A stretch of DNA of 64,000 nt. Origin: Escherichia phage adrianh. How positions within the stretch are numbered: the stretch's first letter is position 1; the number at the start of each line of letters is the position of its first letter. The stretch lies in the sequence record MN850614.1. The stretch is one strand, 5' to 3'. This document shows, piece after piece, positions 1 through 64,000 of this stretch. The position numbers were made by a program, and so were the translations under genes. The notes under the pieces were generated by a model. That model did not search any database and was not told the origin of the DNA. It worked only from the letters and a program-made list of their open reading frames with translations.

Positions 1-154
1 GGATGACTCATGGGTTGCTGGTATCTCTTACATCTCTACAGCAGATGGTAAAATCTACGCAAGACCTTATGAGATGTTCAATGAAGAAAATTGGGAAGTT
101 TTAGACAGAAAACAAGCCTTAGAAATGATAAAGAAAGGAGAAATCACACTATGA
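1..154 (+). CDS. 3' end of upstream gene (partial, hypothetical)
   Basis: Open frame running in from window start, stop TGA at 152-154 overlapping next ATG (ATGA). Confidence 0.3.
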   Translation, partial: DDSWVAGISYISTADGKIYARPYEMFNEENWEVLDRKQALEMIKKGEITL

Positions 155-1224
155 TTAACCAGCACCCAATCTTTTTAGGTGGTGAGAGAAAAACTTTTGA
201 CTCACTTAATAAGCACTACCCAAAAATCTTTGAACTTTATAAACAACAAAAAGCACAAGACTGGTCAGAAGATGAGTTCCCTTTTGAGCAATCACGTCTT
301 GATTTTGAGAGTGTGCCAGCATCAATGTCAGGTGTAATGCTTGAGATTCTTAAGTGGCAGTGGGAAGCAGATACCCAAGTTGCTAAGAGCTTGGCATTCG
401 CCTTTGCACCATTCATCTCTGATGATATTTATGCAACTGCAATTATGAAGCAGTCTGAGATTGAAAACCTACATGCTCTAACTTACTCGGAGATTGTAAG
501 GCAATGTATTAAAAATCCTGAAACAATCTTAGATGAGATTAACCAGAATGTTGCTGTGCAAGACCGATTAAAAACTGTGAATCGTGTTCTTGAAGAATTA
601 CTGGATGAAGGTATAAACTATCGTCTGAGTTATGTGCGTGACTCACTTCTGGACAAAGACCCTTTACACTTCCATAAAGTGATTCTGAAAGGTCTATTTG
701 CAGTGACTGCACTGGAAGGAATATCTTTTATGGCATCCTTTGCATGTACTTTTGCACTTGATGCTCAAGATAAATTTCAAGGTATTGCTCAAGCTGTCCA
801 GAAAATTATGCTTGACGAAATCCTTCACACTAAAATTGATATTGAAGTTTTAAAAGAAACTTTAAGAGATGATGAGTGGCAAAAAGCTTTCCAACAAATT
901 CTTCCAGAGATTAAAGTAATCTTAGATGAAGTAGTTGAAAGTGAAGAGAAATGGTCGTATTATATCTTCTCCGAAGGACGTGCTGTAGTTGGGTTAAATA
1001 CAAAGCTTCTTCATGAGTGGGTTTACTATAATGCTGCCCCACTGTATGATATGTTTGGCATTCCCAGAGATTTTGTAGCTCCTAAAGAACCACCTTTGAA
1101 GTATATGATTAAGAAGATGGAAATTGATAAAGAGCAGAATGCTAATCAGGAGCAACAGAACGGTGCGTACCTGTTGAATACTGTTGTAGACGATTTGAAT
1201 AGTGGATTTTTAGAGGTTCCTTAA
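151..1224 (+). CDS. nrdB: Ribonucleotide reductase small subunit (class I beta, R2-like)
   Basis: GGAG RBS before ATG 151; two ExxH motifs (EIENLHALTYSEI, LDEILHTKIDIE) typical of di-iron R2 fold; track ORF 91..1224 trimmed. Confidence 0.7.
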   Translation: MINQHPIFLGGERKTFDSLNKHYPKIFELYKQQKAQDWSEDEFPFEQSRLDFESVPASMSGVMLEILKWQWEADTQVAKSLAFAFAPFISDDIYATAIMKQSEIENLHALTYSEIVRQCIKNPETILDEINQNVAVQDRLKTVNRVLEELLDEGINYRLSYVRDSLLDKDPLHFHKVILKGLFAVTALEGISFMASFACTFALDAQDKFQGIAQAVQKIMLDEILHTKIDIEVLKETLRDDEWQKAFQQILPEIKVILDEVVESEEKWSYYIFSEGRAVVGLNTKLLHEWVYYNAAPLYDMFGIPRDFVAPKEPPLKYMIKKMEIDKEQNANQEQQNGAYLLNTVVDDLNSGFLEVP

Positions 1225-1466
1225 TGACTTATGTAATTTACTCCAAAACTGGATGCCCTCAGTGTGAGACTGCAAAGAATTTTGCAAAAGCTCGTGGTAT
1301 TGACCACGTTGTGAGAATGTTAGGGCAGGATTATGAGCTATCAGACCTGATGGATATTGCACAGATGCCAGTTCGTCAGATGCCATTCATCATGAAAACT
1401 GATGGACAAAACCTAAAACCTGTTGGTACGCTACAGAATTTTATGGCAGAGGTGAATAATGCTTAA
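1224..1466 (+). CDS. Glutaredoxin/NrdH-like thioredoxin-fold redoxin
   Basis: 80 aa, CPQC active-site motif near N-terminus, sits between RNR genes. Confidence 0.7.
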   Translation: MTYVIYSKTGCPQCETAKNFAKARGIDHVVRMLGQDYELSDLMDIAQMPVRQMPFIMKTDGQNLKPVGTLQNFMAEVNNA

Positions 1467-1665
1467 ACGCCTTTGGGAAGGTTTGGTTGTTGATGCACCA
1501 GCTATTGTGATTGGTATGCTTATTGTTAACCTATTTACTGACTTTGAACAAGGTTCATTGTTTGGAGCCATGTTACTATGGGTTATCTTTGAAATATTAG
1601 AGATACAGTTAGGTATCACTGAAAAACTAAGAGAACTCTTTGCGAAGTTTTCTAAAAAGATTTAA
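1459..1665 (+). CDS. Small hydrophobic protein (hypothetical)
   Basis: 68 aa ORF, hydrophobic core, overlaps stop of upstream gene. Confidence 0.35.
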   Translation: MLKRLWEGLVVDAPAIVIGMLIVNLFTDFEQGSLFGAMLLWVIFEILEIQLGITEKLRELFAKFSKKI

Positions 1666-1713
1666 AATGAAAGGGTCTCTTCGGAGACCTTTTTAGCATG
1701 TAAAGGGGCAATA

Positions 1714-3858
1714 ATGAACAAAGTACAGATTATTAAAAAGAATGGCTCACTCGAAGAACCTGATATCAAAAAAGTTTTAGCAGCAGTCACAAAGTCAGCT
1801 AATAGGGTTGGGTATAAAGAACTTCCACCAGATGTTACCCAAGCTCTTGAGTCAGCATTTATGAGGATTCTGGTAAAATCTACTAAGCAGAATAATTTAC
1901 TCATTTCAGTAAATGATATTCACAGTATTGTTGAAGGTGCTTTGGCAGAAGTCAATCACGAGATTTATGAGTCTTACTCAACATATAGAAATTACCGTAA
2001 AGAGGTTGCTCAAAATTGGGATGAACTCTACCAGAAGACCAAAGATACACTCTTCTTAGGTGACCGAGAAAACGCTAATTTTGACAGCAGTTTAATTTCT
2101 ACAAAAGGCTCAATTATTCGTGGTTACCTGACTAAAGAAATCTTTAAACAGTACCACCTAACACCAGAGGAACTTGAAGCCATTGAAAAAGGGTTTATCT
2201 ATATCCATGATTTAAGAGACCTGATTTTTGGTGGTATCAACTGTTGCTTGTTTGACATTGGTAAAGTGCTGAAAGGTGGCTTTGAAATGTCTGGCATTGA
2301 ATACTGTGAACCGAAGTCTGTACTGTCAGCCTTACAGGTTATTGGTGATGTAGTTCTTTCAGCAACTGCACAGCAATTTGGTGGCTTTACTTTAGCAGAG
2401 ATTGATAAGGTACTTGTACCGTATGCTAAGAAGTCTCTACGTTACCATGCTGAAAAAGCAACAGCTTATGGTATTCCTAAAGAACATTACCACAACTATG
2501 TCATGGAGCAGCTACAGATTGAATTAACTCAAGGTTTTCAGTCTCTTGAAATGAAGCTCAATACTGTGCCTTGTAGCCGTGGTGATTTTGCATTCACAAC
2601 TTTGACATTCGGGTTACTTGACTCAGATATGTCTAATGAAGATAACCGACTGCAATACATGATTGCAAGCACTCTCCTAGATGTTCGTATGAATGGACAA
2701 GGTAAGAGCAAGAAGCCTGTTGTATTCCCTAAACTGGTTTATATTTATGACCAGAAGAGACATAATGAGAATATCTGTCAAGGCCACCTGTACAGTAAAG
2801 CTATTGAGTGTTGCTCTAAAGCAATGTATCCAGATTTCTTAAGTGTGTCTGGTCATGGTGCTGTAGCTGAAGCTTTTGAGCGTTCTGGTAAGGTAATTTC
2901 CCCGATGGGTTGTAGAGCCTTCTTATCACCATATCTTAACGAGAATGGGGAAGAGTTCTATGTAGGTCGTGCTAACATTGGTGCTGTGTCTTTGAACTTA
3001 CCAATGATTTACCAGTATTCTAAAGAGAATGGTTTAGATTTCTGGAAAGAGCTTGATAAGTACCTAGAGATGATTCGCAGCTTCCACAAGAAACGCTACG
3101 AAATGATTGCTAATATGCCAGCAAGTTCTAACCCTCTTGCATTCACACAAGGTGGTCTGTACAAAGGAACTAAGAAACCTACTGACAAGGTTGGTTGGGA
3201 TATCGTGAAGTCCTTCACAGCTTCTTTTGGGGTTACTGCTCTTGATGAGCTGTCTGTTCTTGCTGAAGGTAAACGACTTCATGAAGTTGGAAGCTATAGT
3301 TTTGCATACGATGTTCTGGCATACATTAACATGAAAACTGAAGAGTTTAAGAATGAAGATGGCTTCTTGTATGCGGTATATGGCACTCCAGCAGAGTCAT
3401 TATGTGGAACTCAGCTAAAACAATTCAGAGATATGTTTGGCGTTATCAAAGGTGTCTCTGACAAGGAATACTTTACAAACAGTTTCCATATGAATGTTGC
3501 AGCAGACATCTCACCATTTGAGAAGCAGGACTTAGAAGAGCCATTCTTCCATATCTGTAGAGGTGGTAGAATCCAGTATGTCAGAGTAGCTAACCCAGAA
3601 AACTTACCAGCACTTAAAAGCTGTATTACAAGAGGGATGTTGAAAGGTTTCTATCAGGGACTTAACTTTGACTTAGCAATCTGTGAACATTGTGGTAACA
3701 GACCAAAGGCTGATGTTGAAGAATGTGAGGTTTGCCATTCACATGACATCTCTGTGATTAACAGGGTGTGCGGATATCTGGGATGGACTAAGATTAAAGG
3801 TGAATCCCGAATGAATGATGCAAAAATCGCTGAGATTCGTGACAGGATTTCTATGTAA
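1714..3858 (+). CDS. nrdD: Anaerobic ribonucleoside-triphosphate reductase (class III)
   Basis: 714 aa; C-terminal Cys cluster CEHCGN..CEVCHSH and glycyl-radical motif RVCGYLG. Confidence 0.9.
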   Translation: MNKVQIIKKNGSLEEPDIKKVLAAVTKSANRVGYKELPPDVTQALESAFMRILVKSTKQNNLLISVNDIHSIVEGALAEVNHEIYESYSTYRNYRKEVAQNWDELYQKTKDTLFLGDRENANFDSSLISTKGSIIRGYLTKEIFKQYHLTPEELEAIEKGFIYIHDLRDLIFGGINCCLFDIGKVLKGGFEMSGIEYCEPKSVLSALQVIGDVVLSATAQQFGGFTLAEIDKVLVPYAKKSLRYHAEKATAYGIPKEHYHNYVMEQLQIELTQGFQSLEMKLNTVPCSRGDFAFTTLTFGLLDSDMSNEDNRLQYMIASTLLDVRMNGQGKSKKPVVFPKLVYIYDQKRHNENICQGHLYSKAIECCSKAMYPDFLSVSGHGAVAEAFERSGKVISPMGCRAFLSPYLNENGEEFYVGRANIGAVSLNLPMIYQYSKENGLDFWKELDKYLEMIRSFHKKRYEMIANMPASSNPLAFTQGGLYKGTKKPTDKVGWDIVKSFTASFGVTALDELSVLAEGKRLHEVGSYSFAYDVLAYINMKTEEFKNEDGFLYAVYGTPAESLCGTQLKQFRDMFGVIKGVSDKEYFTNSFHMNVAADISPFEKQDLEEPFFHICRGGRIQYVRVANPENLPALKSCITRGMLKGFYQGLNFDLAICEHCGNRPKADVEECEVCHSHDISVINRVCGYLGWTKIKGESRMNDAKIAEIRDRISM

Positions 3859-3867
3859 AACTTGACA

Positions 3868-3906
3868 AGGTGATGTGGGTCTTGATAGGCTTACATCACC
3901 TTTTTT
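3868..3906 (+). terminator. Rho-independent terminator after nrdD
   Basis: Stem AGGTGATGT / ACATCACC followed by TTTTTT. Confidence 0.6.
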
Positions 3907-4012
3907 ATTGGATGTCAGACATGGCAGAGAGTATTATCGGTTTGTTCATAGGTTCTGTCTTACTAGGATTCTTTTTAGGACTTTCTTATTGTGAATTGAG
4001 AGATAAGTTAAA

Positions 4013-4213
4013 ATGTTTAAAATATCAAAAACGTTGATATACATACTCCACATTCTAATCTTCTTCTTTGGGGTTAGTGTTATGGTATGGGGTTTTTCAG
4101 ACCCACAATGGAGTTTATCATATCACGGACAAATGGATTTATGGTCATGCTTCAAACCATTTTTAGGGTTAGCTATAGCATTCAGTGCATTACCAACTAG
4201 GGTGAAATTATGA
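4013..4213 (+). CDS. Small membrane protein (hypothetical)
   Basis: 66 aa ORF with hydrophobic N-terminal segment; alternative 39-codon ORF at 3921-4040 also possible. Confidence 0.3.
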   Translation: MFKISKTLIYILHILIFFFGVSVMVWGFSDPQWSLSYHGQMDLWSCFKPFLGLAIAFSALPTRVKL

Positions 4214-4605
4214 TTAAGTTGAACCAAAAACAGTTAGAGTGGGTTAAAGACTACGCCTCAGAGTGTGGCTCTTGCGAAAAGAATCACGTAAAATACTCAA
4301 CATTCCATACAGTCTTCACATTGTACATCAGCGACAATGTTCTAAGCGACTCCGTAGAAGACGGTGTAGCGTTGCCTAATGAGTTACTTGATAAATTAGC
4401 TGTAGTCACTGGAACTTGGTCTGAAGAAGATGGTCATGAATTATCTGATGATGTTGTCTTCTACACCCTTGAAAACATCATGAATCCAGAGTACATTATG
4501 CTAATGACTTGCGCGCAAGACTGTGTTCCATTACAAGACTTTATTAAAGAACACTGTGAAGAGTTTATTACTAAACAGGTTCCTTGTGAGGTGGTGTTTG
4601 AATGA
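4210..4605 (+). CDS. Hypothetical protein
   Basis: 131 aa ORF, start overlaps upstream stop. Confidence 0.45.
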   Translation: MIKLNQKQLEWVKDYASECGSCEKNHVKYSTFHTVFTLYISDNVLSDSVEDGVALPNELLDKLAVVTGTWSEEDGHELSDDVVFYTLENIMNPEYIMLMTCAQDCVPLQDFIKEHCEEFITKQVPCEVVFE

Positions 4606-4664
4606 GTAAAACAATTCGAAGAAAAGGTTTAAAGAACATTTATATTTATTGGTGAGGTAAATAG

Positions 4665-5150
4665 ATGAATTACATGGAGATTAGACCATTTGACACAGCT
4701 AATGGTGAAGGGGTTCGTGTAAGCCTCTTCGTAGCTGGTTGTAAGCATCACTGTGAAGGCTGCTTTAACAGGGAGTCTTGGAAGTTTAATGCTGGTAAAG
4801 AGTTTACCTATGCAAACCTCTACGGCATCATTAAGTTAATGGATGATAATGCTATCAGTGGGCTGTCAATACTTGGTGGGGAGCCTCTGGATGACAGAAA
4901 CATTCAAGAGGTCACCAACATATGCAAGCGTATTAAAACTGTTTATCCAGAAAAGTCTATATGGCTTTGGACAGGTTTTCAACTGCACGAAAAAATCCAC
5001 TTAGATGTGATGAAATATGTTGACGTGGTGATTGATGGTAAGTATGATTCGTCTAAACCAACAGTTAAACCATATCGTGGTTCTGATAACCAAAACCTCT
5101 GGAGAAAAGAGTATGGGTGGCAAGGCGATTGTCAATGGCGAGCAGAATGA
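4665..5150 (+). CDS. nrdG: Anaerobic RNR activating protein (radical SAM)
   Basis: 161 aa; radical-SAM cluster motif CKHHCEGCF near N-terminus; follows nrdD. Confidence 0.85.
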   Translation: MNYMEIRPFDTANGEGVRVSLFVAGCKHHCEGCFNRESWKFNAGKEFTYANLYGIIKLMDDNAISGLSILGGEPLDDRNIQEVTNICKRIKTVYPEKSIWLWTGFQLHEKIHLDVMKYVDVVIDGKYDSSKPTVKPYRGSDNQNLWRKEYGWQGDCQWRAE

Positions 5151-5388
5151 TTATTCTGGCAAGTGGACTTATGACATCAACAAGTTAGATGCCTGGATTA
5201 TTTATACAAGAGAAAAATTTGGTGCACATCCATTATGTGCTCTTGCAACGATTGTAAAGAATGTCACCTTTGCCATACACGAGTCAGATAAATTTGGAGA
5301 CTTCTACAGGATTCAAAACATCAGAGAAGGTGTAACTCCAATCGGTATCACTGAAGAAGAACTCCATAAGTTCTGTATTAAACTTTAA
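5111..5388 (+). CDS. Hypothetical protein
   Basis: Track ORF 5032..5388; internal ATG at 5111 with upstream purine-rich stretch. Confidence 0.35.
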
Positions 5389-5403
5389 TGAGAGAGACTA
5401 AAA

Positions 5404-5670
5404 ATGGGAATTTTAGGTAATATGAAGGCTGGCTTCTTGAAGGCACTGGCAAAAGCAGCAGCAATCATTTCTATGACTGGAAAGCAGGTCGGTGTAGATG
5501 CTTCAGCGGTTGCACAGGTTCTTACAAGCCAAATTGAACAGCAGCCTTACATCTACGTAGGACGTGGTAAAGGTGGTAAGAAACAAGCTCACCACCAGTC
5601 TGGTGCAGCAGCTATTAAACGAGCAGCTAAGAAAGCTCGTAACCGTAAACGTAATAAGAAGGTTAAATAA
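5404..5670 (+). CDS. Small highly basic protein (hypothetical)
   Basis: 88 aa, Lys/Arg-rich C-terminus (KRAAKKARNRKRNKKVK). Confidence 0.5.
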   Translation: MGILGNMKAGFLKALAKAAAIISMTGKQVGVDASAVAQVLTSQIEQQPYIYVGRGKGGKKQAHHQSGAAAIKRAAKKARNRKRNKKVK

Positions 5671-5672
5671 TC

Positions 5673-5993
5673 ATGAGCAAAGTATATAACACTCGCAAAT
5701 TACAGATTTTCGTACTGTGCCAGTTTATGGCTAAAGAATATAACTTCTACTATTGCGGCACAGGTTTTATTAGCGATGATGATGGTTCATACCTACCATT
5801 TAAAGAAGCTGTGAAGCTCTTTAATGAAGAGAAAAACTCTAAGAAAGATATTGAAAAGGTCAAGCTAACCTATAGCAAGAAAGATAAGAAGATTATCTGC
5901 CTAGATAACTTTGTAAAAGTTACTGGAGAAGCAAAAGAGTTTATGGATGAGAGTGAGATTTCATTCACAAGCATCTTGAAAGTAGCTCAGTAA
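5673..5993 (+). CDS. Hypothetical protein
   Basis: 106 aa ORF. Confidence 0.45.
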   Translation: MSKVYNTRKLQIFVLCQFMAKEYNFYYCGTGFISDDDGSYLPFKEAVKLFNEEKNSKKDIEKVKLTYSKKDKKIICLDNFVKVTGEAKEFMDESEISFTSILKVAQ

Positions 5994-6006
5994 ACAGATA
6001 CTATAA

Positions 6007-6031
6007 GGGAACCTTTACAGTTCCCTTTTTA
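6007..6031 (+). terminator. Rho-independent terminator
   Basis: Stem GGGAAC / GTTCCC then TTTTT. Confidence 0.6.
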
Positions 6032-6044
6032 TTTTGGAGATGAT

Positions 6045-6560
6045 ATGTATCTGTCAAACCTAAAACGTTCTGCTGCAATGTCAGTGTTAAGACTTAGCTT
6101 TGAGGAACGTCAAGAGTTCATTGACTCCCACCAATACGACCCCTCAAACTCCAATCACATGATTCTCTGGAATCGTGAAAGTACTCGTGAAAGAGTACTA
6201 TTCCGTTATTACCCACACTACACTATAGATAACCTGTATGAATGTTTTGTTGTGAAGAACACCATTGCAGTGCTCAATAAGCTTTGTAGATACACAGGTA
6301 GTCAATCCTTCACATTAGGCCACCACAAACCTGTTACAAAGGGTGGTGAGCATCACTGTGCAAACTGGTTTATCCAAACTAAATCTGATAATCAGAAGCA
6401 AGGAGATAGCCTTCTAAACATCCCTAAGATGACCTATGAAGAGCAAGAGAAATATATCAAAAATAATATGCCAGATGTGCTTGACAACAACTATACAGAT
6501 TTGGCAATATCTCTCCTGTTAAAGTTTGAGACAGTTTATAGGGCAACTTACAATGGCTAA
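6045..6560 (+). CDS. Hypothetical protein, possible HNH-type endonuclease
   Basis: 171 aa; GHHKPVTKGGEHHCANW resembles an HNH core; weak. Confidence 0.35.
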   Translation: MYLSNLKRSAAMSVLRLSFEERQEFIDSHQYDPSNSNHMILWNRESTRERVLFRYYPHYTIDNLYECFVVKNTIAVLNKLCRYTGSQSFTLGHHKPVTKGGEHHCANWFIQTKSDNQKQGDSLLNIPKMTYEEQEKYIKNNMPDVLDNNYTDLAISLLLKFETVYRATYNG

Positions 6561-6831
6561 AGAGAAGTGGGAGATTTTACCACTAGTCAGTGAGGGTGGT
6601 AATGGCTGTGAAATGTACATGATACGTGGGCATGTTCCAGAACCAATTGCACTTGAGATGGTAAACAATTTTACAGATGGCTCTTACAAAGATTTAGGAG
6701 AACCAACTGTCAAGCAACAATGGGTTAAACCTGTACCAGACAGCACAGGTAACTGTAGTGTACTTTATCACGTTGTAGACCCTGCAAAATGCAAATCTGC
6801 AATGGCAGTAACAAACGTAACTTTTGATTGA
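6553..6831 (+). CDS. Hypothetical protein
   Basis: Track ORF 6526..6831, first ATG at 6553. Confidence 0.4.
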   Translation: MAKEKWEILPLVSEGGNGCEMYMIRGHVPEPIALEMVNNFTDGSYKDLGEPTVKQQWVKPVPDSTGNCSVLYHVVDPAKCKSAMAVTNVTFD

Positions 6832-6841
6832 GAGAAAAACT

Positions 6842-7723
6842 ATGAAGACATCTATTCGTGTTATAATTCATTCACCGACAAAAGGGTCTCATGAAGAAGA
6901 GTTTAACATCATCCAGTTCCCTTCTGGTGAGATTGGTGGACACTTTTCACAAGAGCTTGTTGATTTTACTGCTTATGCAGCATCATCTATCAACAATGTG
7001 ATTATGATTGTAAAAGGTTATGATAAGGACACATTGTTTGCTGTGGCACTCGCTAAAGAAGCAATTGATGATTTAATTCCTCATGATTATGCCTTAAAGA
7101 CTGTCATCTTTTACTACTTACCAAATGCACGATATGACCGTCACATGTTTAAAGGTGATGCAGCAGCTTTGAAGGTTTTTGCTAAACAGGTTAATGCAAT
7201 GGGGTTTGGTGCAGTATGTGCAGTTGACCCTCACAGCTATGTACCAGATAACCTGTTTGACTGCTTCCAAAGTATTCCTCAAAATGAAATTGCAGTCCAC
7301 TATGCAAATGACCCACTGGTTGATTACTTAGTAGCCCCAGATGCAGGTGCTGCTAAGAAGATTGCAGAGACTGCTAAAGAGGTGGATAAACCATATATCA
7401 CAATGTCTAAGGTGCGCAACCTTAAAACTGGTGAAATTACTGGTATGCGAATCCTTGATGATGTTGATTTGACCGATAAAACTGTTATGATTCTCGACGA
7501 CATCTGTGATGGCGGTCGAACCTTCATAGAAGCAGCTAAACATCTTCGTGAAGCAGGTGCAAAACGTGTGGAACTCTATGTAACACATGGTATCTTCTCT
7601 AAAGGGGTTGAAAACCTTCTTGACAATGGTATTGACCACATCTACACTACAAACTCTTTAGGGGAAGCTAAAGACCGTGGTTTAACACATTATGGTCAAG
7701 TTACTGTAGCAAACCTTGATTAA
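6842..7723 (+). CDS. Prs-family pyrophosphokinase (PRPP synthetase homologue; candidate ADP-ribose pyrophosphokinase)
   Basis: YLPNARYDR, AVDPHS and MILDDICDGGRT motifs align with bacterial Prs; ATG 6842 (track used TTG 6824). Confidence 0.85.
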   Translation: MKTSIRVIIHSPTKGSHEEEFNIIQFPSGEIGGHFSQELVDFTAYAASSINNVIMIVKGYDKDTLFAVALAKEAIDDLIPHDYALKTVIFYYLPNARYDRHMFKGDAAALKVFAKQVNAMGFGAVCAVDPHSYVPDNLFDCFQSIPQNEIAVHYANDPLVDYLVAPDAGAAKKIAETAKEVDKPYITMSKVRNLKTGEITGMRILDDVDLTDKTVMILDDICDGGRTFIEAAKHLREAGAKRVELYVTHGIFSKGVENLLDNGIDHIYTTNSLGEAKDRGLTHYGQVTVANLD

Positions 7724-7732
7724 AACTTTATA

Positions 7733-7755
7733 GGGGGCTTTCAAGCCCCATTTTG
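7733..7755 (+). terminator. Hairpin between Prs-like and NAMPT-like genes
   Basis: GGGGGCTT / AAGCCCC stem followed by ATTTTG. Confidence 0.4.
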
Positions 7756-7769
7756 AGAGAGATTAAAAG

Positions 7770-9551
7770 ATGACTAAATCACTTTATGCAGTACCAGCAG
7801 GTTTAAACGCAGATGCTTACAAATCTGGTCATGTTTACCAGTACCCTAGTGCAACAGATTACTTGATGTTTAACCTGACACCACGTAGTGATAAATGGTT
7901 TAACAGCCCTTTAGCAATTGATGGTGTAGTGGCTTTTGGTATTCAACGTTTTGTTAAAGATTACTTAATAGACCACTGGAACGCCACCTTCTTTGAACGT
8001 GACAAAAAAGAAGCAATTGATGAAATCTTAGAAGTCATGAACGGTGTTCTGGGTAAAGATGCTATTGGTCGAGAACATTGGGAAGCACTTCACGACTTAG
8101 GTTATCTACCAGTTGAAGTATACGCTGTAGAAGAAGGTACAGTTGTCCCTATGCGTGTTCCAATGATTGTATTCCAGAACACTGTTTCAGGTTTCCATTG
8201 GGTAGCGGGATATCTGGAAGATGCTTTCTCTGCTGAGATTTGGAAGGCTTGTACCATTGCAACTATTGCATTGCACTACAAACGTATCTGTAAGAAGTGG
8301 TCTGACCTTACTTGTGACAACGACTTGCATTTACCTTATCAGTGCCATGACTTTGCTATGCGTGGTATGTCCGGCTTTACCGATGACGCATTTAACGCTG
8401 TAGGTCACTTAACCAGCTTTAAAGGGACTGATAGCTTCCCTGCTGTGTATACAGCTAAACGCATCTATGGGCAGTCCTATCCAATTTCCGATATTGGTGG
8501 TTCTGTACCAGCCACTGAACACTCTGTCATGTGTGCAAACATTGCTTGGGAAGGTGGGAATGAGTTAATTGAAGAAGAAAGACGCTTTAAAGGTGAGTTA
8601 CAAACCTTCCGTCGTTTCTTAACAGAAACTTACCCAACTGGTATTGTAAGTATTGTTTCAGACACTTATAATTTCTGGAGAACTGTATCAGTGATACTCC
8701 CAGAACTCCGTAAAGAGATTATGGAACGTGATGGCAAACTGGTAATTCGTCCTGACTCTGGCGACCCTGTACATATTGTCACAGGTTATAAAGCAATCCA
8801 CTTAGAGTGTGCTAAAAAGGCTTATTACGAACACCTAAGCAAGCTTGAAGCCAGCGACACAATGTTGAATACTGTTCTGAACATGAAGCTTGAAAACATC
8901 AACTACGGCATTGCTGGGTGGCTACTGTCAGAAGGTTACGAAATGGTTGTTGACAGAGAAGACTTTGAAGTTGCTGATACAGTGATGTTGAAAAATGCTT
9001 ATATGGTTGGTTCTGCAAACGTTGTAACACGTCCTGTAGCAGAGATTGATGGAGCTATCAAGACACTGTATAACATCTTTGGGGGAACTATCAACTCTAA
9101 AGGTTTTAAAGTACTGGATGAGCACATCGGACTTATTTATGGTGACTCTATCACGTTGGAACGTGCAAACGAAATCTTGAAGCGTTTGTATGAAATGGGT
9201 TTTGCAAGCTCTAACGTAGTGTTTGGTGTAGGCTCTTACACTTACCAGTACATGACTCGTGACACCTTTGCATTTGCTGTCAAAGCAACTCTTGCAAGCA
9301 TTGGTGGTAAAGAGATTATGCTTGCAAAAGACCCTAAAACAGATAGTGGTGTTAAGAAATCTGCCTTTGGTGGTGTAGCACCTATGTGGGATGGTGATAA
9401 GCTGAAAGCTGTAGATGGCTATGGATTCCAGAGTTTTGCAGATGTACTTGACCACCAAGCTTGTGCTTTACGTTTAGTCTTTAGCGACTCTGAGCAGTTC
9501 GGTTATACAACTCTTGGAGATATTCGAAATAATATTGACAAGCAGCTTTAA
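7770..9551 (+). CDS. Nicotinamide phosphoribosyltransferase family protein (NAMPT/NadV-like; candidate Namat)
   Basis: 593 aa; HDFAMRG, FKGTDS, SVPATEHS, IVSDTYN, IRPDSGDP and IYGDS blocks match NAMPT as recalled. Confidence 0.85.
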   Translation: MTKSLYAVPAGLNADAYKSGHVYQYPSATDYLMFNLTPRSDKWFNSPLAIDGVVAFGIQRFVKDYLIDHWNATFFERDKKEAIDEILEVMNGVLGKDAIGREHWEALHDLGYLPVEVYAVEEGTVVPMRVPMIVFQNTVSGFHWVAGYLEDAFSAEIWKACTIATIALHYKRICKKWSDLTCDNDLHLPYQCHDFAMRGMSGFTDDAFNAVGHLTSFKGTDSFPAVYTAKRIYGQSYPISDIGGSVPATEHSVMCANIAWEGGNELIEEERRFKGELQTFRRFLTETYPTGIVSIVSDTYNFWRTVSVILPELRKEIMERDGKLVIRPDSGDPVHIVTGYKAIHLECAKKAYYEHLSKLEASDTMLNTVLNMKLENINYGIAGWLLSEGYEMVVDREDFEVADTVMLKNAYMVGSANVVTRPVAEIDGAIKTLYNIFGGTINSKGFKVLDEHIGLIYGDSITLERANEILKRLYEMGFASSNVVFGVGSYTYQYMTRDTFAFAVKATLASIGGKEIMLAKDPKTDSGVKKSAFGGVAPMWDGDKLKAVDGYGFQSFADVLDHQACALRLVFSDSEQFGYTTLGDIRNNIDKQL

Positions 9552-9565
9552 AAGTATATGATAAG

Positions 9566-9588
9566 AGGCTCCTACGGGAGCCTTTTTA
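9566..9588 (+). terminator. Rho-independent terminator
   Basis: AGGCTCC / GGAGCCT stem then TTTTT. Confidence 0.6.
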
Positions 9589-9604
9589 ATTTCTGGAGAA
9601 TGCT

Positions 9605-9949
9605 ATGGACAACCTTTCCATATGGTTTAACAAGAAACCTGTACAACCGAAATACTTACAAGTTGCCTATACAGACATCCTTGAAGTTCTCGGTAAAGAA
9701 AAGTTTGAAAAGTTTTGTGAAGGCATCTACAATCATCACTGCCAATTTGCTACAAAAGAATGTATGTTTGTCATAGAACAGTTCTTTGGCAGAGACCCAG
9801 ATGACTACGAAGAGATTAGCTTTGTAATGAAATACATGATAGAGTATATTGAAAATCGTGGATTCGAAGTTAATCCTGAATTTTATGAGCACGAGGGTGT
9901 ACCTTTAGCAAAAGGTTTTGATGGAATACTTGTTAGCTGGACTTGGTGA
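9605..9949 (+). CDS. Hypothetical protein
   Basis: 114 aa ORF. Confidence 0.45.
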   Translation: MDNLSIWFNKKPVQPKYLQVAYTDILEVLGKEKFEKFCEGIYNHHCQFATKECMFVIEQFFGRDPDDYEEISFVMKYMIEYIENRGFEVNPEFYEHEGVPLAKGFDGILVSWTW

Positions 9950-10290
9950 AAATTATGAAAATCAAAGAAATGAACATCAATATTGTCTTAGAAGAACGCT
10001 GGGAGAACATCAAGAAGCCTGAAAATGGTCATAAGTTCCTCAACAAAATCTTAGTAGCAGCTAAAGAGGAACTGACTGGCAAGGTTGCAGCGGCAATCAC
10101 AATAAAGGTGTGTGTGAAAGGTCTTCCAGACAATCACCAATTTGCACTTGACGAGTTTAAAGAAAGCTTCTACAATCCAAACAAACAGATGCTTGAAAGT
10201 AACTTTGCAGTATCTACAAGTATCGTCCATGACAGAAGCTTTATCCTTTACAAGAATATGAGAGGTGAGTTATGCAAGCATATTGGATAG
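9943..10290 (+). CDS. Hypothetical protein
   Basis: 115 aa ORF. Confidence 0.45.
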   Translation: MVKIMKIKEMNINIVLEERWENIKKPENGHKFLNKILVAAKEELTGKVAAAITIKVCVKGLPDNHQFALDEFKESFYNPNKQMLESNFAVSTSIVHDRSFILYKNMRGELCKHIG

Positions 10291-10448
10291 AAATTTTACT
10301 GTCACTTGGTAGTGTAGCAGTGTTCGTATACCTTCTTTGCAAGTACTACGCAGAGCACAAAAAATGTGACTTCTGTAATGGGGAAGGTTATACAAGAGTA
10401 GGCTGTTGCCCTATATGTGGTGGTTCTGGTAAAATGTTTAATAAGTAA
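10272..10448 (+). CDS. Small membrane protein with CxxCxGxG zinc-ribbon (hypothetical)
   Basis: 58-codon ORF below track cutoff; GAGGTGAG RBS; hydrophobic N-term then CDFCNGEG..CPICGGSG. Confidence 0.45.
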   Translation: MQAYWIEILLSLGSVAVFVYLLCKYYAEHKKCDFCNGEGYTRVGCCPICGGSGKMFNK

Positions 10449-10476
10449 TTTAACAGCAAACTAAGAGGAAAGTATT

Positions 10477-12843
10477 ATGCGCATGGTAAATGACCACGCA
10501 GAAGTGATTAAGAGTTCAACTTCTTTAGAGACGTCTCAAGCACAGATTACAATGACACCCGAAATGTTCAGCCTTTTGAGTTCTGGTGTATACACCTTTA
10601 AAGAAAGGGCAGTTATTCGTGAACTGTCATGTAACGCAGTAGATGCTCAGAAAGAGGCTGGAAAAGAGAACATTCCGTTCCATGTGCATTTACCTACTCG
10701 TTTTGAGCCTTACTTTGAAGTTCGTGATTTTGGAACTGGATTGACTCATGATAAAGTTATGAGTTTGTATCTAAACTACGGGGCTTCTACGAAGAATGAC
10801 TCTAATGACTACATTGGTGCAATGGGTATCGGCTCAAAATCCCCATTTGCAATTGCTCAGTCATTCACAGTGTCCAGTTATGTTGATGGTGTTGTTAATA
10901 AGTACTCTGTTTATCTTGAGAATGGTATTCCTCAAGTAACTAAGCTGACCACCAACCCAACAAAAGAACCTAATGGTTTAGCTGTACGTGTAGCAGTTGC
11001 TGACCATCGTATCTCAAAGTTCTTTGAAGAGGCTGGTCACGTATACTCATACTTTGCTGTAAAACCGGAAAGTAATATCGAGTATGACGATGTATTGTCA
11101 GATATGAACGTCATTGCCCGTGAAGAAGGTGTTTATGATGCCATGATTCATAAGCAAAGCTGGCGTTCTAGTGGTAACAGGACAGAGTTTAATGTAGTGA
11201 TGGGTAACATTGCCTACCCTGTTAACATGGAAGCATTACTTGGTGATGATTTCTTCAAAGTCTTGCCAGAATTTTTCCGTAGGAGCGTAGACCTTGTAAA
11301 CATCTATATGCCTATTGGTTCAGTTGCTATTGCAGCTTCTCGTGAAGCATTGCAGATGAATGATACAACAAAAAATGTTATCATTGAGGCTACTAAAAAG
11401 ATAACTGAAGCAATTACAAAGGATGTTATCAAGAAAGTTAACAACCAACCTACACTCATGGATGCTGCACAGGCTTATGCTGAGTTACGTTTGAACTCAC
11501 GAGAGATGTTTAATGCTGTGTGTCCAAAGCTAGAGTGGGGAGGCATTAAGCTTGATTCTCTGGAAGAAGAATTACTAAACATTCGTCGTGGGATTATCTA
11601 CGCAGAAGACGGCTCAGTCATTTATGAACGTGACGGTAAAGGTAATATCAAGGTTGATAGGAACGGGAACAATATCCCTAAAGTGGATTATCTTTATAAT
11701 CCAGTTGCTTATGTCAAGTTCAACTCTTTAGAGAGTAAGATTCGTGCAACAGCACTTTCCTACACTCAAGAGGCAAGTATGTTCAATATCTTTGGTGCAA
11801 TGCGTAAAAGCCAAATTGAACAGTTTTTGTTCGTGATTAATGACCGTCGTAATAAAAATGGCACTGAGAAGACTGTAGGCCGCAATCAGATTCTGCGTGG
11901 TGCATGTCGAGACTACGCTAACGAGTCAAGCCTGTTCCACAGATACAATGGTATTGTGTTTGTATTCTCGACTGAAAAAGAGTTAGATGATTTAATCAAT
12001 CTACACAAGCTTGATAAAAGTTTGTTAAAGATTGTGAAGATGTCTGATAAGGAACACCATTATCAGCGTAAAGAAGCTGTGAGGGGTGTTGTAAAACTCT
12101 GGAAAGCTGTTCCATCAGAAACTAAAGCTTCATACACAGAGGTGTCAGAAGACCTAGATACAATTGAAGAACCCCAGCTTTATATCAAGGCAGTAGGCGA
12201 CACAGTTGATGGTGAATGTTTTTGCTCATCCCCAGAAGATGTAGCTAAAACAATTGCTAATGTTATAGGAAAAACAGTCTATGTTTTCCGAAAAGCAAAT
12301 TGGAAAAAGATACCAGAAGACTGGATTGAAGTAGATGAGAAGCTATTGAATGACAGCTTAACTGATGTTCACTGGATTAATCATAACAGGTATATGACAC
12401 GTATCTATATGAATGGTGTCCTTGACCTTACAAGTAGTTGGATTATTGCCAGAAACTTTACGTTTAATAACAAGAAGATTTCTCGCGGGTATTGCTATTC
12501 ACGAGATACAAACAAAACCATCTTCTTAGAAGGTAATGAGAATGCTGTTGAGGCAATGTTTGGTAAGATTCAGTATGTGGCTGCACCGTTTGCATACACT
12601 TACACTATCAGTGTTCTTCAGGATTTGAAGTCATGCCTTGACAATGATACAAAACTGTACAAAAAGATTAAGAAAGCGGGTGACCGCATGGTTATCAAAC
12701 TGACAAACTATCTTTCAAAAAGAAAACAAGAAAACTTCTTGCTTTCTCATTTAGATTGGAATAAAGTGTCACCCATCGAAGTGAGTAAGTTCTTAGGTTT
12801 TGATGTGAAGTGTGTTCCAGAAGGAACTACAATTTACGATTAA
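10477..12843 (+). CDS. rIIA: GHKL-ATPase protein, rIIA-like
   Basis: 788 aa; N-box ELSCNAVDA, G1 box DFGTGL, G2 box GAMGIGSKS; large size and position before rIIB-like gene. Confidence 0.55.
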   Translation: MRMVNDHAEVIKSSTSLETSQAQITMTPEMFSLLSSGVYTFKERAVIRELSCNAVDAQKEAGKENIPFHVHLPTRFEPYFEVRDFGTGLTHDKVMSLYLNYGASTKNDSNDYIGAMGIGSKSPFAIAQSFTVSSYVDGVVNKYSVYLENGIPQVTKLTTNPTKEPNGLAVRVAVADHRISKFFEEAGHVYSYFAVKPESNIEYDDVLSDMNVIAREEGVYDAMIHKQSWRSSGNRTEFNVVMGNIAYPVNMEALLGDDFFKVLPEFFRRSVDLVNIYMPIGSVAIAASREALQMNDTTKNVIIEATKKITEAITKDVIKKVNNQPTLMDAAQAYAELRLNSREMFNAVCPKLEWGGIKLDSLEEELLNIRRGIIYAEDGSVIYERDGKGNIKVDRNGNNIPKVDYLYNPVAYVKFNSLESKIRATALSYTQEASMFNIFGAMRKSQIEQFLFVINDRRNKNGTEKTVGRNQILRGACRDYANESSLFHRYNGIVFVFSTEKELDDLINLHKLDKSLLKIVKMSDKEHHYQRKEAVRGVVKLWKAVPSETKASYTEVSEDLDTIEEPQLYIKAVGDTVDGECFCSSPEDVAKTIANVIGKTVYVFRKANWKKIPEDWIEVDEKLLNDSLTDVHWINHNRYMTRIYMNGVLDLTSSWIIARNFTFNNKKISRGYCYSRDTNKTIFLEGNENAVEAMFGKIQYVAAPFAYTYTISVLQDLKSCLDNDTKLYKKIKKAGDRMVIKLTNYLSKRKQENFLLSHLDWNKVSPIEVSKFLGFDVKCVPEGTTIYD

Positions 12844-12848
12844 AGTGT

Positions 12849-12878
12849 TTGACAAGGGGCTTCGAAGCCCCTTAGAAT
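12849..12878 (+). promoter_or_regulatory. Sigma70-like promoter with hairpin in spacer
   Basis: TTGACA, 18 nt spacer containing AGGGGCTTCGAAGCCCCT hairpin, then TAGAAT. Confidence 0.45.
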
Positions 12879-12922
12879 AGCCTTACAAAATGATTTATTA
12901 ACTAACAAGAGAGAGTAATAAG

Positions 12923-14032
12923 ATGACTACTAAAACTAAAGCACAGATTGACGCAGAAATTTACGAACTGGTTAAAGAAGGTAAGCTGACTAAAACAGCT
13001 ATTGCACAGAAGTTCAATACTTCAACCCGTTCAGTTGGTCGTGCTGTAGAGCGTCATGAAGCAACCTTAAAAGGTAAGAAAAAGGTAGCTTCTAAACCAG
13101 CTACGAAGACTTTGAAGCAAGTTGCTAAATCAGTTAAAAAGAAAGCTGACAAACCAGTTGAAAAGGTTGTTAAAGAGCCTGTACAGAAAGCTCCGGTAAA
13201 TAAACTGCATGAAGCTATGCAGAATGGCAACCAGATTGAGTACATGATTACTGGCGACTCTGTTATCATGACTTTCGGTGCAGATTCTGAAATCGTTGAA
13301 TCTACCCATCCGAACTACAAAGAAATCGTGATGGCTGTTGTATCCGGTGAGTATAAGAAAGCTTTCGAACTGATGAACATTCGTAAGTCTATCGAAAACT
13401 TCACTCAGGGTGCTATCACCATCAAAGGTGACAAGTTATTCTATGGTGCTGTTGAGATGCGTTCTACTCTGGTTGACCGTATTCTTCACATGATGAAGAC
13501 TGGAGATAAGGGTTTTGAACGCCTTGTGATGTTCTTCGAAAAACTGATGGAAAACCCATCTAAAGACTCTGTAGAACAACTTTGGGGATTCGTATCTCAC
13601 CTTGATGTTGAAATTGATGAAGAAGGCTACATCATTGGTTGGAAGAAAGTCTCTACTCATGAAGGCAAGCTGGTTGACTCCCACACCTACAGAGTACCTA
13701 ATGATTTGGGTAACATTGTAGAAATGCCACGTTGGATGGTTGATAATAACCGTAACGTGACTTGCTCTCAGGGTCTTCACGTTGGTGCTTGGGATTATGT
13801 TCGTTGCTTCTCAGGTGATACAATCCTGAAGGTTCGTGTCCATCCACGAGATGTTGTATCTGTTCCAACTGATTACAACGATATGAAGATGCGTTCGTCT
13901 CGTTATGAAGTTGCAGCAATCGTTGATAATCAACGTAAAGTGCTGAAAGAATGGGATGGCAAGACTGAAGCTTTGCATGTCATCGTTGGCACTGCTGGTG
14001 AACTAATCTCCCAACGTAAACGTGAAATCTAA
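12923..14032 (+). CDS. rIIB: rIIB-like protein (by synteny)
   Basis: 369 aa, directly downstream of rIIA-like gene; Lys-rich linker; no diagnostic motif. Confidence 0.35.
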   Translation: MTTKTKAQIDAEIYELVKEGKLTKTAIAQKFNTSTRSVGRAVERHEATLKGKKKVASKPATKTLKQVAKSVKKKADKPVEKVVKEPVQKAPVNKLHEAMQNGNQIEYMITGDSVIMTFGADSEIVESTHPNYKEIVMAVVSGEYKKAFELMNIRKSIENFTQGAITIKGDKLFYGAVEMRSTLVDRILHMMKTGDKGFERLVMFFEKLMENPSKDSVEQLWGFVSHLDVEIDEEGYIIGWKKVSTHEGKLVDSHTYRVPNDLGNIVEMPRWMVDNNRNVTCSQGLHVGAWDYVRCFSGDTILKVRVHPRDVVSVPTDYNDMKMRSSRYEVAAIVDNQRKVLKEWDGKTEALHVIVGTAGELISQRKREI

Positions 14033-14047
14033 TAAGTAATTTCTTAA

Positions 14048-14072
14048 AAGGCTGCTTCGGCGGCCTTTTTTA
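14048..14072 (+). terminator. Rho-independent terminator (UUCG tetraloop)
   Basis: GGCTGC TTCG GCGGCC then TTTTTT. Confidence 0.6.
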
Positions 14073-14132
14073 TTTGTATTTTGTGCAGAGTGCTGTATAA
14101 TTGTTGTCACGATAAACTAAACAGGAGAACCA

Positions 14133-14681
14133 ATGAAGAAATTGATTCTAGGTTTGTGCTTAATGTTTACAGCACACTTATCTTATGCAGTTGACTGCCC
14201 AGAGCTATCAATTAGCCAAAAAGTAAACATGTTAAAAGCTTACCAGTATGGTGAGAATAACATGGGTAAAGGTTGGGGTATCACTCTAGCTGCTATAGCC
14301 TTACAAGAGTCAGAGTTAGGTCTGAAGGTAGAGAATAAAAAGACACATGATTATGGTATCTTCCAGAATCACTTGAAGACTGTTGTAAAGCGTAACAAAA
14401 TCAGTCCTAATGTGGCTAAAAAGAAACTCTTAAAAGACTTTGACTATGCTGCTAAGGAAACTCACAAAGAGCTTGAGTTTTGGACAAAGGTGCATGGTCA
14501 GCCAAAGTCAAAGAAGACTTTACAAAAAGTCTTAGCATCATATAATGCTGGGTATTCGTACAGAATCCCTAAAGCTAAGAAATATTCTCAAGATGTTTAT
14601 AACAATATGAAAGTAATTGCTCAATGTGAATTTGCAACAAACATTTCTAAGGTAAACCATGAAAAAATTAAGAAAGTCTGA
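14133..14681 (+). CDS. Secreted lytic transglycosylase (SLT domain)
   Basis: Signal-peptide-like N-terminus; SLT motifs LQESELG, GIFQ, SYNAGY. Confidence 0.55.
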   Translation: MKKLILGLCLMFTAHLSYAVDCPELSISQKVNMLKAYQYGENNMGKGWGITLAAIALQESELGLKVENKKTHDYGIFQNHLKTVVKRNKISPNVAKKKLLKDFDYAAKETHKELEFWTKVHGQPKSKKTLQKVLASYNAGYSYRIPKAKKYSQDVYNNMKVIAQCEFATNISKVNHEKIKKV

Positions 14682-15354
14682 TGAAGTATTGTGCCATGCT
14701 TATGACTTACATCCTCATGAGTTAGTTCTTGATTCCTGTGTATGGACTCCAGAACAGTGCAGGGATTTTGAAGACACCGCAAGAGAAGTTGTATGTTCAC
14801 TTGAAGAGTTCCACACATCAGAGCCAATTGTGAATGTTGTAGATAAAGAGACTGGACAAACTATAGGTGTAAGTCGTGATAGCTTAGTCATAGTCAATAA
14901 AGACCTTGTAGAAAAAGGTAACCTCATCTTAGCAGATATTGATGGTGTTCTTACAAATTTTAATCACGAAGATTGCTCAACGGAATTGACTGATGGGTCA
15001 TTCTCACAGTACACTAATCTTCTTGACTCTGTAAGAGCAAAACCAACGTATGTCTTTAGTATTATTGATGCAATTGCTAATCATGCTGCCATTGGACTCT
15101 TGACAGCGAGAGGTGAATCTCAGAGAATACCTACTGAGATGTTTTTAAGGCACAATATAGAGCATGATTACTTGCTTTTTATGCGTGGTTTTGGAACTAA
15201 CTCTATAAGTGCAGAAAGTTTGAAAGTGAGGATGATTCAGTCTTGCATTCTTCCTTACTTTAATATAGTATGTTTTATAGAAGATACAGAGAAGAATGTT
15301 CAGAAGGTAAACAGAATCCTTCCACACATTAAAACCATGTTAGTTAAACACTGA
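14659..15354 (+). CDS. HAD-like hydrolase (hypothetical)
   Basis: 231 aa; LILADIDGVLT resembles HAD motif I (DxDG[TV]). Confidence 0.4.
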   Translation: MKKLRKSDEVLCHAYDLHPHELVLDSCVWTPEQCRDFEDTAREVVCSLEEFHTSEPIVNVVDKETGQTIGVSRDSLVIVNKDLVEKGNLILADIDGVLTNFNHEDCSTELTDGSFSQYTNLLDSVRAKPTYVFSIIDAIANHAAIGLLTARGESQRIPTEMFLRHNIEHDYLLFMRGFGTNSISAESLKVRMIQSCILPYFNIVCFIEDTEKNVQKVNRILPHIKTMLVKH

Positions 15355-15363
15355 GAGAAACTT

Positions 15364-15828
15364 ATGAACAATATCATTACGGTAGCACTGGACGTTACAG
15401 CAAACAAATCTGAAGTAGTTCGTAACATTATCAAGAGCAACTTTGAAGGTAAAATCTTCCGTGCTGTCAATGTAAAAGCAGACGGTAACATCCGGGAGTA
15501 TCGTGCTCTTCTGAATGTTAAGAAACACGTAAAAGGTGCTGGTTCAACGACTGCACACAAAGAAAACCTGATGACTATCTATGATATGGGTATGGCTTCA
15601 GAGTTAGGTACTGAAGGTATCGTTAAAGAAGGTGCTCCGTATCGCTCTTTCAATCTGGAAACTGCTCTTATGCTTTCCTTTACAAGTGGTTCTAAAACAA
15701 CTACTTATCTCTTTACTGATGCTGCAACGGTATCTGCTATCAAGGATAGCACTGTCAAAGCTGGGGTAGCTGCTGCTGCAAAAGCTTCTTCGATGGCTGC
15801 AAATGTCCTTGCTAAAGTCCTCGGTTAA
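15364..15828 (+). CDS. Hypothetical protein
   Basis: 154 aa ORF, Ala-rich C-terminus. Confidence 0.45.
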   Translation: MNNIITVALDVTANKSEVVRNIIKSNFEGKIFRAVNVKADGNIREYRALLNVKKHVKGAGSTTAHKENLMTIYDMGMASELGTEGIVKEGAPYRSFNLETALMLSFTSGSKTTTYLFTDAATVSAIKDSTVKAGVAAAAKASSMAANVLAKVLG

Positions 15829-15839
15829 GGTTAAGATAC

Positions 15840-15862
15840 AGGCTCCTTCGGGAGCCTTTTTC
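15840..15862 (+). terminator. Rho-independent terminator (UUCG tetraloop)
   Basis: AGGCTCC TTCG GGAGCCT then TTTTT. Confidence 0.6.
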
Positions 15863-15880
15863 ATTTCAGGAGATTGTTAA

Positions 15881-16228
15881 ATGACATTTAAAGAGTTCTG
15901 TCAAGCTACTTTCATAATTGTTTTCTTAGTTGGGGCAGGTGTCTGGGGAGGATACTCTTACAGAGACTATCAAGTTGCTGAAGCTGAGCTAAATAATGAG
16001 AAACTAATAAGTGTTGCCAAAGATGCTTATCAGGAAGGTTTAGCCACACTGAGCACCAATTACAAAAATGATTTGAAAGATGTGCTTGCTAAGAATAAGC
16101 ATACAAAAGAGGTACTAACGTATGAAAAGACTAAGCCAGAGTTTTATAATGTTTGTGTTACTGATAATTATGTCAGGGTGTTCAACGAACAAAGTGAGCA
16201 GTACATTCAAAAACTCCCAAGTAAGTGA
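15881..16228 (+). CDS. i-spanin-like protein (N-terminal TM, coiled-coil)
   Basis: 115 aa; hydrophobic N-terminus then charged helical region; overlaps next lipoprotein ORF. Confidence 0.4.
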   Translation: MTFKEFCQATFIIVFLVGAGVWGGYSYRDYQVAEAELNNEKLISVAKDAYQEGLATLSTNYKNDLKDVLAKNKHTKEVLTYEKTKPEFYNVCVTDNYVRVFNEQSEQYIQKLPSK

Positions 16229-16391
16229 GAGTGATAAGTACACTCAAGAAGAATCACGGTATATCATCAAAGGCAACACAGGTAGTGATGTAGCAGCAGC
16301 ACTTGAGTTCTACCGTGACGGATTTTACCAGTGTACAATCAAAGCTAATAACCTTATTGACATGATTTTATTAGGGAATAAGCAGCAATGA
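16122..16391 (+). CDS. o-spanin-like lipoprotein
   Basis: 89 aa; signal peptide with lipobox-like IIMSGC; start embedded in upstream ORF in another frame. Confidence 0.4.
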   Translation: MKRLSQSFIMFVLLIIMSGCSTNKVSSTFKNSQVSESDKYTQEESRYIIKGNTGSDVAAALEFYRDGFYQCTIKANNLIDMILLGNKQQ

Positions 16392-16657
16392 CAGAGAACG
16401 AAGATACTTTCTATGTAGAAGGGTACTTACTGCTACCACGACCAAAAGAAACTTATATGCGGGTTGATTTCTCACCAACCATTATGGATAACGTGATGTG
16501 TCATATCTTTATGCAAGGTGTCACAGCACAACTTAAGCATGTTGGTAAAGAGTGCAAAATAAAGGTTGACACTCATCCAGAAATCAAAGAGAATCACTAC
16601 ACATGGTTCTTACCAGACTCTAAAGAAATCTTAGCAGTTCTTAAAACGAGGAAGTAG
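16388..16657 (+). CDS. Hypothetical protein
   Basis: 89 aa ORF. Confidence 0.4.
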   Translation: MTENEDTFYVEGYLLLPRPKETYMRVDFSPTIMDNVMCHIFMQGVTAQLKHVGKECKIKVDTHPEIKENHYTWFLPDSKEILAVLKTRK

Positions 16658-16659
16658 CT

Positions 16660-16986
16660 ATGCAGATTAATGGAAGAGACTTTGTAGCCGTTTACTATGA
16701 TAACGATAAAGAAGTTGGTGTAGCACAGGTAACCTATGGCAATGGTAAGTGGCTATATGGAACAATCGCAGTAGTAGGAACAAGAAGTGATACAAAAACT
16801 TTTAAAGATTGTGTTGACCTTCTTGAAGAATCCATCCACAATCATTGGTGTCTGATATGGATGACTGACAATGAAGTGATGGAACGTTTCAAAAAGATTG
16901 ATATCAACATAGACAGCATTGAGCATGTTGACTTGTATGAACTGACTGAGAAGGTAAATTATGAAAGTAATTCTAGCCAGAGATAA
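16660..16986 (+). CDS. Hypothetical protein
   Basis: 108 aa ORF. Confidence 0.4.
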   Translation: MQINGRDFVAVYYDNDKEVGVAQVTYGNGKWLYGTIAVVGTRSDTKTFKDCVDLLEESIHNHWCLIWMTDNEVMERFKKIDINIDSIEHVDLYELTEKVNYESNSSQR

Positions 16987-17188
16987 AAAGACACGGAAAA
17001 TTATCCGGTCAGCAGTATTTATTGGAAGAAATGAAGTGATTCCTTTTACAGCAAATGATGTGATAGTCTACAGGAAAAAATTAGCATTCAGTTATTGCTT
17101 ACGTGGCTTTATCTCCCAGCCATTAGAAGATTTTAAAAATCGTTGTGGTAAAGGCATCATCATTCAAGAGGCAATTATTCATGGCTGA
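16961..17188 (+). CDS. Hypothetical protein
   Basis: 75 aa ORF. Confidence 0.3.
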   Translation: MKVILARDKKTRKIIRSAVFIGRNEVIPFTANDVIVYRKKLAFSYCLRGFISQPLEDFKNRCGKGIIIQEAIIHG

Positions 17189-17381
17189 CTTCTGCAAAGA
17201 CTGTGCTATCGAGATGTTTGGACGTGATACAGGTGATTTAAAAGGTCTTATCACTGAAGATGACTTTAAAGCTGGCTATGCAATGCCAGTAATCTGTGAA
17301 GGTTGTGGATGTATCTGGGTAGACCACGAAGGACAGCGTGTAAAACCTTCAGAAGATAAAGAATCTTGGGAGAGATGCTAA
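17181..17381 (+). CDS. Small Cys-rich protein (CxxC..CxxC)
   Basis: Track ORF 17145..17381; ATG at 17181; CKDC and CEGCGC motifs. Confidence 0.4.
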   Translation: MADFCKDCAIEMFGRDTGDLKGLITEDDFKAGYAMPVICEGCGCIWVDHEGQRVKPSEDKESWERC

Positions 17382-18167
17382 ATGGGTATTGTAAAAATCA
17401 TCAATGGTGATATCTTTGCAGCATTTGATAAAGGTAAGTTTGATGTCATCGGTCACGGTTGCAACTGTATGAACTTAATGGGCGCAGGTATCGCTGACAA
17501 GATTTCCAAACTTTACCCAAAAGCATATGAGACCGACACAGAAGTTTATATGTATGCAGGTGGTATAGGACACAAACCCTGTGAAAATTTACTGGGTAAT
17601 TTCTCTGTAGCACGTTTAAAACAAGGTCGTATAGCTAACCTTTACACTCAGCTTAAGACTGGTAAAGATGCCCGATACAGTGCTTTAGAGTCATCTTTGA
17701 AGCAGCTTAACAGATACTGTGAAGTCAATCAGTTGAAGAAAGTAGGGTTACCTATGATTGGTGCAGGTATCGGTGGGCTAGACCCTCAAGCCGTCACAGT
17801 TATCATTAATCAGGTGATGAAGAGTGTAGATGTGTATCTATATGTCTATGAAGGAGAGATGTACCACAAGTTATGCTCAGGTTGGAAGAACTACTGTGAA
17901 CCAGAATACTTTGCAGGTGTAGCAGTGTTCACGGATAATGCAGTTACCCTCTTCAGACGAAGAAAGGGTAAGATACATCAAAGTAACCCTCCGGTTGAAA
18001 AGATGTCTCTAAGTAACGCTCTAGTTACCCACCTGTCGAAGAGCAATCACAGAATTGCAGTAACATTTGGCAGTGATGCAGATGCTTATATCTATGCAAG
18101 AACTGATGAGGATATCGAGTTAATCTTCTCTTCACCAGAGCTTACCTTCTTAGACGCAAAGAACTAA
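17382..18167 (+). CDS. Macro-domain protein (ADP-ribose binding/processing)
   Basis: 261 aa; N-terminal GDI..GHGCNCMNLMGAGIA and later GAGIGG resemble macro-domain glycine loops. Confidence 0.55.
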   Translation: MGIVKIINGDIFAAFDKGKFDVIGHGCNCMNLMGAGIADKISKLYPKAYETDTEVYMYAGGIGHKPCENLLGNFSVARLKQGRIANLYTQLKTGKDARYSALESSLKQLNRYCEVNQLKKVGLPMIGAGIGGLDPQAVTVIINQVMKSVDVYLYVYEGEMYHKLCSGWKNYCEPEYFAGVAVFTDNAVTLFRRRKGKIHQSNPPVEKMSLSNALVTHLSKSNHRIAVTFGSDADAYIYARTDEDIELIFSSPELTFLDAKN

Positions 18168-18235
18168 GAAACTTCGTAGTATATTCACAATAGACTAAGC
18201 CTTTCTTATCTGGTAAATTTTTCAGGTAAGGAGGG

Positions 18236-18421
18236 TTTTTTCATTTCAGATTTGTGCAGGTAGAGTTCTGTAGAGAAATCTATAGAGAAAATTTTGAACT
18301 CCAAAGAGAAAATTCATTTTCAAACTGTGCAGGTAATCTCCAAAGGGTTTTTTTCATTTTCAAAACGTGCAGAGAAAAATCAGGTCGGGCAAGAAAAATC
18401 ATTTTAGAATTGTGCAGGTAG
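18236..18421. repeat. Four tandem copies of a CATTTTCAAA-N2-GTGCAG(GTA) element
   Basis: Copies at about 18236, 18310, 18347 and 18393; related copy near 14066-14092. Confidence 0.6.
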
Positions 18422-18597
18422 GTGGGTACATGTGGGGATGTCGCCATTTCTCACAAGGCTACCACATCTAAAAATAAAAGTCAACAGAAAAATTTGTAGC
18501 GGATTGAAAAATAATTCTTGATTGTAGTTCTGTTTTGTGGTAGTCGCGCGCACCCGTTTCATTACAATCTTTGCAAAAAATATTTTTAAAATTCCTA

Positions 18598-18626
18598 TTG
18601 ACTCTTTGAGTATGGTTATCTAATAT
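18598..18626 (+). promoter_or_regulatory. Sigma70-like promoter
   Basis: TTGACT, 17 nt spacer, TAATAT. Confidence 0.5.
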
Positions 18627-18676
18627 TTGCATCAGACGGGCAATCAAGCCCACTTCCTAAACTGGAGAATCTAAAA

Positions 18677-18883
18677 ATGCTTTACAGTCGCGAATTGATG
18701 GTTACAACTAACATTAACACAAAGGCAAAACGTTTTTACATGCAAATCTGTGGCGTATGGTCTAGAATATCAGAGACTGACTATTGCAACTATGTAGAAA
18801 CGGCTATAAACTCTAATTGCTACCTTACAAGAAATACAAGAAAGTACATAAGACAGACAGCAATTTATTACTACGATAAATAA
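18677..18883 (+). CDS. Hypothetical protein
   Basis: 68 aa ORF downstream of promoter at 18598. Confidence 0.4.
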   Translation: MLYSRELMVTTNINTKAKRFYMQICGVWSRISETDYCNYVETAINSNCYLTRNTRKYIRQTAIYYYDK

Positions 18884-18971
18884 AGTACTTTACAAGGGGC
18901 TTATAGTTCGATAAAGTAAGCCCCAGATAAAGAGCTTTACCAAATTAACCCTTAAACTAGGAGATTCAAAA
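18881..18971 (+). promoter_or_regulatory. Cassette A copy 1 (TTTACA, GGGGCTT..AAGCCCC stem-loop, AGATAAAG, RBS)
   Basis: About 90 bp unit repeated 6 times; includes upstream stop codon and downstream GGAGA RBS. Confidence 0.6.
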
Positions 18972-19355
18972 ATGGCATATCGTGCACCGAAATTCATCAA
19001 CAAAGACAACTTTCGCAAAGTACTGGAGAAGTCACTTGATGAGAATTTTAAAGGCAACATTATTGTTGTTCACGCATTCAATTTTAAGTATGATGTAAAC
19101 GGGAATAGAATCAACCATTACACGGCAACCATGTTAGACGGTACACTATCAAGTGAAAAAGCCGTACTGAATGCACTAGCAGGACGCGGAAAAGTATTAG
19201 TAAGATGTGATAAGCGACGTTATCAGGGTGGCGCATATGGTTATGATGATGCTGTTTATCATCTTGAAAATATGGGCTATAAAGTAGAAAAAGCTGGAGT
19301 ATCGCAAATCATCGGGAGCGATGGTTATGTAACAATCTTCAAAATTAACGAATAA
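18972..19355 (+). CDS. Hypothetical protein
   Basis: 127 aa ORF between cassette copies. Confidence 0.5.
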   Translation: MAYRAPKFINKDNFRKVLEKSLDENFKGNIIVVHAFNFKYDVNGNRINHYTATMLDGTLSSEKAVLNALAGRGKVLVRCDKRRYQGGAYGYDDAVYHLENMGYKVEKAGVSQIIGSDGYVTIFKINE

Positions 19356-19441
19356 AGTACTTTACAAGGGGCTTATAGTTCGATAAAGTAAGCCCCAGAT
19401 AAAGAGCTTTACCACTAAATCCTAAATTGGAGAACTTAAAA
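19353..19441 (+). promoter_or_regulatory. Cassette A copy 2
   Basis: Near-identical to copy 1. Confidence 0.6.
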
Positions 19442-19675
19442 ATGGCTATTATCAAAAACGTTGTAATTGCTGCAAAAACTCGTGATGACGCTCGCGTTAT
19501 GGCTAAAAAGTTATGCGGGAAAGTGGTTGACAATGGGAAAAAATCTGCTGTAAGATGGGGCGTAAAGGTTGATAAACATTTAACCTTAAAACGTAGTTCA
19601 AACAACCTTTTTAAAGGTGTAAAATCACTCGGTAAAGTGAATGTTTTCACTAAAAAGGTTATAAAATGCACTTAG
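19442..19675 (+). CDS. Hypothetical protein
   Basis: ATG 19442 (track start is TTG inside the cassette); 77 aa. Confidence 0.45.
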   Translation: MAIIKNVVIAAKTRDDARVMAKKLCGKVVDNGKKSAVRWGVKVDKHLTLKRSSNNLFKGVKSLGKVNVFTKKVIKCT

Positions 19676-19696
19676 CATTAACTGGAAATTTAATCT

Positions 19697-19786
19697 GATA
19701 AAGTACTTTACATGGGGTTTAAAAGTTGATATCTTAAGCCCCAGATAAAGAGCTTTACCACTCAATCCTAAACTGGAGATTCAAAA
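19697..19786 (+). promoter_or_regulatory. Cassette A copy 3 (diverged stem)
   Basis: TTTACA then GGGGTTT..AAGCCCC stem, AGATAAAG. Confidence 0.55.
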
Positions 19787-20299
19787 ATGAAAACTGTAGA
19801 CGCTACTTTTGAAGTTGTAAAAGAAAAATTCACCATTATCTATGAAGCGGTAAATTGCTTTGAAGCAAGCCATAATCTTGATAATTGGAAGTTTACAGAT
19901 GACCATCAAGGCGGTGTGACTATTAAAAATCCTAACTGTCAGCGTAACGATTTTAAATATGCAATTCCTTTAAATTATAGCCTTAAGCAGCTTTCTAGTG
20001 ACTATGCAAAACAAGGCCGGGAAAACCCATCAAAAGAGGCTTATATCAGCTTACAGGAAGAACTAGAAAGAGATTTAGAGGCTTCAGAGTACAACCTTGC
20101 CGCGAAAGTTGTGGATGCAAACGGTAACACGGTTTTAGAAAGTTTTTATCTTGGTTATGCTTTCGATTGGTGCTATCGTGACGGCGATGATTTAGAGGAT
20201 AGACTAAAAGAAGAGGTGAGCAATTCAGACGCAGAAACTGAAGTATTAGAACGTTTGGAATCGTTGAAAGACTCAGTGATGAATATCTTTAAGAACTAA
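19787..20299 (+). CDS. Hypothetical protein
   Basis: 170 aa ORF. Confidence 0.5.
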   Translation: MKTVDATFEVVKEKFTIIYEAVNCFEASHNLDNWKFTDDHQGGVTIKNPNCQRNDFKYAIPLNYSLKQLSSDYAKQGRENPSKEAYISLQEELERDLEASEYNLAAKVVDANGNTVLESFYLGYAFDWCYRDGDDLEDRLKEEVSNSDAETEVLERLESLKDSVMNIFKN

Positions 20300-20391
20300 A
20301 TAGATTTCTTTACACGGGGCTAACAAGCTGATATGATAGCCCCAGATAAAGAGATTTATCAAATAAAGCCCTTAAACTAGGAGATTCTAAA
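20300..20391 (+). promoter_or_regulatory. Cassette A copy 4 (diverged)
   Basis: TTTACA then GGGGCTA..TAGCCCC stem, AGATAAAG. Confidence 0.55.
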
Positions 20392-20688
20392 ATGAAATTA
20401 TCGAATAAAGTTCGTGAAAATCTGAGCAAATTACTCAACAAAATTGATTTCATTGAAACATCAAGAAATAGTCATGATGTTATGGAATGGTTACACGGCA
20501 AAATAAAAGGCCGTCGTGTAGTGATTTGTTTATGGAATAGTTGCAGGGAGTATAAAAAACCTGTATTGCAAGTAAATATTTATGATGATACTTTTAAAAG
20601 TCCTGTAAAGTCTAAAAGTGATTTATTAGAATCCTATGAGATAACTTTAAATGGCAAAGTATCACGTAAAGAGGAAACACCATGTTAA
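20392..20688 (+). CDS. Hypothetical protein
   Basis: 98 aa ORF. Confidence 0.45.
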   Translation: MKLSNKVRENLSKLLNKIDFIETSRNSHDVMEWLHGKIKGRRVVICLWNSCREYKKPVLQVNIYDDTFKSPVKSKSDLLESYEITLNGKVSRKEETPC

Positions 20689-21014
20689 TGACTGGTATCA
20701 CTGCAATCATTGCCATTTTCGCGCTATATAAGGCATATAAAGCCTATAATCTAGCAAATAAGGCAATCACACAGCAGGTTAGCAATAACCTTGTAGAAAG
20801 CTTTCTAGGGCGCCTCAGTGATGAGCAAATAAAGCGGCTAGAGATGAGCTTCAGATATAAAGCGAAAACCTATCAGATAAGTGACATCTTCAAAGATGAT
20901 TTTCAGTTAGTGGATGATTATAACTCTCTGATAAATGCTTTAAATATTAGTGACTTAAAAGACTATTACGCTGTAATTGTCCAAGAATTGAACAAACGAA
21001 AAAATTCCTCTTGA
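20682..21014 (+). CDS. Hypothetical membrane protein
   Basis: 110 aa, hydrophobic N-terminal segment. Confidence 0.45.
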   Translation: MLMTGITAIIAIFALYKAYKAYNLANKAITQQVSNNLVESFLGRLSDEQIKRLEMSFRYKAKTYQISDIFKDDFQLVDDYNSLINALNISDLKDYYAVIVQELNKRKNSS

Positions 21015-21102
21015 TTTTGGTTTTTAAAACAAGTAAATTACTAATCAACGGGAGGTAATAACCTCCCCACTAAGTAAAATCCTTAAACTAGGAGCTTTTA
21101 AA
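21008..21102 (+). promoter_or_regulatory. Cassette B copy 1 (TAAATTACTAATCAAC, GGGAGG..CCTCCC stem-loop, RBS)
   Basis: Second repeat family, 6 copies; stems conserved with variable loops. Confidence 0.6.
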
Positions 21103-21375
21103 ATGTACACTACTAACAACGGTCGCACCTTAAACGTAACCCTACGCCACTACATGAACGGCGTAATGCACTTCGAGGATTTACAAGCCGAACAACATAT
21201 CTTAGATTGGCAACTTGCAGGACTACAAAAAACTGCTACAGGATACGGGAAAAAGATTCCAACCAGTTGGAAAGTATACTACGAAGGCCGTTTGCGCAGA
21301 ATTTATCAGGATGTGCAAAGCAATAGCGCATTGAGTTACATCATAGTAAAAGGTAAAAAGCTGCATTTAGTATAA
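21103..21375 (+). CDS. Hypothetical protein
   Basis: 90 aa ORF. Confidence 0.45.
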   Translation: MYTTNNGRTLNVTLRHYMNGVMHFEDLQAEQHILDWQLAGLQKTATGYGKKIPTSWKVYYEGRLRRIYQDVQSNSALSYIIVKGKKLHLV

Positions 21376-21461
21376 AGTACTTTACAAGGGGCTTATAGTT
21401 CGATAAAGTAAGCCCCAGATAAAGAGCTTTACCACTAAATCCTAAATTGGAGAACTTAAAA
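21373..21461 (+). promoter_or_regulatory. Cassette A copy 5
   Basis: Identical to copy 2 through the start codon. Confidence 0.6.
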
Positions 21462-21866
21462 ATGGCTATTAATAATCGCGAGTTATCAATCTTAAAAGCA
21501 CGTTTGACCGTTAACCGGATTAATGTTATTACGTCATCAGCACCGGACGAAACATTGCACAACATTATTGGGAAGATTCAAAGCGTTATCTTAGACGTTG
21601 AAAACGTAAAAAACTCATTGGCTGACGTTGCAGCAGGTATCACGCTAGACGGTGCACAATATGAAATGACCGACATGTTAGGCAAATCTAAGGTAATGAA
21701 TAAAGAGCTTGATTTGAAAATGTTTCGGTTTGCTGTTAAAGTGTGGCTATCTGTCGAGTATGACGCTAACTTTGCAATCGCTGACTTTTTCGCCACTTGG
21801 TTACAACGTAATTTGACAAATCATGATTTTCGTGGTATCTGTGATGCAATTTATGCAGAACTCTAA
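21462..21866 (+). CDS. Hypothetical protein
   Basis: ATG 21462; N-terminus MAI shared with 19442 gene via cassette. Confidence 0.45.
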   Translation: MAINNRELSILKARLTVNRINVITSSAPDETLHNIIGKIQSVILDVENVKNSLADVAAGITLDGAQYEMTDMLGKSKVMNKELDLKMFRFAVKVWLSVEYDANFAIADFFATWLQRNLTNHDFRGICDAIYAEL

Positions 21867-21873
21867 AAATTTA

Positions 21874-21967
21874 TCTTGATTTTGGTTTTTAAAACAAGTA
21901 AATTACTAATCAACGGGAGGTAATAGCCTCCCCACTAAACAAAGTCCTTAAACTAGGAGATTCAAAA
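21874..21967 (+). promoter_or_regulatory. Cassette B copy 2
   Basis: Includes upstream CTTGATTTTGGTTTTTAAAAC extension shared with copy 1. Confidence 0.6.
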
Positions 21968-22171
21968 ATGGCTATTATTAACGGTTTAACCATTGAAACT
22001 ACACACATCAAAGATATTAAAGTCGGTGATGTAGTTCTCTTTCACGGCGTAGAAAAAACCGTCACGGCGAAAGATATTACAGAGGACTCCTTCATGGGTA
22101 GGTCACTCTTCGGTGATTCTTATTGCTTAGGTTACCGTGCAGTTTTAAAAGTTGTAAAAAATAACCGATAA
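21968..22171 (+). CDS. Hypothetical protein
   Basis: 67 aa ORF. Confidence 0.4.
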   Translation: MAIINGLTIETTHIKDIKVGDVVLFHGVEKTVTAKDITEDSFMGRSLFGDSYCLGYRAVLKVVKNNR

Positions 22172-22256
22172 AGTACTTTACAAGGGGCTTATAGTTCGAT
22201 AAAGTAAGCCCCAGATAAAGAGCTTTACCACTAAATCCTAAATTGGAGATTCTAAA
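22167..22256 (+). promoter_or_regulatory. Cassette A copy 6
   Basis: Near-identical to copies 1, 2 and 5. Confidence 0.6.
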
Positions 22257-22799
22257 ATGAAATGCTTTCACGGTACTACCCAAGAAAATTTCCTCAACCT
22301 GATTAATAACGGTGACAAGCCATCAGGTGCATGGAATTGTTCGGATATGGACGGCAATTTTTACGTGTACCCAGAAAATAAAATCTATGGCGACGATGAG
22401 GAAGAGATAATCTCTGAAGGTATCCAGCAAGCGTTAGGTAATGCCACTATTACGGCCGCTTTCCAGATGAAAACCCAAAATATTGTTATCTTAGAACTTG
22501 ATATCCCAGAGGATGACCTAAATGACGATTATTCTTGTGATAATATGTCTGGCGTAGCAAGTTTTACAGAATACTTCGATTTAAATTGGATTAAAAAGGT
22601 TTACGTAACAGAGTTTAACGCTATGTATTCGCCTTTTTGTCTTCCTTCATTGGATAACCCAAATTTAAATTATCTTGATGAGTCTCTGGAGCTTCTTGCT
22701 AAAAGTGTCCAACAGTCGGACAGTATTCAGGTTTTTTGTGACATCATGGACACACTAACGGGAAACATCGCAGAAGAGGATTTAAAGAGCTTTTTCTAA
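22257..22799 (+). CDS. Hypothetical protein
   Basis: 180 aa acidic ORF. Confidence 0.5.
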   Translation: MKCFHGTTQENFLNLINNGDKPSGAWNCSDMDGNFYVYPENKIYGDDEEEIISEGIQQALGNATITAAFQMKTQNIVILELDIPEDDLNDDYSCDNMSGVASFTEYFDLNWIKKVYVTEFNAMYSPFCLPSLDNPNLNYLDESLELLAKSVQQSDSIQVFCDIMDTLTGNIAEEDLKSFF

Positions 22800-22831
22800 A
22801 AACCTATGCAATCACCTTATAAACACTGATT

Positions 22832-22852
22832 AGCCCCTCACAGGGGCTTTTA
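22832..22852 (+). terminator. Hairpin, weak terminator
   Basis: AGCCCCT CACA GGGGCT then TTT. Confidence 0.35.
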
Positions 22853-22865
22853 AGAGGCTTAAATC

Positions 22866-23099
22866 ATGCTTACAACCGTTTATCTTATCCTTTCTATTTG
22901 TAATGGTCATTCATGTGATTTTAAAGGGCTTGAGGAGTTTACAGGAAGTAAAGAAAATGCTGTTCAGGTCTGTCAGATAGCAAGGCAAGACTACCCCGCC
23001 AGTGATGACATACAATGTTACTTTAAGACAGAAGATGAAGATGGTATCTATTTCGATAGTGTAGACGGTCAATATGAAATAATTATAGAAAAAGACTAG
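22866..23099 (+). CDS. Hypothetical protein
   Basis: 77 aa ORF. Confidence 0.4.
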   Translation: MLTTVYLILSICNGHSCDFKGLEEFTGSKENAVQVCQIARQDYPASDDIQCYFKTEDEDGIYFDSVDGQYEIIIEKD

Positions 23100-23115
23100 A
23101 CAAGCCTGATAAAAA

Positions 23116-23189
23116 TCTGTAAATTACTAATCAACGGGGAGGGAATGACCTTCCCCACTAAACAAAATCCTAAACTGGAGATTCAAAAA
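23116..23189 (+). promoter_or_regulatory. Cassette B copy 3 (variant stem GGGGAGGG..CCTTCCCC)
   Basis: Stem retained through compensatory substitutions. Confidence 0.55.
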
Positions 23190-23531
23190 ATGGCTTATGT
23201 AACCGTAATTACTGATAAAGAGGGTTCATCTTGGTCAACTCAGGTTAGTGATAAGATGTCGCCTATGCAGTGCCTAAAATACTTTGAACAGTGGAACAAA
23301 GGCGAGGACACAAGCCCCTTTCAAGTGATGCAGATTATCCATGTAGACAATGAAGGGAAGAAAACGACTTTAAACAGCGAGTTCTATGCAACCCGATTTG
23401 AAACGAGATGTAAAACGATGAAGTTATTACGTGAATCCGGTTATGCCCATATCGCCGCGTTAATCTGGGATGACCTGCTAAAAAGTCAGCGTATCAGCTA
23501 TGTAAAACCTGAAAAAATATTCATCAGTTAA
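23190..23531 (+). CDS. Hypothetical protein
   Basis: Track ORF 23145..23531 trimmed to ATG 23190 after cassette RBS. Confidence 0.45.
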   Translation: MAYVTVITDKEGSSWSTQVSDKMSPMQCLKYFEQWNKGEDTSPFQVMQIIHVDNEGKKTTLNSEFYATRFETRCKTMKLLRESGYAHIAALIWDDLLKSQRISYVKPEKIFIS

Positions 23532-23687
23532 TCAATAACTTACAAAAAACTTTCAAAAAAGTATTGACAACGCCCCTTGACATTGGTAGATTTGTTCGAG
23601 GGGGTTTATCTAAAAGGGATTAACTTAAAAGATTCTTTATAGATAAACTTAAAAAATTGCTTGCAATCAGATATCAAAACAAGTAAA

Positions 23688-23752
23688 TTACTAATCAACG
23701 GGAGGTAATAGCCTCCCCACTAAACAAAGTCCTTAAACTAGGAGATTCAAAA
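23688..23752 (+). promoter_or_regulatory. Cassette B copy 4
   Basis: Identical core to copy 2. Confidence 0.6.
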
Positions 23753-24283
23753 ATGAACAAATTTCAAGCTATCAACTACATTCGCTCAAATGCTGTAATG
23801 TCTAAGCCTGTTAAAGATACCTATGAATTTCGCTGCAATGGGGTACACTTTGCAACCATCACTAAATCAGAAAACGGGGCTTATTACGTTCATCGTCGTA
23901 ATGTTGCAACCGTTGTAGTCTCTCACTTTATGCAAGCTGTAGCAGAGTTATTACCGCTATTCTTAGGGATTTACTTGGATGAGTGTAAAAACGTTCACAA
24001 CCACGTTAAAAACCTTTTAAACGGTTATAAAATGGCTTATGAACGTTCTATCAAGTCCTTAAACAAGTTCTATAAAGCCCCTGTAAATACTGTTTCAATG
24101 GCCTACGCTGCAAATGGTGAAAGAGTAAACCTATCCGATGTGGAAGATATCGAGCTTTACGACCATCGGCCTAACGGTTACTCTCAGACACTCGGTGAAG
24201 GTTTAACGTTCAATATCAAGAACTTAGAAAAAACTTTAAAAGATATTGAAAAAGATATTGACGAGACAATCAAAAATCTGTAA
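23753..24283 (+). CDS. Hypothetical protein
   Basis: 176 aa ORF. Confidence 0.5.
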   Translation: MNKFQAINYIRSNAVMSKPVKDTYEFRCNGVHFATITKSENGAYYVHRRNVATVVVSHFMQAVAELLPLFLGIYLDECKNVHNHVKNLLNGYKMAYERSIKSLNKFYKAPVNTVSMAYAANGERVNLSDVEDIELYDHRPNGYSQTLGEGLTFNIKNLEKTLKDIEKDIDETIKNL

Positions 24284-24347
24284 ATTACTAATCAACGGGA
24301 GGTAATAGCCTCCCCACTAAACAAAGTCCTAAACTGGAGTTATCAAG
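24279..24347 (+). promoter_or_regulatory. Cassette B copy 5
   Basis: Begins at the upstream gene stop codon (CTG TAA ATTACTAATC). Confidence 0.6.
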
Positions 24348-24611
24348 ATGGAAAACGTAGAATTAACCACACTTTTACAAATTGCAACCGACAAAGAAGA
24401 TGTAGCATTATTCCACCGTATCGAAAGTGATTTGTTCAATGGTGAAATCATCAAAGAATCTTATGAAGTTGTCGGATTCAAAGATGGTAAAGCGTTTGGC
24501 TTTTTTGACCTCGACAAAGGCAACGCGGTTGCAAAATATGATGTTTTATCTTGTGAGATTCTTACAAAATACAACGAAAAAAGGCTTGCAACATACGCCA
24601 ACATGCAGTAA
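24348..24611 (+). CDS. Hypothetical protein
   Basis: 87 aa ORF. Confidence 0.45.
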   Translation: MENVELTTLLQIATDKEDVALFHRIESDLFNGEIIKESYEVVGFKDGKAFGFFDLDKGNAVAKYDVLSCEILTKYNEKRLATYANMQ

Positions 24612-24677
24612 ATTACTAATCAACGGGAGGCGACAACCTCCCCACTAAATAAAACCCTTAAACTAGGAGATTCAAAA
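24608..24677 (+). promoter_or_regulatory. Cassette B copy 6 (variant loop GCGACAA)
   Basis: GGGAGG..CCTCCCC stem retained, loop differs. Confidence 0.55.
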
Positions 24678-24926
24678 ATGGCAACTATCCGCGCTACTGT
24701 TAACGAGTTCGGTTTTTCCTCTCTGGATGTTAAATTTGACATTGTAGGCACTGATAACGCCTTTGAAATGGTGAAAGGTCTTATCAGTCAGACCATCAAA
24801 GGCTATAATCCTTCTAAGGAGTTCTGGGAGGAAACAAAACAGGAAGTTCTTAAGGATGGTTACACTTATCACTATTGGGGAGAAAAAATCGTCTCCCTGT
24901 ACTACGACAAACAAGATTATAACTAA
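24678..24926 (+). CDS. Hypothetical protein
   Basis: 82 aa ORF. Confidence 0.45.
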   Translation: MATIRATVNEFGFSSLDVKFDIVGTDNAFEMVKGLISQTIKGYNPSKEFWEETKQEVLKDGYTYHYWGEKIVSLYYDKQDYN

Positions 24927-24964
24927 TCGGCGCAGCGGGGCTAAATAGCCCCAGATACCTTTAC

Positions 24965-24992
24965 AGCCCCTTTCCCATAGGGGCTTTTTTAC
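24965..24992 (+). terminator. Rho-independent terminator closing the plus-strand small-gene block
   Basis: AGCCCCT..AGGGGCT hairpin then TTTTTT; second hairpin just upstream at about 24937-24952. Confidence 0.6.
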
Positions 24993-25419
24993 GTCTATCC
25001 AATCCTCATACAACCCCTTTCCCTTTCCTTTCCAGAATCTTATCAGACCTTAAAAAGCAATAACTTTACAGCCTTTTACTAAGTCAATTAATTGGCCTTA
25101 TTAATAAGCCCTTAAACATAAGCCAATAACCCCAGAAAGGGGGCAACCCATTTAAACGCCATATAAAGCCCTATAACGGCCTTTTTAACCTAACTTAAGG
25201 GATTGCATTACCTCACCCTTAAAAGCCCTTTATAAAGCTTCACAGAGCCTTAAAAGAATCTTATAAGGGTGTAAGCTTTATTATCTCGTTAGCTATCTTG
25301 TGAACTACTAAACAACCCCCTTGATAGTAACTGAAAAGTATGTTATAGGGGCTTTAAAGTTACTTTGAAGTATCTTAAGAGTTACGTAAATGCTAGCCCC
25401 CTTAACATTCTCTTAACAA

Positions 25420-26520
25420 TTTCTTAACAATCCCTACATAGTTATGCTTTTAAGGCACTTGTTAGCAACTTGTTAGCCCCTTGTTAAATCTCTGTTAAGA
25501 CCACGTAAAAGCCTTGTAAGAGTCTTTGACATAGCCTTTAAAGCTTCTGTAAAGCCTTATAAAGAGGTGTCTGTACAGTTGGGGTGTAACTACTAGTGAG
25601 AGACTTAAAAGAGCTTACAAGGAGCTATAGAGAGCTTTTAAGAGGTATGTTTAAGGAATCACTAAGAAAGGAAAGGGAACGATAAGAAAAGAGTAGTGAC
25701 CATGTTAATAGCTTGTTAAAAAGATTAAACACTTGTTAGAAACTTGTTAATTATCTTAACAAAATAACTCTTTAAAATTAACTTGTTAGCTCTTGTTAGT
25801 CATCTGTTAAGCCTCTGTAAAGACTATTCAGCACTTGTTAATTGGTATTGTTACCAATCCCTAGAAAACTGTTAAGCCCTTGTCAGTTCTGTTAAGAAAC
25901 TGTTAAGACCTTTGAAGAGTTGTTAAGAAGATGTGAGAACTGTTAAGAGATTGTTAAGGATATTTTAAAATTTTGCAAAGGGGATGTTACAGGGATGTTA
26001 AGGGCTACCAAGCAGATATACATCCTCTACAGATATTTTTCAGTTCCTTCAAAGACCCTAAAAAAAAAATGACTTGACAGTCTTATTTTATAAAAATTTT
26101 AAAATTCTGAATAATTACCTAGACAGTCTTTTAAAAATACAGGTAGAAACAGGCTTATAAGATACCTTGTTAGTACCGTGTTAGACCTTGTGAGATAAGG
26201 TCTGTGAAGATATTCCTGTTAAGTTTGTTAAAACAGCCTATATAGAGGCTTAGTAATACCTAGTGAACACCTATAGAGGGTAACATAGCTAACCTAGAGA
26301 TTAAGAGGTGTATAGGAGCTTCTAAGAGTGTGTAGAGAGATGGTTAAGGTGATTGTATAGGTTGTTAAGAAGGCTTGTTAGAAGAGTGTTTAGAAGGCTT
26401 GTTAGAGGGCTAGTTAGAAGGGTTATACAGAGGGGCTATTAAGACCACTAGATAGTTACTAAGATACTATATAGTACTATATAACTATATATAGAGAGTA
26501 AGATTAAGAAGGTTGTTAAG
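25420..26520. repeat. Dense array of short TGTTAAG / TTGTTAG-type repeats in a coding desert
   Basis: No track ORF between 25013 and 26629; more than 30 copies of TGTTAAG-like heptamers at 8-20 bp spacing. Confidence 0.7.
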
Positions 26521-26592
26521 AAGGGTAGATATTTTATTCACATATGATGGTGACCCAGAGGTTGGGACAACCGATAAAATTTTATAAAAATT

Positions 26593-26617
26593 AAAAAGCC
26601 CCCCAATTAAGGAGGCT
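26593..26617 (-). terminator. Rho-independent terminator for the minus-strand block
   Basis: On minus strand AGCCTCC..GGGGGGCT hairpin followed by TTTTT. Confidence 0.5.
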
Positions 26618-26628
26618 CTTAAGATATT

Positions 26629-27234
26629 TTAAATGAGTGTTTCCAGAACTGTCTTCAGTGATGACTTGGTTGTCTGATAAAAATGAGTGAAGCCATTGTT
26701 GTTATCAAACACCTGCATCATGATACCATCTCCCTTGATTGGGTACACTCGGATATCATAGTGAAACCCATTAAAGACAGCAGAACCACTACAGAATGAA
26801 CTAAAATCATCTACTGAGATGTACTCTTCATGACCTGTGATTTTTATACAAACACCTTTACTCGGTCTCTTAGGGTTGATATCTTCCATCACAGACATAT
26901 TCTGTCCACCAAGAGATACCATAGTGACCACTTTACGGTTCTTCTGTCTGAAGTACATTTTAACTTTCTGCAAGGTGTCTTCATAGAACGGATAAGACTT
27001 CTCTACAAAGATTCCTTCAAGTGGCTCTTTACCGTTTACAATACCTCTGGTATGTCGTACTGAGAAGATAAGTTGCTCTAGCAGGTCAAGGCTTTCTTCG
27101 GATAGTGCTTCCCTAATATCATTCCAATCAAGTACTAGGTAGTTACCTTCAACATCTTTTAAGTTATCTTTTTCCATATCTATCACACCATTATCGTAAA
27201 ACTTGGTAAGCTGGGACTGCAAACTTGTTGCCAT
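26629..27234 (-). CDS. Hypothetical protein
   Basis: 201 aa ORF. Confidence 0.5.
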   Translation of the reverse strand: MATSLQSQLTKFYDNGVIDMEKDNLKDVEGNYLVLDWNDIREALSEESLDLLEQLIFSVRHTRGIVNGKEPLEGIFVEKSYPFYEDTLQKVKMYFRQKNRKVVTMVSLGGQNMSVMEDINPKRPSKGVCIKITGHEEYISVDDFSSFCSGSAVFNGFHYDIRVYPIKGDGIMMQVFDNNNGFTHFYQTTKSSLKTVLETLI

Positions 27235-43108: not shown

Positions 43109-44575
43109 ATGGCAGATATTACAGAAACACAAGAAAGCTTACCACCATTTAGAATGGGTGAAGTAGGTTCTTTGGGTCTGAAGGTTAAGAATGGAAGAAT
43201 CTATGAAGAACCTCGTCAGGCACTAAGGTTCCCTGAAAGTATTAAAACTTTCCAATTAATGATGCGTGACCCTGCTGTAGCAGCATCTGTAAATATTATT
43301 AAGATGTTTGTCAGAAAAGTCAACTGGAGATTCGTACCTCCAAAGGGAAAAGAGCAAGACCCTAAAATGCTTGAAAGAGCAGACTTCTTTAATTCTTTAA
43401 TGGATGACATGGAGCATGATTGGGCAGATTTTATTAACTCTGTAATGTCATTCTGCACTTATGGGTTCTGTGTTAACGAAAAGGTTTATAAGAAACGTCA
43501 GGGTAAAAAAGGAAAGTACCAGTCGAAATTTGATGATGGTCTAATTGGGTGGGCTAAATTACCAATCAGAAACCAGTCAACACTTGATAAATGGTATTTT
43601 GACGAAGACTTTAGAAAAGTTACTGGTGTTAGACAGAATCTGAGAAATGTTTCACATATTGCTGGAGCAATTAATCTTGGAGAAAGACCTCTAACAAGAA
43701 AGCTTCCACGAGCTAAATTCATGCTGTTTAAGTATGACGATGAATATGGAAATCCAGAAGGTCGTTCACCATTACTTAATGCTTATGTACCGTGGAAATA
43801 TAAAGTACAGATTGAAGAGTATGAGGCTGTTGGCGTTTCAAGAGACTTAGTAGGTATGCCAAAGATTGGTTTACCACCAGACTATCTAGATGAGAATGCA
43901 GAACCTGAAAAGAAAGCTTTCGTACAATACTGCAAAACTGTTGTTAATGATATGATTGCTAATGACAGAGCAGGTTTAATCTGGCCTAGATATATCGACC
44001 CAGATACTAAAGAGGATATCTTTGAGTTCTCATTAGTCTCTAGACAGGGTGCTAAAGCATATGATACAGGTTCTATCATTGACAGATATTCCAAGCAAAT
44101 TATGATGGCATTTATGTCAGATGTTCTTGCTATGGGTCAGTCAAAATATGGTTCATTCTCTCTTGCAGATTCTAAGACAAGCTTATTAGCAATGTCAGTA
44201 GATATTTTGCTGAAGCAAATTAAGAACGTAATTAACCGTGATTTAGTTGCACAGACTTATGCTCTTAATATGTGGGATGATGAAGAACATGTACAAATCA
44301 CATATGATGATATCGAAACTCCAGACCTTGAAGCAATTGGTTCTTATATTCAGAAGACTGTTGCAGTAGGTGCTTTGGAAGTTGACAAAGAGCTATCTAA
44401 CAAACTTAGAGAGCATATTGGTCTTCCTCCTGCTGATGAGTCTCAACCAGTATCTGAAAAGCTTTCTCCAAATAGCCAAAGCCGCTCAGGAGATGGTTAT
44501 AAGACCGCTGGAGAAGGTACTGCAAAGACACCTTCAGCGAAAGACCCAAGCACAGCAAATAAGGCAAATAAATAA
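43109..44575 (+). CDS. Portal protein (by position and size)
   Basis: About 489 aa directly after terminase; ATG 43109 (track start GTG 43100). Confidence 0.55.
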   Translation: MADITETQESLPPFRMGEVGSLGLKVKNGRIYEEPRQALRFPESIKTFQLMMRDPAVAASVNIIKMFVRKVNWRFVPPKGKEQDPKMLERADFFNSLMDDMEHDWADFINSVMSFCTYGFCVNEKVYKKRQGKKGKYQSKFDDGLIGWAKLPIRNQSTLDKWYFDEDFRKVTGVRQNLRNVSHIAGAINLGERPLTRKLPRAKFMLFKYDDEYGNPEGRSPLLNAYVPWKYKVQIEEYEAVGVSRDLVGMPKIGLPPDYLDENAEPEKKAFVQYCKTVVNDMIANDRAGLIWPRYIDPDTKEDIFEFSLVSRQGAKAYDTGSIIDRYSKQIMMAFMSDVLAMGQSKYGSFSLADSKTSLLAMSVDILLKQIKNVINRDLVAQTYALNMWDDEEHVQITYDDIETPDLEAIGSYIQKTVAVGALEVDKELSNKLREHIGLPPADESQPVSEKLSPNSQSRSGDGYKTAGEGTAKTPSAKDPSTANKANK

Positions 44576-45075
44576 TGGCTGAAGTTATCTCTATTTCAAA
44601 TGCTACACGAGTGCATTCGTATAGGGGTGTCCTTATCATTACTGATAAGTTATCTGTAGAGGCTGGCTCAAGGGTCAGCCTTTCAGGTTATGTTAGTGAT
44701 GGTGGAATCTCTGACGTTTTCACTATTTGCAGGTTACTTGATGCACCAATGAGTGGAAAACCGTTTATTTCAGGAAATTGTAGTGAAATTGTTAAAATTC
44801 CATTTGACAGTTCATGCCTTTTGGGTGTAAAGTTATATAACTGCGAGAATAAACGTATCAATGTTAATAGCATTGAAGCCGCTTTCATTACCCTCGATAC
44901 TGCATTTCAATCTCCAATGACAGTTAATAAAGAAACAAACAGACTTGAATACATTTTTTCACAAAATGATTACAAAGTACTTGTCAAAGGTAAAGTATAT
45001 GATATGATTGTAAATGTGGTAGATGAATCTGGTAACCATTCAACAGTCCTTAAACAAAAAGTAAGGTTTAATTAA
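44575..45075 (+). CDS. Hypothetical head-module protein
   Basis: 166 aa ORF. Confidence 0.4.
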   Translation: MAEVISISNATRVHSYRGVLIITDKLSVEAGSRVSLSGYVSDGGISDVFTICRLLDAPMSGKPFISGNCSEIVKIPFDSSCLLGVKLYNCENKRINVNSIEAAFITLDTAFQSPMTVNKETNRLEYIFSQNDYKVLVKGKVYDMIVNVVDESGNHSTVLKQKVRFN

Positions 45076-45407
45076 TGGGAACATTAACTATTGATGGTAA
45101 GAATAAAATCCTCGCCACGCTAACCCCAACGACTATTATTTTACACAATGTAGACCCAACGGCAGACCCTACAGCAAATAAGGTTACTCAGCCAGTGGCT
45201 ATTTATTTTTCTGAACCGGATAATGGCTTAATTGCCTCAGAAGACACAGTTAATATTACTGTCCCAGCTTCTGCAACGGTCTCACACTATAGCTTGTGGG
45301 ATGCTAACGATAAATGCGTGGCAACTGGTGCTCTTAGCAAACCTCAATTCTTTGCTGAAGAAGGTATCTATGTTATCTCTTCAGTCTCTGTAGATTTAAA
45401 CAAATAG
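45075..45407 (+). CDS. Hypothetical head-module protein
   Basis: 110 aa ORF. Confidence 0.4.
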   Translation: MGTLTIDGKNKILATLTPTTIILHNVDPTADPTANKVTQPVAIYFSEPDNGLIASEDTVNITVPASATVSHYSLWDANDKCVATGALSKPQFFAEEGIYVISSVSVDLNK

Positions 45408-45418
45408 GGTGAGTAAAA

Positions 45419-46765
45419 ATGAGTTCGAATATCTTCAGACTTGCTGATAGATTATTCAACCAACCTTTACTAGCCACTGAATCATTAGCTCACTCAGCAG
45501 CAACTTATGTGAATAACAGATTGCTGGGTGATGTCCAAGCAGCAGTAAACTTTGATAAACCTAAAGGTGAAGCAAGAAGTCTTTTAAAAGTAAAAGATGA
45601 TATTGCTATTATCCCTATTATGGGTGGCTTAACCCATCGTATGACATTCATTGATGCAATGTGCACAGGTGGTTTAAGTTCTTATGAAGGTTTACGCAGA
45701 GGCTTTGACGAAGCTTTAGCAGATGAGTCAATTAAGACTATTGTTCTGCACATTGATTCTGGTGGTGGTGAAGCTTCAGGTTGCTTTGAATTAGCACGTC
45801 ACATTATGGCTTCAAGAGGCCAAAAGAAAATTATTGCTTATGTAGATGAGTTCGCTTGTTCCGCTGCATATGCTCTTGCATCTTCTGCTGAAGAAATTAT
45901 TGCATCACCAGATGCAGATGTTGGTTCTATTGGTGTAATCATGGTTCATCAGGAATTAACTAAGGCATTTGAAAAGAATGGCGTAACAATTAACGTCATC
46001 AAAGCTGGTGAGTTTAAAGGTATGGGTTCACCATTCCAAGCACTTTCAGAAGAAAGCAAAGAAAGACTTCAAAAGAGGATTAATGATACCTACGCAACCT
46101 TTACAGGTTTTGTAGCTGAATCTCGTAATCTCTCTGAAGAAGCTGTAAAGAATACTGAGGCGAATGTTTATTCTGCTCAGGAAGCTCTTGAACTTGGTTT
46201 AATTAATTCAATCATGTCTCAAGATGATTTCTTAAATTACTTACAAGGTTCTGAAGAGGCTCCTGTAAGTTTAAACGTTAACAATTCAGGTGAAGAAATG
46301 ACTGAACAAGAAAAGCAAGAACTAGAAGCTTTGCGTCTTCAGGTTGCTCAAATGAAAGCTAAAGAACAGGAAGCTGCTTTGTCAGATTTGACTAATAAGA
46401 TTTCTGCTTCTGCTGAAGCTTTTGGATTTGATGCAAAAGAAGCTGCAACGACTATTTTAGGTGCTGGTCTTGATAACCCTCTGAGTGTTCTGTTTATGAA
46501 TGCTATGGAAGGTGCTAACCAGAAACTTAATGAAACTATCGCGTCCCATGCTTCTGCAATGGAAGAAAAAGAATCAGAAATTACCAAGCTGAAAGAAACT
46601 GCTGGTGCTGTTCTTGAACATTCCAACGCTATGGAAGAAATGGGTAATGACGGCGAAGCTGATTTGGTTGAAGAAGAAAAAGAACCAGCTAAGAATGCTT
46701 CCGAAGACACCGCTGAACAACGCAAACTGGCTCTCCAGAATGCTCTAAAATCTCTTATCAAATAA
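45419..46765 (+). CDS. Prohead protease (S49/ClpP-like) with C-terminal scaffold-like region
   Basis: 448 aa; IDSGGGEASG and neighbouring protease-like blocks; C-terminal coiled-coil Glu/Ala/Lys-rich segment. Confidence 0.6.
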   Translation: MSSNIFRLADRLFNQPLLATESLAHSAATYVNNRLLGDVQAAVNFDKPKGEARSLLKVKDDIAIIPIMGGLTHRMTFIDAMCTGGLSSYEGLRRGFDEALADESIKTIVLHIDSGGGEASGCFELARHIMASRGQKKIIAYVDEFACSAAYALASSAEEIIASPDADVGSIGVIMVHQELTKAFEKNGVTINVIKAGEFKGMGSPFQALSEESKERLQKRINDTYATFTGFVAESRNLSEEAVKNTEANVYSAQEALELGLINSIMSQDDFLNYLQGSEEAPVSLNVNNSGEEMTEQEKQELEALRLQVAQMKAKEQEAALSDLTNKISASAEAFGFDAKEAATTILGAGLDNPLSVLFMNAMEGANQKLNETIASHASAMEEKESEITKLKETAGAVLEHSNAMEEMGNDGEADLVEEEKEPAKNASEDTAEQRKLALQNALKSLIK

Positions 46766-46776
46766 GGAACACAATA

Positions 46777-47154
46777 ATGGCATATCAAGGTTTTACTAAG
46801 TTAGGTAAAAGAGAACCTCTGAATGATATCATTCTTTGGGAACAGGTTACCCCAACAGGCCACTCTCGTAAAGAGTACACTCCACAGGCATCTACAGAAT
46901 ATCGTGTAGGTGAAGTTCTGAAGGAAGACGGTACTAAAGTCGCAGCAGGGGAAGAAGCTCAGGCTGATTCTGTATGTATCGTTAACTTTTATTCAGACCT
47001 GCAACTGTCTTACCACGGTCAGTTGAAAGTTGTTGGTATTTACCGTGACGCAGAACTGAAAGACATGCTTACTCTTGAGTCTGGTGTTAATGCTGAGAAC
47101 GTCAAGAAAGCTCTGGCTGCTAAAGGTATTGATTTCGTACCAACTGGCCTGTAA
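46777..47154 (+). CDS. Possible head decoration protein
   Basis: 125 aa ORF between protease and major capsid genes. Confidence 0.35.
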   Translation: MAYQGFTKLGKREPLNDIILWEQVTPTGHSRKEYTPQASTEYRVGEVLKEDGTKVAAGEEAQADSVCIVNFYSDLQLSYHGQLKVVGIYRDAELKDMLTLESGVNAENVKKALAAKGIDFVPTGL

Positions 47155-47187
47155 TAACAATAATAAGACATTCTGGAGAATTTTACA

Positions 47188-48291
47188 ATGTTGACTAATT
47201 CTGAAAAAAGCAGATTTTTCCTTGCTGACCTGACTGGTGAAGTCCAGTCTATCCCAAATACTTATGGGTATATTTCCAACTTAGGTCTGTTCCGTTCAGC
47301 ACCAATCACCCAAACTACTTTCCTTATGGACTTGACTGATTGGGATGTTAGCTTGCTTGATGCGGTAGACCGTGATAGCCGTAAAGCAGAGACTAGCGCA
47401 CCTGAGCGTGTTCGTCAAATCAGCTTCCCAATGATGTACTTCAAAGAAGTTGAAAGCATCACTCCTGATGAAATTCAGGGTGTACGTCAGCCAGGCACTG
47501 CAAACGAACTGACTACTGAAGCTGTAGTACGTGCTAAGAAGCTGATGAAGATTCGTACCAAGTTCGATATTACTCGTGAGTTCCTGTTTATGCAAGCTCT
47601 GAAGGGTAAAGTTGTTGATGCTCGTGGTACTCTGTATGCTGACCTGTACAAGCAGTTCGACGTTGAGAAGAAAACTGTTTACTTCGACCTTGACAACCCT
47701 AATGCTGACATCGACGCTTCTATTGAAGAACTGCGTATGCACATGGAAGACGAAGCTAAGACTGGCACTGTAATCAACGGTGAAGAAATTCACGTAGTTG
47801 TTGACCGTGTATTCTTCAGCAAACTGGTTAAGCATCCTAAGATTCGTGACGCTTATCTTGCACAGCAGACTCCGCTGGCTTGGCAACAGATTACTGGTTC
47901 TCTGAGAACTGGTGGTACTGACGGCGTTCAGGCTCACATGAACACCTTCTACTACGGTGGTGTTAAGTTTGTCCAGTACAACGGTAAGTTCAAAGACAAG
48001 CGTGGTAAGGTTCATACTCTGGTGAGCATTGATGGTGCTGGTGCAGAGGTTGGTGTAGGACACGCTTTCCCTAACGTTTCTATGCTTGGTGAAGCAAACA
48101 ACATCTTCGAAGTGGCTTATGGTCCATGTCCTAAGATGGGTTACGCAAATACACTTGGTCAGGAACTGTACGTATTCGAATATGAAAAAGACCGTGACGA
48201 AGGTATTGACTTCGAAGCTCACTCTTACATGCTGCCATACTGTACTCGTCCTCAGTTGCTGGTAGATGTTCGTGCTGACGCTAAAGACTAA
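47188..48291 (+). CDS. Major capsid protein (by position)
   Basis: 367 aa after protease/scaffold; strong RBS; size fits HK97-type capsid proteins. Confidence 0.55.
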   Translation: MLTNSEKSRFFLADLTGEVQSIPNTYGYISNLGLFRSAPITQTTFLMDLTDWDVSLLDAVDRDSRKAETSAPERVRQISFPMMYFKEVESITPDEIQGVRQPGTANELTTEAVVRAKKLMKIRTKFDITREFLFMQALKGKVVDARGTLYADLYKQFDVEKKTVYFDLDNPNADIDASIEELRMHMEDEAKTGTVINGEEIHVVVDRVFFSKLVKHPKIRDAYLAQQTPLAWQQITGSLRTGGTDGVQAHMNTFYYGGVKFVQYNGKFKDKRGKVHTLVSIDGAGAEVGVGHAFPNVSMLGEANNIFEVAYGPCPKMGYANTLGQELYVFEYEKDRDEGIDFEAHSYMLPYCTRPQLLVDVRADAKD

Positions 48292-48312
48292 TATTCTTAA
48301 GGAGGGTTATGA

Positions 48313-48762
48313 ATGTGTTATACAGGCGACCCAGCCAATAACCCTCTTGATAGAGTAAGAATCCTCTGCACAGACACCAATAATGATGAAATTCTTATTG
48401 AACAGTCTGTGCTAGAGTGGTTCTATCTAGAATCTGGAAAGGATGAAAAGAAAGCAGCCATCAAAGCTCTTAAATATTTACTCTTTCAAGTAGCCAAGAT
48501 GGGAGATGAGAAGGTTGGTGGTGTTTATTTACGTAACTCTTCCAGATTCAAATCTCTGAAAGCTGTTTATGACGACCTTGTTAAAAGCTCTGTTTCAGGA
48601 CTACCCTATGCAGGTGGTATTAATCAGTGTGACATTGATATGCGTCGTCAGAATCCTTGCTCTGTCAAGAAATACACAGAATATGGTGATGCTGCCAGAT
48701 ACGAAGGCAGAGATTACTGCAACCGTGTTAATGGCGTATTTATTATCGAGCGAGATGAATAA
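48313..48762 (+). CDS. Head-tail connector/completion protein (hypothetical)
   Basis: 149 aa ORF after capsid gene. Confidence 0.35.
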   Translation: MCYTGDPANNPLDRVRILCTDTNNDEILIEQSVLEWFYLESGKDEKKAAIKALKYLLFQVAKMGDEKVGGVYLRNSSRFKSLKAVYDDLVKSSVSGLPYAGGINQCDIDMRRQNPCSVKKYTEYGDAARYEGRDYCNRVNGVFIIERDE

Positions 48763-49244
48763 TGGTTAAAAGGGTTATTCACCCCGCTAGAGCAAAATTA
48801 GTCGGGGCTATGAAGAACTTGCAAACGGCTAATGCTCAAGTTGGGTATTTTCAAGAACAAGGTCAACATAGCTCTGGTTTTTCTTATCCTGCTTTAATGT
48901 ATTTACAAGAAGTTATTGGGGTTCCTTCAGCTTCTGGTAAAGTATATCGTAGGTTGTTTGAAATCACTATGATGCTAAACAGACAGACCTTGTTAGAGCA
49001 GACTAAGAAGAATCTATATAAGCAACTTAGCAGTCTCAACGTAGACCCCTCAGATACCTTAGAAGCATTTGCAAAGAATGCTCAAAAGGCAATTAAAAGA
49101 GGTTTTGGTAATTCTGCTATCCTCCCTCCTAACGCACCTTCCACAGTCAAGAAAAAAGGCTTTAATGCACCTCTTGTTGAGACAGGTGACTTAAGGGATA
49201 ACCTTGCTTATAAAATTTCTACTAAGAAGGGTATTAAGAAATGA
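48762..49244 (+). CDS. Head-tail connector/completion protein (hypothetical)
   Basis: 160 aa ORF. Confidence 0.35.
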   Translation: MVKRVIHPARAKLVGAMKNLQTANAQVGYFQEQGQHSSGFSYPALMYLQEVIGVPSASGKVYRRLFEITMMLNRQTLLEQTKKNLYKQLSSLNVDPSDTLEAFAKNAQKAIKRGFGNSAILPPNAPSTVKKKGFNAPLVETGDLRDNLAYKISTKKGIKK

Positions 49245-49642
49245 GACTCTTAAACAGACACAGCTTTGTAGTAAAGCGTAAAGTCTCTGAAGACGGTTAT
49301 TATAATGATGATGGTGATTGGGTAGCTTCACAAGATATTGTAGAGGTTAACTGTAAAGGTAATATCCAGCCATATATCAAAGGTTCTGTAAAGAATGGTA
49401 CACAGATTGCTTTACCGGAAGGTATCAGGCTTACCGATACAAGAATCCTGTATACCACATATAGACTTAGAACTTCAGATGATGTAGAGTGGAATGAGTC
49501 TGATATTGTTATGATTGATGGTCATGAGTATGAAGTATTTATGACTATGGATTGGTCACAGCAATTAGCCCATACATCCCATTATGAATATATCATTATT
49601 AGAAGGGATAAAATGAATGCAGTTAGAAACAGCAGAACTTGA
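49241..49642 (+). CDS. Head-tail connector/completion protein (hypothetical)
   Basis: 133 aa ORF. Confidence 0.35.
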   Translation: MRLLNRHSFVVKRKVSEDGYYNDDGDWVASQDIVEVNCKGNIQPYIKGSVKNGTQIALPEGIRLTDTRILYTTYRLRTSDDVEWNESDIVMIDGHEYEVFMTMDWSQQLAHTSHYEYIIIRRDKMNAVRNSRT

Positions 49643-50216
49643 AAAAGGTCTAGTTAGAACCTTAGTGGGTGTTATTGGTCACAGACTAGCTCGTGATAAA
49701 AATAATAGACCAAATGTAATTAGAGCTTACCCTTCTGATAACTCAAATGACAAAGGTTTAAAACCTGACCAGCCATTTATTACCGTATATTGTCAAGATG
49801 CTGCAACACCTTATGGTTGGGTTCTTGATAAGTTTGTTGAGGATGATGTAGTTTGCTACAGAATTGCTTTTCAGATTCCAGTATTAATTACGGTGAATGG
49901 TAAAGGTGCTCACAGTATTATGCTTGAGCTTAAACAACGATTAGAGATGAGTTCAGTCAGAGATTTAATCCTTGAAGAAACAGGAGCTACAGTACTAGAC
50001 ACTGGAGCTATCCCGAATGACTATACTTATCTCAATACAGATTTCGAAAATTCTGCACCTCTTGTTGTAACTCTTGTAAAAAACTCAGTCCTGAAGGATG
50101 AACGTGGAAGTATTATTGAGCGTGTCATTGTTGATGGTGAGTTGGTTTATGAAGAAGGGCAAGAGCCACCAGAATATACTATCCATCTAGAAGTAGACTC
50201 CAAAGGGGTAAAATAA
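49617..50216 (+). CDS. Tail completion protein (hypothetical)
   Basis: 199 aa ORF. Confidence 0.35.
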   Translation: MQLETAELEKGLVRTLVGVIGHRLARDKNNRPNVIRAYPSDNSNDKGLKPDQPFITVYCQDAATPYGWVLDKFVEDDVVCYRIAFQIPVLITVNGKGAHSIMLELKQRLEMSSVRDLILEETGATVLDTGAIPNDYTYLNTDFENSAPLVVTLVKNSVLKDERGSIIERVIVDGELVYEEGQEPPEYTIHLEVDSKGVK

Positions 50217-51569
50217 ATGTGGAATCCAATTGTTAATGTAGATATTACATTGAACACCGCAGGAACTACAAGAGAAGGTTTTGGTTTGCCACTATTCTTA
50301 GCTTCAACAGATAACTTTGAAGAAAGAGTACGTGGTTACACTTCCTTAACTGAAGTTGCTGAAGATTTCGATGAGAATACTGCTGCATATAAGGCTGCTA
50401 AACAACTTTGGAGTCAGACTCCTAAAGTAACTCAGCTTTATATCGGTAGACGCGCTATGCAGTACACTGTATCAATTCCTGATGCCGTTACCGAAAGTAC
50501 AGACTACTCAATTACTGTAGCTGTTGGCGGTGGAATTTCTCAACCATACCAGTACACAGCACAAGATTCAGACACTGCTGAGGTAGTGTTGCAACAGTTT
50601 AAAACACAGATTGAAGCTGACCCAACAATCAAAGATAAGGTTTCTGTGAATGTAACTGGTAGCAATGGCTCTGCCACAATGATTATTACCAAAGCTGGTG
50701 ATAATGACTTTGTGAAAGTAACAACCACAGCACAGACTGTATATATTGCAAGTACAACTGCTGATACAGCAGCAACTGCTCTGGCAGCTATCGAAGCTTA
50801 CTCTACTGACTGGTATTTCATTGCAGCAGAAGACAGAACTCAACAGTTTGTCTTAGCAATGGCTTCTGAGATTCAGGCTCGTAAGAAAATCTTCTTTACG
50901 GCTAACTCCGATGTAACAGCCCTACAAGGTACAGAATTAGCCAGTGCAAATGATGTTCCAGCACAGCTTGCTAAGAATATGTACACTCGCACAGTTTGCT
51001 TGTGGCATCACGCAGCAGCAGAAGATTATCCAGAGATGGCATACATTGCTTATGGTGCTCCATATGATGCAGGCTCAATTGCTTGGGGTAATGCTCAGCT
51101 AACTGGCGTAGTAGCTTCTCTACAACCATCTAATCAGAGACCTCTGACAAGTATTCAGAAGTCTGCTTTAGATGTTCGTCACTGTAACTTTATTGACCTT
51201 GATGGTGGTGTTCCAGTGGTTCGTAGAGGGATTACTTCTGGTGGGGAATGGATTGATATCGTCCGTGGTGTTGACTGGTTAGAATCAGACCTGAAAACTT
51301 CTCTGAGAGACTTGCTAATTAACCAGAAGGGTGGTAAGATTACTTATGATGATACTGGTATTACCCGTATTCGTCAAGTCATTGAAACCTCTCTGCAAAG
51401 AGCAGTCAACAGAAACTTCCTGTCATCTTACACAGTTAATGTTCCTAAAGCCTCTCAAGTTGCTTTAGCAGACAAGAAAGCACGTATCCTGAAAGATGTT
51501 ACCTTCGCAGGTATCTTAGCAGGGGCTATCTTGGATGTTGACTTGAAAGGTACAGTGGCTTACGAATAA
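50217..51569 (+). CDS. Tail sheath protein (by position)
   Basis: 450 aa, directly upstream of tube-sized gene and chaperone/tape-measure set. Confidence 0.5.
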   Translation: MWNPIVNVDITLNTAGTTREGFGLPLFLASTDNFEERVRGYTSLTEVAEDFDENTAAYKAAKQLWSQTPKVTQLYIGRRAMQYTVSIPDAVTESTDYSITVAVGGGISQPYQYTAQDSDTAEVVLQQFKTQIEADPTIKDKVSVNVTGSNGSATMIITKAGDNDFVKVTTTAQTVYIASTTADTAATALAAIEAYSTDWYFIAAEDRTQQFVLAMASEIQARKKIFFTANSDVTALQGTELASANDVPAQLAKNMYTRTVCLWHHAAAEDYPEMAYIAYGAPYDAGSIAWGNAQLTGVVASLQPSNQRPLTSIQKSALDVRHCNFIDLDGGVPVVRRGITSGGEWIDIVRGVDWLESDLKTSLRDLLINQKGGKITYDDTGITRIRQVIETSLQRAVNRNFLSSYTVNVPKASQVALADKKARILKDVTFAGILAGAILDVDLKGTVAYE

Positions 51570-51584
51570 TAGAGGTAAATTGGA

Positions 51585-52031
51585 ATGGCTATGTATCAGC
51601 AATATTCCCCTAAAGACGTTGTATGTAGCTGGAACGGCATTGCTATTGAAGGCTTTGCTCCAGACTCATTCTTGCGTCTACAGAGAACATCACCACTTGT
51701 GACACCAGTTGTTGGTGCAGGTGGTCAGGTTGCTCTGACACGAAATGCAGACAAGACAGGTACTATTGAGATTGAGCTAATGCAGACTTCTCTCTCTAAC
51801 CAGATGCTTTCTGCAATTCAAGCTAAACAAGACAATATGGAACTTGAAGAAGATATCTCTTCTAACTTCGTAATCTACGACCCATCAGGCTCTGTTCTGG
51901 CAACTGGTATTAACGCTTGGTTGCAGGAGTTACCACAGATTGAACTTGGTCGTGACCAGAACTCTAAAACTTGGATTTTTGGTTGTGAGAAGTTAGACTA
52001 CACTTCTACAATTCCAGCGTCAAGTGTTTAA
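51585..52031 (+). CDS. Tail tube protein (by position)
   Basis: 148 aa followed by a strong terminator. Confidence 0.5.
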   Translation: MAMYQQYSPKDVVCSWNGIAIEGFAPDSFLRLQRTSPLVTPVVGAGGQVALTRNADKTGTIEIELMQTSLSNQMLSAIQAKQDNMELEEDISSNFVIYDPSGSVLATGINAWLQELPQIELGRDQNSKTWIFGCEKLDYTSTIPASSV

Positions 52032-52043
52032 TAAATCCTATAA

Positions 52044-52076
52044 GGGGGAGACTTTAAAAGGTCTTCCCCTTTTTTG
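52044..52076 (+). terminator. Rho-independent terminator after tube gene
   Basis: GGGGGAGAC..GTCTTCCCC hairpin then TTTTTT. Confidence 0.6.
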
Positions 52077-52103
52077 TTTCTTTTAAAGTATTAAGGAATC
52101 ACA

Positions 52104-52502
52104 ATGAAAACAGAATCTAGAGTAATTAATGGTAAGAAAGTAAATATCGTTCTGCTTGGGGCAAGAGATGGTATTAAGATGTCTATGAAGTTGGGTAAGA
52201 TTGTTGTCCCAACCTTTGCACAGATGCTATCAAGTCTGACTGACAAGGGTAAGAAAGAAGCTCCAATGGTTCCATTTAAAGAACTTGTTGAAGCTTGTTT
52301 TGACAGAATTGAAGAAATTAACCTTGAAGAGATGGCTACCCTGCTGTTTCAAGGGGCAACTGTTGATGACTTCCCACTTAATATTGATACGTACTTCCAA
52401 GCAAACTACGGTGAGTTTATTGATTACTTAGCATTTGCGCTGGAGGCAAACTTCGGAAGTTTTTTCGAAGCAAGCATTTTCAAAAGCCTAACTTCTCAGT
52501 AA
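52104..52502 (+). CDS. Tail assembly chaperone (by position)
   Basis: 132 aa acidic protein before tape measure. Confidence 0.4.
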   Translation: MKTESRVINGKKVNIVLLGARDGIKMSMKLGKIVVPTFAQMLSSLTDKGKKEAPMVPFKELVEACFDRIEEINLEEMATLLFQGATVDDFPLNIDTYFQANYGEFIDYLAFALEANFGSFFEASIFKSLTSQ

Positions 52503-52504
52503 AC

Positions 52505-52743
52505 ATGGGTAACACTCTACAGACACCACTAACTGATGCTGCTGTAGAGGCAACCTATGAAGAAGCAGACGAGATGAAATTTGTGCTTGCTATTTATGGT
52601 ATGGAAGGGTGTAAAGAAACACTTGACCAACTCTTTGCTATGACATTCTCTGATTTATTATCATTGAGACAATTTCTTGAGATTCAGAGGTCGTATAAAG
52701 AGGAAATTGCTTACAACGAACTTAGAAGAGCAGGAAAAATGTA

Positions 52744-52744
<1 letters not shown>
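52505..52744 (+). CDS. Tail assembly protein (hypothetical)
   Basis: 79 aa ORF between chaperone and tape measure. Confidence 0.35.
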
Positions 52745-60760
<8,016 letters not shown>

Positions 60761-60762
60761 TA

Positions 60763-61911
60763 ATGGCAGTAGGTGAAATTCAAATTAGTGCCTTGCCTCA
60801 AGCAGCCTTACCAATTGACCTTAGTGATATCTTCCATCTTAAACAGGGTATCGATGATAAGAGATGCACTCTTGAGCAATTACTTGCTCCACACTCAAGC
60901 CTAAGAAATAACCCTCATGGTGTTACTAAGACACAAATTGGTTTAGATAACGTTATTAATGCTCTCCAGTTAGTTGCTGAAAATAACTTATCAGACATTG
61001 TTAATGTAGCTGAGGCAAGAGCAAATCTACAGATTATGTCTTCAGAAGAGGTTAATAATCTTATTCAACAACATATTGATGATAAGAGCAACCCACACAA
61101 TACCACTAAGGCACAGGTTGGGTTAAGTAATGTTCAGAACTGGGTGACATCTAACCTTTATAACGAGGATGCAGATAAGTATGCTACAGCAAGAGCAGTA
61201 AATAACTTGTACAAGGCTGTTCAGGCTTCTTATCCAGTAGGTACTATCCATCTCTCTATGAATCCTGCAAACCCTTCTACATATTTAATTTGTGGAGGTA
61301 CTTGGGAGTTAGTTTCAAAAGGAAGAGCACTTGTAGGTTATGATAGTGCTTCTAGGCCAGTTGGCTCAACGTTTGGTTCGCAGACTACTGCACTGACAGT
61401 TAACAACATTCCTGCACATACTCACTCAGTATACGTCACTGGTGGTGGTCACACACACGGTGCAACGGCCTCTGTCAGTGCTTTTGACTACGGTACTAAA
61501 GGGACTACAACGTTTGACTATGGAACAAAGACTGTATCTACTTATGACTATGGTAACAGAACAACCAGTGCTGCTGGTTTAACACAAACAACATTCATTA
61601 ATCGTGGTTATGCTGATGGTGGTTGGAGAGGTTTATCAGTTGAGGGGGCAAGCTATGACCCAAGAGCTACGCTGACAACAGCTAACAACCACACTCACTC
61701 TGTAGCAATTGGTGCGCATAATCACACAGTTGGTATTGGTGCTCACAGTCATTCTGTTGCAATTGGCTCCCACAACCACTCAGCAACAGTAACAGTAACC
61801 GGAGCAGGTGAGCATTCGCACTCTGGCACAACTGGCACAACTGGTTCTGGTCAAGCATTTAGCGTTGAACAGCCATCCTTCGTATTGTATGTATGGCAGA
61901 GAACAGCTTAA
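60763..61911 (+). CDS. Tail fibre protein with HxH repeats
   Basis: 382 aa; repeated HTHS/HNHT/HSHS motifs and FDYGTK repeats in C-terminal half. Confidence 0.55.
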   Translation: MAVGEIQISALPQAALPIDLSDIFHLKQGIDDKRCTLEQLLAPHSSLRNNPHGVTKTQIGLDNVINALQLVAENNLSDIVNVAEARANLQIMSSEEVNNLIQQHIDDKSNPHNTTKAQVGLSNVQNWVTSNLYNEDADKYATARAVNNLYKAVQASYPVGTIHLSMNPANPSTYLICGGTWELVSKGRALVGYDSASRPVGSTFGSQTTALTVNNIPAHTHSVYVTGGGHTHGATASVSAFDYGTKGTTTFDYGTKTVSTYDYGNRTTSAAGLTQTTFINRGYADGGWRGLSVEGASYDPRATLTTANNHTHSVAIGAHNHTVGIGAHSHSVAIGSHNHSATVTVTGAGEHSHSGTTGTTGSGQAFSVEQPSFVLYVWQRTA

Positions 61912-61920
61912 TTTCTTTAC

Positions 61921-61942
61921 AGGGGCTGTATAGCCCCTTTTA
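61921..61942 (+). terminator. Rho-independent terminator
   Basis: AGGGGCT GTAT AGCCCCT then TTT. Confidence 0.5.
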
Positions 61943-61957
61943 AGAGGAAAATTTATA

Positions 61958-64000
61958 ATGGCAGATTACAAGTTGAGTGAATTAAACTCAATTGATACAA
62001 TTCGTTCAGACGACCTCCTTCATATCAGGGTTAAAAAGAGACCTGAAATGCTGGGTGATGAAGACCGTCGAATGACCTATCAAGATTTCTTAGCATCTTT
62101 TAAACTAGAAAGGTTTGTTCAGATTGCTGGTAGCACTATGACTGGTGACTTAGGGATTGTTAAGTTACTTTATGGTGGTAAGGCAGTATTTGACCCAACA
62201 GGCTCTTCTGAGATTACTATTGGGGATGTTTTAAAGACTTTTAAAATCAACGCAAATGGCCTTAAACTAACTATTGCAGATGCTTCAAGGTCGGCAACTG
62301 TTTATCATACTCTGAATAAGCCAAGTCCTAATGAACTTGGGATGAGAACTAATGAAGAGAATGATGCAAGATACTCAAGATTAGCTGCAAATAACACCTT
62401 TAGAGGTACTCAAGCTATTCTCTCTGACAATGAAGCCCTCATTGTTAAGAATATTACACAAGGGATGCCACTCTATATTCGTGGTCAAGATGCAGATGGC
62501 ACTAACAGATGGTATCTAGGCAATGATAATAAAGGCACAGACAACCTTGTTTTAAAAAACGTTAAATCTGGTGCATACGTAGCGATTTTAGCTAACCTAA
62601 TCTCTGTGAATAAATCAATTCAAATCACTGGTCAAGTTCAACCTTCTGATTGGGCTAACTTAGATGCTAGATACTTTACTCAGACAGCAGCTAATCAGAG
62701 ATTTGCGCAGTTAGCTGGTAATAACACATTTAGTGGTTTAAACACATTCAACCAACTAAGTGTTTTCAAAAAAGATGGTGAAGCAATTAGGCTACAGAAT
62801 GCCAATGCTGCACAACCATTGTACATTAAGGCGATTGATAGCACAGGTGTCAACAGATGGTACATTGGTAATAGTAACGAAGGTGATAACGTAGCTCTAG
62901 AAAACTACAAAACTAGTGGCAAGATTACTGTAGGGACAAGTGTTAATATCAATAAAACACTAACTGTAACTGGTCAAGTTCAACCTTCTGACTGGACTAA
63001 CATTGACTCTCGTTATGTTCTTATCGGTTCATACGCAAATCTTGCTAAGAAGAATGAAGCTAACACATTCACTTTACAGCAGAATATTCAATCTGATGGT
63101 GAAGCATTAAGAATCTACAGCAAGGCTCAGAATAATTCTTCTTACATTGTTGGTAAGAATACTGATAACACAAATAAGTGGTTTATCGGTTGTGGTACTA
63201 ATGGTTCTGGTACGGCATCATTCCATAACTACTTGACTGGTGCAAGACTCGATTTAGCTGACGAAGTTCTTCTGTCTAAATCTCTACAGATTACTGGACA
63301 GGTAAAACCTTCTGATTGGTCTAACTTAGATGCTAGATACTTCACTCAGTCAGCAGCTAATCAGAGATTCATGGTTGCAGGTTCTACAGGAGAAGCTACA
63401 GAGCAGAATGCAGATGGTGTGGCATGGAACGCTAAAACAGGCTTATATAATGTAACCTCAACAAATGCTGATTACACAGCACTTGTGTTTCAAATGTATC
63501 AGGGGGTGACCTCATCTACTGCCTGTGCGCAATTAAAGTTCCAGTATAAAAACGGTGGAATGTGGTACAGAACATCTGTAGATAGTAAAGGCTTTGAAGC
63601 TAAGTGGTCTAAGATTTACACAGAGGCTCAGAAACCAACCCCTTCAGATATTGGTGCATATACTAAAACTGAGACTGACCAGAAGATTGCGCAGGCGGTA
63701 AGTGACTCTACAGACCTTAACAAAATCTATCCAGTAGGTATTGTGACATGGTTTAACAGCAATGTTAACCCTAATACAGCACTGCCTGGTCTAACTTGGA
63801 CGTATCTGAACAACGGTGTTGGTAGAACTATCAGGGTTGCAGCAGCTAACGGTTCAGATGTTGCTACAACAGGTGGTTCAGATTCTGTGACGTTAGCTGT
63901 TGGTAACTTACCATCACACACTCACAGTTTTTCTGCTACCACTTCATCTTTTGACTACGGAACAAAAAACACTAACACGACTGGTGCTCACACCCACTCT
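61958..64000 (+). CDS. Long tail fibre protein (3' truncated by window end)
   Basis: Open frame from ATG 61958 to window end; internal QPSDWxNxDxRY repeats; HTHS and FDYGTK motifs near end; absent from track because incomplete. Confidence 0.5.
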   Translation, partial: MADYKLSELNSIDTIRSDDLLHIRVKKRPEMLGDEDRRMTYQDFLASFKLERFVQIAGSTMTGDLGIVKLLYGGKAVFDPTGSSEITIGDVLKTFKINANGLKLTIADASRSATVYHTLNKPSPNELGMRTNEENDARYSRLAANNTFRGTQAILSDNEALIVKNITQGMPLYIRGQDADGTNRWYLGNDNKGTDNLVLKNVKSGAYVAILANLISVNKSIQITGQVQPSDWANLDARYFTQTAANQRFAQLAGNNTFSGLNTFNQLSVFKKDGEAIRLQNANAAQPLYIKAIDSTGVNRWYIGNSNEGDNVALENYKTSGKITVGTSVNINKTLTVTGQVQPSDWTNIDSRYVLIGSYANLAKKNEANTFTLQQNIQSDGEALRIYSKAQNNSSYIVGKNTDNTNKWFIGCGTNGSGTASFHNYLTGARLDLADEVLLSKSLQITGQVKPSDWSNLDARYFTQSAANQRFMVAGSTGEATEQNADGVAWNAKTGLYNVTSTNADYTALVFQMYQGVTSSTACAQLKFQYKNGGMWYRTSVDSKGFEAKWSKIYTEAQKPTPSDIGAYTKTETDQKIAQAVSDSTDLNKIYPVGIVTWFNSNVNPNTALPGLTWTYLNNGVGRTIRVAAANGSDVATTGGSDSVTLAVGNLPSHTHSFSATTSSFDYGTKNTNTTGAHTHS

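Follow-up and report, generated by a model that had tools for sequence, protein, structure and literature searches.

The Prs-like and NAMPT-like gene pair of Escherichia phage adrianh is very probably the known two-gene NARP1 operon of Felixounavirus

Escherichia phage adrianh carries a gene for a Prs-family enzyme directly followed by a gene for a NAMPT-fold enzyme, and the question is what such a pair does for a phage. It could rebuild NAD+ from ADP-ribose (ADPR) after a host defence has destroyed it, it could make NMN by classical salvage, or its first enzyme could simply supply PRPP. The DNA analysed, here called the window, is a stretch of 64,000 nucleotides from sequence record MN850614.1. 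An earlier note, made from the letters of the window, had described adjacent Prs-like and NAMPT-like genes with a short hairpin between them, and both open reading frames were found where it had placed them, on the + strand:

6842..7723, + strand: adps, putative ADP-ribose pyrophosphate synthetase of the Prs family, 293 aa; ATG start, stop codon TAA at 7721-7723
7734..7749, + strand: intergenic GC-rich hairpin with a 6-bp stem, GGGGCU-UUCA-AGCCCC, then AUUUUG, within the 46-nt spacer
7770..9551, + strand: namat, putative nicotinamide ADP-ribose transferase with a NAMPT fold, 593 aa; matched in Pfam, PHROG, NCBIfam and PDB

The genome belongs to the genus Felixounavirus. Over positions 1-25000 the best match is a close relative, Escherichia phage JohannRWettstein (Bas63, MZ501086.1), with 97% coverage and 94% identity. 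Gene order is collinear between the two phages: bas63_0079 is the counterpart of 6842-7723 and bas63_0080 that of 7770-9551. The proteins have the same lengths, and amino acid identity is 78% for Adps and 98% for Namat. As in Bas63, the operon has the nrdG region on one side and rIIA on the other; annotation and ORF order place nrdB, glutaredoxin, nrdD and nrdG just upstream of it. The pair is therefore very probably (roughly 0.92) a two-gene NARP1 operon (NAD+ reconstitution pathway 1, Adps plus Namat) of Felixounavirus, decisively because it is orthologous to the tested Bas63 operon. That orthologous operon is where NARP1 was discovered, so the system is already known, and the finding is correct, not new.

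The Bas63 experiments are the main functional background. Bas63 lacking genes 79-80 is sensitised to SIR2-HerA and suffers a deeper loss of NAD+, ADPR-pyrophosphate (ADPR-PP) is detected only when wild-type phage and defence system are both present, and the protection given by the operon persists in a host without pncC and nadR (Osterman et al., bioRxiv 10.1101/2024.02.11.579819). In an independent screen, deletion of g79 or g80 singly cut the plating of Bas63 on Sir2-HerA by four to six orders of magnitude, and complementation restored it. Both genes are dispensable on hosts without defence systems and needed on Sir2-HerA hosts.

The proposed mechanism would run as follows. A host NAD+-depleting defence of the SIR2, TIR or SEFIR type would split NAD+ into ADPR and nicotinamide. 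Adps would pyrophosphorylate ADPR at the ribose C1'' with ATP as the donor, giving ADPR-PP. On Namat, nicotinamide would then displace the pyrophosphate and so yield NAD+ directly, without passing through NMN or calling on an NMNAT. Rebuilding NAD+ in this way would let the phage replicate in cells that carry NAD+-depleting defences. Bas63 Adps resisted purification, and the enzymology of NARP1 comes from the homologues of Bacillus phage SPbetaL1, which share 31% (Adps) and 47% (Namat) identity with those of the window; both have been characterised biochemically, and Namat was crystallised as 9w5w and 9w5x (NAR 2026, PMC12774641). SPbetaL1 Adps pyrophosphorylates ADPR, and a non-ADPR substrate, given as ribose-5-phosphate in the figure legend and as "with PRPP and ATP" in the body text, gave no measurable product. 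SPbetaL1 Namat prefers ADPR-PP over PRPP, and Namat keeps some PRPP-to-NMN activity in vitro. Judged from sequence, the allele pair of the window would have the same activities.

Classical salvage reads the pair differently, as a true PRPP synthetase and a true NAMPT that make NMN, which the host's NadR or PncC/NadD would finish to NAD+ in a NARP2-like way. Database labels speak for it, as the genes are called ribose-phosphate pyrophosphokinase and nicotinamide phosphoribosyltransferase. The profiles of the first protein bear on it from both sides. Adps matches Pfam Pribosyltran (1.2e-11) and Pribosyl_synth (2.9e-09) and PHROG 619, "ribose-phosphate pyrophosphokinase" (7e-97), and it narrowly passes the broad subfamily model TIGR01251 (120 bits, cutoff 113), a point for salvage. 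Against salvage, it falls below every NCBIfam Prs equivalog cutoff by a wide margin (103 vs 296 for PRK00934, 92 vs 297 for PRK01259, others lower). Its catalytic lysine is conserved: K190 (nt 7409-7411) corresponds to K162 of SPbetaL1 Adps and to K194 of E. coli Prs. Over its whole length the protein shares 31% identity with SPbetaL1 Adps and 24% with E. coli Prs (b1207). A sequence search of the PDB found no solved Adps structure, and the closest matches there were archaeal class III Prs proteins (E = 6e-18). To our knowledge, no sequence signature that separates Adps from Prs has been published. By its orthology and its linkage to Namat, the Prs-family protein of the window appears to be a member of the phage Adps clade and not a cellular Prs. 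Bas63 Adps is one seed of the published clade, and a Namat homologue adjoins 97% of the clade's genes; in the window the Namat homologue, on the same strand at a spacing of 46 nt, lies well within ten genes of adps.

The second protein can be assigned more directly. It matches Pfam NAPRTase (3e-34) and NAMPT_N, PHROG 448 (1e-201) and NF006629 (469 bits, cutoff 405), and it is 46.6% identical to SPbetaL1 Namat. Compared by fold with the PDB, it comes closest to 9w5x and 9w5w, both of them Namat crystal structures, at a TM-score of 0.94 normalised by target length. By sequence, the Namat crystal structures match at E = 5e-128, versus 1e-41 for human NAMPT. The catalytic His251 and R327 (R306 in SPbetaL1) are invariant across 46 homologues. 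When the active-site and NAD+-contact residues of SPbetaL1 Namat were mapped onto the window protein, all 21 were kept or conservatively substituted, two of them as conservative substitutions. Two short motifs were located by alignment:

7887..7898, + strand: selectivity-clamp loop (SCL) of Namat, S40-D41-K42-W43
9231..9263, + strand: selectivity-clamp helix motif (SCH) of Namat, G488-S-Y-T-Y-Q-Y-M-T-R-D498

The SCL has Lys at its third position and an aromatic residue at its fourth, within the pattern of Arg, Lys or Tyr at the third and a stacking residue at the third or fourth; the same Lys-then-aromatic arrangement has been described for Bas63. GSYTYQYMTRD and K42/W43 together make up the published Namat-specific adenine clamp. 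At the aligned SCH site, true Nampts have other residues and lack the Namat aromatic pattern (GGALLQKVDRD in Xcc Nampt, GAQTYQRNTRD in H. ducreyi NadV); positions 3 and 7 of the clamp are not aromatic in Nampts. The Nampt control was H. ducreyi NadV (PDB 9ke8), a non-phage protein. The view that sequence cannot separate NAMPT from Namat, held in the earlier note, is thus outdated: the "selectivity clamp" has been published, and the window protein carries it.

The clamp argues against salvage, as do the Bas63 results, in which the operon-dependent metabolite is ADPR-PP rather than a PRPP-derived product and the orthologues still protect in a host without pncC and nadR. Salvage would also draw on the in vitro ability of Namat homologues to make NMN from PRPP, and on the NadR and NadD that E. 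coli encodes. What speaks further against it is that no phage NMNAT was found. A Pfam scan of ten neighbouring proteins gave no match to the cytidylyltransferase, Nudix or NadR families. A tblastn search of the window and of the whole Bas63 genome with E. coli NadD and NadR as queries gave nothing below E = 0.8. The Bas63 annotation has no NMNAT, and among the phage NadR matches listed there is no Felixounavirus-sized record. The note had likewise seen no NMNAT nearby, and had argued from the pair without an NMNAT to the ADPR route. The route is supported, by the positional orthology to Bas63 genes 79-80 and by the clamp, which uphold Adps/Namat-type NAD+ reconstitution over PRPP/NMN salvage; the missing NMNAT is weak evidence by itself, because the host has NadR and NadD. 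Taken together, we regard salvage as most unlikely.

The genes upstream suggest another use for a Prs-like enzyme. With nrdB, glutaredoxin, nrdD and nrdG close by, and with Prs-family domains present, the enzyme could raise PRPP for phage nucleotide synthesis and have nothing to do with immunity. Such a role would leave the tight pairing with a clamp-bearing Namat unexplained, here and in the 97% of Adps-clade genes that adjoin a Namat homologue. SPbetaL1 Adps gave product from ADPR only, and the Bas63 genes are needed on Sir2-HerA hosts and dispensable on hosts without defence systems. We consider a nucleotide-supply role extremely improbable.

With the NARP1 reading in place, its form can be asked about. 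No match to the Macro-domain phosphatase Adpp (PF01661, PF14519, PF20016) was found among scanned proteins reaching about six genes upstream and four downstream, and no match to the RyR-domain (PF02026) glycosidase RyDEP was found among the neighbouring proteins. The operon is of the plain two-gene NARP1 form, because no NMNAT, Adpp or RyDEP gene accompanies the pair.

Scans of the window also gave a picture of how the two genes may be transcribed. The features at the ends of the unit, and the two further genes inside it, are:

5976..6027, + strand: promoter-like hexamers TTGAAA-17-TACTAT abutting a terminator-like hairpin
6045..6560, + strand: context gene for a 171-aa protein (phrog_3500), orthologue of bas63_0077 at 95% identity; outside NARP1, inside the same terminator-bounded unit
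6553..6831, + strand: context gene for a 92-aa protein (phrog_4726), orthologue of bas63_0078 at 99% identity
9535..9586, + strand: promoter-like TTGACA-16-TATGAT overlapping the end of namat, then a strong terminator-like hairpin (9563-9586, 10 bp then a T-run)

Upstream, the transcription unit that holds adps and namat is probably bounded by the first of these features; downstream, it is bounded by the last. The fold of the hairpin at 9563-9586 has z = -3.76, none of 200 shuffles folds as well, and the hairpin is identical in Bas63. In Citrobacter phage Michonne, terminators are annotated at places equivalent to both ends. The adps and namat genes thus lie in a terminator-bounded unit, and the arrangement is kept across genera.

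The hairpin between the two genes was considered as a strong terminator that would split the pair, and this was rejected. Its stem is kept in Bas63 with an altered loop, the folding z-score of the 61-nt segment that holds it (7715-7775) is -1.84, and the terminator scan of the window made no call there. Given so weak a hairpin, passed over by the scan and followed by a short T-run, read-through is more likely than two transcripts. It could act as a weak attenuator or as an RNA-stability element.

The 171-aa and 92-aa genes were likewise considered as a new NARP1 accessory and rejected. In Stephanstirmvirinae, homologues of the 171-aa protein adjoin a UvrD helicase rather than NARP1, and the Bas63 orthologue, gp77, has a reported role of its own in countering the Ec67 retron.

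Two parts of the enzymes raise the question of whether the operon has a function beyond ordinary NARP1; of the two, only the mosaic Adps is peculiar to this locus:

6842..7381, + strand: divergent (mosaic) N-terminal 180 codons of adps, from the alignment to Bas63
8787..9050, + strand: Namat aa 340-427, an extra subdomain that SPbetaL1 Namat, HdNadV and human NAMPT all lack

Between adrianh and Bas63, the N-terminal 180 aa of Adps are 66% identical (34% of positions differ) and the C-terminal 113 aa are 96.5% identical. In the DNA, divergence is strong in a core of about 6801-7300, where identity is 64-79%, flanked by about 94% upstream and by 87-93% (mean about 90%) over the remainder of adps. 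The window's allele is the commoner of two in Felixounavirus: about 154 phage-database records match it at 90% identity or more, and about 94 fall at 60-80%, the band that holds Bas63. The Namat homologue had been described as about 100 residues longer than typical, and this holds: it has 593 aa, and SPbetaL1 Namat has 491 aa. The surplus residues are insertions at aa 4-5, 46-49, 258-261, 268-278, 340-397, 409-427 and 564-565. They amount mainly to one 88-residue subdomain, modelled as an ordered alpha/beta unit, for which a structure search detected no structural relative. Other lineages hold unrelated inserts at the same site.

These features could mean that the operon is a NARP1 variant, in which the Adps N-terminal allele or the Namat insert alters the substrate range (for example to ADPR-1''-phosphate or cyclic ADPR derivatives), the regulation or the sensitivity to a host inhibitor. 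The existence of two discrete allele classes in genomes otherwise about 94% identical fits this idea, as does a predicted ordered insert with no structural relative. Defences that evade plain NARP1 also exist, such as aRES, which produces ADPR-1''-phosphate. But the insert is present with near-identical sequence in Bas63, which showed ordinary NARP1 behaviour, and both Adps alleles have the same catalytic residues and the same phosphate-binding loop. Between genera, too, the N-terminal domain of Adps has diverged faster than its C-terminal domain, and relaxed constraint plus recombination may explain the pattern. A variant of this kind is very unlikely. That the insert and the N-terminal alleles are arms-race adaptations with a function of their own we also judge unlikely; they might, for example, help the operon to escape a host inhibitor of NARP1, let the two enzymes dock to each other, or widen the substrate range to modified ADPR.

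For an ordinary NARP1 operon, several consequences follow. The pathway could be recognised correctly by a reader from sequence alone. For annotation, about 250 Felixounavirus records labelled "ribose-phosphate pyrophosphokinase" or "nicotinamide phosphoribosyltransferase" should read Adps or Namat. For phage therapy, the operon predicts resistance of the phage to NAD+-depleting defences of the SIR2, TIR and SEFIR types. The phage is predicted to stay sensitive to an aRES-type defence, because the operon is without Adpp.

A comparison with known systems can begin with the cellular enzymes. E. coli Prs (b1207) shares fold and catalytic chemistry with the window Adps, which is only 24% identical to it and fails the Prs equivalog cutoffs. 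Human NAMPT, Xcc Nampt and H. ducreyi NadV share fold and chemistry with the window Namat, but not the aromatic residues that it has at positions 3 and 7 of the clamp. NARP2 of Vibrio phage KVP40 (NadV, a Nampt, with NatV, an Nmnat) is also a phage system that restores NAD+ against NAD+-depleting defence with a NAMPT-fold enzyme, but it starts from PRPP, passes through NMN and needs a phage NMNAT, which was not found here, and the NAMPT-fold enzyme of the window carries the adenine clamp of Namat. NARP1-AP of Vibrio phage Gary (Adps, Adpp and Namat) and the RyDEP-associated NARP1 of mycobacteriophage DyoEdafos share the Adps and Namat core; the former adds Adpp and the latter a RyR-domain protein, both absent here. 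NARP1 of SPbetaL1 (PMC12774641) is like the window in gene order, the Adps catalytic lysine, the NAD+ contacts of Namat and the selectivity clamp. It differs in its Namat, in which the third SCL residue is Arg, where the window has Lys-Trp, and which is without the 88-residue insert, and its adps and namat overlap, whereas the window genes are separated by the hairpin spacer. Closest of all is NARP1 of Bas63 (Osterman et al., bioRxiv 10.1101/2024.02.11.579819), which shares the genus, the locus, the protein lengths of 293 and 593 aa, the Namat insert, the intergenic hairpin stem and the downstream terminator, and which differs in an Adps only 78% identical, the difference being concentrated in the N-terminal 180 aa.

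Two adjacent genes of Escherichia phage adrianh, one Prs-like and one NAMPT-like, had been proposed in an earlier note to form an NAD+ reconstitution (counter-defence) module. This proposal is upheld: the pair is orthologous to the NARP1 (NAD+ reconstitution pathway 1) operon of Bas63, Escherichia phage JohannRWettstein, and the second protein carries the motif of the Namat selectivity clamp. Judged by sequence, the two genes belong to NARP1, a known system already characterised by experiment, with the exact Adps allele placed by comparison. In NARP1, Adps (ADP-ribose pyrophosphate synthetase) and Namat (nicotinamide ADP-ribose transferase) rebuild NAD+ from ADP-ribose and nicotinamide. The side-by-side arrangement with a short hairpin between the ORFs was confirmed in its coordinates, strand, domains and 46-nt spacer:

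6842-7723, + strand: adps, Prs-like ORF, 293 aa, ATG start
7734-7749, + strand: intergenic hairpin, 6-bp GC stem followed by AUUUUG, within the 46-nt spacer
7770-9551, + strand: namat, NAMPT-like ORF, 593 aa

The adps product has the Pfam domains PF00156 and PF14572 (phosphoribosyltransferase, Prs-associated) and matches PHROG 619, 'ribose-phosphate pyrophosphokinase' (7e-97). It narrowly passes the broad model TIGR01251 (120 bits, cutoff 113) and falls far below the cutoff of every Prs equivalog model. The namat product belongs to the NAMPT/NadV family (PF04095 and PF18127; PHROG 448, 1e-201; NF006629, 469 bits, cutoff 405). The intergenic hairpin is weak (the surrounding 61-nt segment folds with z = -1.84) and was not called by the terminator scan; its stem is kept in the closest relative, Bas63.

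A megablast search with the region matched 258 phage records at 90-96% identity, nearly all of them Felixounavirus (Ounavirinae) phages of Escherichia, Salmonella, Shigella and Citrobacter. For window positions 1-25000 the top record is Bas63 (MZ501086.1; coverage 97%, identity 94%), and the two genomes are collinear through nrdB, glutaredoxin, nrdD, nrdG, small ORFs, bas63_0077-bas63_0080, further small ORFs, rIIA and rIIB. The counterpart of adps is bas63_0079 (both 293 aa, 78% identity) and that of namat is bas63_0080 (both 593 aa, 98% identity). The nrdD gene at 1714-3858 is one unbroken 714-aa ORF in the window; in Bas63 an intervening sequence carrying a homing endonuclease interrupts it (bas63_0067, a join of two pieces, and bas63_0068). 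A cluster of 24 + strand tRNA genes at 36148-41046 is also collinear with that of Bas63, and the tRNA at 40874-40966 is Ser(gct) by ARAGORN versus Arg in the Bas63 record annotation.

NARP1 was discovered in the operon of Bas63 genes 79-80 (Osterman et al., bioRxiv 10.1101/2024.02.11.579819). In that preprint, Bas63 without the operon was sensitive to SIR2-HerA and NAD+ depletion was deeper, and protection by the operon remained in a host without pncC and nadR. SPbetaL1 homologues were used for the enzymology because the Bas63 protein did not purify: SPbetaL1 Adps carried out ATP-dependent pyrophosphorylation of ADP-ribose, and SPbetaL1 Namat made NAD+ from ADPR-pyrophosphate (ADPR-PP) and nicotinamide, preferring ADPR-PP over PRPP. 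A figure legend of the same preprint names ribose-5-phosphate as the alternative Adps substrate, while its body text reports no product 'with PRPP and ATP'. Independently, a study with genome-wide knockouts of Bas63 found that loss of either g79 or g80 alone made plating on Sir2-HerA hosts four to six orders of magnitude lower (printed '104-106'), and that complementation regained it (bioRxiv 10.1101/2024.10.10.617714).

The earlier note had held that sequence cannot separate the two specificities, which stands for Adps versus Prs and fails for Namat versus Nampt, the true nicotinamide phosphoribosyltransferase, because the clamp motif separates these. The 'selectivity clamp' of Namat was defined in a 2026 structural paper; the third residue of its loop is Arg, Lys or Tyr, and with Lys or Tyr there, stacking is by the fourth residue, as in Bas63 (PMC12774641). 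The window Namat has the helix motif G488-S-Y-T-Y-Q-Y-M-T-R-D498 and the loop S40-D41-K42-W43, whereas the aligned helix positions read GGALLQKVDRD in Xanthomonas Nampt and GAQTYQRNTRD in Haemophilus ducreyi NadV, both without the two aromatics. The SPbetaL1 operon was located in OQ921341.1 (Adps 272 aa, Namat 491 aa), and PDB 9w5w and 9w5x were confirmed to be SPbetaL1 Namat. Each of the 21 mapped residues contacting nicotinamide, NMN or AMP in SPbetaL1 Namat is either retained or replaced conservatively in the window protein; catalytic His251 and R327 (SPbetaL1 R306) belong to this set. Against the Namat crystal structures the window protein scores E = 5e-128, versus 1e-41 against human NAMPT, and those structures are also the top fold matches of its AlphaFold2 model (pLDDT 93, pTM 0.91; target-length-normalised TM-score 0.94).

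It was likewise correct that this NAMPT homologue is about 100 residues longer, at 593 aa against 491 aa for SPbetaL1 Namat. The extra residues are at aa 4-5, 46-49, 258-261, 268-278, 340-397, 409-427 and 564-565, with the main block, aa 340-427, after the conserved RPDSGDP strand. The linker at this point is a hot-spot among homologues, being about 30 residues long in enterobacterial and Bacillus proteins and 85-106 in Ounavirinae-like phages, and two metagenomic homologues have an unrelated insert of similar size there. Bas63 Namat has the insert in near-identical sequence, which makes the insert compatible with a working NARP1. No insertion is mentioned in the available part of the text of the Namat structural paper (PMC12774641).

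No solved Adps structure was found, and the top PDB sequence matches are archaeal class III Prs (E = 6e-18). Since no published signature parts Adps from Prs, the Adps assignment draws on four lines of evidence: orthology to Bas63 gp79; an immediately adjacent Namat, which is found near 97% of Adps-clade genes (bioRxiv 10.1101/2024.02.11.579819); the catalytic lysine K190 (SPbetaL1 K162); and failure of the Prs equivalog models. The protein shares 31% identity with SPbetaL1 Adps and 24% with E. coli Prs. Its gene is mosaic relative to Bas63, the sole local peculiarity:

6842-7381, + strand: mosaic patch of adps, N-terminal 180 codons

DNA identity to Bas63 is about 94% upstream of adps and through namat, 64-79% at about 6801-7300 (the 5' half of adps) and 87-93% (mean about 90%) in the remainder of adps; in the protein, identity is 66% over residues 1-180 and 96.5% over residues 181-293. 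Among Felixounaviruses adps falls into two discrete allele classes: in the phage database, about 154 records share at least 90% identity with the window allele (HMD-P10 carries it at 99%) and about 94 are at 60-80%, the band of Bas63. Relaxed constraint plus recombination is the economical reading of this N-terminal mosaic, because the N-terminal domain diverges faster between genera too (Bas63 versus Citrobacter phage Michonne, genus Mooglevirus: N-terminal part 78%, C-terminal part 88%); an arms-race origin is less likely.

Ahead of adps and namat lie two genes for proteins of 171 aa and 92 aa, and two terminator-like hairpins bracket all four genes as one unit. The surrounding features are:

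6005-6027, + strand: upstream terminator-like hairpin, in composite element 5976-6027
6045-6560, + strand: gene of the 171-aa protein, orthologue of Bas63 gp77 (95% identity)
9563-9586, + strand: downstream terminator-like hairpin (z = -3.76), in composite element 9535-9586
10477-12843 and 12923-14032, downstream of NARP1: rIIA and rIIB orthologues (Bas63 g84 and g85)
31413 to about 31352, - strand: third composite element, hexamers and hairpin

The downstream hairpin is identical in Bas63, and the annotation of Michonne has terminators at both corresponding positions. Sigma-70-like hexamers lie directly 5' of each bracketing hairpin. In all three composite elements such -35/-10 hexamers end 0-3 nt from a GC-rich hairpin with a T-run, and two of the three have the stem GGCTCC...GGAGCC in common. 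The operon is located in an anti-defence neighbourhood, with the gp77 orthologue upstream and rIIA/rIIB downstream: the defences reportedly countered are the Ec67 retron by gp77 and qatABCD by g84 and g85. The 171-aa protein gave a single weak HNH-like match in scans (phrog_2214, 8e-5), and gp77 is labelled GIY-YIG in the preprint. In other phage families, homologues of the 171-aa protein occur unlinked to NARP1, and for this reason it is not counted in the system.

The operon has the plain two-gene form. The claim that no NMN adenylyltransferase (NMNAT), the enzyme required by classical PRPP/NMN salvage, lies nearby was borne out: none of the ten neighbouring proteins matched the cytidylyltransferase, Nudix or NadR families, E. 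coli NadD and NadR used as tblastn queries against the window and the entire Bas63 genome gave nothing below E = 0.8, and the Bas63 annotation contains no NMNAT. Scans of the neighbouring proteins also found neither the Macro-domain phosphatase Adpp nor the RyR-domain glycosidase RyDEP, both newly known as accessories in extended NARP1 operons. Adpp enables NARP1 to handle the ADPR-1''-phosphate produced by aRES defence; by inference, aRES-type defence should still work against adrianh.

Similar genes were seen outside these phages. Chromosomal 496-aa Namat homologues, about 47% identical, occur in Klebsiella michiganensis, Cronobacter, Phytobacter, Kosakonia and Erwinia billingiae and carry the Namat-type GSYTYQYNTRD, though they are annotated as nicotinate phosphoribosyltransferase; they fit the reported bacterial NARP1 homologues. 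Records of Vibrio phage ICP1 have matches to Adps and Namat and, at 36% identity, to E. coli NadR, so ICP1 appears to carry a NARP1-like pair together with a NadR-type NMNAT. NARP1 in adrianh is nothing novel: this phage is a close relative of Bas63 (about 94% DNA identity), in which the system was discovered.

What the first reader, a model, noticed from the sequence alone, without database searches (positions are those of the whole stretch)
10272..10448. Unannotated 58-codon gene for a membrane-anchored CxxCxGxG zinc-ribbon protein
Below the 60 aa cutoff of the ORF track but with a good RBS (GAGGTGAG), a hydrophobic N-terminal helix and two DnaJ-type CxxCxGxG motifs (CDFCNGEG, CPICGGSG). It overlaps the stop of the upstream gene by 19 nt, consistent with translational coupling, and lies immediately before the rIIA-like gene.
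Basis: seen in the sequence. Interest (0 to 1): 0.45.

Follow-up and report, generated by a model that had tools for sequence, protein, structure and literature searches.

The report
Small membrane-tethered zinc-knuckle phage protein
The 58-codon ORF is a real, strongly conserved gene of Felix O1-like phages that encodes a one-helix membrane anchor carrying a tiny four-cysteine zinc knuckle, but it is already annotated in hundreds of phage genomes, is dispensable in the laboratory, and its function is still unknown.

Summary
The window is a Felix O1-like phage (Felixounavirus). The ORF at 10272-10448 (+) is exactly as described: a GAGGTGA Shine-Dalgarno, a 19-nt overlap with the upstream gene, an N-terminal hydrophobic helix, two CxxCxGxG motifs, and rIIA 28 nt downstream. 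It is a genuine gene. dN/dS is 0.08 and variable sites by codon position are 6/4/28. The four motif cysteines and four glycines are invariant down to 30% identity.

It is not unannotated. It is Felix O1 ORF131 ("hypothetical membrane protein", NP_945023.1) and PHROG 3931. It occurs in 257 + 36 Ounavirinae records across four genera, always directly upstream of rIIA-rIIB. A homolog in T4-like Krischvirus lies next to nrdH instead.

Profile and fold comparisons place the C-terminal 27 residues with the DnaJ cysteine-rich domain and, for connectivity, with Anti-TRAP. It has no J domain and fails Pfam thresholds, so "heat shock/DnaJ" labels are over-annotation.

The SUSP1 ortholog scored "Not Fit" in a published knock-down screen, which argues against the old holin suggestion.

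Best reading: a bitopic inner-membrane protein (N-out/C-in) whose cytoplasmic zinc knuckle docks a protein partner at the membrane, as an accessory early function. The partner is unknown.

The parts
10262..10268 (+). Shine-Dalgarno sequence GAGGTGA, 3 nt upstream of the ATG, inside the upstream gene
   Evidence: Read directly. A purine-rich GGAG/GAGG is retained at the same distance in Moogle-, Susp- and P0014-type relatives.
10272..10448 (+). CDS of the 58-aa protein (= Felix O1 ORF131, PHROG 3931)
   Evidence: ORF list. PHROG 3931 full-length, E=7.8e-33. Annotated CDS in relatives. dN/dS 0.08 and codon-position variability 6/4/28.
10272..10290 (+). 19-nt dual-coding overlap with the stop-proximal end of the upstream 111-aa gene (...CKHIG* over MQAYWIE)
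   Evidence: The overlap length is identical in Felixouna-, Moogle- and Suspvirus and in locus L028.
10284..10340 (+). Codons 5-23: predicted transmembrane helix (WIEILLSLGSVAVFVYLLC), flanked by Y4/W5 and K24/Y25
   Evidence: Hydropathy, mean KD 2.11. The AlphaFold2 model has one helix at 4-29, with pLDDT 77-88 over residues 1-20.
10365..10388 (+). Zinc knuckle 1, CDFCNGEG (C32, C35, G37, G39)
   Evidence: Invariant in all family members. Synonymous codon changes occur at these Cys/Gly codons.
10407..10430 (+). Zinc knuckle 2, CPICGGSG (C46, C49, G51, G53), 14 residues after knuckle 1
   Evidence: The neighbouring C45 is replaced by Pro in P0011, so it is not a ligand.
9955..10290 (+). Upstream 111-aa gene (PHROG 4262, unknown function), translationally coupled partner in three genera
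   Evidence: Found in 257 phage records with the same organism breakdown as the 58-aa gene. The fold model is low-confidence and has no significant match.
10477..12843 (+). rIIA, 28 nt downstream with no intervening terminator
   Evidence: PHROG 612, E=1e-188. Terminator scan.
12923..14032 (+). rIIB, last gene of the inferred transcription unit
   Evidence: PHROG 609, E=3e-88.
9535..9586 (+). Promoter-like site (TTGACA-16-TATGAT, 11/12) abutting a 10-bp-stem terminator: the upstream boundary of the unit
   Evidence: consensus scan only, not evidence of function.
14046..14069 (+). Intrinsic-terminator-like hairpin after rIIB: the downstream boundary of the unit

Best explanation
The ORF encodes a bitopic inner-membrane protein. 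A 4-residue N-terminus faces the periplasm, one transmembrane helix spans residues ~5-23, and a 35-residue C-terminal tail faces the cytoplasm. In that tail C32, C35, C46 and C49 bind one Zn2+, folding two CxxCxGxG knuckles into a single compact zinc hairpin. This is the connectivity of Anti-TRAP, not of DnaJ. The gene is transcribed with rIIA-rIIB from one unit and translated by coupling to the upstream gene. It works as a membrane-tethered protein-binding module that holds a partner at the cytoplasmic face of the membrane, as an accessory early function. The partner could be the phage RII proteins or a host membrane-associated factor. Shown here: the gene is real and under purifying selection, the domain architecture, the operon context, and the dispensability of the SUSP1 ortholog. 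Inferred: zinc binding, topology, the protein-binding role, and the partner.
For: Coding: dN/dS is 0.08 among 17 distinct Felixounavirus alleles, variable sites by codon position are 6/4/28, and synonymous variation occurs at the conserved Cys/Gly codons. The frame is intact in all 27 fetched relatives' loci.

Architecture: TM at 5-23. The AF2 model has a helix at 4-29 followed by short beta knuckles, pLDDT 74.

Zinc domain: the family profile hits the DnaJ Cys-rich domain 1EXK (E=1.9e-7), DNAJA3 2CTT (1e-6) and Anti-TRAP 2BX9 (0.03). Foldseek's top PDB hit is Anti-TRAP 3LD0 (prob 0.94, 1.9 A over 27 residues, 37% id), followed by DnaJ CR domains and UvrA zinc modules. The 14-residue knuckle spacing equals that of Anti-TRAP.

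Topology: no K/R precedes the TM in any of 11 family members, and at least 1 follows it in 10 of the 11 (3 in Felixounavirus). The Hena2 sequence shows the same pattern.

Context: terminators at 9563-9586 and 14046-14069 bracket hyp-hyp-ORF-rIIA-rIIB, with none between the ORF and rIIA. The position directly upstream of rIIA is kept in Felixouna-, Moogle-, Susp- and Kolesnikvirus even though the upstream neighbour changes.

Accessory role: SUSP1 ortholog AVU07_agp080 has fitness 1.05 and is 'Not Fit' in CRISPRi-ART (PMC11879866 suppl. 8 and 16).

Precedent for a protein-binding role: Anti-TRAP (per the PDB entry titles). Arabidopsis FIP also has a TM plus a stromal C4 finger with two CxxCxGxG motifs and binds FtsH5 (PMC5915565).
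Against: There is no direct evidence for zinc binding, topology or any partner. The positive-inside signal is weak in the Moogle/Susp clades, whose linkers are acidic (1 K/R against 5 D/E). CxxCxGxG-repeat proteins with clear signal peptides exist (P0038, P0043, P0105), so the motif is not restricted to the cytoplasm. A true homolog in Krischvirus (hhalign prob 97%, E=3.7e-11) lies next to nrdH, far from rII, so an rII-specific partnership cannot hold for the whole family. None of six sampled non-Ounavirinae rIIA phages has such a gene near rIIA. The domain hits are significant only at profile level; Pfam models are all below their gathering thresholds.
Confidence: 0.5

Rival explanations
1. 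Inverted topology (N-in/C-out). The Cys-rich tail is periplasmic, stabilised by disulfides or zinc, and acts in the envelope, for example in superinfection exclusion or as a lysis-inhibition sensor analogous in logic to T4 RI.
For: Acidic, net-negative C-terminal tails occur in the Moogle/Susp clades. Signal-peptide-bearing CxxCxGxG repeat proteins occur in metagenomes. The gene lies in a 'lysis inhibitor'-annotated rII neighbourhood.
Against: No positively charged n-region precedes the helix in any member, and a K/R follows the helix in 10 of 11. All solved relatives found here (DnaJ CR, Anti-TRAP, UvrA) are, from general knowledge, cytoplasmic zinc sites. The architectural analogue FIP has its finger on the stromal (cytoplasm-equivalent) side.
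Confidence: 0.2
2. A redox-active membrane chaperone or thiol-disulfide oxidoreductase. Like the thylakoid DnaJ-like zinc-finger protein ZnJ6 (and, from memory only, LQY1 and CYO1), the C4 site acts catalytically or as a redox switch on cysteines of membrane proteins.
For: Thylakoid DnaJ-like zinc-finger membrane proteins with oxidising activity are described (ZnJ6, PMC7865324, listed; abstract only). The Krischvirus homolog overlaps the glutaredoxin gene nrdH by 11 nt in RB49, and most annotated hits list a glutaredoxin beside it.
Against: The plant examples usually carry two zinc centres (four motifs), whereas this protein has one. Adjacency to nrdH is not seen in Ounavirinae. No redox partner gene lies in the rII unit of the window.
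Confidence: 0.12
3. A holin or antiholin. Whichard et al. 2010 listed Felix O1 gp131 among small membrane proteins that could be the holin.
For: It is a small protein with one TM and a charged C-terminus, and it was named as a candidate in PMC3185647. ORF131 is this gene.
Against: The SUSP1 ortholog knock-down is 'Not Fit', whereas a sole holin should be required for plaque formation. The Mushroom genome paper assigns a T4-like class III holin, while in the Mushroom record the two features under this match are labelled 'heat shock protein' and 'hypothetical protein', neither a holin. A conserved zinc knuckle is not a holin feature. The gene sits in an rII (early-type) unit.
Confidence: 0.05
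4. Not a gene: a chance ORF in an AT-rich genome, or a by-product of constraints on the neighbouring genes.
For: It is short (58 codons), and many chance ORFs of 30-60 codons exist nearby. The first 6 codons are constrained by the overlapping upstream gene.
Against: dN/dS is 0.08 with a third-position excess. The motif pair has zero occurrences in 200 random windows. Homologs occur in five genera, with only the eight motif residues (and Met1) invariant. No Rfam family matches the locus.
Confidence: 0.01

Closest known systems
Felix O1 ORF131 / gp131 (NP_945023.1), PHROG 3931
   Same: It is the same gene. It has the same 177-nt length and the same position between ORF130 and rIIA, and it gives a full-length PHROG match at E=7.8e-33.
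   Different: Nothing structural differs. The window allele differs from the commonest allele only at V43 (usually A) and I48 (usually M). Function was and remains unassigned.
Anti-TRAP (RtpA) of Bacillus (PDB 2BX9, 3LD0)
   Same: It is a ~53-aa protein in which two adjacent CxxCxGxG-type knuckles 14 residues apart bind one zinc. It is the best fold match (prob 0.94, 1.9 A over 27 residues). It acts purely by binding another protein.
   Different: Anti-TRAP is soluble, and a C-terminal helix drives trimer/dodecamer assembly (from my own knowledge, not tested here). The phage protein has an N-terminal TM helix instead and ends 5 residues after the second knuckle. Sequence similarity is marginal (E=0.03).
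DnaJ/Hsp40 cysteine-rich domain (PF00684; PDB 1EXK, 2CTT)
   Same: It has the same CxxCxGxG motif and gives the best sequence-profile matches (E=1.9e-7 and 1e-6).
   Different: DnaJ has four motifs forming two interleaved zinc centres (1+4 and 2+3, from the literature), plus a J domain and a G/F region. This protein has two motifs, one centre and no J domain, and it scores 14.1 bits against a 32.7-bit Pfam threshold. 'Heat shock protein' and 'dnaJ chaperone' labels in some records are over-annotation.
Arabidopsis FIP (At5g02160), and related thylakoid DnaJ-like zinc-finger membrane proteins (LQY1, ZnJ6)
   Same: The mature ~9-kDa protein has a short lumenal N-terminus, one TM, and a stromal C4 finger with exactly two CxxCxGxG motifs and no J domain. 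It binds a membrane AAA+ protease, FtsH5 (PMC5915565).
   Different: It is eukaryotic and plastid-targeted with a transit peptide. No sequence comparison could be run here. Its function there is stress regulation. There is no evidence the phage protein touches FtsH.
Krischvirus (RB49) ORF046c
   Same: It is a homolog with the same build: acidic short N-terminus, TM, KK, CKHCNGTG, then 14 residues later (first Cys to first Cys) CAHCHGSGK, including the GCC doublet. hhalign gives prob 97%, E=3.7e-11, and tblastn from it hits Felixounavirus over residues 3-48.
   Different: It is 52 aa, lies in a T4-like genome, overlaps nrdH, and is far from rIIA/rIIB.

Membership tests
PHROG 3931 (phage protein family, unknown function) | Full-length match to the family HMM | tested here: met
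   E=7.8e-33, residues 1-58 on profile 1-59/59. The Kolesnikvirus (3.7e-18) and RB49 (4.4e-10) proteins hit the same PHROG.
DnaJ/Hsp40 (type I J-protein) | J domain with HPD motif | tested here: not met
   The protein is 58 aa and gives no DnaJ (J-domain) Pfam hit at E<=1. NCBIfam DnaJ_bact scores 16 bits against a 377-bit cutoff.
DnaJ/Hsp40 (type I J-protein) | Cys-rich domain with four CxxCxGxG motifs forming two zinc centres (PF00684 above the gathering score) | tested here: not met
   Only two motifs are present. PF00684 scores 14.1 bits against a 32.7-bit cutoff.
Anti-TRAP (RtpA) | Single zinc site from two adjacent knuckles ~14 residues apart | tested here: met
   C32 to C46 is 14 residues. 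The profile aligns 31-53 to Anti-TRAP 11-33. It is the best fold hit.
Anti-TRAP (RtpA) | Soluble protein with a C-terminal oligomerisation helix; significant sequence similarity | tested here: not met
   The protein ends 5 residues after knuckle 2 and has an N-terminal TM instead. Sequence E is only 0.03-0.07.
Zinc-binding C4 site | Four invariant Cys in two CxxC knuckles; metal actually bound | tested here: inconclusive
   The four Cys are invariant across five genera, and C45 and C23 are dispensable. Metal binding is not testable with these tools.
Bitopic inner-membrane protein, N-out/C-in | One hydrophobic helix of ~19-22 residues; more K/R on the cytoplasmic flank | tested here: inconclusive
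   The helix is clear (mean KD 1.9-2.5). The K/R count is 0 at the N-flank against 1-3 at the C-flank in most members, but the linkers are acidic in two clades. No dedicated topology predictor was available.
Holin (class III, T4 gpT-like) | Single TM N-in/C-out with a large periplasmic domain; required for lysis | tested here: not met
   The tail is only 35 residues and carries a zinc knuckle. The SUSP1 ortholog is 'Not Fit'. In the Mushroom record neither feature under this match is a holin, while its paper describes a class III holin.
rII module (rIIA-rIIB operon component) | Conserved adjacency and co-transcription with rIIA/rIIB wherever the gene occurs | tested here: inconclusive
   Met in four Ounavirinae genera, with no terminator before rIIA. 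Not met for the Krischvirus homolog, and the gene is absent near rIIA in six other phage groups.
FIP-like membrane DnaJ-like zinc-finger proteins | TM anchor plus a C-terminal finger with two CxxCxGxG motifs, no J domain | tested here: met
   The architecture is identical to that described in PMC5915565 and seen. Homology and FtsH binding were not tested or are not testable here.
DUF5351 (PF17302) / Lar restriction alleviation (PF14354) | Score above the Pfam gathering threshold | tested here: not met
   21.6 bits against 27, and 16.5 against 28.6.

The most novel reading that the evidence does not exclude
The protein is a minimal, membrane-tethered mimic of a DnaJ-type zinc centre. The phage uses it to dock onto a membrane-associated ATPase machine: host FtsH (as plant FIP does), host DnaK, or the GHKL-like N-terminal domain of its own RIIA. 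By doing so it tunes membrane-protein quality control, or helps RII protect membrane integrity against abortive-infection systems. That would give the enigmatic rII module its first defined small cofactor in Ounavirinae.
Probability: 0.1. Interest if true: 0.6.

Novelty: new member of a known kind. Interest (0 to 1): 0.3.

Why it matters
The practical value is mostly corrective.

- It shows that a sub-60-codon ORF missed by a length cutoff is a bona fide, strongly constrained gene.
- It shows that the gene is already catalogued (Felix O1 ORF131, PHROG 3931).
- It shows that labels such as "heat shock protein", "dnaJ chaperone" and "holin candidate" attached to it in public records are not supported.

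Biologically, it defines a small family present in roughly 350 deposited phage genomes of two lineages, with a simple, testable architecture: one TM helix plus one Anti-TRAP-like zinc knuckle. In Ounavirinae its fixed position in the rIIA-rIIB unit makes it a cheap candidate to test as an rII cofactor. How RII proteins work has been an open question for about 70 years, and a published knock-down system already exists for the relative SUSP1. Without a phenotype or partner, however, it remains one of many conserved small phage membrane proteins of unknown role.

Tried and rejected
1. T4 rIIA.1, the gene in the equivalent position in T4, is a soluble 67-aa protein without cysteines and is unrelated.

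2. Pfam, NCBIfam and PADLOC gave no hit above threshold and no defence-system match.

3. The word-indexed homolog search found only Ounavirinae proteins. The exhaustive profile search gave 410 hits, but beyond the orthologs these are mostly multi-repeat CxxCxGxG proteins matched on the motif alone. Two small look-alikes (P0132, P0119) lie on short metagenomic contigs with uninformative neighbours.

4. I modelled the fold of the coupled upstream 111-aa protein as a route to function. The model had pLDDT 69 and only non-significant IF3-C-like matches (E~0.1), so I did not use it.

5. The upstream neighbour in Kolesnikvirus is not detectably homologous to the 111-aa gene (hhalign prob 5%), so I dropped the idea of a family-wide two-gene module.

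6. I looked for positional analogues upstream of rIIA in Vequintavirus, an N4-like phage, Kuttervirus, a Klebsiella jumbo-type phage, Lacusarxvirus and T4, and found none.

8. No transcriptome or proteome paper on Felixounavirus was found in the library.

9. The Rfam scan of 9400-10700 found nothing near any family's threshold.

10. A lipoprotein reading was rejected. C23 is not conserved (Ala in Suspvirus) and, by my reading of the sequence, no lipobox precedes it.

Full report
**Identity of the window and check of the observation**

A 1.5-kb stretch around the finding is 92-97% identical to many Felix O1-like myophages (Ounavirinae, Felixounavirus), with Escherichia phage HK3 the best at 97%.

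GAGGTGA at 10262-10268 is a seven-base match to the anti-Shine-Dalgarno sequence and lies 3 nt from the ATG.

The upstream gene is best started at 9955, as in relatives. It ends at 10290, so the overlap is 19 nt.

rIIA (PHROG 612, E=1e-188) begins at 10477 and rIIB (PHROG 609) follows at 12923.

The two CxxCxGxG motifs start at 10365 and 10407. They are the only ones in all six frames of the 64-kb window. No pair occurred in 200 random sequences of the same first-order composition.

**Is it a gene?**

Yes. The reading frame is open in all 27 fetched relatives' loci.

- Among 17 distinct Felixounavirus alleles the pooled pN/pS is 0.020/0.252, a ratio of 0.08.
- Variable sites fall 6/4/28 on codon positions 1/2/3.
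- The conserved Cys and Gly codons show synonymous variation (TGT/TGC; GGA/GGC/GGG/GGT).
- The start codon, the SD-like purine tract and the 19-nt overlap are kept in Mooglevirus, Suspvirus and a fourth metagenomic clade.
- No Rfam family competes for the locus.

The first six codons are dual-coding with the end of the upstream gene (...CKxIG* over MQxYWxE). Part of the N-terminal conservation may therefore come from that constraint.

**It is not unannotated**

The same 177-nt CDS is Felix O1 ORF131, "hypothetical membrane protein", NP_945023.1. It is also annotated as:

- "membrane protein" in HK3,
- "heat shock protein" in EcoM2 and Mushroom,
- "hypothetical protein" in RefSeq typing phage 1.

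It matches PHROG 3931 over its full length (E=7.8e-33). Whichard et al. 2010 listed gp131 among possible holins on generic grounds (PMC3185647).

**Distribution**

- tblastn finds the protein in 257 phage records. Those listed belong to Felixounavirus, Mooglevirus or Suspvirus, and identity falls to 45-54% in the two latter genera.
- The coupled upstream 111-aa gene is found in 257 records with the same organism breakdown.
- A fourth Ounavirinae genus, Kolesnikvirus (Erwinia phages phiEa21-4, Hena2; 36 records), has a 54-aa ORF directly before rIIA with the same build. tblastn from the window protein did not find it, but it is homologous by profile comparison (hhalign prob 96%, E=1.5e-9; PHROG 3931 E=3.7e-18). 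Its upstream neighbour is not detectably related to the 111-aa gene. The adjacency that survives across the subfamily is therefore the one with rIIA.
- The viral fold search pointed to a 52-aa protein of the T4-like phage RB49. I located it as ORF046c: MIIENLVSVFIIALFAIMTLPLKKCKHCNGTGLRGDGCCAHCHGSGKVSIIK. It overlaps nrdH (glutaredoxin) by 11 nt and is far from rIIA/rIIB. It is a homolog: hhalign prob 97%, E=3.7e-11, and tblastn from it hits Felixounavirus over residues 3-48 at 42-44% identity. It is present in about 60 Krischvirus records.
- T4 rIIA.1 is unrelated. Six other rIIA-bearing phage groups have no such ORF within 2.5 kb of rIIA.

**Anatomy**

Residues 5-23 are the hydrophobic core (mean Kyte-Doolittle 2.11), bracketed by Y4-W5 and K24-Y25. 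AlphaFold2 on a 9-sequence alignment gives one helix at 4-29 and then short beta elements, with mean pLDDT 74.

Across Ounavirinae the invariant positions are M1, Q2, Y4, W5, E7, L10, S11, G13, L22, K24, C32, C35, G37, G39, C46, P47, C49, G51 and G53. Across all five genera only Met1 and the eight motif residues remain invariant.

C45 is replaced by Pro in one ortholog and C23 by Ala in Suspvirus. That leaves exactly four candidate ligands.

- The family profile matches the DnaJ cysteine-rich domain (1EXK, E=1.9e-7; 2CTT, 1e-6) and, weakly, Anti-TRAP (E=0.03).
- By fold, the best PDB match is Anti-TRAP (3LD0, prob 0.94, 1.9 A over 27 residues). DnaJ CR domains, UvrA zinc modules and BSD2 follow. 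None reaches E<=0.001, because the domain is tiny.

From the literature, DnaJ's sequence-adjacent motifs belong to different zinc centres. A protein with only two motifs must pair them with each other, as Anti-TRAP does, and the 14-residue spacing is the same. Zinc binding itself is inferred, not shown.

**Topology**

No family member has a Lys or Arg before the helix, and most have one to three just after it. The positive-inside rule therefore puts the tail in the cytoplasm.

This is firm for Felixounavirus, Kolesnikvirus and Krischvirus. It is weak for Mooglevirus and Suspvirus, whose linkers are acidic. Metagenomic CxxCxGxG-repeat proteins with obvious signal peptides exist, so a periplasmic orientation cannot be excluded. 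I give it about 0.2.

**Expression context**

A strong terminator-like hairpin follows the NAMPT gene at 9563-9586, abutted by a near-consensus promoter-like site at 9535-9562. The next strong terminator is at 14046-14069, after rIIB. There is none in the 28 nt between the ORF and rIIA.

The inferred unit is therefore 114-aa gene, 111-aa gene, 58-aa gene, rIIA, rIIB. These are consensus scans, and transcription was not measured. No transcriptome of a Felixounavirus was found in the searchable literature.

**Functional data from a relative**

In the CRISPRi-ART transcriptome-wide screen of phage SUSP1 (PMC11879866), the ortholog is AVU07_agp080, which the authors mapped to phrog_3931 and Felix01p243. 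It has a mean fitness of 1.05 and is classed "Not Fit". The adjacent rIIA (agp081) scores 1.83, "Semi-Fit", and rIIB and the 111-aa gene are "Not Fit".

The same paper shows that SUSP1 rIIA/rIIB knock-down matters only on hosts expressing lambda RexAB. The small gene is thus dispensable on a defence-poor laboratory host, as accessory or counter-defence genes typically are. Its slightly positive score could reflect polarity on rIIA.

**Explanations**

I favour a membrane-tethered, cytoplasm-facing, single-zinc protein-binding module (confidence 0.5).

The architectural precedents are Anti-TRAP, a protein-binding antagonist, and Arabidopsis FIP. FIP has a short lumenal N-terminus, one TM and a stromal C4 finger with exactly two CxxCxGxG motifs, and it binds the membrane protease FtsH5 (PMC5915565).

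The fixed place in the rII unit suggests RIIA/RIIB as partners in Ounavirinae. The Krischvirus homolog next to nrdH shows the family is not intrinsically an rII component.

The rivals are:

- **Periplasmic orientation (0.2).**
- **A redox or oxidoreductase role like thylakoid DnaJ-like zinc-finger proteins (0.12).** This is hinted at by the nrdH adjacency.
- **A holin/antiholin (0.05).** Three things argue against it: the SUSP1 result, the Mushroom record in which neither feature under this match is a holin although its paper describes a class III holin, and the zinc knuckle itself.
- **A non-gene (0.01).**

**Comparison and novelty**

The protein is a member of PHROG 3931 and is the known Felix O1 ORF131.

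It is not a DnaJ/Hsp40: it has no J domain, two rather than four motifs, and PF00684 scores 14.1 bits against a 32.7-bit threshold. It is not an Anti-TRAP family member either: it has a TM in place of a C-terminal helix, and the sequence score is marginal.

It belongs to the loose, already recognised kind of J-domain-less DnaJ-like zinc-finger proteins, and I found no functional study of the phage family.

The gene's existence is old news. What is added here is:

- the proof of constraint,
- the precise domain reading (Anti-TRAP-like connectivity),
- the family's extent (Ounavirinae plus Krischvirus),
- its conserved place in the rII unit,
- the rejection of the "heat shock/DnaJ" and "holin" labels.

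Interest is modest (0.3). It would rise only if a partner such as RIIA or FtsH were demonstrated.

Noticed in passing
window 9535-9586: A near-consensus sigma70-like promoter (TTGACA-16-TATGAT, 11/12) ends exactly where a 10-bp-stem intrinsic terminator begins. A transcript initiated there would lack the 5' arm of the hairpin, so the same sequence could terminate NAMPT transcripts yet let the rII-unit transcript through.
   Followed up: no
window 9605-9949: The slot between NAMPT and the 111-aa gene is variable. A 114-aa PHROG 20372 gene sits there in this window, HK3 and typing phage 1. It is absent in Felix O1 and EcoM2, and a 71-73-aa gene (DUF7279 hit on locus L028) takes its place in Moogle, SUSP1 and L028.
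   Followed up: partly
window 10359-10364 (A6 run) and 10380-10383 (GGGG run): A few deposited genomes and assemblies carry frameshifted versions of the ORF (P0003 phiWec177, P0005-P0007, and truncated P0004 NJ12). The breaks appear to map to these homopolymer runs, so they are probably sequencing errors rather than pseudogenes.
   Followed up: partly
L041 (RB49, AY343333 29883-30041): The Krischvirus homolog of the 58-aa protein overlaps the glutaredoxin gene nrdH by 11 nt in RB49, and most annotated hits among ~60 records list a glutaredoxin beside it. This is a possible hint at a thiol/redox link.
   Followed up: partly
window 9955-10290: The coupled upstream 111-aa protein (PHROG 4262) is more conserved than the small ORF (58-68% against 45-53% identity between genera). 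It has an invariant C-terminal C-K-x-I-G. Its low-confidence model has a beta-alpha-beta-alpha core with only non-significant IF3-C-like matches.
   Followed up: partly
public records MG065664.1 (Campylobacter phage A132) and one Staphylococcus-labelled record: Records labelled as Campylobacter or Staphylococcus phages contain Felixounavirus sequence 93% identical to this ORF. They are probably contaminated or mislabelled.
   Followed up: no
L038 2254-2490 (Klebsiella phage RCIP0052): An unrelated 78-aa single-TM ORF without a zinc motif lies directly upstream of rIIA in this T4-like Klebsiella phage. A small membrane protein before rIIA may therefore recur independently.
   Followed up: no
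window 10477-12843 (rIIA): The N-terminal part of RIIA gives a weak HATPase_c (GHKL ATPase) Pfam hit at residues 45-99, E=0.13 and far below threshold. It is noted only as a lead for what a zinc-knuckle partner might bind.
   Followed up: no

What the first reader, a model, noticed from the sequence alone, without database searches (positions are those of the whole stretch)
10477..14032. rIIA-like protein carries a clear GHKL ATPase motif set
The 788 aa protein has N-box (ELSCNAVDA), G1 (DFGTGL) and G2 (GAMGIGSKS) motifs of the GHKL ATPase superfamily and is followed by a 369 aa gene, matching the rIIA/rIIB arrangement of T4-type phages, whose products counter prophage-encoded exclusion. An alternative identity as a topoisomerase or MORC-like ATPase cannot be excluded from motifs alone.
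Basis: partly seen in the sequence, partly recalled or inferred. Interest (0 to 1): 0.4.

Follow-up and report, generated by a model that had tools for sequence, protein, structure and literature searches.

The report
Phage rIIA/rIIB anti-defence gene pair
These two genes are the already-known rIIA/rIIB pair of a Felix O1-like coliphage, used by many phages to escape bacterial suicide defences; the ATPase motifs in rIIA are real, conserved and closest to the Hsp90 chaperone, but this domain has already been described.

The parts
10477..12843 (+). rIIA gene (788 aa, stop included)
   Evidence: ORF. phrog_612 'RIIA' E=1e-188 covering aa 1-770. 98% identical to Bas63 g84, 63% to SUSP1 rIIA, and 32% to T4 rIIA over aa 24-317.
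10546..11076 (+). rIIA N-terminal Bergerat-fold (GHKL) ATP-binding domain, about aa 24-200
10621..10647 (+). N-box / motif I, ELSCNAVDA (E49 predicted catalytic base, N53 predicted Mg2+ ligand, D56)
   Evidence: E49, N53 and D56 are invariant in 99 of 99 homologues. The motif aligns with HtpG RELISNASD.
10726..10743 (+). G1 box / motif II, DFGTGL (D84 predicted adenine contact)
   Evidence: D84 and G86 are invariant; G88 is present in 91 of 99. The motif aligns with HtpG DNGVGM.
10816..10842 (+). G2 box / motif III, GAMGIGSKS (ATP-lid glycines)
   Evidence: G114, G117, G119 and K121 are invariant. The motif aligns with HtpG GQFGVG.
11077..11511 (+). rIIA second (middle / transducer-like) domain, about aa 201-345
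11338..11352 (+). SREAL loop (aa 288-292), with invariant R289/E290; candidate gamma-phosphate-sensing arginine
   Evidence: R289 and E290 are invariant and S288 is present in 97 of 99. A collinear BLASTP segment aligns it with HtpG 'NVSREILQ', E=0.027. The isolated-segment hhalign gives E=0.0024 and score 24.0, against a shuffled maximum of 20.9. The same single motif occurs in T4 rIIA, the RB43 fusion and HtpG.
11512..12840 (+). rIIA C-terminal lineage-specific region (about aa 346-788)
   Evidence: Confidently modelled, but alignable only within Ounavirinae-like phages. BLASTP finds no match to T4 rIIA here, and no PDB match was attributable to it.
12849..12878 (+). Promoter-like site TTGACA-N18-TAGAAT in the rIIA-rIIB gap, with the palindrome GGGGCTTCGAAGCCCC (12856-12871) inside its spacer
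   Evidence: Consensus scan scores 11 of 12; sequence read. This is a consensus match only, and function is not shown.
12923..14032 (+). rIIB gene (369 aa, stop included)
   Evidence: ORF. phrog_609 E=3e-88. 35% identical to T4 rIIB over 331 aa, E=5e-61. 88% identical to Bas63 g85 and 82% to SUSP1 rIIB.
12938..13072 (+). rIIB N-terminal helix-turn-helix domain (about aa 6-50)
13073..13201 (+). rIIB Lys-rich disordered linker (about aa 51-93)
   Evidence: pLDDT is below 50 for aa 57-89. Sequence composition shown.
13202..13942 (+). rIIB conserved core domain (about aa 94-340; precomputed Pfam PF26926 in homologues)
   Evidence: High pLDDT. G235, V273, C281, G284 and P308 are invariant; R270, H286, Y292, D310, S313, D317, K322, R324 and Y328 are nearly invariant. 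The family has 9,248 clusters at 50% identity.
14046..14079 (+). Intrinsic-terminator-like hairpin plus T-run, 14 nt after the rIIB stop
   Evidence: 10-bp stem with 5 G-C pairs, a 4-nt loop, then TTATTTGTAT.

Best explanation
This is the rIIA-rIIB module of a Felix O1-like (Felixounavirus) coliphage. It is a conditionally required counter-defence pair that lets the phage grow in hosts carrying abortive-infection systems. Identity and orthology are shown here. The anti-defence role is inferred from experiments on near-identical and related orthologues: Bas63 g84/g85 against QatABCD, and SUSP1, T4 and N4 rII genes against lambda RexAB. The mechanism is inferred and is the least certain part. 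rIIA carries a catalytically intact two-domain GHL-type ATPase module that is closest to Hsp90. It has an N-terminal Bergerat ATP-binding domain (E49 as base, N53 as Mg2+ ligand, D84 as adenine contact, a G114-G119 lid) and a second domain that supplies an invariant arginine (R289, in the SRE loop). I propose that ATP binding closes rIIA into a clamp, as in Hsp90. In that state, together with rIIB, it would hold or remodel either the phage-made trigger or the defence effector, so that the suicide response is not launched. rIIB would work in the same complex: the genes are adjacent, they share one terminator, and they are fused into a single polypeptide in phage RB43. rIIB contributes a highly conserved core domain of unknown chemistry and, in this lineage, an N-terminal HTH on a flexible Lys-rich tether. 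My rough sub-probabilities are: identity about 0.98; anti-defence role about 0.8; ATP-dependent Hsp90-like clamp mechanism about 0.4.
Confidence: 0.8

Rival explanations
1. The 788-aa protein is the ATPase subunit of a DNA-manipulating GHKL enzyme (type II topoisomerase, MutL-like or MORC-like), and the downstream gene is its DNA-binding or cleavage partner.
Against: The full-length best match is rIIA at E=1e-188. The profile search of all PDB sequences returns only Hsp90-family chains and no GyrB, ParE, MutL or MORC. No Toprim, DNA_gyraseB, MutL_C or S5-CW domains were found. The invariant gamma-phosphate-sensor candidate is an Arg in an SRE loop, as in Hsp90; from my own knowledge, GyrB and MutL use a Lys at the equivalent position. 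The rIIB core matches no nuclease or cleavage fold.
Confidence: 0.02
2. The pair's primary role is lysis timing, as database labels such as 'RIIA/RIIB lysis inhibitor' or 'membrane integrity protector' suggest. It would delay or stabilise the membrane against premature holin-dependent lysis, and the anti-defence effects would be secondary.
For: The classical T4 r (rapid lysis) phenotype and the annotations. Lysis genes lie just downstream: an SLT-like lysin at 14133-14681 and spanins.
Against: Knockdown or deletion has no plating cost in hosts lacking the defence systems, in five phages and in Bas63. Neither protein has a transmembrane segment. An Hsp90-like ATPase and an HTH protein are not the kinds of protein known to act as antiholins (my own knowledge).
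Confidence: 0.08
3. rIIB is a specific transcription factor acting through its N-terminal HTH, and rIIA is its ATP-driven regulator. The pair would reprogramme phage or host transcription, and escape from abortive infection would be an indirect result. Iyer et al. 2021 list rIIB among the phage transcription factors.
For: The HTH is confidently modelled and resembles sigma-70 region 4, DeoR and DnaA domain IV. rIIB is basic, with pI 9.2. The transcription-factor proposal is in PMC7824862.
Against: Only about 45% of aligned rIIB homologues have the HTH region, and most of the top 150 representatives start directly with the core domain. The family's conserved function therefore resides in the core, not the HTH. 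No operator-like repeat was sought or seen here.
Confidence: 0.1

Closest known systems
Bas63 (Escherichia phage JohannRWettstein, Felixounavirus) g84/g85 = rIIA/rIIB
   Same: Same genus, with identical gene order: PRPP synthetase, NAMPT, small ORFs, a 58-aa membrane ORF, rIIA, rIIB, lysin, PNK. rIIA is 98% identical with no gaps and rIIB is 88% identical.
   Different: The last ~450 nt of rIIB diverge sharply, at 80%, 82% and 59% nucleotide identity in successive 150-nt windows, which indicates a mosaic 3' end.
T4 rIIA / rIIB (the prototypes)
   Same: Same gene order and orientation. The rIIA N-terminal ATPase module shares all four motifs. rIIB is alignable over 331 aa, including the HTH.
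   Different: Identity is only 32% (rIIA, aa 24-317) and 35% (rIIB). BLASTP cannot align the C-terminal ~460 aa of rIIA. The small upstream gene differs: T4 rIIA.1 (PF24210) versus a membrane zinc-finger ORF here. The host phage belongs to a different subfamily.
RB43 RIIA-RIIB fusion protein (ORF001c, 1,049 aa)
   Same: It contains both modules in the same N-to-C order: aa 33-300 resemble rIIA (37% identical) and aa 765-1038 resemble rIIB (33% identical).
   Different: It is a single polypeptide, whereas this window has two genes separated by a 79-nt gap that contains a promoter-like site.
Hsp90 family (HtpG, TRAP1, GRP94)
   Same: Same Bergerat ATP-binding domain with the same catalytic residues, a second domain, and an S-R-E-x-L arginine loop in the same order.
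   Different: rIIA has no Hsp90 C-terminal dimerisation domain. NCBIfam HSP90 scores 42.6 bits against a cut-off of 455. Beyond about aa 345 rIIA is unrelated to Hsp90. It has a dedicated partner, rIIB, rather than co-chaperones.

Membership tests
rIIA family (T4 rIIA; PHROG 612) | Significant, near full-length profile match to the family model | tested here: met
   phrog_612 E=1.1e-188, protein aa 1-770 on profile positions 1-716 of 725.
rIIA family (T4 rIIA; PHROG 612) | Homology to the T4 prototype | tested here: met
   BLASTP E=8e-37 and 32% identity, restricted to aa 24-317. The C-terminal half is not alignable.
rIIA family (T4 rIIA; PHROG 612) | Immediately followed by rIIB on the same strand | tested here: met
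   rIIB begins 79 nt downstream.
rIIA family (T4 rIIA; PHROG 612) | Dispensable in permissive hosts but required in hosts with RexAB or other abortive-infection systems | not testable with these tools
   Known only from the literature on orthologues: Bas63 (98% identical) against QatABCD and SUSP1 (63% identical) against RexAB.
rIIB family (PHROG 609; PF26926) | Profile match and homology to T4 rIIB across the core domain | tested here: met
   phrog_609 E=3e-88. T4 rIIB 35% identical over 331 aa, E=5e-61. All listed homologues carry a precomputed PF26926 hit.
GHKL (Bergerat-fold) ATPase superfamily | Motif I (ExxxNxxD), motif II (DxGxG) and motif III (GxxGxG), in that order and conserved | tested here: met
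   The motifs start at aa 49, 84 and 114. The key residues are invariant in 99 homologues.
GHKL (Bergerat-fold) ATPase superfamily | Bergerat alpha/beta sandwich fold | tested here: met
   [not shown]
GHKL (Bergerat-fold) ATPase superfamily | Reaches the curated Pfam HATPase_c gathering score | tested here: not met
   13.2 bits against a cut-off of 26.4, E=0.13. Some homologues carry precomputed PF13589 hits.
GHKL (Bergerat-fold) ATPase superfamily | Binds and hydrolyses ATP | not testable with these tools
   Requires biochemistry.
Hsp90 / HtpG family | N-terminal domain with the Hsp90-type signature | tested here: met
   A PDB-wide profile search hits only TRAP1, HtpG and Hsp90, best E=1.3e-5. 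hhalign against HtpG gives 94.5%, E=8e-8.
Hsp90 / HtpG family | Middle-domain catalytic loop with Arg (S-R-E-x-L-Q) | tested here: inconclusive
   SREAL at aa 288 is invariant and collinear with HtpG SREIL at aa 335. The isolated-segment hhalign gives only E=0.0024, score 24.0 against a shuffled maximum of 20.9.
Hsp90 / HtpG family | Full-length family architecture, including the C-terminal dimerisation domain, reaching the curated cut-off | tested here: not met
   NCBIfam NF010683 scores 42.6 bits against a cut-off of 455, covering aa 30-134 only. There is no similarity beyond about aa 345.
Type IIA topoisomerase ATPase subunit (GyrB / ParE / T4 gp39) | Sequence-profile match plus a Toprim domain or a partner DNA-cleavage subunit | tested here: not met
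   No such Pfam, NCBIfam or PDB-profile hits. The downstream gene is rIIB.
MutL / MORC ATPases | Sequence-profile match to the family, plus MutL_C or the S5-fold with CW / coiled-coil modules | tested here: not met
   [not shown]

The most novel reading that the evidence does not exclude
rIIA is a phage-encoded Hsp90-type ATPase with a split active site: the N-domain pocket plus the middle-domain arginine R289. Its ATP-driven clamp cycle, together with rIIB, would be what neutralises abortive-infection systems such as RexAB and QatABCD. That would turn the 70-year-old question of what rII does into a defined experiment with point mutants (E49A, N53A, D84N, R289A) and possibly Hsp90-type inhibitors. 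A weaker add-on: the conserved rIIB core, with its invariant Cys and near-invariant Arg, His, Tyr, Asp, Ser and Lys residues and marginal ADP-ribosyltransferase-fold hits, may be an enzyme rather than an adaptor.
Probability: 0.35. Interest if true: 0.5.

Novelty: already known. Interest (0 to 1): 0.15.

Why it matters
As a genome feature it adds nothing new. The pair is routinely annotated, its GHKL domain is published, and near-identical genes have been tested genetically. It has some value as a reminder that the biochemical mechanism of rII is still unknown. The analysis here narrows the ATPase to an Hsp90-like two-domain module with five invariant catalytic positions. The natural RB43 fusion supports the idea of an rIIA-rIIB complex. 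Together these give concrete mutants and assays for anyone who wants to settle how rII defeats RexAB- or QatABCD-type defences.

Tried and rejected
1. Direct phmmer of rIIA and rIIB against PDB sequences found nothing useful. The rIIB profile against PDB also found nothing.
2. I looked for rIIA-N/rIIB-C fusions among the long rIIB-family representatives P0382, P0352 and P0365. Their N-termini are not rIIA-like. The puzzling 1,055-position phrog_609 profile was eventually explained by the RB43 fusion.
3. I tested whether T4 rIIA.1 corresponds to the small ORF upstream of rIIA here. It does not; they belong to different families.
4. I tested whether the locus is enriched in homopolymer 'contingency' tracts, as reported for T4 rIIA. 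It is not: there is one A6 run in rIIA and none in rIIB, against a window background of 0.92 per kb.
5. Literature searches for an rIIA-Hsp90 link or for rIIA ATPase biochemistry returned only unrelated Fc-gamma-RIIA papers or nothing. No structural or mechanistic rII paper turned up.
6. The AlphaFold-database fold libraries were unavailable, so the rIIB core could be compared only with PDB and BFVD.
7. PADLOC gave only a weak GHKL-motif hit to TmtA, E=1e-8 over aa 20-134. I read this as shared superfamily, not as membership of a defence system.
Full report
OBSERVATION. The two ORFs are exactly as described: 10477..12843 + (788 aa) and 12923..14032 + (369 aa). The three motif strings are present at aa 49-57, 84-89 and 114-122. 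Both genes have plausible Shine-Dalgarno sequences. The opposite strand holds only short ORFs nested within them.

WHAT THE WINDOW IS. Megablast of the locus finds 276 phage records, 210 of them covering at least 80% of it. Nearly all are Felixounavirus phages of Escherichia, Salmonella or Shigella. The best hit is Escherichia phage garuso at 98.3% identity, where the genes are annotated 'rIIA protein' and 'rIIB protein'. The phage is therefore Felix O1-like (Ounavirinae), not T4-like.

IDENTITY OF THE TWO PROTEINS. PHROGs gives rIIA (phrog_612, E=1.1e-188, aa 1-770 on 716 of 725 profile positions) and rIIB (phrog_609, E=3e-88).

Against the T4 prototypes fetched from NC_000866, rIIA is 32% identical over aa 24-317 only (E=8e-37). 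rIIB is 35% identical over 331 aa (E=5e-61). These are true but distant orthologues.

A preprint states that the Bas63 proteins share '>80%' homology with T4 RIIA/B. The numbers above do not bear this out.

tblastn finds rIIA-like sequences in 2,925 of 50,697 phage records. Outside the Ounavirinae only the N-terminal ~40% aligns. This agrees with the published description of rIIA as an N-terminal GHKL domain plus a highly variable C-terminal region (Iyer et al. 2021, PMC7824862).

ARE THE GHKL MOTIFS REAL? Curated models do not reach their cut-offs. Pfam HATPase_c scores 13.2 bits against 26.4. NCBIfam 'HSP90 family' has E=2.8e-11 but scores 42.6 bits against 455, and the sacsin ATP-binding domain has E=4.8e-7. 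Three independent lines nevertheless confirm the domain.

(i) Conservation. In an alignment of 99 homologues with mean column identity 24%, E49, N53, D56, D84, G86, G114, G117, G119 and K121 are invariant.

(ii) Sequence profiles. A profile of that alignment, searched against every PDB sequence, hits 22 chains at E<1. All but one weak hit to a designed protein are Hsp90-family (TRAP1, best E=1.3e-5; HtpG; Hsp90). No GyrB, ParE, topo II, MutL, MORC or histidine kinase appears. hhalign against authentic E. coli HtpG gives probability 94.5% and E=8e-8 over 143 columns spanning the whole ATP-binding domain.

The long aligned lengths show that rIIA has the two-domain module typical of Gyrase/Hsp90/MutL-type enzymes: an ATP-binding domain plus a second domain.

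AN HSP90-LIKE ARGININE LOOP. The alignment has a second invariant cluster, G281...S288-R289-E290-x-L292. A second, collinear BLASTP segment aligns rIIA 257-315 with HtpG 308-362 and puts 'AASREALQ' on 'NVSREILQ' (E=0.027). From my own knowledge, HtpG R336 (R380 in yeast Hsp82) is the middle-domain arginine that contacts the ATP gamma-phosphate.

Regular-expression scans find RE[LI]xxNxxD, DxGxG[LM], GxxGxG and SRExL exactly once each and in the same order in four proteins:
- This rIIA: aa 48, 84, 114, 288.
- T4 rIIA: aa 46, 81, 117, 277.
- The RB43 fusion: aa 50, 85, 115, 277.
- E. coli HtpG: aa 33, 80, 121, 335.

I also tested the second domain alone. With the N-domain removed from both sides, hhalign again places SRE on SRE. 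The score is 24.0 (E=0.0024), against a mean of 12.0 and a maximum of 20.9 for 50 shuffled controls. That is supportive but not strong, so I rate this feature inconclusive.

rIIA is not a member of the Hsp90 family. It lacks the C-terminal dimerisation domain and fails the curated cut-off. Its ATPase module is nevertheless Hsp90-like rather than topoisomerase-, MutL- or MORC-like.

rIIB. The model (pLDDT 86.6) shows three parts: an N-terminal three-helix HTH (aa 6-50), a disordered Lys-rich linker (aa ~51-93, pLDDT below 50), and a compact alpha/beta core (aa ~94-340).

The core carries a strongly conserved polar set: R270, C281, H286, Y292, D310, S313, D317, K322, R324 and Y328. The family is very large, with 9,248 clusters at 50% identity. 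Most members lack the HTH, which is occupied in only about 45% of aligned sequences.

COUPLING OF THE TWO GENES. The genes are 79 nt apart. The gap holds a TTGACA-N18-TAGAAT match (12849-12878) with a 16-nt palindrome inside its spacer. A strong terminator-like hairpin (14046-14069, followed by a T-run) lies just after rIIB.

The odd finding that phrog_609 ('RIIB', 1,055 positions) matched rIIA at positions 31-299 and rIIB at positions 755-1048 has an explanation. Phage RB43 encodes a natural 1,049-aa rIIA-rIIB fusion. Its aa 33-300 align to this rIIA (37% identical, E=5e-44) and its aa 765-1038 align to this rIIB (33% identical, E=2e-47). A fusion of this kind is classical evidence that two proteins act together.

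FUNCTION FROM ORTHOLOGUES. Bas63 (MZ501086), a Felixounavirus, has the same gene order. Its g84 is 98% identical to this rIIA with no gaps, and its g85 is 88% identical to this rIIB. Deleting either gene reduces plating on QatABCD-expressing E. coli by 1e4-1e5-fold, and complementation largely restores it (PMC11482910).

CRISPRi knockdown of RIIA or RIIB in T4, MM02, EdH4, SUSP1 and N4 has no effect in Rex-free hosts but lowers plating on lambda RexAB hosts (PMC11879866). SUSP1 is an Ounavirinae phage. Its rIIA is 63% and its rIIB 82% identical to the proteins here, full-length and in the same synteny.

T6 RIIB is itself sensed by CARD/gasdermin defence systems and is toxic when expressed alone (PMC10312443). 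The neighbouring genes fit a counter-defence neighbourhood. PRPP synthetase and NAMPT lie just upstream, and their Bas63 counterparts g79/g80 counter Sir2-HerA.

MECHANISM (INFERRED). No paper I could search reports rIIA ATPase activity, a structure or a binding partner. The model I commit to has two parts. First, rIIA is an active Hsp90-type ATPase whose nucleotide-driven closure lets it clamp or remodel a client. Second, it does this together with rIIB, and the client is either the phage-made signal that the abortive-infection sensor reads or the defence effector itself, so the suicide response is not launched.

The invariance of all catalytic positions across very divergent phages argues that ATP turnover, and not just a scaffold, is under selection. 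Neither protein has a predicted transmembrane helix: the maximum Kyte-Doolittle 19-residue average is 1.29 for rIIA and 0.78 for rIIB. Any membrane association would therefore be peripheral or through partners. I put about 0.4 on this mechanism.

RIVALS. The topoisomerase/MutL/MORC reading is rejected: there is no profile match, no cleavage partner, and the sensor residue is an Arg rather than a Lys. A primary lysis-timing role is unlikely because the genes are dispensable in defence-free hosts. A transcription-factor role for rIIB (Iyer 2021) cannot be excluded for HTH-bearing members, but it cannot be the family's core function.

NOVELTY AND VERDICT. This is already known. The pair is routinely annotated, the GHKL domain is published, and near-identical genes have been tested genetically. 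The only increments here are the Hsp90-type placement with a candidate catalytic arginine and the use of the RB43 fusion as evidence of coupling. Interest is low (0.15).

Noticed in passing
window 10272..10448 (+): A 58-aa ORF ends 28 nt before rIIA. It has an N-terminal hydrophobic helix and two DnaJ-type CxxCxGxG zinc-finger motifs. It is a conserved phage family of unknown function (phrog_3931, E=8e-33). It is annotated 'putative membrane protein' in Bas63 (g83, 95% identical) and is present in SUSP1 (46% identical), but it is not annotated in the closest record, garuso. It is unrelated to T4 rIIA.1.
   Followed up: partly
window 12849..12878 (+): A near-consensus sigma-70-like promoter match (TTGACA-N18-TAGAAT) lies in the rIIA-rIIB gap. 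A perfect 16-nt palindrome, GGGGCTTCGAAGCCCC (12856-12871), fills its spacer. This could be an internal promoter for rIIB, an RNA hairpin or processing site, or both.
   Followed up: no
window 13572..14018 (3' end of rIIB) and around 11470 (within rIIA): There are mosaic recombination boundaries. Against Bas63, nucleotide identity falls from 95-100% to 80%, 82% and 59% in the last ~450 nt of rIIB. Against garuso, identity is 90-97% upstream of about 11470 and 99-100% downstream.
   Followed up: partly
[not shown]
   Followed up: partly
locus L007 (RB43, NC_007023) 1..3150 (-): This is a natural single-chain rIIA-rIIB fusion of 1,049 aa. It explains why the PHROG 'RIIB' model phrog_609 also matches rIIA N-terminal domains, a possible source of rIIA/rIIB mislabelling in annotations such as Klebsiella phage LAL003.
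   Followed up: yes
window 6824..9551 (+): A PRPP synthetase-like gene (6824-7723) and a NAMPT gene (7770-9551) lie directly upstream. This is an NAD+ salvage pair whose Bas63 counterparts (g79/g80) were reported to counter Sir2-HerA. The rII pair therefore sits within a run of counter-defence genes.
   Followed up: partly
literature, PMC11482910 (PhageMaP preprint): The preprint says Bas63 g84/g85 share '>80%' sequence homology with T4 RIIA/B. Measured identity of the 98%/88%-identical proteins here to T4 is 32% (N-terminal ~300 aa only) and 35%.
   Followed up: yes
window 11370..11375: There is a single A6 run in rIIA and no run of 6 or more in rIIB. The window background is 0.92 such runs per kb. 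So there is no sign here of the homopolymer 'contingency locus' reported for T4 rIIA.
   Followed up: yes
window 10477..10880 (rIIA aa 20-134): There is a weak PADLOC hit (E=1e-8) to TmtA, which PADLOC-DB lists among proteins of anti-phage defence systems. I read it as most likely shared superfamily motifs only.
   Followed up: no
window 14133..14681 and 14659..15354 (+): The downstream 'putative lysin' has a signal-peptide-like N-terminus and only a sub-threshold SLT transglycosylase match (E=9e-4). The next gene is annotated polynucleotide kinase in relatives but gives no Pfam hit at E<=1e-3.
   Followed up: no

Follow-up and report, generated by a model that had tools for sequence, protein, structure and literature searches.

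An Adpp-family Macro protein with an extra domain, encoded away from the NARP1 genes of Felix O1-like phages

Phage NARP1 consists of two adjacent genes, encoding a Prs-like ADPR pyrophosphokinase (Adps) and a NAMPT-like nicotinamide ADP-ribose transferase (Namat), and its activity has been characterised experimentally in phage Bas63 (NARP1 paper). A third enzyme, Adpp, is a Macro-domain ADPR-1''-phosphate phosphatase that feeds NARP1, is encoded in 15% of NARP1 operons and acts against aRES, a defence based on a RES-domain NADase; the validated example is KNV71_gp137 of Vibrio phage Gary, whose H24A mutant is inactive (Osterman et al., bioRxiv, January 2026, 10.64898/2026.01.28.702374). Further Macro systems offer comparisons: Poa1p of yeast (PDB 6LFQ–6LFU), a single-domain ADPR-1''-phosphate phosphatase of tRNA splicing with a cellular housekeeping role; the Lys-type antitoxin DarG2 and the phage protein AdfM (PhiKZ gp104), which give a phage counter-defence role a precedent; and the Gln-type, ALC1-like hydrolases SCO6735 of Streptomyces coelicolor (PDB 5E3B) and Bt_1257.

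The DNA analysed here (‘the window’, the whole stretch of 64,000 nucleotides from Escherichia phage adrianh, MN850614.1) derives from a Felixounavirus (Felix O1-like) phage with 95–98% identity to the E. coli phages garuso and humlepung. The Felix O1 group includes widely used typing and biocontrol phages. An earlier note, made from the sequence, had singled out two plus-strand open reading frames, 17382–18167 (261 aa) and 14659–15354 (231 aa), and both were found exactly as given. The features discussed below are:

6824–7723, plus strand: Adps (Prs-like ADPR pyrophosphokinase), first NARP1 gene; Pfam Pribosyltran and Pribosyl_synth.
7770–9551, plus strand: Namat (NAMPT-like nicotinamide ADP-ribose transferase), second NARP1 gene; Pfam NAPRTase.
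14659–14913, plus strand: N-terminal domain (about 85 aa) of the HAD protein, at the place where true Pnkp has its P-loop kinase domain.
14914–15351, plus strand: HAD phosphatase domain of PNKP 3'-phosphatase type, residues ~86–231; assigned from HAD motifs and Foldseek.
15840–15857, plus strand: terminator-like hairpin between two units, lysin-HAD-p15364 and spanin-to-macro; 10 terminator-like sites were counted, against 3.0 ± 1.7 expected.
17382–17852, plus strand: Macro domain, residues 1–157 of the 261 aa protein; Adpp family (phrog_335), Poa1p/TARG1-class fold.
17889–18146, plus strand: orphan beta-rich C-terminal domain, residues ~170–255 of the 261 aa protein; confident AF2 model.
18197–18238, plus strand: terminator-like hairpin directly 3' of the macro gene.

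The presence of a Macro domain in the 261 aa protein, proposed in the earlier note from its glycine loops, was borne out by sequence and structure searches. The protein matched Pfam Macro (PF01661; E=6.9e-8, 32.9 bits against a gathering cut-off of 22) and phrog_335 (E=3e-112), and its AF2 model (pLDDT 92.4) recovered the Macro fold in Foldseek, with TARG1, Poa1p and DarG as best matches and a probability of 1.0 to many Macro structures. The quoted loops lie at residues 24–38 (IGHGCNCMNLMGAGIA) and 124–134 (PMIGAGIGGLD); with these scores and this fold, the macro-like motifs go beyond chance resemblance, and the protein belongs to the Macro superfamily.

Within that superfamily the closest described relative is Adpp. 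BLASTP aligned the 261 aa protein with the validated Gary enzyme over the full Macro domain (28% identity, E=5e-14), and phrog_335 is common to it and to four Adpp proteins of the preprint's Table S1, Gary's included. A signature of 16 columns was drawn from the conserved positions of 19 Adpps that are validated or embedded in NARP1; 15 of these columns were identical in the 261 aa protein, among them H25 (the equivalent of Gary H24), N28, N86, Q90, G94 and G132, and six of the matching positions differ from TARG1. Like Adpp, the protein has the catalytic His, the Asn, the N-x-Y-[TG]-Q motif and the Gly loops, and shares its genome with Adps and Namat; unlike Adpp, it has an orphan C-terminal extension of about 100 aa. 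Felix-type macro proteins form a clade of their own. Poa1p is likewise of the same Macro sub-class and keeps the catalytic-region His (Foldseek E=4e-10, target TM 0.77; profile E=5e-12), although it has only 22% identity to the 261 aa protein.

Gene position also sets the locus apart. The upstream Prs-like/NAMPT-like pair described in the earlier note is NARP1, the same pair as genes 79–80 of Bas63, and lies 5.1 kb from the HAD gene and 7.8 kb from the macro gene, with about 15 genes and terminator-like hairpins between the end of Namat and the start of the macro gene. In Bas63 the macro gene is gene 95. The preprint counts as Adpp a gene inside the Adps–Namat operon or no more than two genes from it, and the macro gene of Felix-like phages, including Bas63, was missed by this two-gene criterion because of the 7.8 kb separation; the 261 aa protein is absent from Table S1. 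The 261 aa protein is, in sum, an Adpp-family variant with an extra domain, encoded away from the NARP1 genes; homology predicts for it Adpp activity and cooperation with NARP1.

The explanation that we regard as probable is that an Adpp-type Macro phosphatase feeds the phage's NARP1 in trans, with a C-terminal domain of binding or structural function and with the HAD protein a separate, PNKP-type enzyme. The RES-domain NADases (aRES) of some hosts cut NAD+ into nicotinamide and ADPR-1''-phosphate, a product that is no substrate for Adps; the Macro domain would strip the 1''-phosphate to yield ADPR, from which the phage's own Adps and then Namat would rebuild NAD+. The three enzymes would act in trans, the macro gene standing outside the NARP1 operon. 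aRES has been found in E. coli, Klebsiella and Enterobacter, all of them hosts of these phages or related to such hosts; no aRad1-type aRES inhibitor was found in the window, and Bas63 gene 95 is dispensable on laboratory strains, as a counter-defence gene would be. Counted against this explanation were the 28% identity, the separate clade, the location outside the operon, the unexplained C-terminal domain and the fact that SCO6735, whose active site likewise has Gln for Lys, hydrolyses ADP-ribose linked to DNA and to proteins (PMC9411070).

The neighbourhoods of NARP1 in other phages link the macro family to this pathway, though not exclusively. It was the commonest recurrent neighbour, within 1.5 kb of NARP1 in 8/48 lineages (the next family reached 3), in agreement with the 15% of NARP1 operons that carry Adpp in the preprint, and at five loci (L099, L114, L115, L118 and L121) the macro gene sits between Adps and Namat. 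Members of the family, however, occur in 2,845 phage records. At about 48 of 53 diverse macro loci, those of T4-like phages included, the same family and signature were seen with no NARP1 within 10 kb; the Adpp signature is therefore no proof of coupling to NARP1. Macro genes in phages that lack NARP1 would be explained if the protein scavenged soluble ADPR derivatives more broadly and independently of NARP1, for example O-acetyl-ADPR, cADPR isomers, the ADPR-1'',2''-cyclic phosphate into which ADPR-PP decays, or ADPR-1''-phosphate itself, as a toxic compound. An Aravind-laboratory survey holds that phage Macro domains are aimed mainly at low-molecular-weight ADPr derivatives, an ion of the ADPR-cyclic phosphate was seen in infected cells (NARP1 paper), the homologue P0027 carries a fused cREC domain (‘cyclic-phosphate processing’), and some GenBank records label the gene an O-acetyl-ADP-ribose deacetylase. 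Yet the sole activity shown for the family is that of an ADPR-1''-phosphate phosphatase (10.64898/2026.01.28.702374), the C-terminal domain of the Felix protein is not cREC, and cleavage of cADPR in NARP1 operons is ascribed to another fold, RyDEP. Such a scavenging role is unlikely.

A second alternative is a macromolecule de-ADP-ribosylase. The protein would then be an antitoxin mimic that clears DarT2-type thymidine-ADP-ribose from phage DNA, as AdfM and DarG2 do, or that removes protein- or RNA-linked ADP-ribose, with a toxin-binding C-terminal domain comparable to the DarT-binding second domain of DarG. DarG was the best named NCBIfam and PADLOC match, the PDB profile matches included DarG of M. 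tuberculosis (1e-14), SCO6735 (1e-13) and Taq DarG (3e-13), and a Macro domain with a variable second domain is a DarG-like layout. At profile level, however, the invariant Q90 aligns to K84 of TARG1 and G131 to D125, so that a Lys-type glycohydrolase (TARG1 K84, DarG K80, AdfM K78) was rejected, as was DarG antitoxin itself (NCBIfam NF048014: 47.7 bits against a cut-off of 250, with matches confined to the macro part, model positions 12–151 of 338); the C-terminal domains of DarG2 and the 261 aa protein are unrelated.

The Gln-type hydrolases were compared as well. H25, N28, Q90 and G129 are invariant in the family, and the last three supply the SCO6735-like features, namely Gln at the Lys position, the positioning Asn and the phosphate-loop Gly, N28 and Q90 matching N27 and Q85 of SCO6735 (the Gln equivalence was set through TARG1 K84, as stated in PMC9411070). 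SCO6735 depends on its Gln, the Q85A mutant being inactive, and is faster than DarG at cleaving the dT-ADPr made by DarT (PMC9411070). The 261 aa sequence is nevertheless much closer to Adpp than to SCO6735, whose long mobile loop is not evident in it and whose DNA-contact lysines K34 and K89 appear to be replaced by A35 and G94, positions assigned by register. The strongest genomic partner of the macro family, moreover, is NARP1 rather than genes of DNA metabolism. De-ADP-ribosylation of macromolecules is improbable, and the reversal of ADP-ribosylation or consumption of cyclic ADPR signals, raised in the earlier note, gives way to ADPR-1''-phosphate dephosphorylation as the best-supported activity, the catalytic Lys of DarG and TARG1 being replaced by Gln.

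The C-terminal domain of the 261 aa protein had no similarity in Pfam, in the PDB or to cREC. It is confined to Felix-like phages, being missing from the macro homologues of other phages, and is fast evolving, with 28–53% identity where its flanks have 74–99% and with conserved positions only at P176, G181 and Y238; in L030 an allele swap was observed. Rapid evolution and the allele swap would suit a protein-binding arms-race module, as the de-ADP-ribosylase alternative supposes. The domain probably serves for binding or as a structural element rather than as a second enzyme, and may be a new host-interaction module. A more speculative and improbable extension supposes a bifunctional counter-defence factor that pairs catalysis with toxin binding as DarG does, an Adpp-like phosphatase whose rapidly evolving domain would directly inhibit a host effector that consumes NAD+ (aRES, DarT or another); it allows, in addition or instead, that the kinase-less HAD protein is a second, unrecognised feeder, turning further phosphorylated products of NAD+ breakdown (2'-phospho-ADPR or NADP, or ADPR-1'',2''-cyclic phosphate) into NARP1 substrates.

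For the 231 aa protein, the HAD motif reported in the earlier note, DIDGVLT, occupies residues 93–99 and is one of four (D93-x-D95-G-V, T149, K189 and E208-D209) that are invariant or nearly so in the family; with its Rossmannoid fold, this places the protein in the HAD superfamily. The AF2 model (pLDDT 92.0) matched best, in Foldseek, the 3'-phosphatase domain of T4 Pnkp (5uj0, E=1.6e-7, target TM 0.79), and a weak profile match was obtained to Pnkp1 (4xrp). A Pfam search with the protein itself gave no match, while seven family members (P0039, P0041, P0042, P0044, P0047, P0048 and P0051) passed the cut-off of HAD_PNKP (PF25109); together with the best fold match and the invariant R151 of the T/S-x-R motif, these assign the domain to the PNKP phosphatases. 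Fold and motifs (DxDxT/V, T/S-x-R, K, DD/ED) are shared with T4 Pnkp (5UJ0, 1LTQ) and bacterial Pnkp1, from which the protein differs in having no evident counterpart of T4 R176 and, in place of the 5'-kinase P-loop domain, a unique N-terminal domain of about 85 aa, modelled as a small alpha/beta fold with H13-A14-Y15 invariant. A bifunctional Pnkp was rejected, since the protein has neither the P-loop nor the AAA_33 match found in its true Pnkp relatives P0052, P0053, P0058 and P0061; the database label ‘polynucleotide kinase’ (GenBank) is misleading for this kinase-less protein and is corrected here. Judged from its sequence, it is a kinase-less PNKP-type phosphatase, predicted to be catalytically competent, and most likely acts on nucleic-acid ends or nucleotides, from which it would take off 3' (or 2', or 2',3'-cyclic) phosphates.

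The HAD and macro genes lie in separate transcription units, and their proximity is inherited synteny. The HAD family is rarely near NARP1 elsewhere (3/68 loci), and the HAD protein is not demonstrably in an NAD+ or ADPR pathway. Of the extended NAD+/ADPR toolkit envisaged in the earlier note, the Macro protein can be retained, its family being tied to NARP1 and its own part predicted from homology, and the HAD protein, which nothing links to ADPR or NAD+, cannot.

Cooperation of the two in RNA (tRNA) repair, in which the HAD protein would heal the ends (2',3'-cyclic or 3'-phosphate) that anticodon nucleases leave, while the Macro protein would clear ADPR-1''-phosphate from a Tpt1-type step, is very improbable. 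In its favour, the HAD fold is that of the end-healing phosphatase of T4 Pnkp, Poa1p, structurally related to the Macro domain, acts in tRNA splicing, RNA ligase and Pnkp genes recur near the NARP1 and macro genes of other phages, and the phage has 24 tRNA genes. Set against this are the separate units and the inherited synteny, and neither RNA ligase, polynucleotide 5'-kinase nor Tpt1 is annotated in one relative's complete genome or in the window's annotated relative. By the established pathway, T4-type repair makes no 2'-phosphate, so that neither Tpt1 nor a Macro step would be needed.

Should the Felix-type Macro protein work as an Adpp in trans, reports so far would understate how common the three-enzyme NARP1-AP pathway is, as a ‘within two genes’ search misses the macro genes of all Felix-like phages, which make up 252/1,248 (about 20%) of phage records with an Adps homologue. 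Bas63, the NARP1 model phage, and the Felix O1 group would then be predicted to be already resistant, by way of gene 95, to RES-type NAD+ depletion.

The 261 aa protein encoded at 17382–18167 (+), in which the earlier note had seen macro-domain-like glycine loops, is a macro protein: it exceeds the Pfam Macro threshold, and its model (pLDDT 92.4), a macro domain at residues 1–157 followed by a beta-rich C-terminal domain at ~170–255, returned TARG1, Poa1p and DarG as top structural matches. The NLYTQ motif was invariant across 30 macro homologues. In profile-level alignment, Q90 of the macro protein fell at the position of the catalytic lysine of TARG1 (K84, the equivalent of DarG K80) and G131 at that of TARG1 D125; a lysine-type glycohydrolase of the DarG2 or AdfM kind was therefore rejected (the active residues of AdfM, a phage factor, are N and K, whereas the macro protein has Gln at the Lys position). 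That the protein could still be a de-ADP-ribosylase is a reading kept alive by SCO6735, which has Gln at the same position (Q85, which is essential; the equivalence of Q90 to the DarG and SCO6735 residues was taken through TARG1 K84 and the literature) and which cleaves DarT-made thymidine-ADP-ribose.

Homology to Adpp favours a different substrate. Osterman et al. described aRES, RES-domain defence proteins from E. coli, Klebsiella and Enterobacter that split NAD+ into nicotinamide and ADPR-1''-P, a product that NARP1, the phage NAD+-rebuilding pair of Adps and Namat, is unable to use (bioRxiv 10.64898/2026.01.28.702374). A Poa1p-like Macro protein, Adpp, occurs in 15% of NARP1 operons; the purified Adpp of Vibrio phage Gary turns ADPR-1''-P into ADPR, the mutation H24A inactivates Adpp, and overcoming aRES requires all three genes (bioRxiv 10.64898/2026.01.28.702374). 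The association of macro proteins with NARP1 is, then, already published as a preprint. The protein studied here aligned with Gary Adpp over the entire macro domain (28% identity, E=5e-14), and its H25, equivalent to Gary H24, was invariant among homologues. Of the 16 columns that 19 validated or NARP1-embedded Adpps conserve, it was identical at 15, with I for L at the last, and it had all six of the residues found at Adpp-family positions unlike TARG1 (N28, P46, N86, Q90, G94 and G132). A single family, phrog_335, takes in the macro protein, four Adpps from Table S1 of the preprint (including the validated Gary enzyme) and one T4-like member; neighbour-joining placed the two-domain Felix-type proteins in a separate clade, with NARP1-embedded members scattered across the family. 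We conclude, on homology, that the macro domain belongs to the Adpp family, and dephosphorylation of ADPR-1''-P is its best-supported predicted chemistry, ahead of the reversal of ADP-ribosylation or degradation of immune signals envisaged in the earlier note. Recycling by the macro and HAD proteins together of ADPR-cyclic-phosphate arising from ADPR-PP decay is a minor possibility, demoted because a tested substrate was available from the aRES/Adpp preprint. Separately, a 339 aa macro homologue with the same NLYTQ signature (P0027) has a cREC 'cyclic-phosphate processing' domain (PF20274) fused to it, hinting that some members of the family act on ADPR cyclic phosphate.

The operon location by which Adpp is also recognised is absent here, the macro gene lying well downstream of the Prs-like/NAMPT-like pair, which was itself present as described:

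6824–7723, Prs-like gene (Adps)
7770–9551, NAMPT-like gene (Namat)
10477–14032, rIIA and rIIB
14133–14681, SLT-like 'lysin' (weak Pfam SLT match, hydrophobic N-terminus)
14659–15354 (+), HAD protein, 231 aa
15840–15857, terminator-like hairpin, dividing the HAD transcription unit from the unit ending with the macro gene
17145–17381, Cys-rich 78 aa ORF (phrog_2210) with CxxC-type motifs
17382–18167 (+), macro protein, 261 aa
36148–41046 (+), cluster of 24 tRNA genes

Both ORFs of interest carry the motifs quoted for them. Over positions 14000–18500 the sequence shares 95–98% identity with many Felix O1-like phages (Ounavirinae, Felixounavirus) that infect E. coli or Salmonella, garuso, humlepung and Mushroom among them. 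The same layout is seen in the Felixounavirus used to characterise NARP1, Bas63 (JohannRWettstein): Adps and Namat are its genes 79–80, the HAD protein is the product of gene 87 and the macro protein that of gene 95. Erwinia Ounavirinae and another phage group of ~85 kb keep the order rIIB, lysin, HAD, p15364, spanin, macro, so the HAD and macro genes lie close together through inherited synteny. The lysin, whose ORF runs 23 nt into the HAD gene, is the part of the rIIB–lysin–HAD block with the widest conservation. The 78 aa ORF, found in Felix-like phages only and with no Pfam match, directly abuts the start of the macro gene and could be its co-translated partner. Counter-defence genes are also present between NARP1 and the macro gene, since according to PhageMaP the Bas63 orthologues of rIIA and rIIB (genes 84 and 85) are co-essential in countering the defence system qatABCD. 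No RyR/RyDEP or other known domain was recognised in the small ORFs on either side of NARP1 and of the macro gene, and tblastn and HMM searches of the window found no homologue of the aRES inhibitor aRad1. Humlepung (MN850564.1) is 97.6% identical over 14000–18500, yet its Adps protein is only 76.8% identical to that of the window, indicating mosaic exchange of the NARP1 module among Felix-like phages. Mislabelling or contamination probably accounts for two records labelled 'Campylobacter phage A132/A126' (MG065664.1 and MG065668.1), in which the Felix-like macro gene is present at 86–91% identity, and for one 'Staphylococcus'-labelled match to the 4.5 kb region.

The macro family was present in 2,845 phage records in a protein-level search, and its tie to NARP1 was surveyed at 68 diverse IMG/VR loci picked up by an Adps profile, nearly all of which had Adps followed by Namat. 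A macro-family gene lay within 10 kb on the same strand at 19/68 loci, between the two NARP1 genes at 5/68 and directly downstream at 6/68. When the loci were dereplicated to 48 lineages, the family was by far the commonest recurrent neighbour (within 1.5 kb in 8/48 lineages, the next family reaching 3). The converse was weak: NARP1 was nearby at just 4–5 of 53 diverse macro loci, and in T4-like phages the macro-family gene adjoins vs with no NARP1 nearby. Table S1 of the preprint lists Pontus, PAK_P1-like and other phages and no Felix-like, Escherichia or Salmonella phage (bioRxiv 10.64898/2026.01.28.702374), Felix-like phages being missing because two genes on each side of NARP1 were scanned. 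In Vibrio phage Pontus (NC_055801.1, 1641–7192) the macro gene sits between the Prs-like and NAMPT-like genes, and an RNA ligase-like gene, a P-loop kinase (AAA_33) and a calcineurin-like phosphoesterase lie immediately upstream of this trio; T4 Rnl1-type RNA ligase and full-length Pnkp recur close to NARP1 in other lineages. Together these suggest counter-defence islands that join RNA repair with NAD+ reconstitution.

The 231 aa protein, read in the earlier note as HAD-like, is a PNKP-type phosphatase. It has no Pfam match itself; relatives pass Pfam HAD_PNKP, all four HAD motifs are invariant in the family, and the nearest structure to its model (pLDDT 92.0) is the 3'-phosphatase domain of T4 Pnkp (5uj0, target TM 0.79, rmsd 2.2 Å). 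Unlike true Pnkp relatives it has no P-loop kinase domain, so the label "polynucleotide kinase" in relatives' records is misleading. The annotation shows no RNA ligase, 5'-kinase or Tpt1 in 50 kb of the complete relative LinBro, nor in the part of garuso that corresponds to the first ~32 kb of the window. HAD_PNKP was near NARP1 at just 3/68 loci, and a neighbourhood scan with the HAD protein was uninformative, returning only Felix-like loci. The lack of annotated RNA-repair partners in those regions, the separate transcription unit, the inherited synteny and the 3/68 count speak against tying it to NAD+ or to the macro gene, and end-healing of nucleic-acid 3'-phosphates would be the default function by homology. 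The extended NAD+/ADP-ribose toolkit proposed earlier thus holds in spirit for the macro protein, as an Adpp family member, and is unsupported for the HAD protein.

The C-terminal domain of the macro protein is limited to Felix-like phages, is almost without conserved polar residues and outpaces its surroundings in divergence (47–53% identity, compared with 74–76% for the macro domain). No stand-alone homologues were found, and a PDB profile search and per-member Pfam scans gave only noise; a cREC identity, prompted by P0027, was rejected (hhalign probability 0.1%). In one Felix-like genome (IMGVR_UViG_2974574300_000001, 10001–10774) the entire macro gene is swapped for a divergent allele (52% identity to 17382–18167 in the N-domain, 28% in the C-domain) between flanks 86–99% identical, which points to allele exchange or diversifying selection at this locus. 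This pattern of divergence would suit a putative binding module under arms-race selection. Between Felix-like subgroups (loci L024 and L026) the HAD protein is 59–60% identical, with neighbours at 74–89%, and the macro C-domain is likewise more diverged, a hint that both may be under host-driven selection.

In PhageMaP, knockouts of Bas63 genes 87 and 95 had positive fitness on S17-1, MG1655, TerY-P and AVAST type 4 strains, so both are non-essential there; genes 79 and 80 are likewise non-essential on lab strains. These phenotypes are uninformative on DarTG and aRES, because DarTG is never mentioned and the paper is older than the aRES preprint.

The kind of system is already known, as NARP1-AP (NARP1 plus Adpp); what is new is that a large and much-studied group of phages carries a two-domain variant unlinked to NARP1. 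Felix-like phages account for ~20% (252/1,248) of the phage records in which an Adps homologue occurs, and their variant falls outside the two-gene scan of the preprint, so the published prevalence is probably an underestimate and the three-enzyme pathway probably commoner than reported.

Follow-up and report, generated by a model that had tools for sequence, protein, structure and literature searches.

A predicted exported GH23 peptidoglycan glycosidase of the T4 Vs.1 family, encoded beside the rII genes of a Felixounavirus

Among the described systems closest to the gene analysed here is Vs.1 of bacteriophage T4 (ORF 61.4, UniProt P13311), listed as an 'uncharacterized 20.7 kDa protein in vs-regB intergenic region'. 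A publication of 2006, citing earlier PSI-BLAST results, had already pointed out that vs.1 resembles SLT. The gene is classed as 'early RNA, middle protein', and the Vs.1 protein has been detected during T4 infection. In the CRISPRi-ART knockdown study, vs.1 was rated 'Semi-Fit' (0.81, p 0.099). It is one of five T4 genes with that rating whose function is wholly unknown, and the authors placed it among the unknowns that might point to new biology. The orthologue in phage SUSP1, AVU07_agp083, scored 'Not Fit' (mean 1.02, p 0.28) in a transcriptome-wide screen.

Further points of reference come from bacterial secretion, from a Gram-positive phage and from exported endolysins. EtgA is the peptidoglycan glycosidase of EPEC type III secretion, with IagB, IpgF and YsaH as relatives, and its described active-site residues are E42, D60, Q65, Y116-N117-G119 and Y133 (2024 EscI-EtgA paper). 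Kayvirus Tgl, from the Staphylococcus phage K group, is a secreted protein carrying a signal peptide and lytic-transglycosylase motifs.

Signal-peptide and SAR endolysins, such as Lys44 of fOg44, Lyz of P1 and R of phage 21, are Sec-exported murein hydrolases whose export is holin-independent. They serve as the principal endolysin of their phages; a SAR domain is long and weakly hydrophobic, and it is not cleaved off.

Here we analysed a 64,000-nucleotide stretch of Escherichia phage adrianh (MN850614.1), referred to below as the window. An open reading frame at 14133..14681 on the + strand, with an ATG start and 182 codons, encodes a 182-aa protein that differs by one residue from gp3 (ORF3) of phage Felix O1 and is 100% identical to the copy in Salmonella phage FSL SP-010; we call it gp3. 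Over 3 kb around the gene, the sequence shares 98% identity with Escherichia phage humlepung and matches 276 phage records, mostly of the genus Felixounavirus, to which the window belongs. The features that bear on the analysis are as follows.

10477-12843, rIIA, upstream of rIIB
12923-14032, rIIB, directly upstream of the gp3 gene
14046..14069, + strand, strong intrinsic terminator after rIIB, with a 10-bp GC-rich stem and a T run
14074..14101, + strand, sigma-70-like promoter candidate (TTGTAT, 16-nt spacer, TATAAT), from manual reading and conservation
14123..14127, + strand, Shine-Dalgarno sequence AGGAG, 5 nt before the ATG, kept in Felixounavirus, Mooglevirus and Suspvirus
14133..14189, + strand, predicted Sec signal peptide, residues 1-19, with predicted cleavage before V20
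14190..14678, + strand, predicted mature GH23 (SLT / goose-lysozyme-like) catalytic domain, residues 20-182, from profile, fold and alignment, with E59 (14307-14309), D73, Q78, Y137-N138-A-G140, Y151 and the Cys22/Cys165 pair
14679..14681, + strand, stop codon of the gp3 gene, from the ORF list
14659..15354, + strand, polynucleotide kinase (PseT-like, PNK; PHROG 3970, 1.8e-133)
15364..15828, + strand, conserved 154-aa protein of unassigned function (PHROG 2267; no Pfam match), last gene of the gp3-PNK-ORF154 unit
15840..15857, + strand, intrinsic terminator closing the gp3-PNK-ORF154 unit, annotated at the equivalent place in Michonne
15881-16228, + strand, i-spanin, a neighbour outside the gp3-PNK-ORF154 transcription unit
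16122-16391, + strand, o-spanin, starting within the i-spanin gene and running beyond its end
31391..31855, - strand, canonical cytoplasmic GH24 (T4 e-type) endolysin, used as the comparison enzyme

The gp3 gene belongs to the Vs.1 family and has been catalogued as such before. The protein matches PHROG 600 at E 1e-57, with residues 1-170 aligned to profile positions 1-176 of 178, and T4 vs.1 is assigned to the same group (phrog_600) in the CRISPRi-ART annotation table. BLASTP against T4 Vs.1 gives a full-length match (E 2e-16, 32% identity over 174 columns). The Tequatrovirus homologue lies between regB and vs and has the sequence of T4 ORF 61.4 / vs.1, and in the RefSeq record of Felix O1 the note on ORF3 is 'hypothetical 20.7 KD protein in vs-regB intergenic region'. 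By tblastn, 2,127 of 50,697 phage records contain a homologue; the carriers include Tequatrovirus and other T4-like phages, Vi1-like Ackermannviridae, Ounavirinae, jumbo phages, and myophages of Aeromonas, Vibrio, Acinetobacter and Klebsiella. An earlier reading made from the sequence alone (the sequence-only reading) had regarded a secreted SLT-like protein beside a cytoplasmic endolysin as unusual. Given how many phage records hold the family, that view does not stand: this is the arrangement of T4 itself, and it is therefore common.

Beyond the phage records, a profile search of 1.84 billion representative proteins returned 1,251 clusters, defined at 50% identity, at E <= 1e-3 and 603 at E <= 1e-10. 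The best 150 relatives are mostly 160-200 aa long and match from profile position 1. Two distant relatives were placed by their surroundings: one lies on an Ounavirinae-like contig that has the order rIIB-X-PNK, and the other on a 214-kb contig that is labelled Campylobacter coli but is probably a jumbo phage, with a chimallin gene about 1.4 kb away. NCBIfam holds no model for either the window protein or T4 Vs.1. The phiR1-RT homologue of Vs.1 is g114, and in the accessible part of the supplement to the phiR1-RT toxicity screen g114 was not found. Names in GenBank vary between 'hypothetical protein', 'putative lysin', 'lysin', 'transglycosylase SLT domain-containing protein' and 'endoribonuclease', the last of which is wrong. 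We also considered a specialised secretion-system lytic transglycosylase of the EtgA/IagB/IpgF/VirB1 type and rejected it: the relatives examined lie on phage contigs, and gp3 has no secretion-system locus, its gene lying between rIIB and PNK in a virulent phage genome.

All the motifs named in the sequence-only reading are present in gp3, as E59-S60 (14307-14312), G75-I-F-Q78 (14355-14366) and S136-Y-N-A-G-Y141 (14538-14555), and Y151 adds a fourth conserved motif residue. Across an alignment of 153 relatives, E59, Y137, G140 and Y151 are invariant (153/153), so the GH23/SLT motifs are not a chance match. Near-invariant positions are S60 (147), G63 (150), G75 (145) and N138 (145). Position 78 is Gln in 92 of the relatives and His in 54, and position 73 is Ser in 83, Asp in 52 and Ala in 13, with Asp in the Felix O1 clade and Ala in T4 Vs.1. 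Against Pfam SLT (PF01464) the window protein alone scores 19.2 bits, just under the cut-off of 21.3, so the SLT assignment is based on the profile of the family and on the fold prediction. T4 Vs.1 passes at 25.1 bits, and 15 of 16 homologues match the same model, the best at E 8.2e-12.

An AlphaFold2 (AF2) model built on 16 sequences has a mean pLDDT of 84.9 and is poorly predicted only in the signal peptide and the last ~15 residues. In this predicted model the protein has a lysozyme-like alpha-helical fold that can be superposed on GH23 enzymes; matches in BFVD are small SLT-domain proteins from other phages (TM 0.70-0.74), and Foldseek agrees on the fold with lower scores. Most of residues 1-19 (segments 1-3, 6-8 and 10-19) fall below a pLDDT of 50, as would be expected in such a model of a detached signal peptide. 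A single-sequence search of PDB sequences gave no match. The family profile reaches EtgA and the g-type lysozymes, with EtgA 8urn best at E 2.8e-4, and it aligns E59, D73, Q78, Y137-N138-G140 and Y151 of gp3 with E42, D60, Q65, Y116-N117-G119 and Y133 of EtgA. From this conservation gp3 would be an active enzyme, and we are highly confident of its molecular identity as a Vs.1-family GH23 peptidoglycan glycosidase.

What kind of cleavage the enzyme would perform is a narrower question. D73 occupies the position of EtgA D60 and hen lysozyme D52, at which an Asp separates muramidases from Slt70-type transglycosylases, and its presence suggests that hydrolytic rather than transglycosylase chemistry is possible in the Felix O1 clade. 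The choice between transglycosylase and muramidase is undecided even for EtgA. Because the 1,6-anhydro ends that transglycosylase products would carry cannot be read from a sequence, 'GH23 peptidoglycan glycosidase' is a safer name than 'lytic transglycosylase'. Of the earlier description as a transglycosylase, we keep an SLT/GH23-type glycosidase distinct from the GH24 endolysin, and drop its rarity.

Several observations point to export. The N-terminus reads MKK / LILGLCLMFTAHL / SYA|VD, with two Lys, an uncharged hydrophobic core of 13 residues and small residues at -3 and -1, and the best 10-residue stretch of the core has a mean Kyte-Doolittle hydropathy of 2.58. The signal-peptide-like character that the sequence-only reading had assigned to it held under our n/h/c-region test, a heuristic of our own that asks for a charged n-region, an uncharged h-region of 7-15 residues and small residues at -3/-1, and SYA|VD was the single candidate cleavage site. 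The same test is passed by 142 of 165 family members. Among the window's 84 ORFs only 2 pass it, gp3 and the membrane-anchored i-spanin. Further, among the 153 relatives Cys22 and Cys165 are both present in 75, both absent in 69 and discordant in 9. This co-variation is the pattern of a disulfide, which would place folding outside the cytoplasm, and the co-occurrence fits a bond formed in an oxidising compartment. From these sequence features gp3 is probably exported to the periplasm, and its signal peptide would be cleaved and a Cys22-Cys165 disulfide formed.

Two other routes to the envelope were considered and rejected. For a lipoprotein processed by SPase II we looked for [LVI][ASTVI][GAS]C near the end of the h-region; Cys9 is preceded by L-G-L, with Leu at -1 and only 8 residues before it, and is absent from T4 Vs.1 and most relatives. 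A SAR endolysin would have a segment of ~18-20 aa or more that is weakly hydrophobic, rich in Gly/Ala/Ser and uncleaved, on the main endolysin. The gp3 core, 13 residues rich in Leu/Ile/Phe, is too short and too hydrophobic and is followed by a predicted cleavage site, and the main endolysin is a separate GH24 protein. That separate cytoplasmic e-type lysozyme, which the sequence-only reading had noticed at 31391-31855, is real and lies on the minus strand: it matches Pfam Phage_lysozyme at 4.7e-40 and the PHROG endolysin profile at 2.3e-55, and its N-terminus has no hydrophobic stretch.

The gp3 gene forms a unit with the genes behind it. The start of PNK overlaps its 3′ end by 23 nt, and PNK is directly downstream of it in Felixounavirus, Mooglevirus, Suspvirus and Kolesnikvirus; in one metagenomic relative a single HNH gene lies between the two. 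Terminators bound the gp3-PNK-ORF154 unit at both ends (14046 and 15840), and the unit ends before the spanins. The gp3 gene is about 1.2 kb upstream of the spanin genes. The hairpin and T-tract at 14046 are kept in Felix O1, Michonne (Mooglevirus) and mistaenkt (Suspvirus), and the Michonne record annotates a terminator at the equivalent position after rIIB. Within the promoter candidate, the TATAAT at 14096-14101 is perfect and is kept in three genera (Felixounavirus, Mooglevirus and Suspvirus), and the equivalent site in Michonne reads TTGAAA-16-TATAAT. An automatic promoter scan called none directly upstream of the gp3 gene, where the -35 element matches the consensus at only 3 of 6 positions. 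A further promoter-like sequence, TTTACA-16-TATAAT, lies inside the gene at 14519-14546.

The neighbourhood, including rIIA/B, PNK, NAMPT and a macro-domain phosphatase, is one of early-type functions. We infer early timing for gp3 in the window phage, because its gene belongs to a terminator-bounded unit with PNK in the rII early region and because T4 vs.1 gives early RNA. The gene is expressed and constrained: dN/dS of gp3 orthologues is 0.02-0.13 across three Ounavirinae genera, showing purifying selection (in Kolesnikvirus, the fourth genus compared, dS is saturated).

Taken together, we favour, with a probability of roughly 0.6, the reading of gp3 as a dispensable, exported, pre-lysis murein glycosidase. 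In the rII early region, a host-type promoter would drive transcription of the gene together with PNK, and the precursor would be exported via Sec and cut after Ala19. The mature protein, a single GH23 domain of about 160 residues resembling SLT, goose lysozyme and EtgA, would then fold in the periplasm, in the Felix O1 clade with a Cys22-Cys165 disulfide. With Glu59 as general acid it would cleave MurNAc-GlcNAc bonds from the periplasmic side, minutes before the holin-released GH24 endolysin and independently of it. In this scheme gp3 would have an accessory function, remodelling the wall or weakening it in advance, and would be neither the lysis enzyme nor a part of the virion. Of the three roles that the sequence-only reading had proposed, an exported early-acting murein hydrolase fits best, in line with the unit shared with PNK and the early RNA of T4 vs.1.

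The purpose of such an enzyme is less firmly placed than its location. That it has an accessory role in pre-lysis wall remodelling is a tentative proposal, which we hold at slightly short of even odds. The enzyme may weaken the wall in advance so that lysis is faster or more complete, remodel the wall while infection proceeds, or take part in conflict with other phages or the host; the borderline knockdown scores are uninformative on this point. With a GH24 endolysin present and the SUSP1 orthologue 'Not Fit', gp3 is not the main lysis enzyme. When overproduced, periplasmic domains of the lytic transglycosylases MltA and MltB cause transient initial lysis and rounding of E. coli; because a soluble periplasmic glycosidase might in this way lyse the cell early, the activity of gp3 would be low, exolytic or somehow restrained.

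The alternative that survives best is a second endolysin with a signal peptide, exported early, quiescent in the energised envelope and acting once the holin fires, so that it would tune the efficiency or timing of lysis. Kayvirus Tgl has been interpreted in exactly this way, several GenBank records say 'lysin', Nolan et al. proposed 'some role in cell lysis' for vs.1, and the 'Semi-Fit' score of T4 vs.1 and the location of gp3 ~1.2 kb upstream of the spanins are consistent with it. A terminator separates the gp3 unit from the spanin genes, however, and gp3 would be co-transcribed with PNK instead. The spanin proximity seems to follow from a linkage of pseT and spanin genes that is also present on the T4 map, and the gp3-like gene is located elsewhere in T4 and in Vi1-like phages. 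In the classical literature, T4 e mutants fail to bring about lysis even though vs.1 is present, so the Vs.1 family cannot lyse cells alone. The 'Not Fit' score of the SUSP1 orthologue also counts against a lysis function, and the sequence offers no mechanism by which a soluble periplasmic enzyme would be kept inactive. On balance we consider a second endolysin unlikely.

A different purpose is suggested by how the family is kept. As a whole, the Vs.1 family may consist of early periplasm-targeted effectors that re-engineer the host sacculus conditionally, rather than of lysis accessories. The conditional purposes could be to exclude or disarm superinfecting phages, to sustain enlarged cells in delayed lysis, or to evade envelope-linked defence. 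We rate this generalisation as improbable; if true, it would account for the retention of the gene, under strong purifying selection, in the genomes of more than 2,000 virulent phages although its knockdown has little effect in laboratory hosts.

The narrower form of that idea assigns gp3 to phage-phage or phage-host conflict, in which it would hinder superinfection, enlarge cells in delayed lysis, release muropeptide signals or counter an envelope defence. In its favour are the inferred early expression and the position beside rIIA/rIIB, which counter Rex exclusion. The family is found in many virulent lineages, with little or no fitness effect in defence-poor laboratory hosts, a pattern of retention typical of conditionally useful genes, and vs.1 was flagged by the CRISPRi-ART authors as possible new biology. 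Against these points, the case is purely circumstantial and the sequence suggests no specific target or partner, the rII linkage is not kept in T4 or Vi1-like phages, and the conserved catalytic machinery shows only the cutting of peptidoglycan or a related glycan. We regard a conflict role as distinctly improbable, and return to the dispensable, exported, pre-lysis glycosidase as the preferred reading.

A virion-associated enzyme that digests peptidoglycan locally at DNA injection, in the manner of T4 gp5 or T7 gp16, had been another suggestion of the sequence-only reading, and the virion data speak against it. The Felix O1 virion proteome comprises gp23, 36, 49, 53-55, 57-59, 63, 64, 67-69, 73, 74 and 77, a list of structural proteins that does not include gp3. 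The text of the VpaE1 virion study reports this set again and names only gp54, gp58 and gp68 as additions, gp3 not among them. In the text of the Bas63 cryo-EM paper, hub proteins are described, and neither a lysozyme nor a transglycosylase domain is mentioned for them. Further, with a cleavable Sec signal peptide the protein would leave the cytoplasm, where virions are assembled, the gene lies in an early, non-structural block, and gp3 is a small single domain without an attachment module. A place in the virion is thus very improbable.

That gp3 is a catalytically inactive or non-exported relic with a residual motif match is hardly credible: a single-sequence Pfam score below the cut-off and the 'Not Fit' SUSP1 orthologue would agree with it, but the catalytic Glu, like three further residues of the active site, does not vary in any of the 153 relatives, dN/dS is 0.02-0.13, the family fills 1,251 clusters at 50% identity, and T4 Vs.1 protein is detected in infection.

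For annotation, the gene is best named as a Vs.1-family exported GH23 peptidoglycan glycosidase, and 'lysin', 'endolysin' and 'RegB endoribonuclease', the last present in many GenBank records, are names to avoid. Carried by T4-like, Vi1-like, Felix O1-like and some jumbo phages, the Vs.1 family ranks with the more widespread of the genes still uncharacterised in large virulent phages whose hosts are Gram-negative, and the remaining interest of gp3 is the family's physiological role. As a small muralytic enzyme with natural secretion, the protein might also be of applied interest.

Compared with the known systems, gp3 is most like T4 Vs.1. The two proteins have nearly the same length (182 and 181 aa), share a signal-like N-terminus and the motifs E-S, G-x-F-Q, S-Y-N-x-G and Y, and are encoded by early-region genes apart from the GH24 endolysin. 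They differ in that T4 Vs.1 has Ala at the position of D73, is without the Cys22/Cys165 pair, and has regB and vs as neighbours, whereas the neighbours of the window gene are rIIB and PNK.

EtgA, to which gp3 is only ~20% identical, has its gene in a secretion-system locus and depends on the inner-rod protein EscI for targeting and activation; gp3 has no such partner or locus. Also close are the catalytic domains of the E. coli family-1 lytic transglycosylases Slt70, MltC, MltE and MltF, and goose-type lysozyme (GH23); the cellular enzymes have extra domains or lipid anchors. By contrast, gp3 has a family-specific N-terminal helix that includes a near-invariant Gln29 (150/153), and its Asp at the position equivalent to lysozyme D52 is an Ala in Slt70. 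Unlike the SAR endolysins, gp3 combines a 13-residue core and a predicted cleavage site with a separate endolysin, and knockdown of its orthologue is tolerated.

Finally, Kayvirus Tgl comes from a Gram-positive host, and its likeness to gp3 is one of concept; it differs from gp3 in being backed by a zymogram and by toxicity with its signal peptide. Like the gp3 scheme proposed here, Tgl pairs export with an early-type promoter usable by host RNA polymerase and stands apart from the major late endolysin, and by analogy it is the closest functional precedent for gp3.

In many GenBank records, proteins of the Vs.1 family, to which the gp3 homologue studied here belongs, are labelled 'RegB endoribonuclease' or simply 'endoribonuclease', including the following:

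Vs.1-family proteins labelled as RegB or endoribonuclease
L008 1501–2094, mistaenkt_28, at the locus of the Suspvirus mistaenkt
L004 2902–3519, Marshall_110
H33, H37, H63 and H64, tblastn matches of gp3 among phage records

In T4, the genuine regB is the gene adjoining vs.1, and the erroneous RegB label appears to have propagated through the Vs.1 family by similarity-based annotation. The older Pfam assignment quoted for the Vi01-like phage PhiSH19 is 'T4 RegB endoribonuclease family (CL0037)'.

The family member P0020 (L010 6001–6582) is named as an SLT-domain protein of Campylobacter coli. Its gene lies around 1.4 kb from a gene matching the Pfam family Chimallin_Phikzvirus (L010 8019–9953). 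The contig carrying both is 214 kb long and probably represents a nucleus-forming jumbo phage within a bacterial assembly. Across the family alignment, Gln29 (Q29; window 14217–14219) is kept in 150 of the 153 relatives; this position falls in the N-terminal helix ahead of the canonical SLT core, and its conservation is family-specific.

A strong σ70-like candidate promoter, TTTACA-16-TATAAT, matching at 11 of 12 positions, sits inside gp3 near its 3′ terminus (window 14519–14546, + strand). It lies roughly 110 nt upstream of the start of the polynucleotide kinase (PNK) gene at 14659 and could give rise to a separate PNK transcript. The final gene of the gp3–PNK unit, ORF154 (15364–15828, + strand; PHROG 2267), encodes 154 amino acids with an alanine-rich C terminus. 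A Pfam search with ORF154 returned no match, and an ORF of equal size occupies the same position in all four Ounavirinae genera examined.

The start codon of the o-spanin ORF (16122–16391, + strand) lies inside the i-spanin gene, and its choice varies between records, resulting in annotated products of 65–89 amino acids. No holin was identified within the 64,000-nt window; the 2010 Felix O1 paper lists holin candidates only. Two conserved ORFs, at 20682–21014 (+ strand, PHROG 4375) and 39129–39686 (+ strand, PHROG 2143), each have a strongly hydrophobic N-terminal segment.

Finally, the Felix O1-type early block (window 10477–17000) has several genes in common with T4 (comparison loci L003 and L005): rIIA, rIIB, vs.1, pseT (PNK), the pseT-adjoining spanins and a tk.4-like phosphatase. 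In T4, too, pseT is linked to the spanins. The phosphatase is included on the basis of a note on Felix O1 ORF13. The order of genes in the Felix O1-type early block is unlike that of T4.

What the first reader, a model, noticed from the sequence alone, without database searches (positions are those of the whole stretch)
15881..16391. Overlapping gene pair with spanin-like architecture
The 115 aa ORF has an N-terminal transmembrane segment followed by a charged helical region (i-spanin-like), and the 89 aa ORF that starts inside it in another frame encodes a lipoprotein signal peptide with a lipobox-like IIMSGC (o-spanin-like). Overlapped or embedded i-/o-spanin pairs are a hallmark of Gram-negative phage lysis cassettes. 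Here the pair is far from the lysozyme gene (31391-31855, opposite strand), so the lysis functions appear dispersed.
Basis: inference. Interest (0 to 1): 0.5.

Follow-up and report, generated by a model that had tools for sequence, protein, structure and literature searches.

The report
Felix O1-type overlapped spanin gene pair
The two overlapping genes are the inner- and outer-membrane spanin genes of a Felix O1-like phage, which break the host's outer membrane at the end of infection; they are real and correctly read, but already catalogued.

Summary
ORF 15881-16228 (+, 115 aa) has one N-terminal transmembrane segment. ORF 16122-16391 (+, 89 aa) starts inside it in the +1 frame with a 107-nt overlap, and encodes a lipoprotein signal peptide (lipobox MSGC, Cys20, Ser at +2). 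The window is a Felixounavirus (Felix O1-like myophage). The same pair, with the same lengths and overlap, is annotated i-spanin/o-spanin in many GenBank records. It is also listed as an 'overlapped' spanin pair for Felix O1 in the spanin census of Kongari et al. 2018 ('JH2' families). Both frames show coding-type selection. The pair, its overlap, the lipobox Cys and one periplasmic Cys in each protein are conserved across Ounavirinae and into phiEco32-like podophages. In Pectobacterium phage Wc4 the homologous pair lies directly after the endolysin gene. The pair is not sequence-related to T4 PseT.3/PseT.2 and only marginally similar to lambda Rz. The lysozyme at 31391-31855 (-) is confirmed. 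The scattering of lysis genes in Felix O1-like phages is already published. No member of this spanin family has been tested experimentally as far as I found. Verdict: interpretation supported, already known, low interest.

The parts
15881..16228 (+). i-spanin gene (115 aa). It has a short N-terminus, one transmembrane segment at about residues 6-25, and a periplasmic domain of about 89 residues. The conserved C-terminal motif is EK-x4-F-x-N-x-C-x4-Y-x3-FN.
   Evidence: ORF. phrog_1152 'Rz-like spanin' E 8.9e-42 over the full length. Hydrophobicity. Annotated i-spanin in Mushroom, humlepung and others. 100% identical protein in 3 listed phage records. Invariant residues.
16122..16391 (+). o-spanin gene (89 aa precursor, 70 aa mature). 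It comprises a signal peptide (residues 1-19), the lipidated Cys20, a poorly ordered linker to about residue 45, and a C-terminal helix (about 54-88). The helix carries the conserved motif LE[FW][YW][RQ]D-x2-[YFT]-x-C-x4-N-x-L.
   Evidence: ORF. phrog_4180 E 1.2e-50, phrog_2425 2.5e-9, phrog_456 'Rz-like spanin' 1.9e-4. Lipobox test. Annotated o-spanin with the same 270-nt coordinates in Mushroom, Moogle and phiSUSP1. AlphaFold C-terminal helix pLDDT about 75-83. Conservation.
16122..16228 (+). 107-nt dual-coding overlap. It encodes the C-terminal 35 codons of the i-spanin and, in the +1 frame, the signal peptide and first mature residues of the o-spanin.
   Evidence: Coordinates. Divergence per site is about halved relative to the flanking single-coding parts. 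The same 107-nt overlap is listed for Felix01 and Moogle in the Kongari 2018 supplement.
15905..15955 (+). Codons for the i-spanin transmembrane segment (about residues 9-25).
   Evidence: Kyte-Doolittle maxima 1.75 (19-residue window, 6-24) and 2.91 (11-residue window, 11-21).
16179..16181 (+). Codon of Cys20 of the o-spanin, the predicted signal peptidase II cleavage and lipidation site. The following Ser21 is also invariant, so there is no Asp at +2.
   Evidence: C20 and S21 invariant in 7 divergent homologues.
16154..16156 (+). Codon of Cys92, the only periplasmic cysteine of the i-spanin. It is invariant in all homologues compared.
16332..16334 (+). Codon of Cys71, the only cysteine of the mature o-spanin apart from the lipidated one. 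It is invariant in all homologues compared.
15868..15872 (+). Shine-Dalgarno sequence AGGAG of the i-spanin gene, 8 nt before the ATG.
   Evidence: Sequence. The same string is recorded for Felix01 and Mushroom in the Kongari 2018 supplement.
16109..16112 (+). Shine-Dalgarno sequence GAGG of the o-spanin gene, 9 nt before ATG 16122. It supports M1 as the start rather than the internal Met codons used by some annotations.
   Evidence: Sequence. A ribosome-binding site is annotated at the equivalent place in Mushroom and Moogle.
15840..15862 (+). Terminator-like hairpin (AGGCTCC-TTCG-GGAGCCT followed by TTTTT) between the preceding 154-aa gene and the i-spanin ribosome-binding site.
   Evidence: Consensus scan only. 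Its function was not tested.
31391..31855 (-). Endolysin (soluble T4/P22-type lysozyme, 154 aa). It is the functional partner that must degrade the peptidoglycan before spanins can act. It lies 15.0 kb from the spanin pair on the other strand.
   Evidence: PF00959 Phage_lysozyme E 4.8e-40. phrog_7 endolysin 4.6e-56. Annotated endolysin/lysozyme in relatives.

Best explanation
The two genes encode the two-component spanin of a Felix O1-like (Felixounavirus) myophage.

Shown here:
- The 115-aa product has a single N-terminal membrane anchor and a polar C-terminal domain.
- The 89-aa product has a signal peptidase II-type signal peptide with Cys20 and Ser at +2.
- Both reading frames are under coding selection.
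- The pair is conserved as an overlapped unit.

Inferred from established knowledge of lambda Rz/Rz1 and T4 PseT.3/PseT.2:
- The first protein inserts N-in/C-out in the inner membrane.
- The second is lipidated at Cys20, cleaved, and sorted by Lol to the inner leaflet of the outer membrane, because residue +2 is not Asp.
- Their C-terminal regions bind each other across the periplasm through the meshes of the peptidoglycan.
- The complexes are held inactive until the holin-released lysozyme (31391-31855) removes the wall.
- They then oligomerise laterally, change conformation and fuse the inner and outer membranes, which completes lysis.
- The one invariant periplasmic cysteine in each subunit (i-spanin C92, o-spanin C71) lies in the most conserved C-terminal motif. 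Each probably forms an intermolecular disulfide that stabilises the complex near the i/o interface.

The overlap places the o-spanin signal peptide in the +1 frame of the i-spanin C-terminus. This keeps the two genes linked and co-transcribed.
For: Architecture and signals.

Family assignment:
- phrog_1152 'Rz-like spanin' at 8.9e-42 for the i-spanin.
- phrog_4180 at 1.2e-50 for the o-spanin, with a weak match to spanin phrog_456.
- The window i-spanin differs at 3 of 115 residues from the Felix01 i-spanin sequence printed in the Kongari 2018 supplement, and at 1 residue from Mushroom's.
- Felix01, Mushroom and Moogle belong to the 'JH2' overlapped i-spanin and o-spanin families of that census.

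Annotation in public records:
- The region is annotated i-spanin/o-spanin in many of the 257 near-identical records.
- The coordinates are identical in Mushroom, Moogle and phiSUSP1.

Selection: third-position bias in each single-coding part and halved divergence in the overlap.

Conservation:
- tblastn finds the i-spanin in 402 phage records and the o-spanin in 313, every one covering at least 80%.
- An overlapped TMD-protein plus lipoprotein pair, with overlaps of 107-137 nt, is present in Mooglevirus, Suspvirus, Hafnia phage SarahDanielle, Kolesnikvirus M7, Pectobacterium phage Wc4 and phiEco32.
- C20, S21 and C71 of the o-spanin and C92 of the i-spanin are invariant.

Genomic association with lysis: in Wc4 the P22-type endolysin gene ends 8 nt before the i-spanin homologue.

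No competing candidate: no other credible lipoprotein ORF exists in the 64-kb window.

Literature: Tolen 2015, Nguyen 2015 and the Meda announcement describe these genes as the spanins of Felix O1-like phages.
Against: - There is no experimental test of this spanin family. I found no complementation, localisation or mutant data for any Felix O1-type spanin. All support is bioinformatic.
- The mature o-spanin has no proline and is predicted partly helical, unlike lambda Rz1.
- According to the Kongari supplement, no coiled coil is predicted in the Felix01 i-spanin.
- My i-spanin structure model is unreliable (pLDDT 56).
- The pair sits among early-type genes (rIIA/rIIB, polynucleotide kinase, macro-domain phosphatase). 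It lies directly after a terminator-like hairpin with no room for a promoter, so its timing and route of expression are unknown.
- Pfam and NCBIfam have no model that recognises either protein.
Confidence: 0.9

Rival explanations
1. The 89-aa protein is an outer-membrane lipoprotein with another role, for example superinfection exclusion by receptor masking (as with T5 Llp or Cor-type lipoproteins). The 115-aa membrane protein would then be functionally unrelated, and the overlap would merely reflect tight gene packing.
For: - The best PHROG for the lipoprotein (phrog_4180) and the related phrog_2425 are labelled 'unknown function'.
- The genes lie in an early-type gene cluster rather than next to the endolysin.
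- The mature protein lacks the proline richness of lambda Rz1.
Against: - The two genes stay together and overlapped across genera that share only 21-35% (i-spanin) and 25-45% (o-spanin) identity, including a podophage lineage.
- In phage Wc4 they follow the endolysin gene directly.
- The i-spanin is in a PHROG annotated as spanin.
- No other spanin candidate exists in the window, and a myophage of Enterobacteria is expected to need one.
- T4's functional spanins also lie away from its holin and endolysin and next to its polynucleotide kinase gene.
Confidence: 0.06
2. The 89-aa ORF is not translated from ATG 16122. Either it is a chance open frame, or the real product starts at an internal Met (M17 or later), as in the 73-, 68- and 65-aa versions called by automatic annotation. 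It would then lack a signal peptide.
For: - humlepung and HMD-P10 annotate shorter versions of 222 and 198 nt.
- Many database clusters hold 73- or 68-aa forms.
- A lipobox-rule match appears by chance once in about 30% of shuffled windows.
Against: - The N-terminal 19 codons are conserved as a signal peptide (K/R n-region, hydrophobic core, [GAS]-C) in all seven divergent homologues. Cys20 and Ser21 are invariant.
- A GAGG Shine-Dalgarno lies 9 nt before ATG 16122.
- The o-only part shows a strong third-position bias, 0/0/14 and 0/0/17 against close relatives.
- Truncated calls are the known bias of gene finders against overlapping genes, as described in Kongari 2018.
Confidence: 0.02

Closest known systems
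Felix O1 / Mushroom / Moogle spanins ('JH2' overlapped i-spanin and o-spanin families of Kongari et al. 2018; phrog_1152 and phrog_4180)
   Same: The gene lengths (348 and 270 nt), the 107-nt overlap, the +1 frame and the ribosome-binding-site string are all the same. The i-spanin is 97-99% identical to Felix01 and Mushroom (3 and 1 differences in 115 residues). The o-spanin differs from Mushroom's at 3 of 89 residues. Identical proteins exist in GenBank.
   Different: Nothing of substance differs. This is another isolate of the same genus.
phiEco32-like (Kuravirus) podophage spanins (phi32_39 and the mis-started phi32_38)
   Same: The i-spanin is in the same PHROG (1.8e-37) and shares the C-terminal motif EKTKPVFYNVC-x4-Y-x3-FNE. 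A lipoprotein gene overlaps its 3' end by 116 nt and carries the motif LEWYQDQY-x-EC-x4-N-x-L. A macro-domain gene lies downstream, as in the window.
   Different: Identity is only about 27% (i-spanin) and 25% (o-spanin). The o-spanin has an extra cysteine. It is annotated from an internal Met in EU330206 and was not grouped with the Felix O1 o-spanins in the 2018 census.
Phage P2 LysB/LysC (paradigm of the 'overlapped' spanin architecture)
   Same: The o-spanin gene starts inside the i-spanin gene in another frame and ends beyond it.
   Different: They belong to different families in Kongari 2018. I did not compare the sequences directly.
Phage T4 PseT.3/PseT.2
   Same: It is a functional two-component spanin, proven by lambda complementation (Kongari 2018). 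It is located away from holin and endolysin and next to the polynucleotide kinase gene. Its o-spanin has a predicted C-terminal helix rather than a proline-rich coil. The protein sizes are similar (117 and 99 aa).
   Different: There is no detectable sequence similarity (BLASTP E 17 and 8.8), and the PHROGs differ (739/812). The T4 genes are separated rather than overlapped. The cysteine pattern is 0 in the i-spanin plus 2 in the o-spanin, against 1 plus 1 here. The gene order relative to the kinase gene is reversed.
Phage lambda Rz/Rz1
   Same: The topology is the same: a type II inner-membrane protein plus an outer-membrane lipoprotein encoded in the +1 frame. Both have periplasmic cysteines near the C-terminal parts. 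There is marginal similarity over the membrane anchor and first helix (pairwise E 0.001; lambda Rz hits phrog_1152 at 1.5e-4).
   Different: Rz1 is fully embedded in Rz, is 40 aa when mature and is proline-rich. Here the gene is only partly overlapped, the mature protein is 70 aa with no proline, and it has a predicted helix. Lambda's genes sit in a contiguous S-R-Rz/Rz1 cassette. Here the lysis genes are scattered.

Membership tests
Two-component spanin (functional class, as defined by Summer 2007 and Kongari 2018) | The i-spanin is a small protein with a single N-terminal transmembrane domain and a periplasmic C-terminal domain. | tested here: met
   One hydrophobic segment at residues 6-24 (Kyte-Doolittle 1.75), followed by 89 polar or charged residues. 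The N-in/C-out orientation is inferred, not tested.
Two-component spanin (functional class, as defined by Summer 2007 and Kongari 2018) | The o-spanin is a small protein with a signal peptidase II signal sequence and a lipobox Cys, without an inner-membrane retention signal (Asp at +2). | tested here: met
   A PS51257-like rule is matched with Cys20. The lipobox is MSGC and residue +2 is Ser, invariant in homologues. LipoP and SignalP were not available.
Two-component spanin (functional class, as defined by Summer 2007 and Kongari 2018) | The two genes are adjacent in an embedded, overlapped or separated arrangement, with the i-spanin gene first. | tested here: met
   Overlapped by 107 nt, o-spanin in the +1 frame. 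The arrangement is conserved in six other lineages.
Two-component spanin (functional class, as defined by Summer 2007 and Kongari 2018) | There is at least one periplasmic cysteine available for intermolecular disulfide bonds (507 of 528 pairs in the census). | tested here: met
   i-spanin C92 and o-spanin C71, both invariant.
Two-component spanin (functional class, as defined by Summer 2007 and Kongari 2018) | The subunits form a complex through their C-termini, and the pair is required for outer-membrane disruption (complementation of lambda RzamRz1am). | not testable with these tools
   This needs genetics and biochemistry. I found no such experiment for this family in the papers searched.
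Kongari 2018 'JH2' i-spanin and o-spanin families (Felix O1 type) / phrog_1152 and phrog_4180 | Sequence similarity of the periplasmic domains to family members. | tested here: met
   phrog_1152 E 8.9e-42 and phrog_4180 E 1.2e-50, both full length. There are 3 differences in 115 residues from the Felix01 i-spanin printed in the supplement. The family lists include Felix01, Mushroom and Moogle.
T4 PseT.3/PseT.2 spanin families | Sequence similarity to PseT.3 and PseT.2. | tested here: not met
   BLASTP E 17 and 8.8. The T4 proteins fall in phrog_739 and phrog_812, not 1152 and 4180.
T4 PseT.3/PseT.2 spanin families | Separated gene architecture, with two conserved cysteines in the o-spanin and none in the i-spanin. 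| tested here: not met
   Here the genes are overlapped and the cysteine pattern is 1 plus 1. T4 features are taken from Kongari 2018.
Lambda Rz/Rz1 families | Sequence similarity to Rz (phrog_13) and Rz1 (phrog_3198), with a proline-rich o-spanin embedded in the i-spanin gene. | tested here: not met
   Only marginal similarity over the membrane anchor and first helix (E 0.001). The PHROGs differ. The mature o-spanin has no proline. The gene is overlapped, not embedded.

The most novel reading that the evidence does not exclude
The i-spanin and o-spanin each have exactly one invariant periplasmic cysteine (C92 and C71). Each sits in the most conserved C-terminal motif, which is the presumed i/o interface. 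These could form a heterotypic i-spanin-to-o-spanin disulfide, that is, a covalent bridge from inner to outer membrane. In lambda and T4 the demonstrated disulfides are homotypic dimers. Kongari et al. 2018 remarked that a heterotypic requirement 'would not have been surprising' but had not been seen in the two systems tested. Nothing I could compute distinguishes homotypic from heterotypic bonding here.
Probability: 0.15. Interest if true: 0.4.

Novelty: already known. Interest (0 to 1): 0.08.

Why it matters
Spanins carry out the last step of lysis of Gram-negative hosts. A correct call matters for annotating therapeutic and biocontrol Felix O1-like phages. This pair adds nothing new, because the genes, their overlap and their separation from the endolysin are already in GenBank and in the 2018 spanin census. 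There is modest practical value. Many public records still annotate the o-spanin from an internal Met, which removes the signal peptide, or not at all. In addition, this large family (several hundred phage genomes) has never been tested experimentally.

Tried and rejected
- **Homology to T4 PseT.3/PseT.2.** This was suggested by the 'T4-like lysis system' wording in the Mushroom paper and by the shared polynucleotide kinase neighbourhood. It is rejected on sequence.
- **Pfam and NCBIfam.** No model recognises either spanin. Only sub-threshold noise and lipoprotein-signal matches appeared.
- **PDB sequence search.** No relative has a solved structure.
- **AlphaFold2 on shallow alignments.** The large protein search returned only close relatives.
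  - The i-spanin model has pLDDT 56 and is unusable beyond 'mostly helical'.
  - In the o-spanin model only the C-terminal helix is moderately confident.
  - I therefore ran no fold searches.
- **The 185-aa gene at 39129-39686 as the holin.** One relative labels it 'holin'. I do not adopt this. It is DUF7338/phrog_2143 of unknown function and is mostly annotated hypothetical. It has 55-60% identical homologues in T4-like phages, which have their own holin. The Meda paper states that no holin was identified.
- **A sigma-70 promoter for the pair.** I looked between the upstream hairpin and the i-spanin ATG. There is no room for one, and the scan found no more promoter-like sites than in shuffled sequence.
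- **The 'RegB-like endoribonuclease' label on the 182-aa upstream gene.** Rejected in favour of a secreted lytic transglycosylase.

Full report
**What is in the sequence.**
The second ORF is in the +1 frame of the first, and they share 107 nt.

- The 115-aa protein has one hydrophobic segment: Kyte-Doolittle 1.75 over residues 6-24 and 2.91 over residues 11-21. An 89-residue polar, charged domain follows.
- The 89-aa protein begins MKRLSQSFIMFVLLIIMSG|CS. This has a K/R n-region, an uncharged hydrophobic core, Gly at -1, Cys20 and Ser at +2. It fits a PROSITE PS51257-type rule.
- Met at -3 falls outside the narrowest lipobox definition. Relatives carry LISGC, SISAC, MSGC, MSAC or TASC at the aligned position.
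- AGGAG lies 8 nt before the first ATG and GAGG lies 9 nt before the second.
- Across all six frames of the 64-kb window, only 2 of 727 start-stop combinations of at least 60 aa pass the lipoprotein rule. The other is a Cys-rich ORF antisense to a tail gene.

**Are both frames real genes?**
I compared the 511-nt region with five relatives that have no indels.

| Region | Against Moogle (codon positions 1/2/3) | Against close relatives | Divergence per site |
|---|---|---|---|
| i-spanin-only part | 15/9/38 | not listed here | 0.22-0.26 |
| o-spanin-only part | 10/5/32 | 0/0/14 (Mushroom), 0/0/17 (HMD-P10) | 0.22-0.29 |
| 107-nt overlap | 7/2/3 (i-frame) | not listed here | 0.11-0.12 |

Substitutions sit mainly at third positions of the frame that is coding in each single-coding part. 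The halved divergence in the overlap is the pattern expected for two translated, overlapping genes.

**What the window is.**
- Megablast of 15300-16700 finds 257 phage records. Nearly all are Felixounavirus (Felix O1-like myophages of Escherichia, Salmonella, Shigella and Citrobacter). The best is Escherichia phage humlepung at 98.4%.
- The local gene order is rIIA, rIIB, a 182-aa secreted protein, polynucleotide kinase, a 154-aa protein, i-spanin, o-spanin, several small genes, and a macro-domain phosphatase.

**Already annotated and published.**
- Salmonella phage Mushroom, annotated by the Center for Phage Technology, carries 'i-spanin' (348 nt) and 'o-spanin' (270 nt) with the same overlap and ribosome-binding sites. 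So do Moogle and phiSUSP1.
- Proteins 100% identical to the window's i-spanin and o-spanin exist in GenBank phage records.
- The supplement of Kongari et al. 2018 (PMC6139136) lists Felix01 as 'ovl', with the i-spanin at 5330-5678, the o-spanin at 5571-5841 and a 107-nt overlap. It prints an i-spanin sequence that differs from the window's at 3 of 115 residues.
- That paper's tables place Felix01, Mushroom, Moogle, WV8 and others in the 'JH2' overlapped i-spanin family (15 members, including phiEco32) and the 'JH2' o-spanin family (11 members).
- Tolen et al. 2015 describe Mushroom's lysozyme, holin and inner and outer membrane spanins.
- Nguyen et al. [quoted passage not shown] The Meda announcement says the same.

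**Independent support from relatives.**
- tblastn finds the i-spanin in 402 phage records and the o-spanin in 313. Every match covers at least 80% of the query.
- The surplus of i-spanin hits comes from phiEco32-like podophages.
- I fetched six divergent loci: Mooglevirus, Suspvirus, Hafnia phage SarahDanielle, Kolesnikvirus M7, Pectobacterium phage Wc4 and phiEco32.
- Each has a TMD-protein gene whose 3' end is overlapped by a lipoprotein gene. The overlaps are 107, 107, 131, 137, 128 and 116 nt.
- In phiEco32 the lipoprotein gene is annotated from an internal Met. The open frame extends upstream to MRKLNQFFIMSALVMSMSAC, a proper signal peptide. The annotated part falls in phrog_2425, which the window's o-spanin also hits at 2.5e-9.
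- Invariant residues in the i-spanin are E82, K83, F88, N90, C92, Y97, F101 and N102.
- Invariant residues in the o-spanin are C20, S21, G54, E62, C71, N76 and L78.
- In Wc4 a P22-type endolysin gene ends 8 nt before the i-spanin homologue. The pair therefore forms a true lysis cassette in that phage.

**Structure.**
- No relative has a solved structure.
- The large protein search returned only close relatives, so the AlphaFold alignments were shallow.
- The i-spanin model is mostly helical but has mean pLDDT 56. I do not rely on it.
- The o-spanin model shows the signal-peptide helix, a low-confidence linker (residues 19-43, pLDDT below 50) and a C-terminal helix at residues 54-88 with pLDDT about 75-83. 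That helix contains the conserved motif and C71.
- The mature o-spanin has no proline. In that respect it resembles T4 PseT.2, which has a predicted C-terminal helix, more than the proline-rich lambda Rz1.
- The Kongari supplement appears to list about 66% helix and no coiled coil for the Felix01 i-spanin periplasmic domain. The columns are unlabelled in the extract.

**Relation to the paradigms.**
- Against T4 PseT.3 and PseT.2 there is no similarity (BLASTP E 17 and 8.8). The T4 proteins fall in other PHROGs (739 and 812).
- Against lambda Rz there is a marginal match confined to the membrane anchor and first helix (E 0.001). Lambda Rz also touches phrog_1152 at 1.5e-4. I read this as shared composition or very remote kinship, not family membership.
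- The pair works like Rz/Rz1 and PseT.3/PseT.2, but it belongs to its own family, which is already named.
- One curiosity: in T4 the spanin genes also lie next to the polynucleotide kinase gene, in the order pseT.3, pseT.2, pseT.1, pseT. Here the kinase gene lies upstream of the pair. With no sequence similarity between the spanins, this may be coincidence.

**Mechanism (inferred from lambda and T4).**
1. The i-spanin anchors in the inner membrane with its C-terminal domain in the periplasm.
2. The o-spanin is lipidated at Cys20, cleaved by signal peptidase II and sorted to the outer membrane, because residue +2 is Ser.
3. The C-terminal regions bind each other through the peptidoglycan mesh.
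4. After the lysozyme (31391-31855, minus strand; PF00959 E 4.8e-40) is released and removes the wall, the complexes are free to cluster and fuse the two membranes.
5. The single invariant periplasmic cysteine in each subunit probably makes stabilising intermolecular disulfides.

Whether those disulfides are homotypic (as in lambda and T4) or heterotypic cannot be decided here. A heterotypic bond is the most novel reading left open.

**Other lysis genes.**
- The lysozyme lies 15.0 kb from the spanins on the other strand.
- One relative labels the 185-aa gene at 39129-39686, inside the tRNA cluster, as 'holin'. This is not secure.
  - It is DUF7338/phrog_2143 of unknown function.
  - Most records call it hypothetical.
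  - It has 55-60% identical homologues in T4-like phages.

**Expression context.**
- A terminator-like hairpin (15840-15857 plus a T run) lies between the preceding gene and the i-spanin ribosome-binding site. There is no room for a promoter after it.
- The o-spanin stop codon overlaps the next gene's start (ATGA at 16388-16391). The pair therefore heads a tightly packed run of genes that ends at another terminator-like site near 18200.
- These are consensus matches only.

**Verdict.**
The feature is already known, and interest is low.

Noticed in passing
window 14133-14681 (+): This 182-aa protein has a Sec-type signal peptide (MKKLILGLCLMFTAHLSYA|VD) and lies two genes upstream of the spanins. 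It is annotated 'endoribonuclease, T4 RegB-like' in Mushroom but 'putative lysin' elsewhere. Its distant homologues carry Pfam SLT. The alignment has invariant E59-S60, Q78 and Y137-N138-x-G140, which I recognise as the lytic-transglycosylase motifs. A profile of it hits the T3SS lytic transglycosylase EtgA (8urn, E 6.9e-4) and goose lysozyme. It therefore looks like a secreted SLT-type lytic transglycosylase, and the RegB label looks wrong. Its role (second muralytic enzyme or something else) is unknown.
   Followed up: partly
window 15840-15862 (+); also 14046-14069 and 18197-18238: Terminator-like GC hairpins with T runs bracket two apparent gene blocks. The one at 15840 ends only 23 nt before the i-spanin ATG, leaving no room for a promoter. 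The spanin genes would therefore have to be expressed by read-through, or the hairpin is a processing or stability element.
   Followed up: no
window 39129-39686 (+), inside the tRNA cluster 36148-41046: This 185-aa membrane protein (DUF7338, phrog_2143 of unknown function) is embedded among 24 tRNA genes. A few records call it 'holin' or 'putative holin', but most call it hypothetical. It has 55-60% identical homologues in T4-like phages of Klebsiella, Enterobacter and Escherichia (e.g. RB16). The holin label is doubtful, and the holin of this phage group remains unsettled.
   Followed up: partly
L008 (Pectobacterium phage Wc4, MN270891) 794-1776: In this Ounavirinae member a P22-type endolysin gene lies immediately upstream of the i-spanin homologue (1269-1628). 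The overlapping o-spanin homologue (GTG 1501-1776, lipobox SISAC) is not annotated. Here the scattered Felix O1-type lysis genes form a contiguous cassette.
   Followed up: partly
L006 (phiEco32, EU330206) 2679-2939: Gene phi32_38 is annotated from an internal Met (57 aa). The frame is open upstream to an ATG that gives an 86-aa lipoprotein (MRKLNQFFIMSALVMSMSAC...). This protein is a remote homologue of the Felix O1-type o-spanin, although the 2018 census placed only the i-spanins of the two groups in one family.
   Followed up: partly
public records matched: Many Felixounavirus records annotate the o-spanin from internal Met codons (73, 68 or 65 aa, without the signal peptide) or leave it unannotated. 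One paper (PMC8300805) concluded that phage vB_Si_DR094 has 'only the i-spanin'. However, its DNA matches the whole 15300-16700 region at 97.1%, so that is probably an annotation gap rather than a gene loss.
   Followed up: partly
GU169904.1 'Staphylococcus phage SA1' and two 'Campylobacter' records: Records named for phages of unrelated hosts contain DNA that is about 93% identical to this Felixounavirus. The SA1 record is 147 kb. These are probably chimeric or contaminated assemblies.
   Followed up: no
window 14659-15354 (+) versus T4 (L012 3003-4782): The spanin pair lies next to a polynucleotide kinase gene both here and in T4 (pseT.3, pseT.2, pseT.1, pseT). The spanins show no sequence similarity, and the order relative to the kinase gene is reversed. 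This could be coincidence or a remnant of shared ancestry of the region.
   Followed up: no
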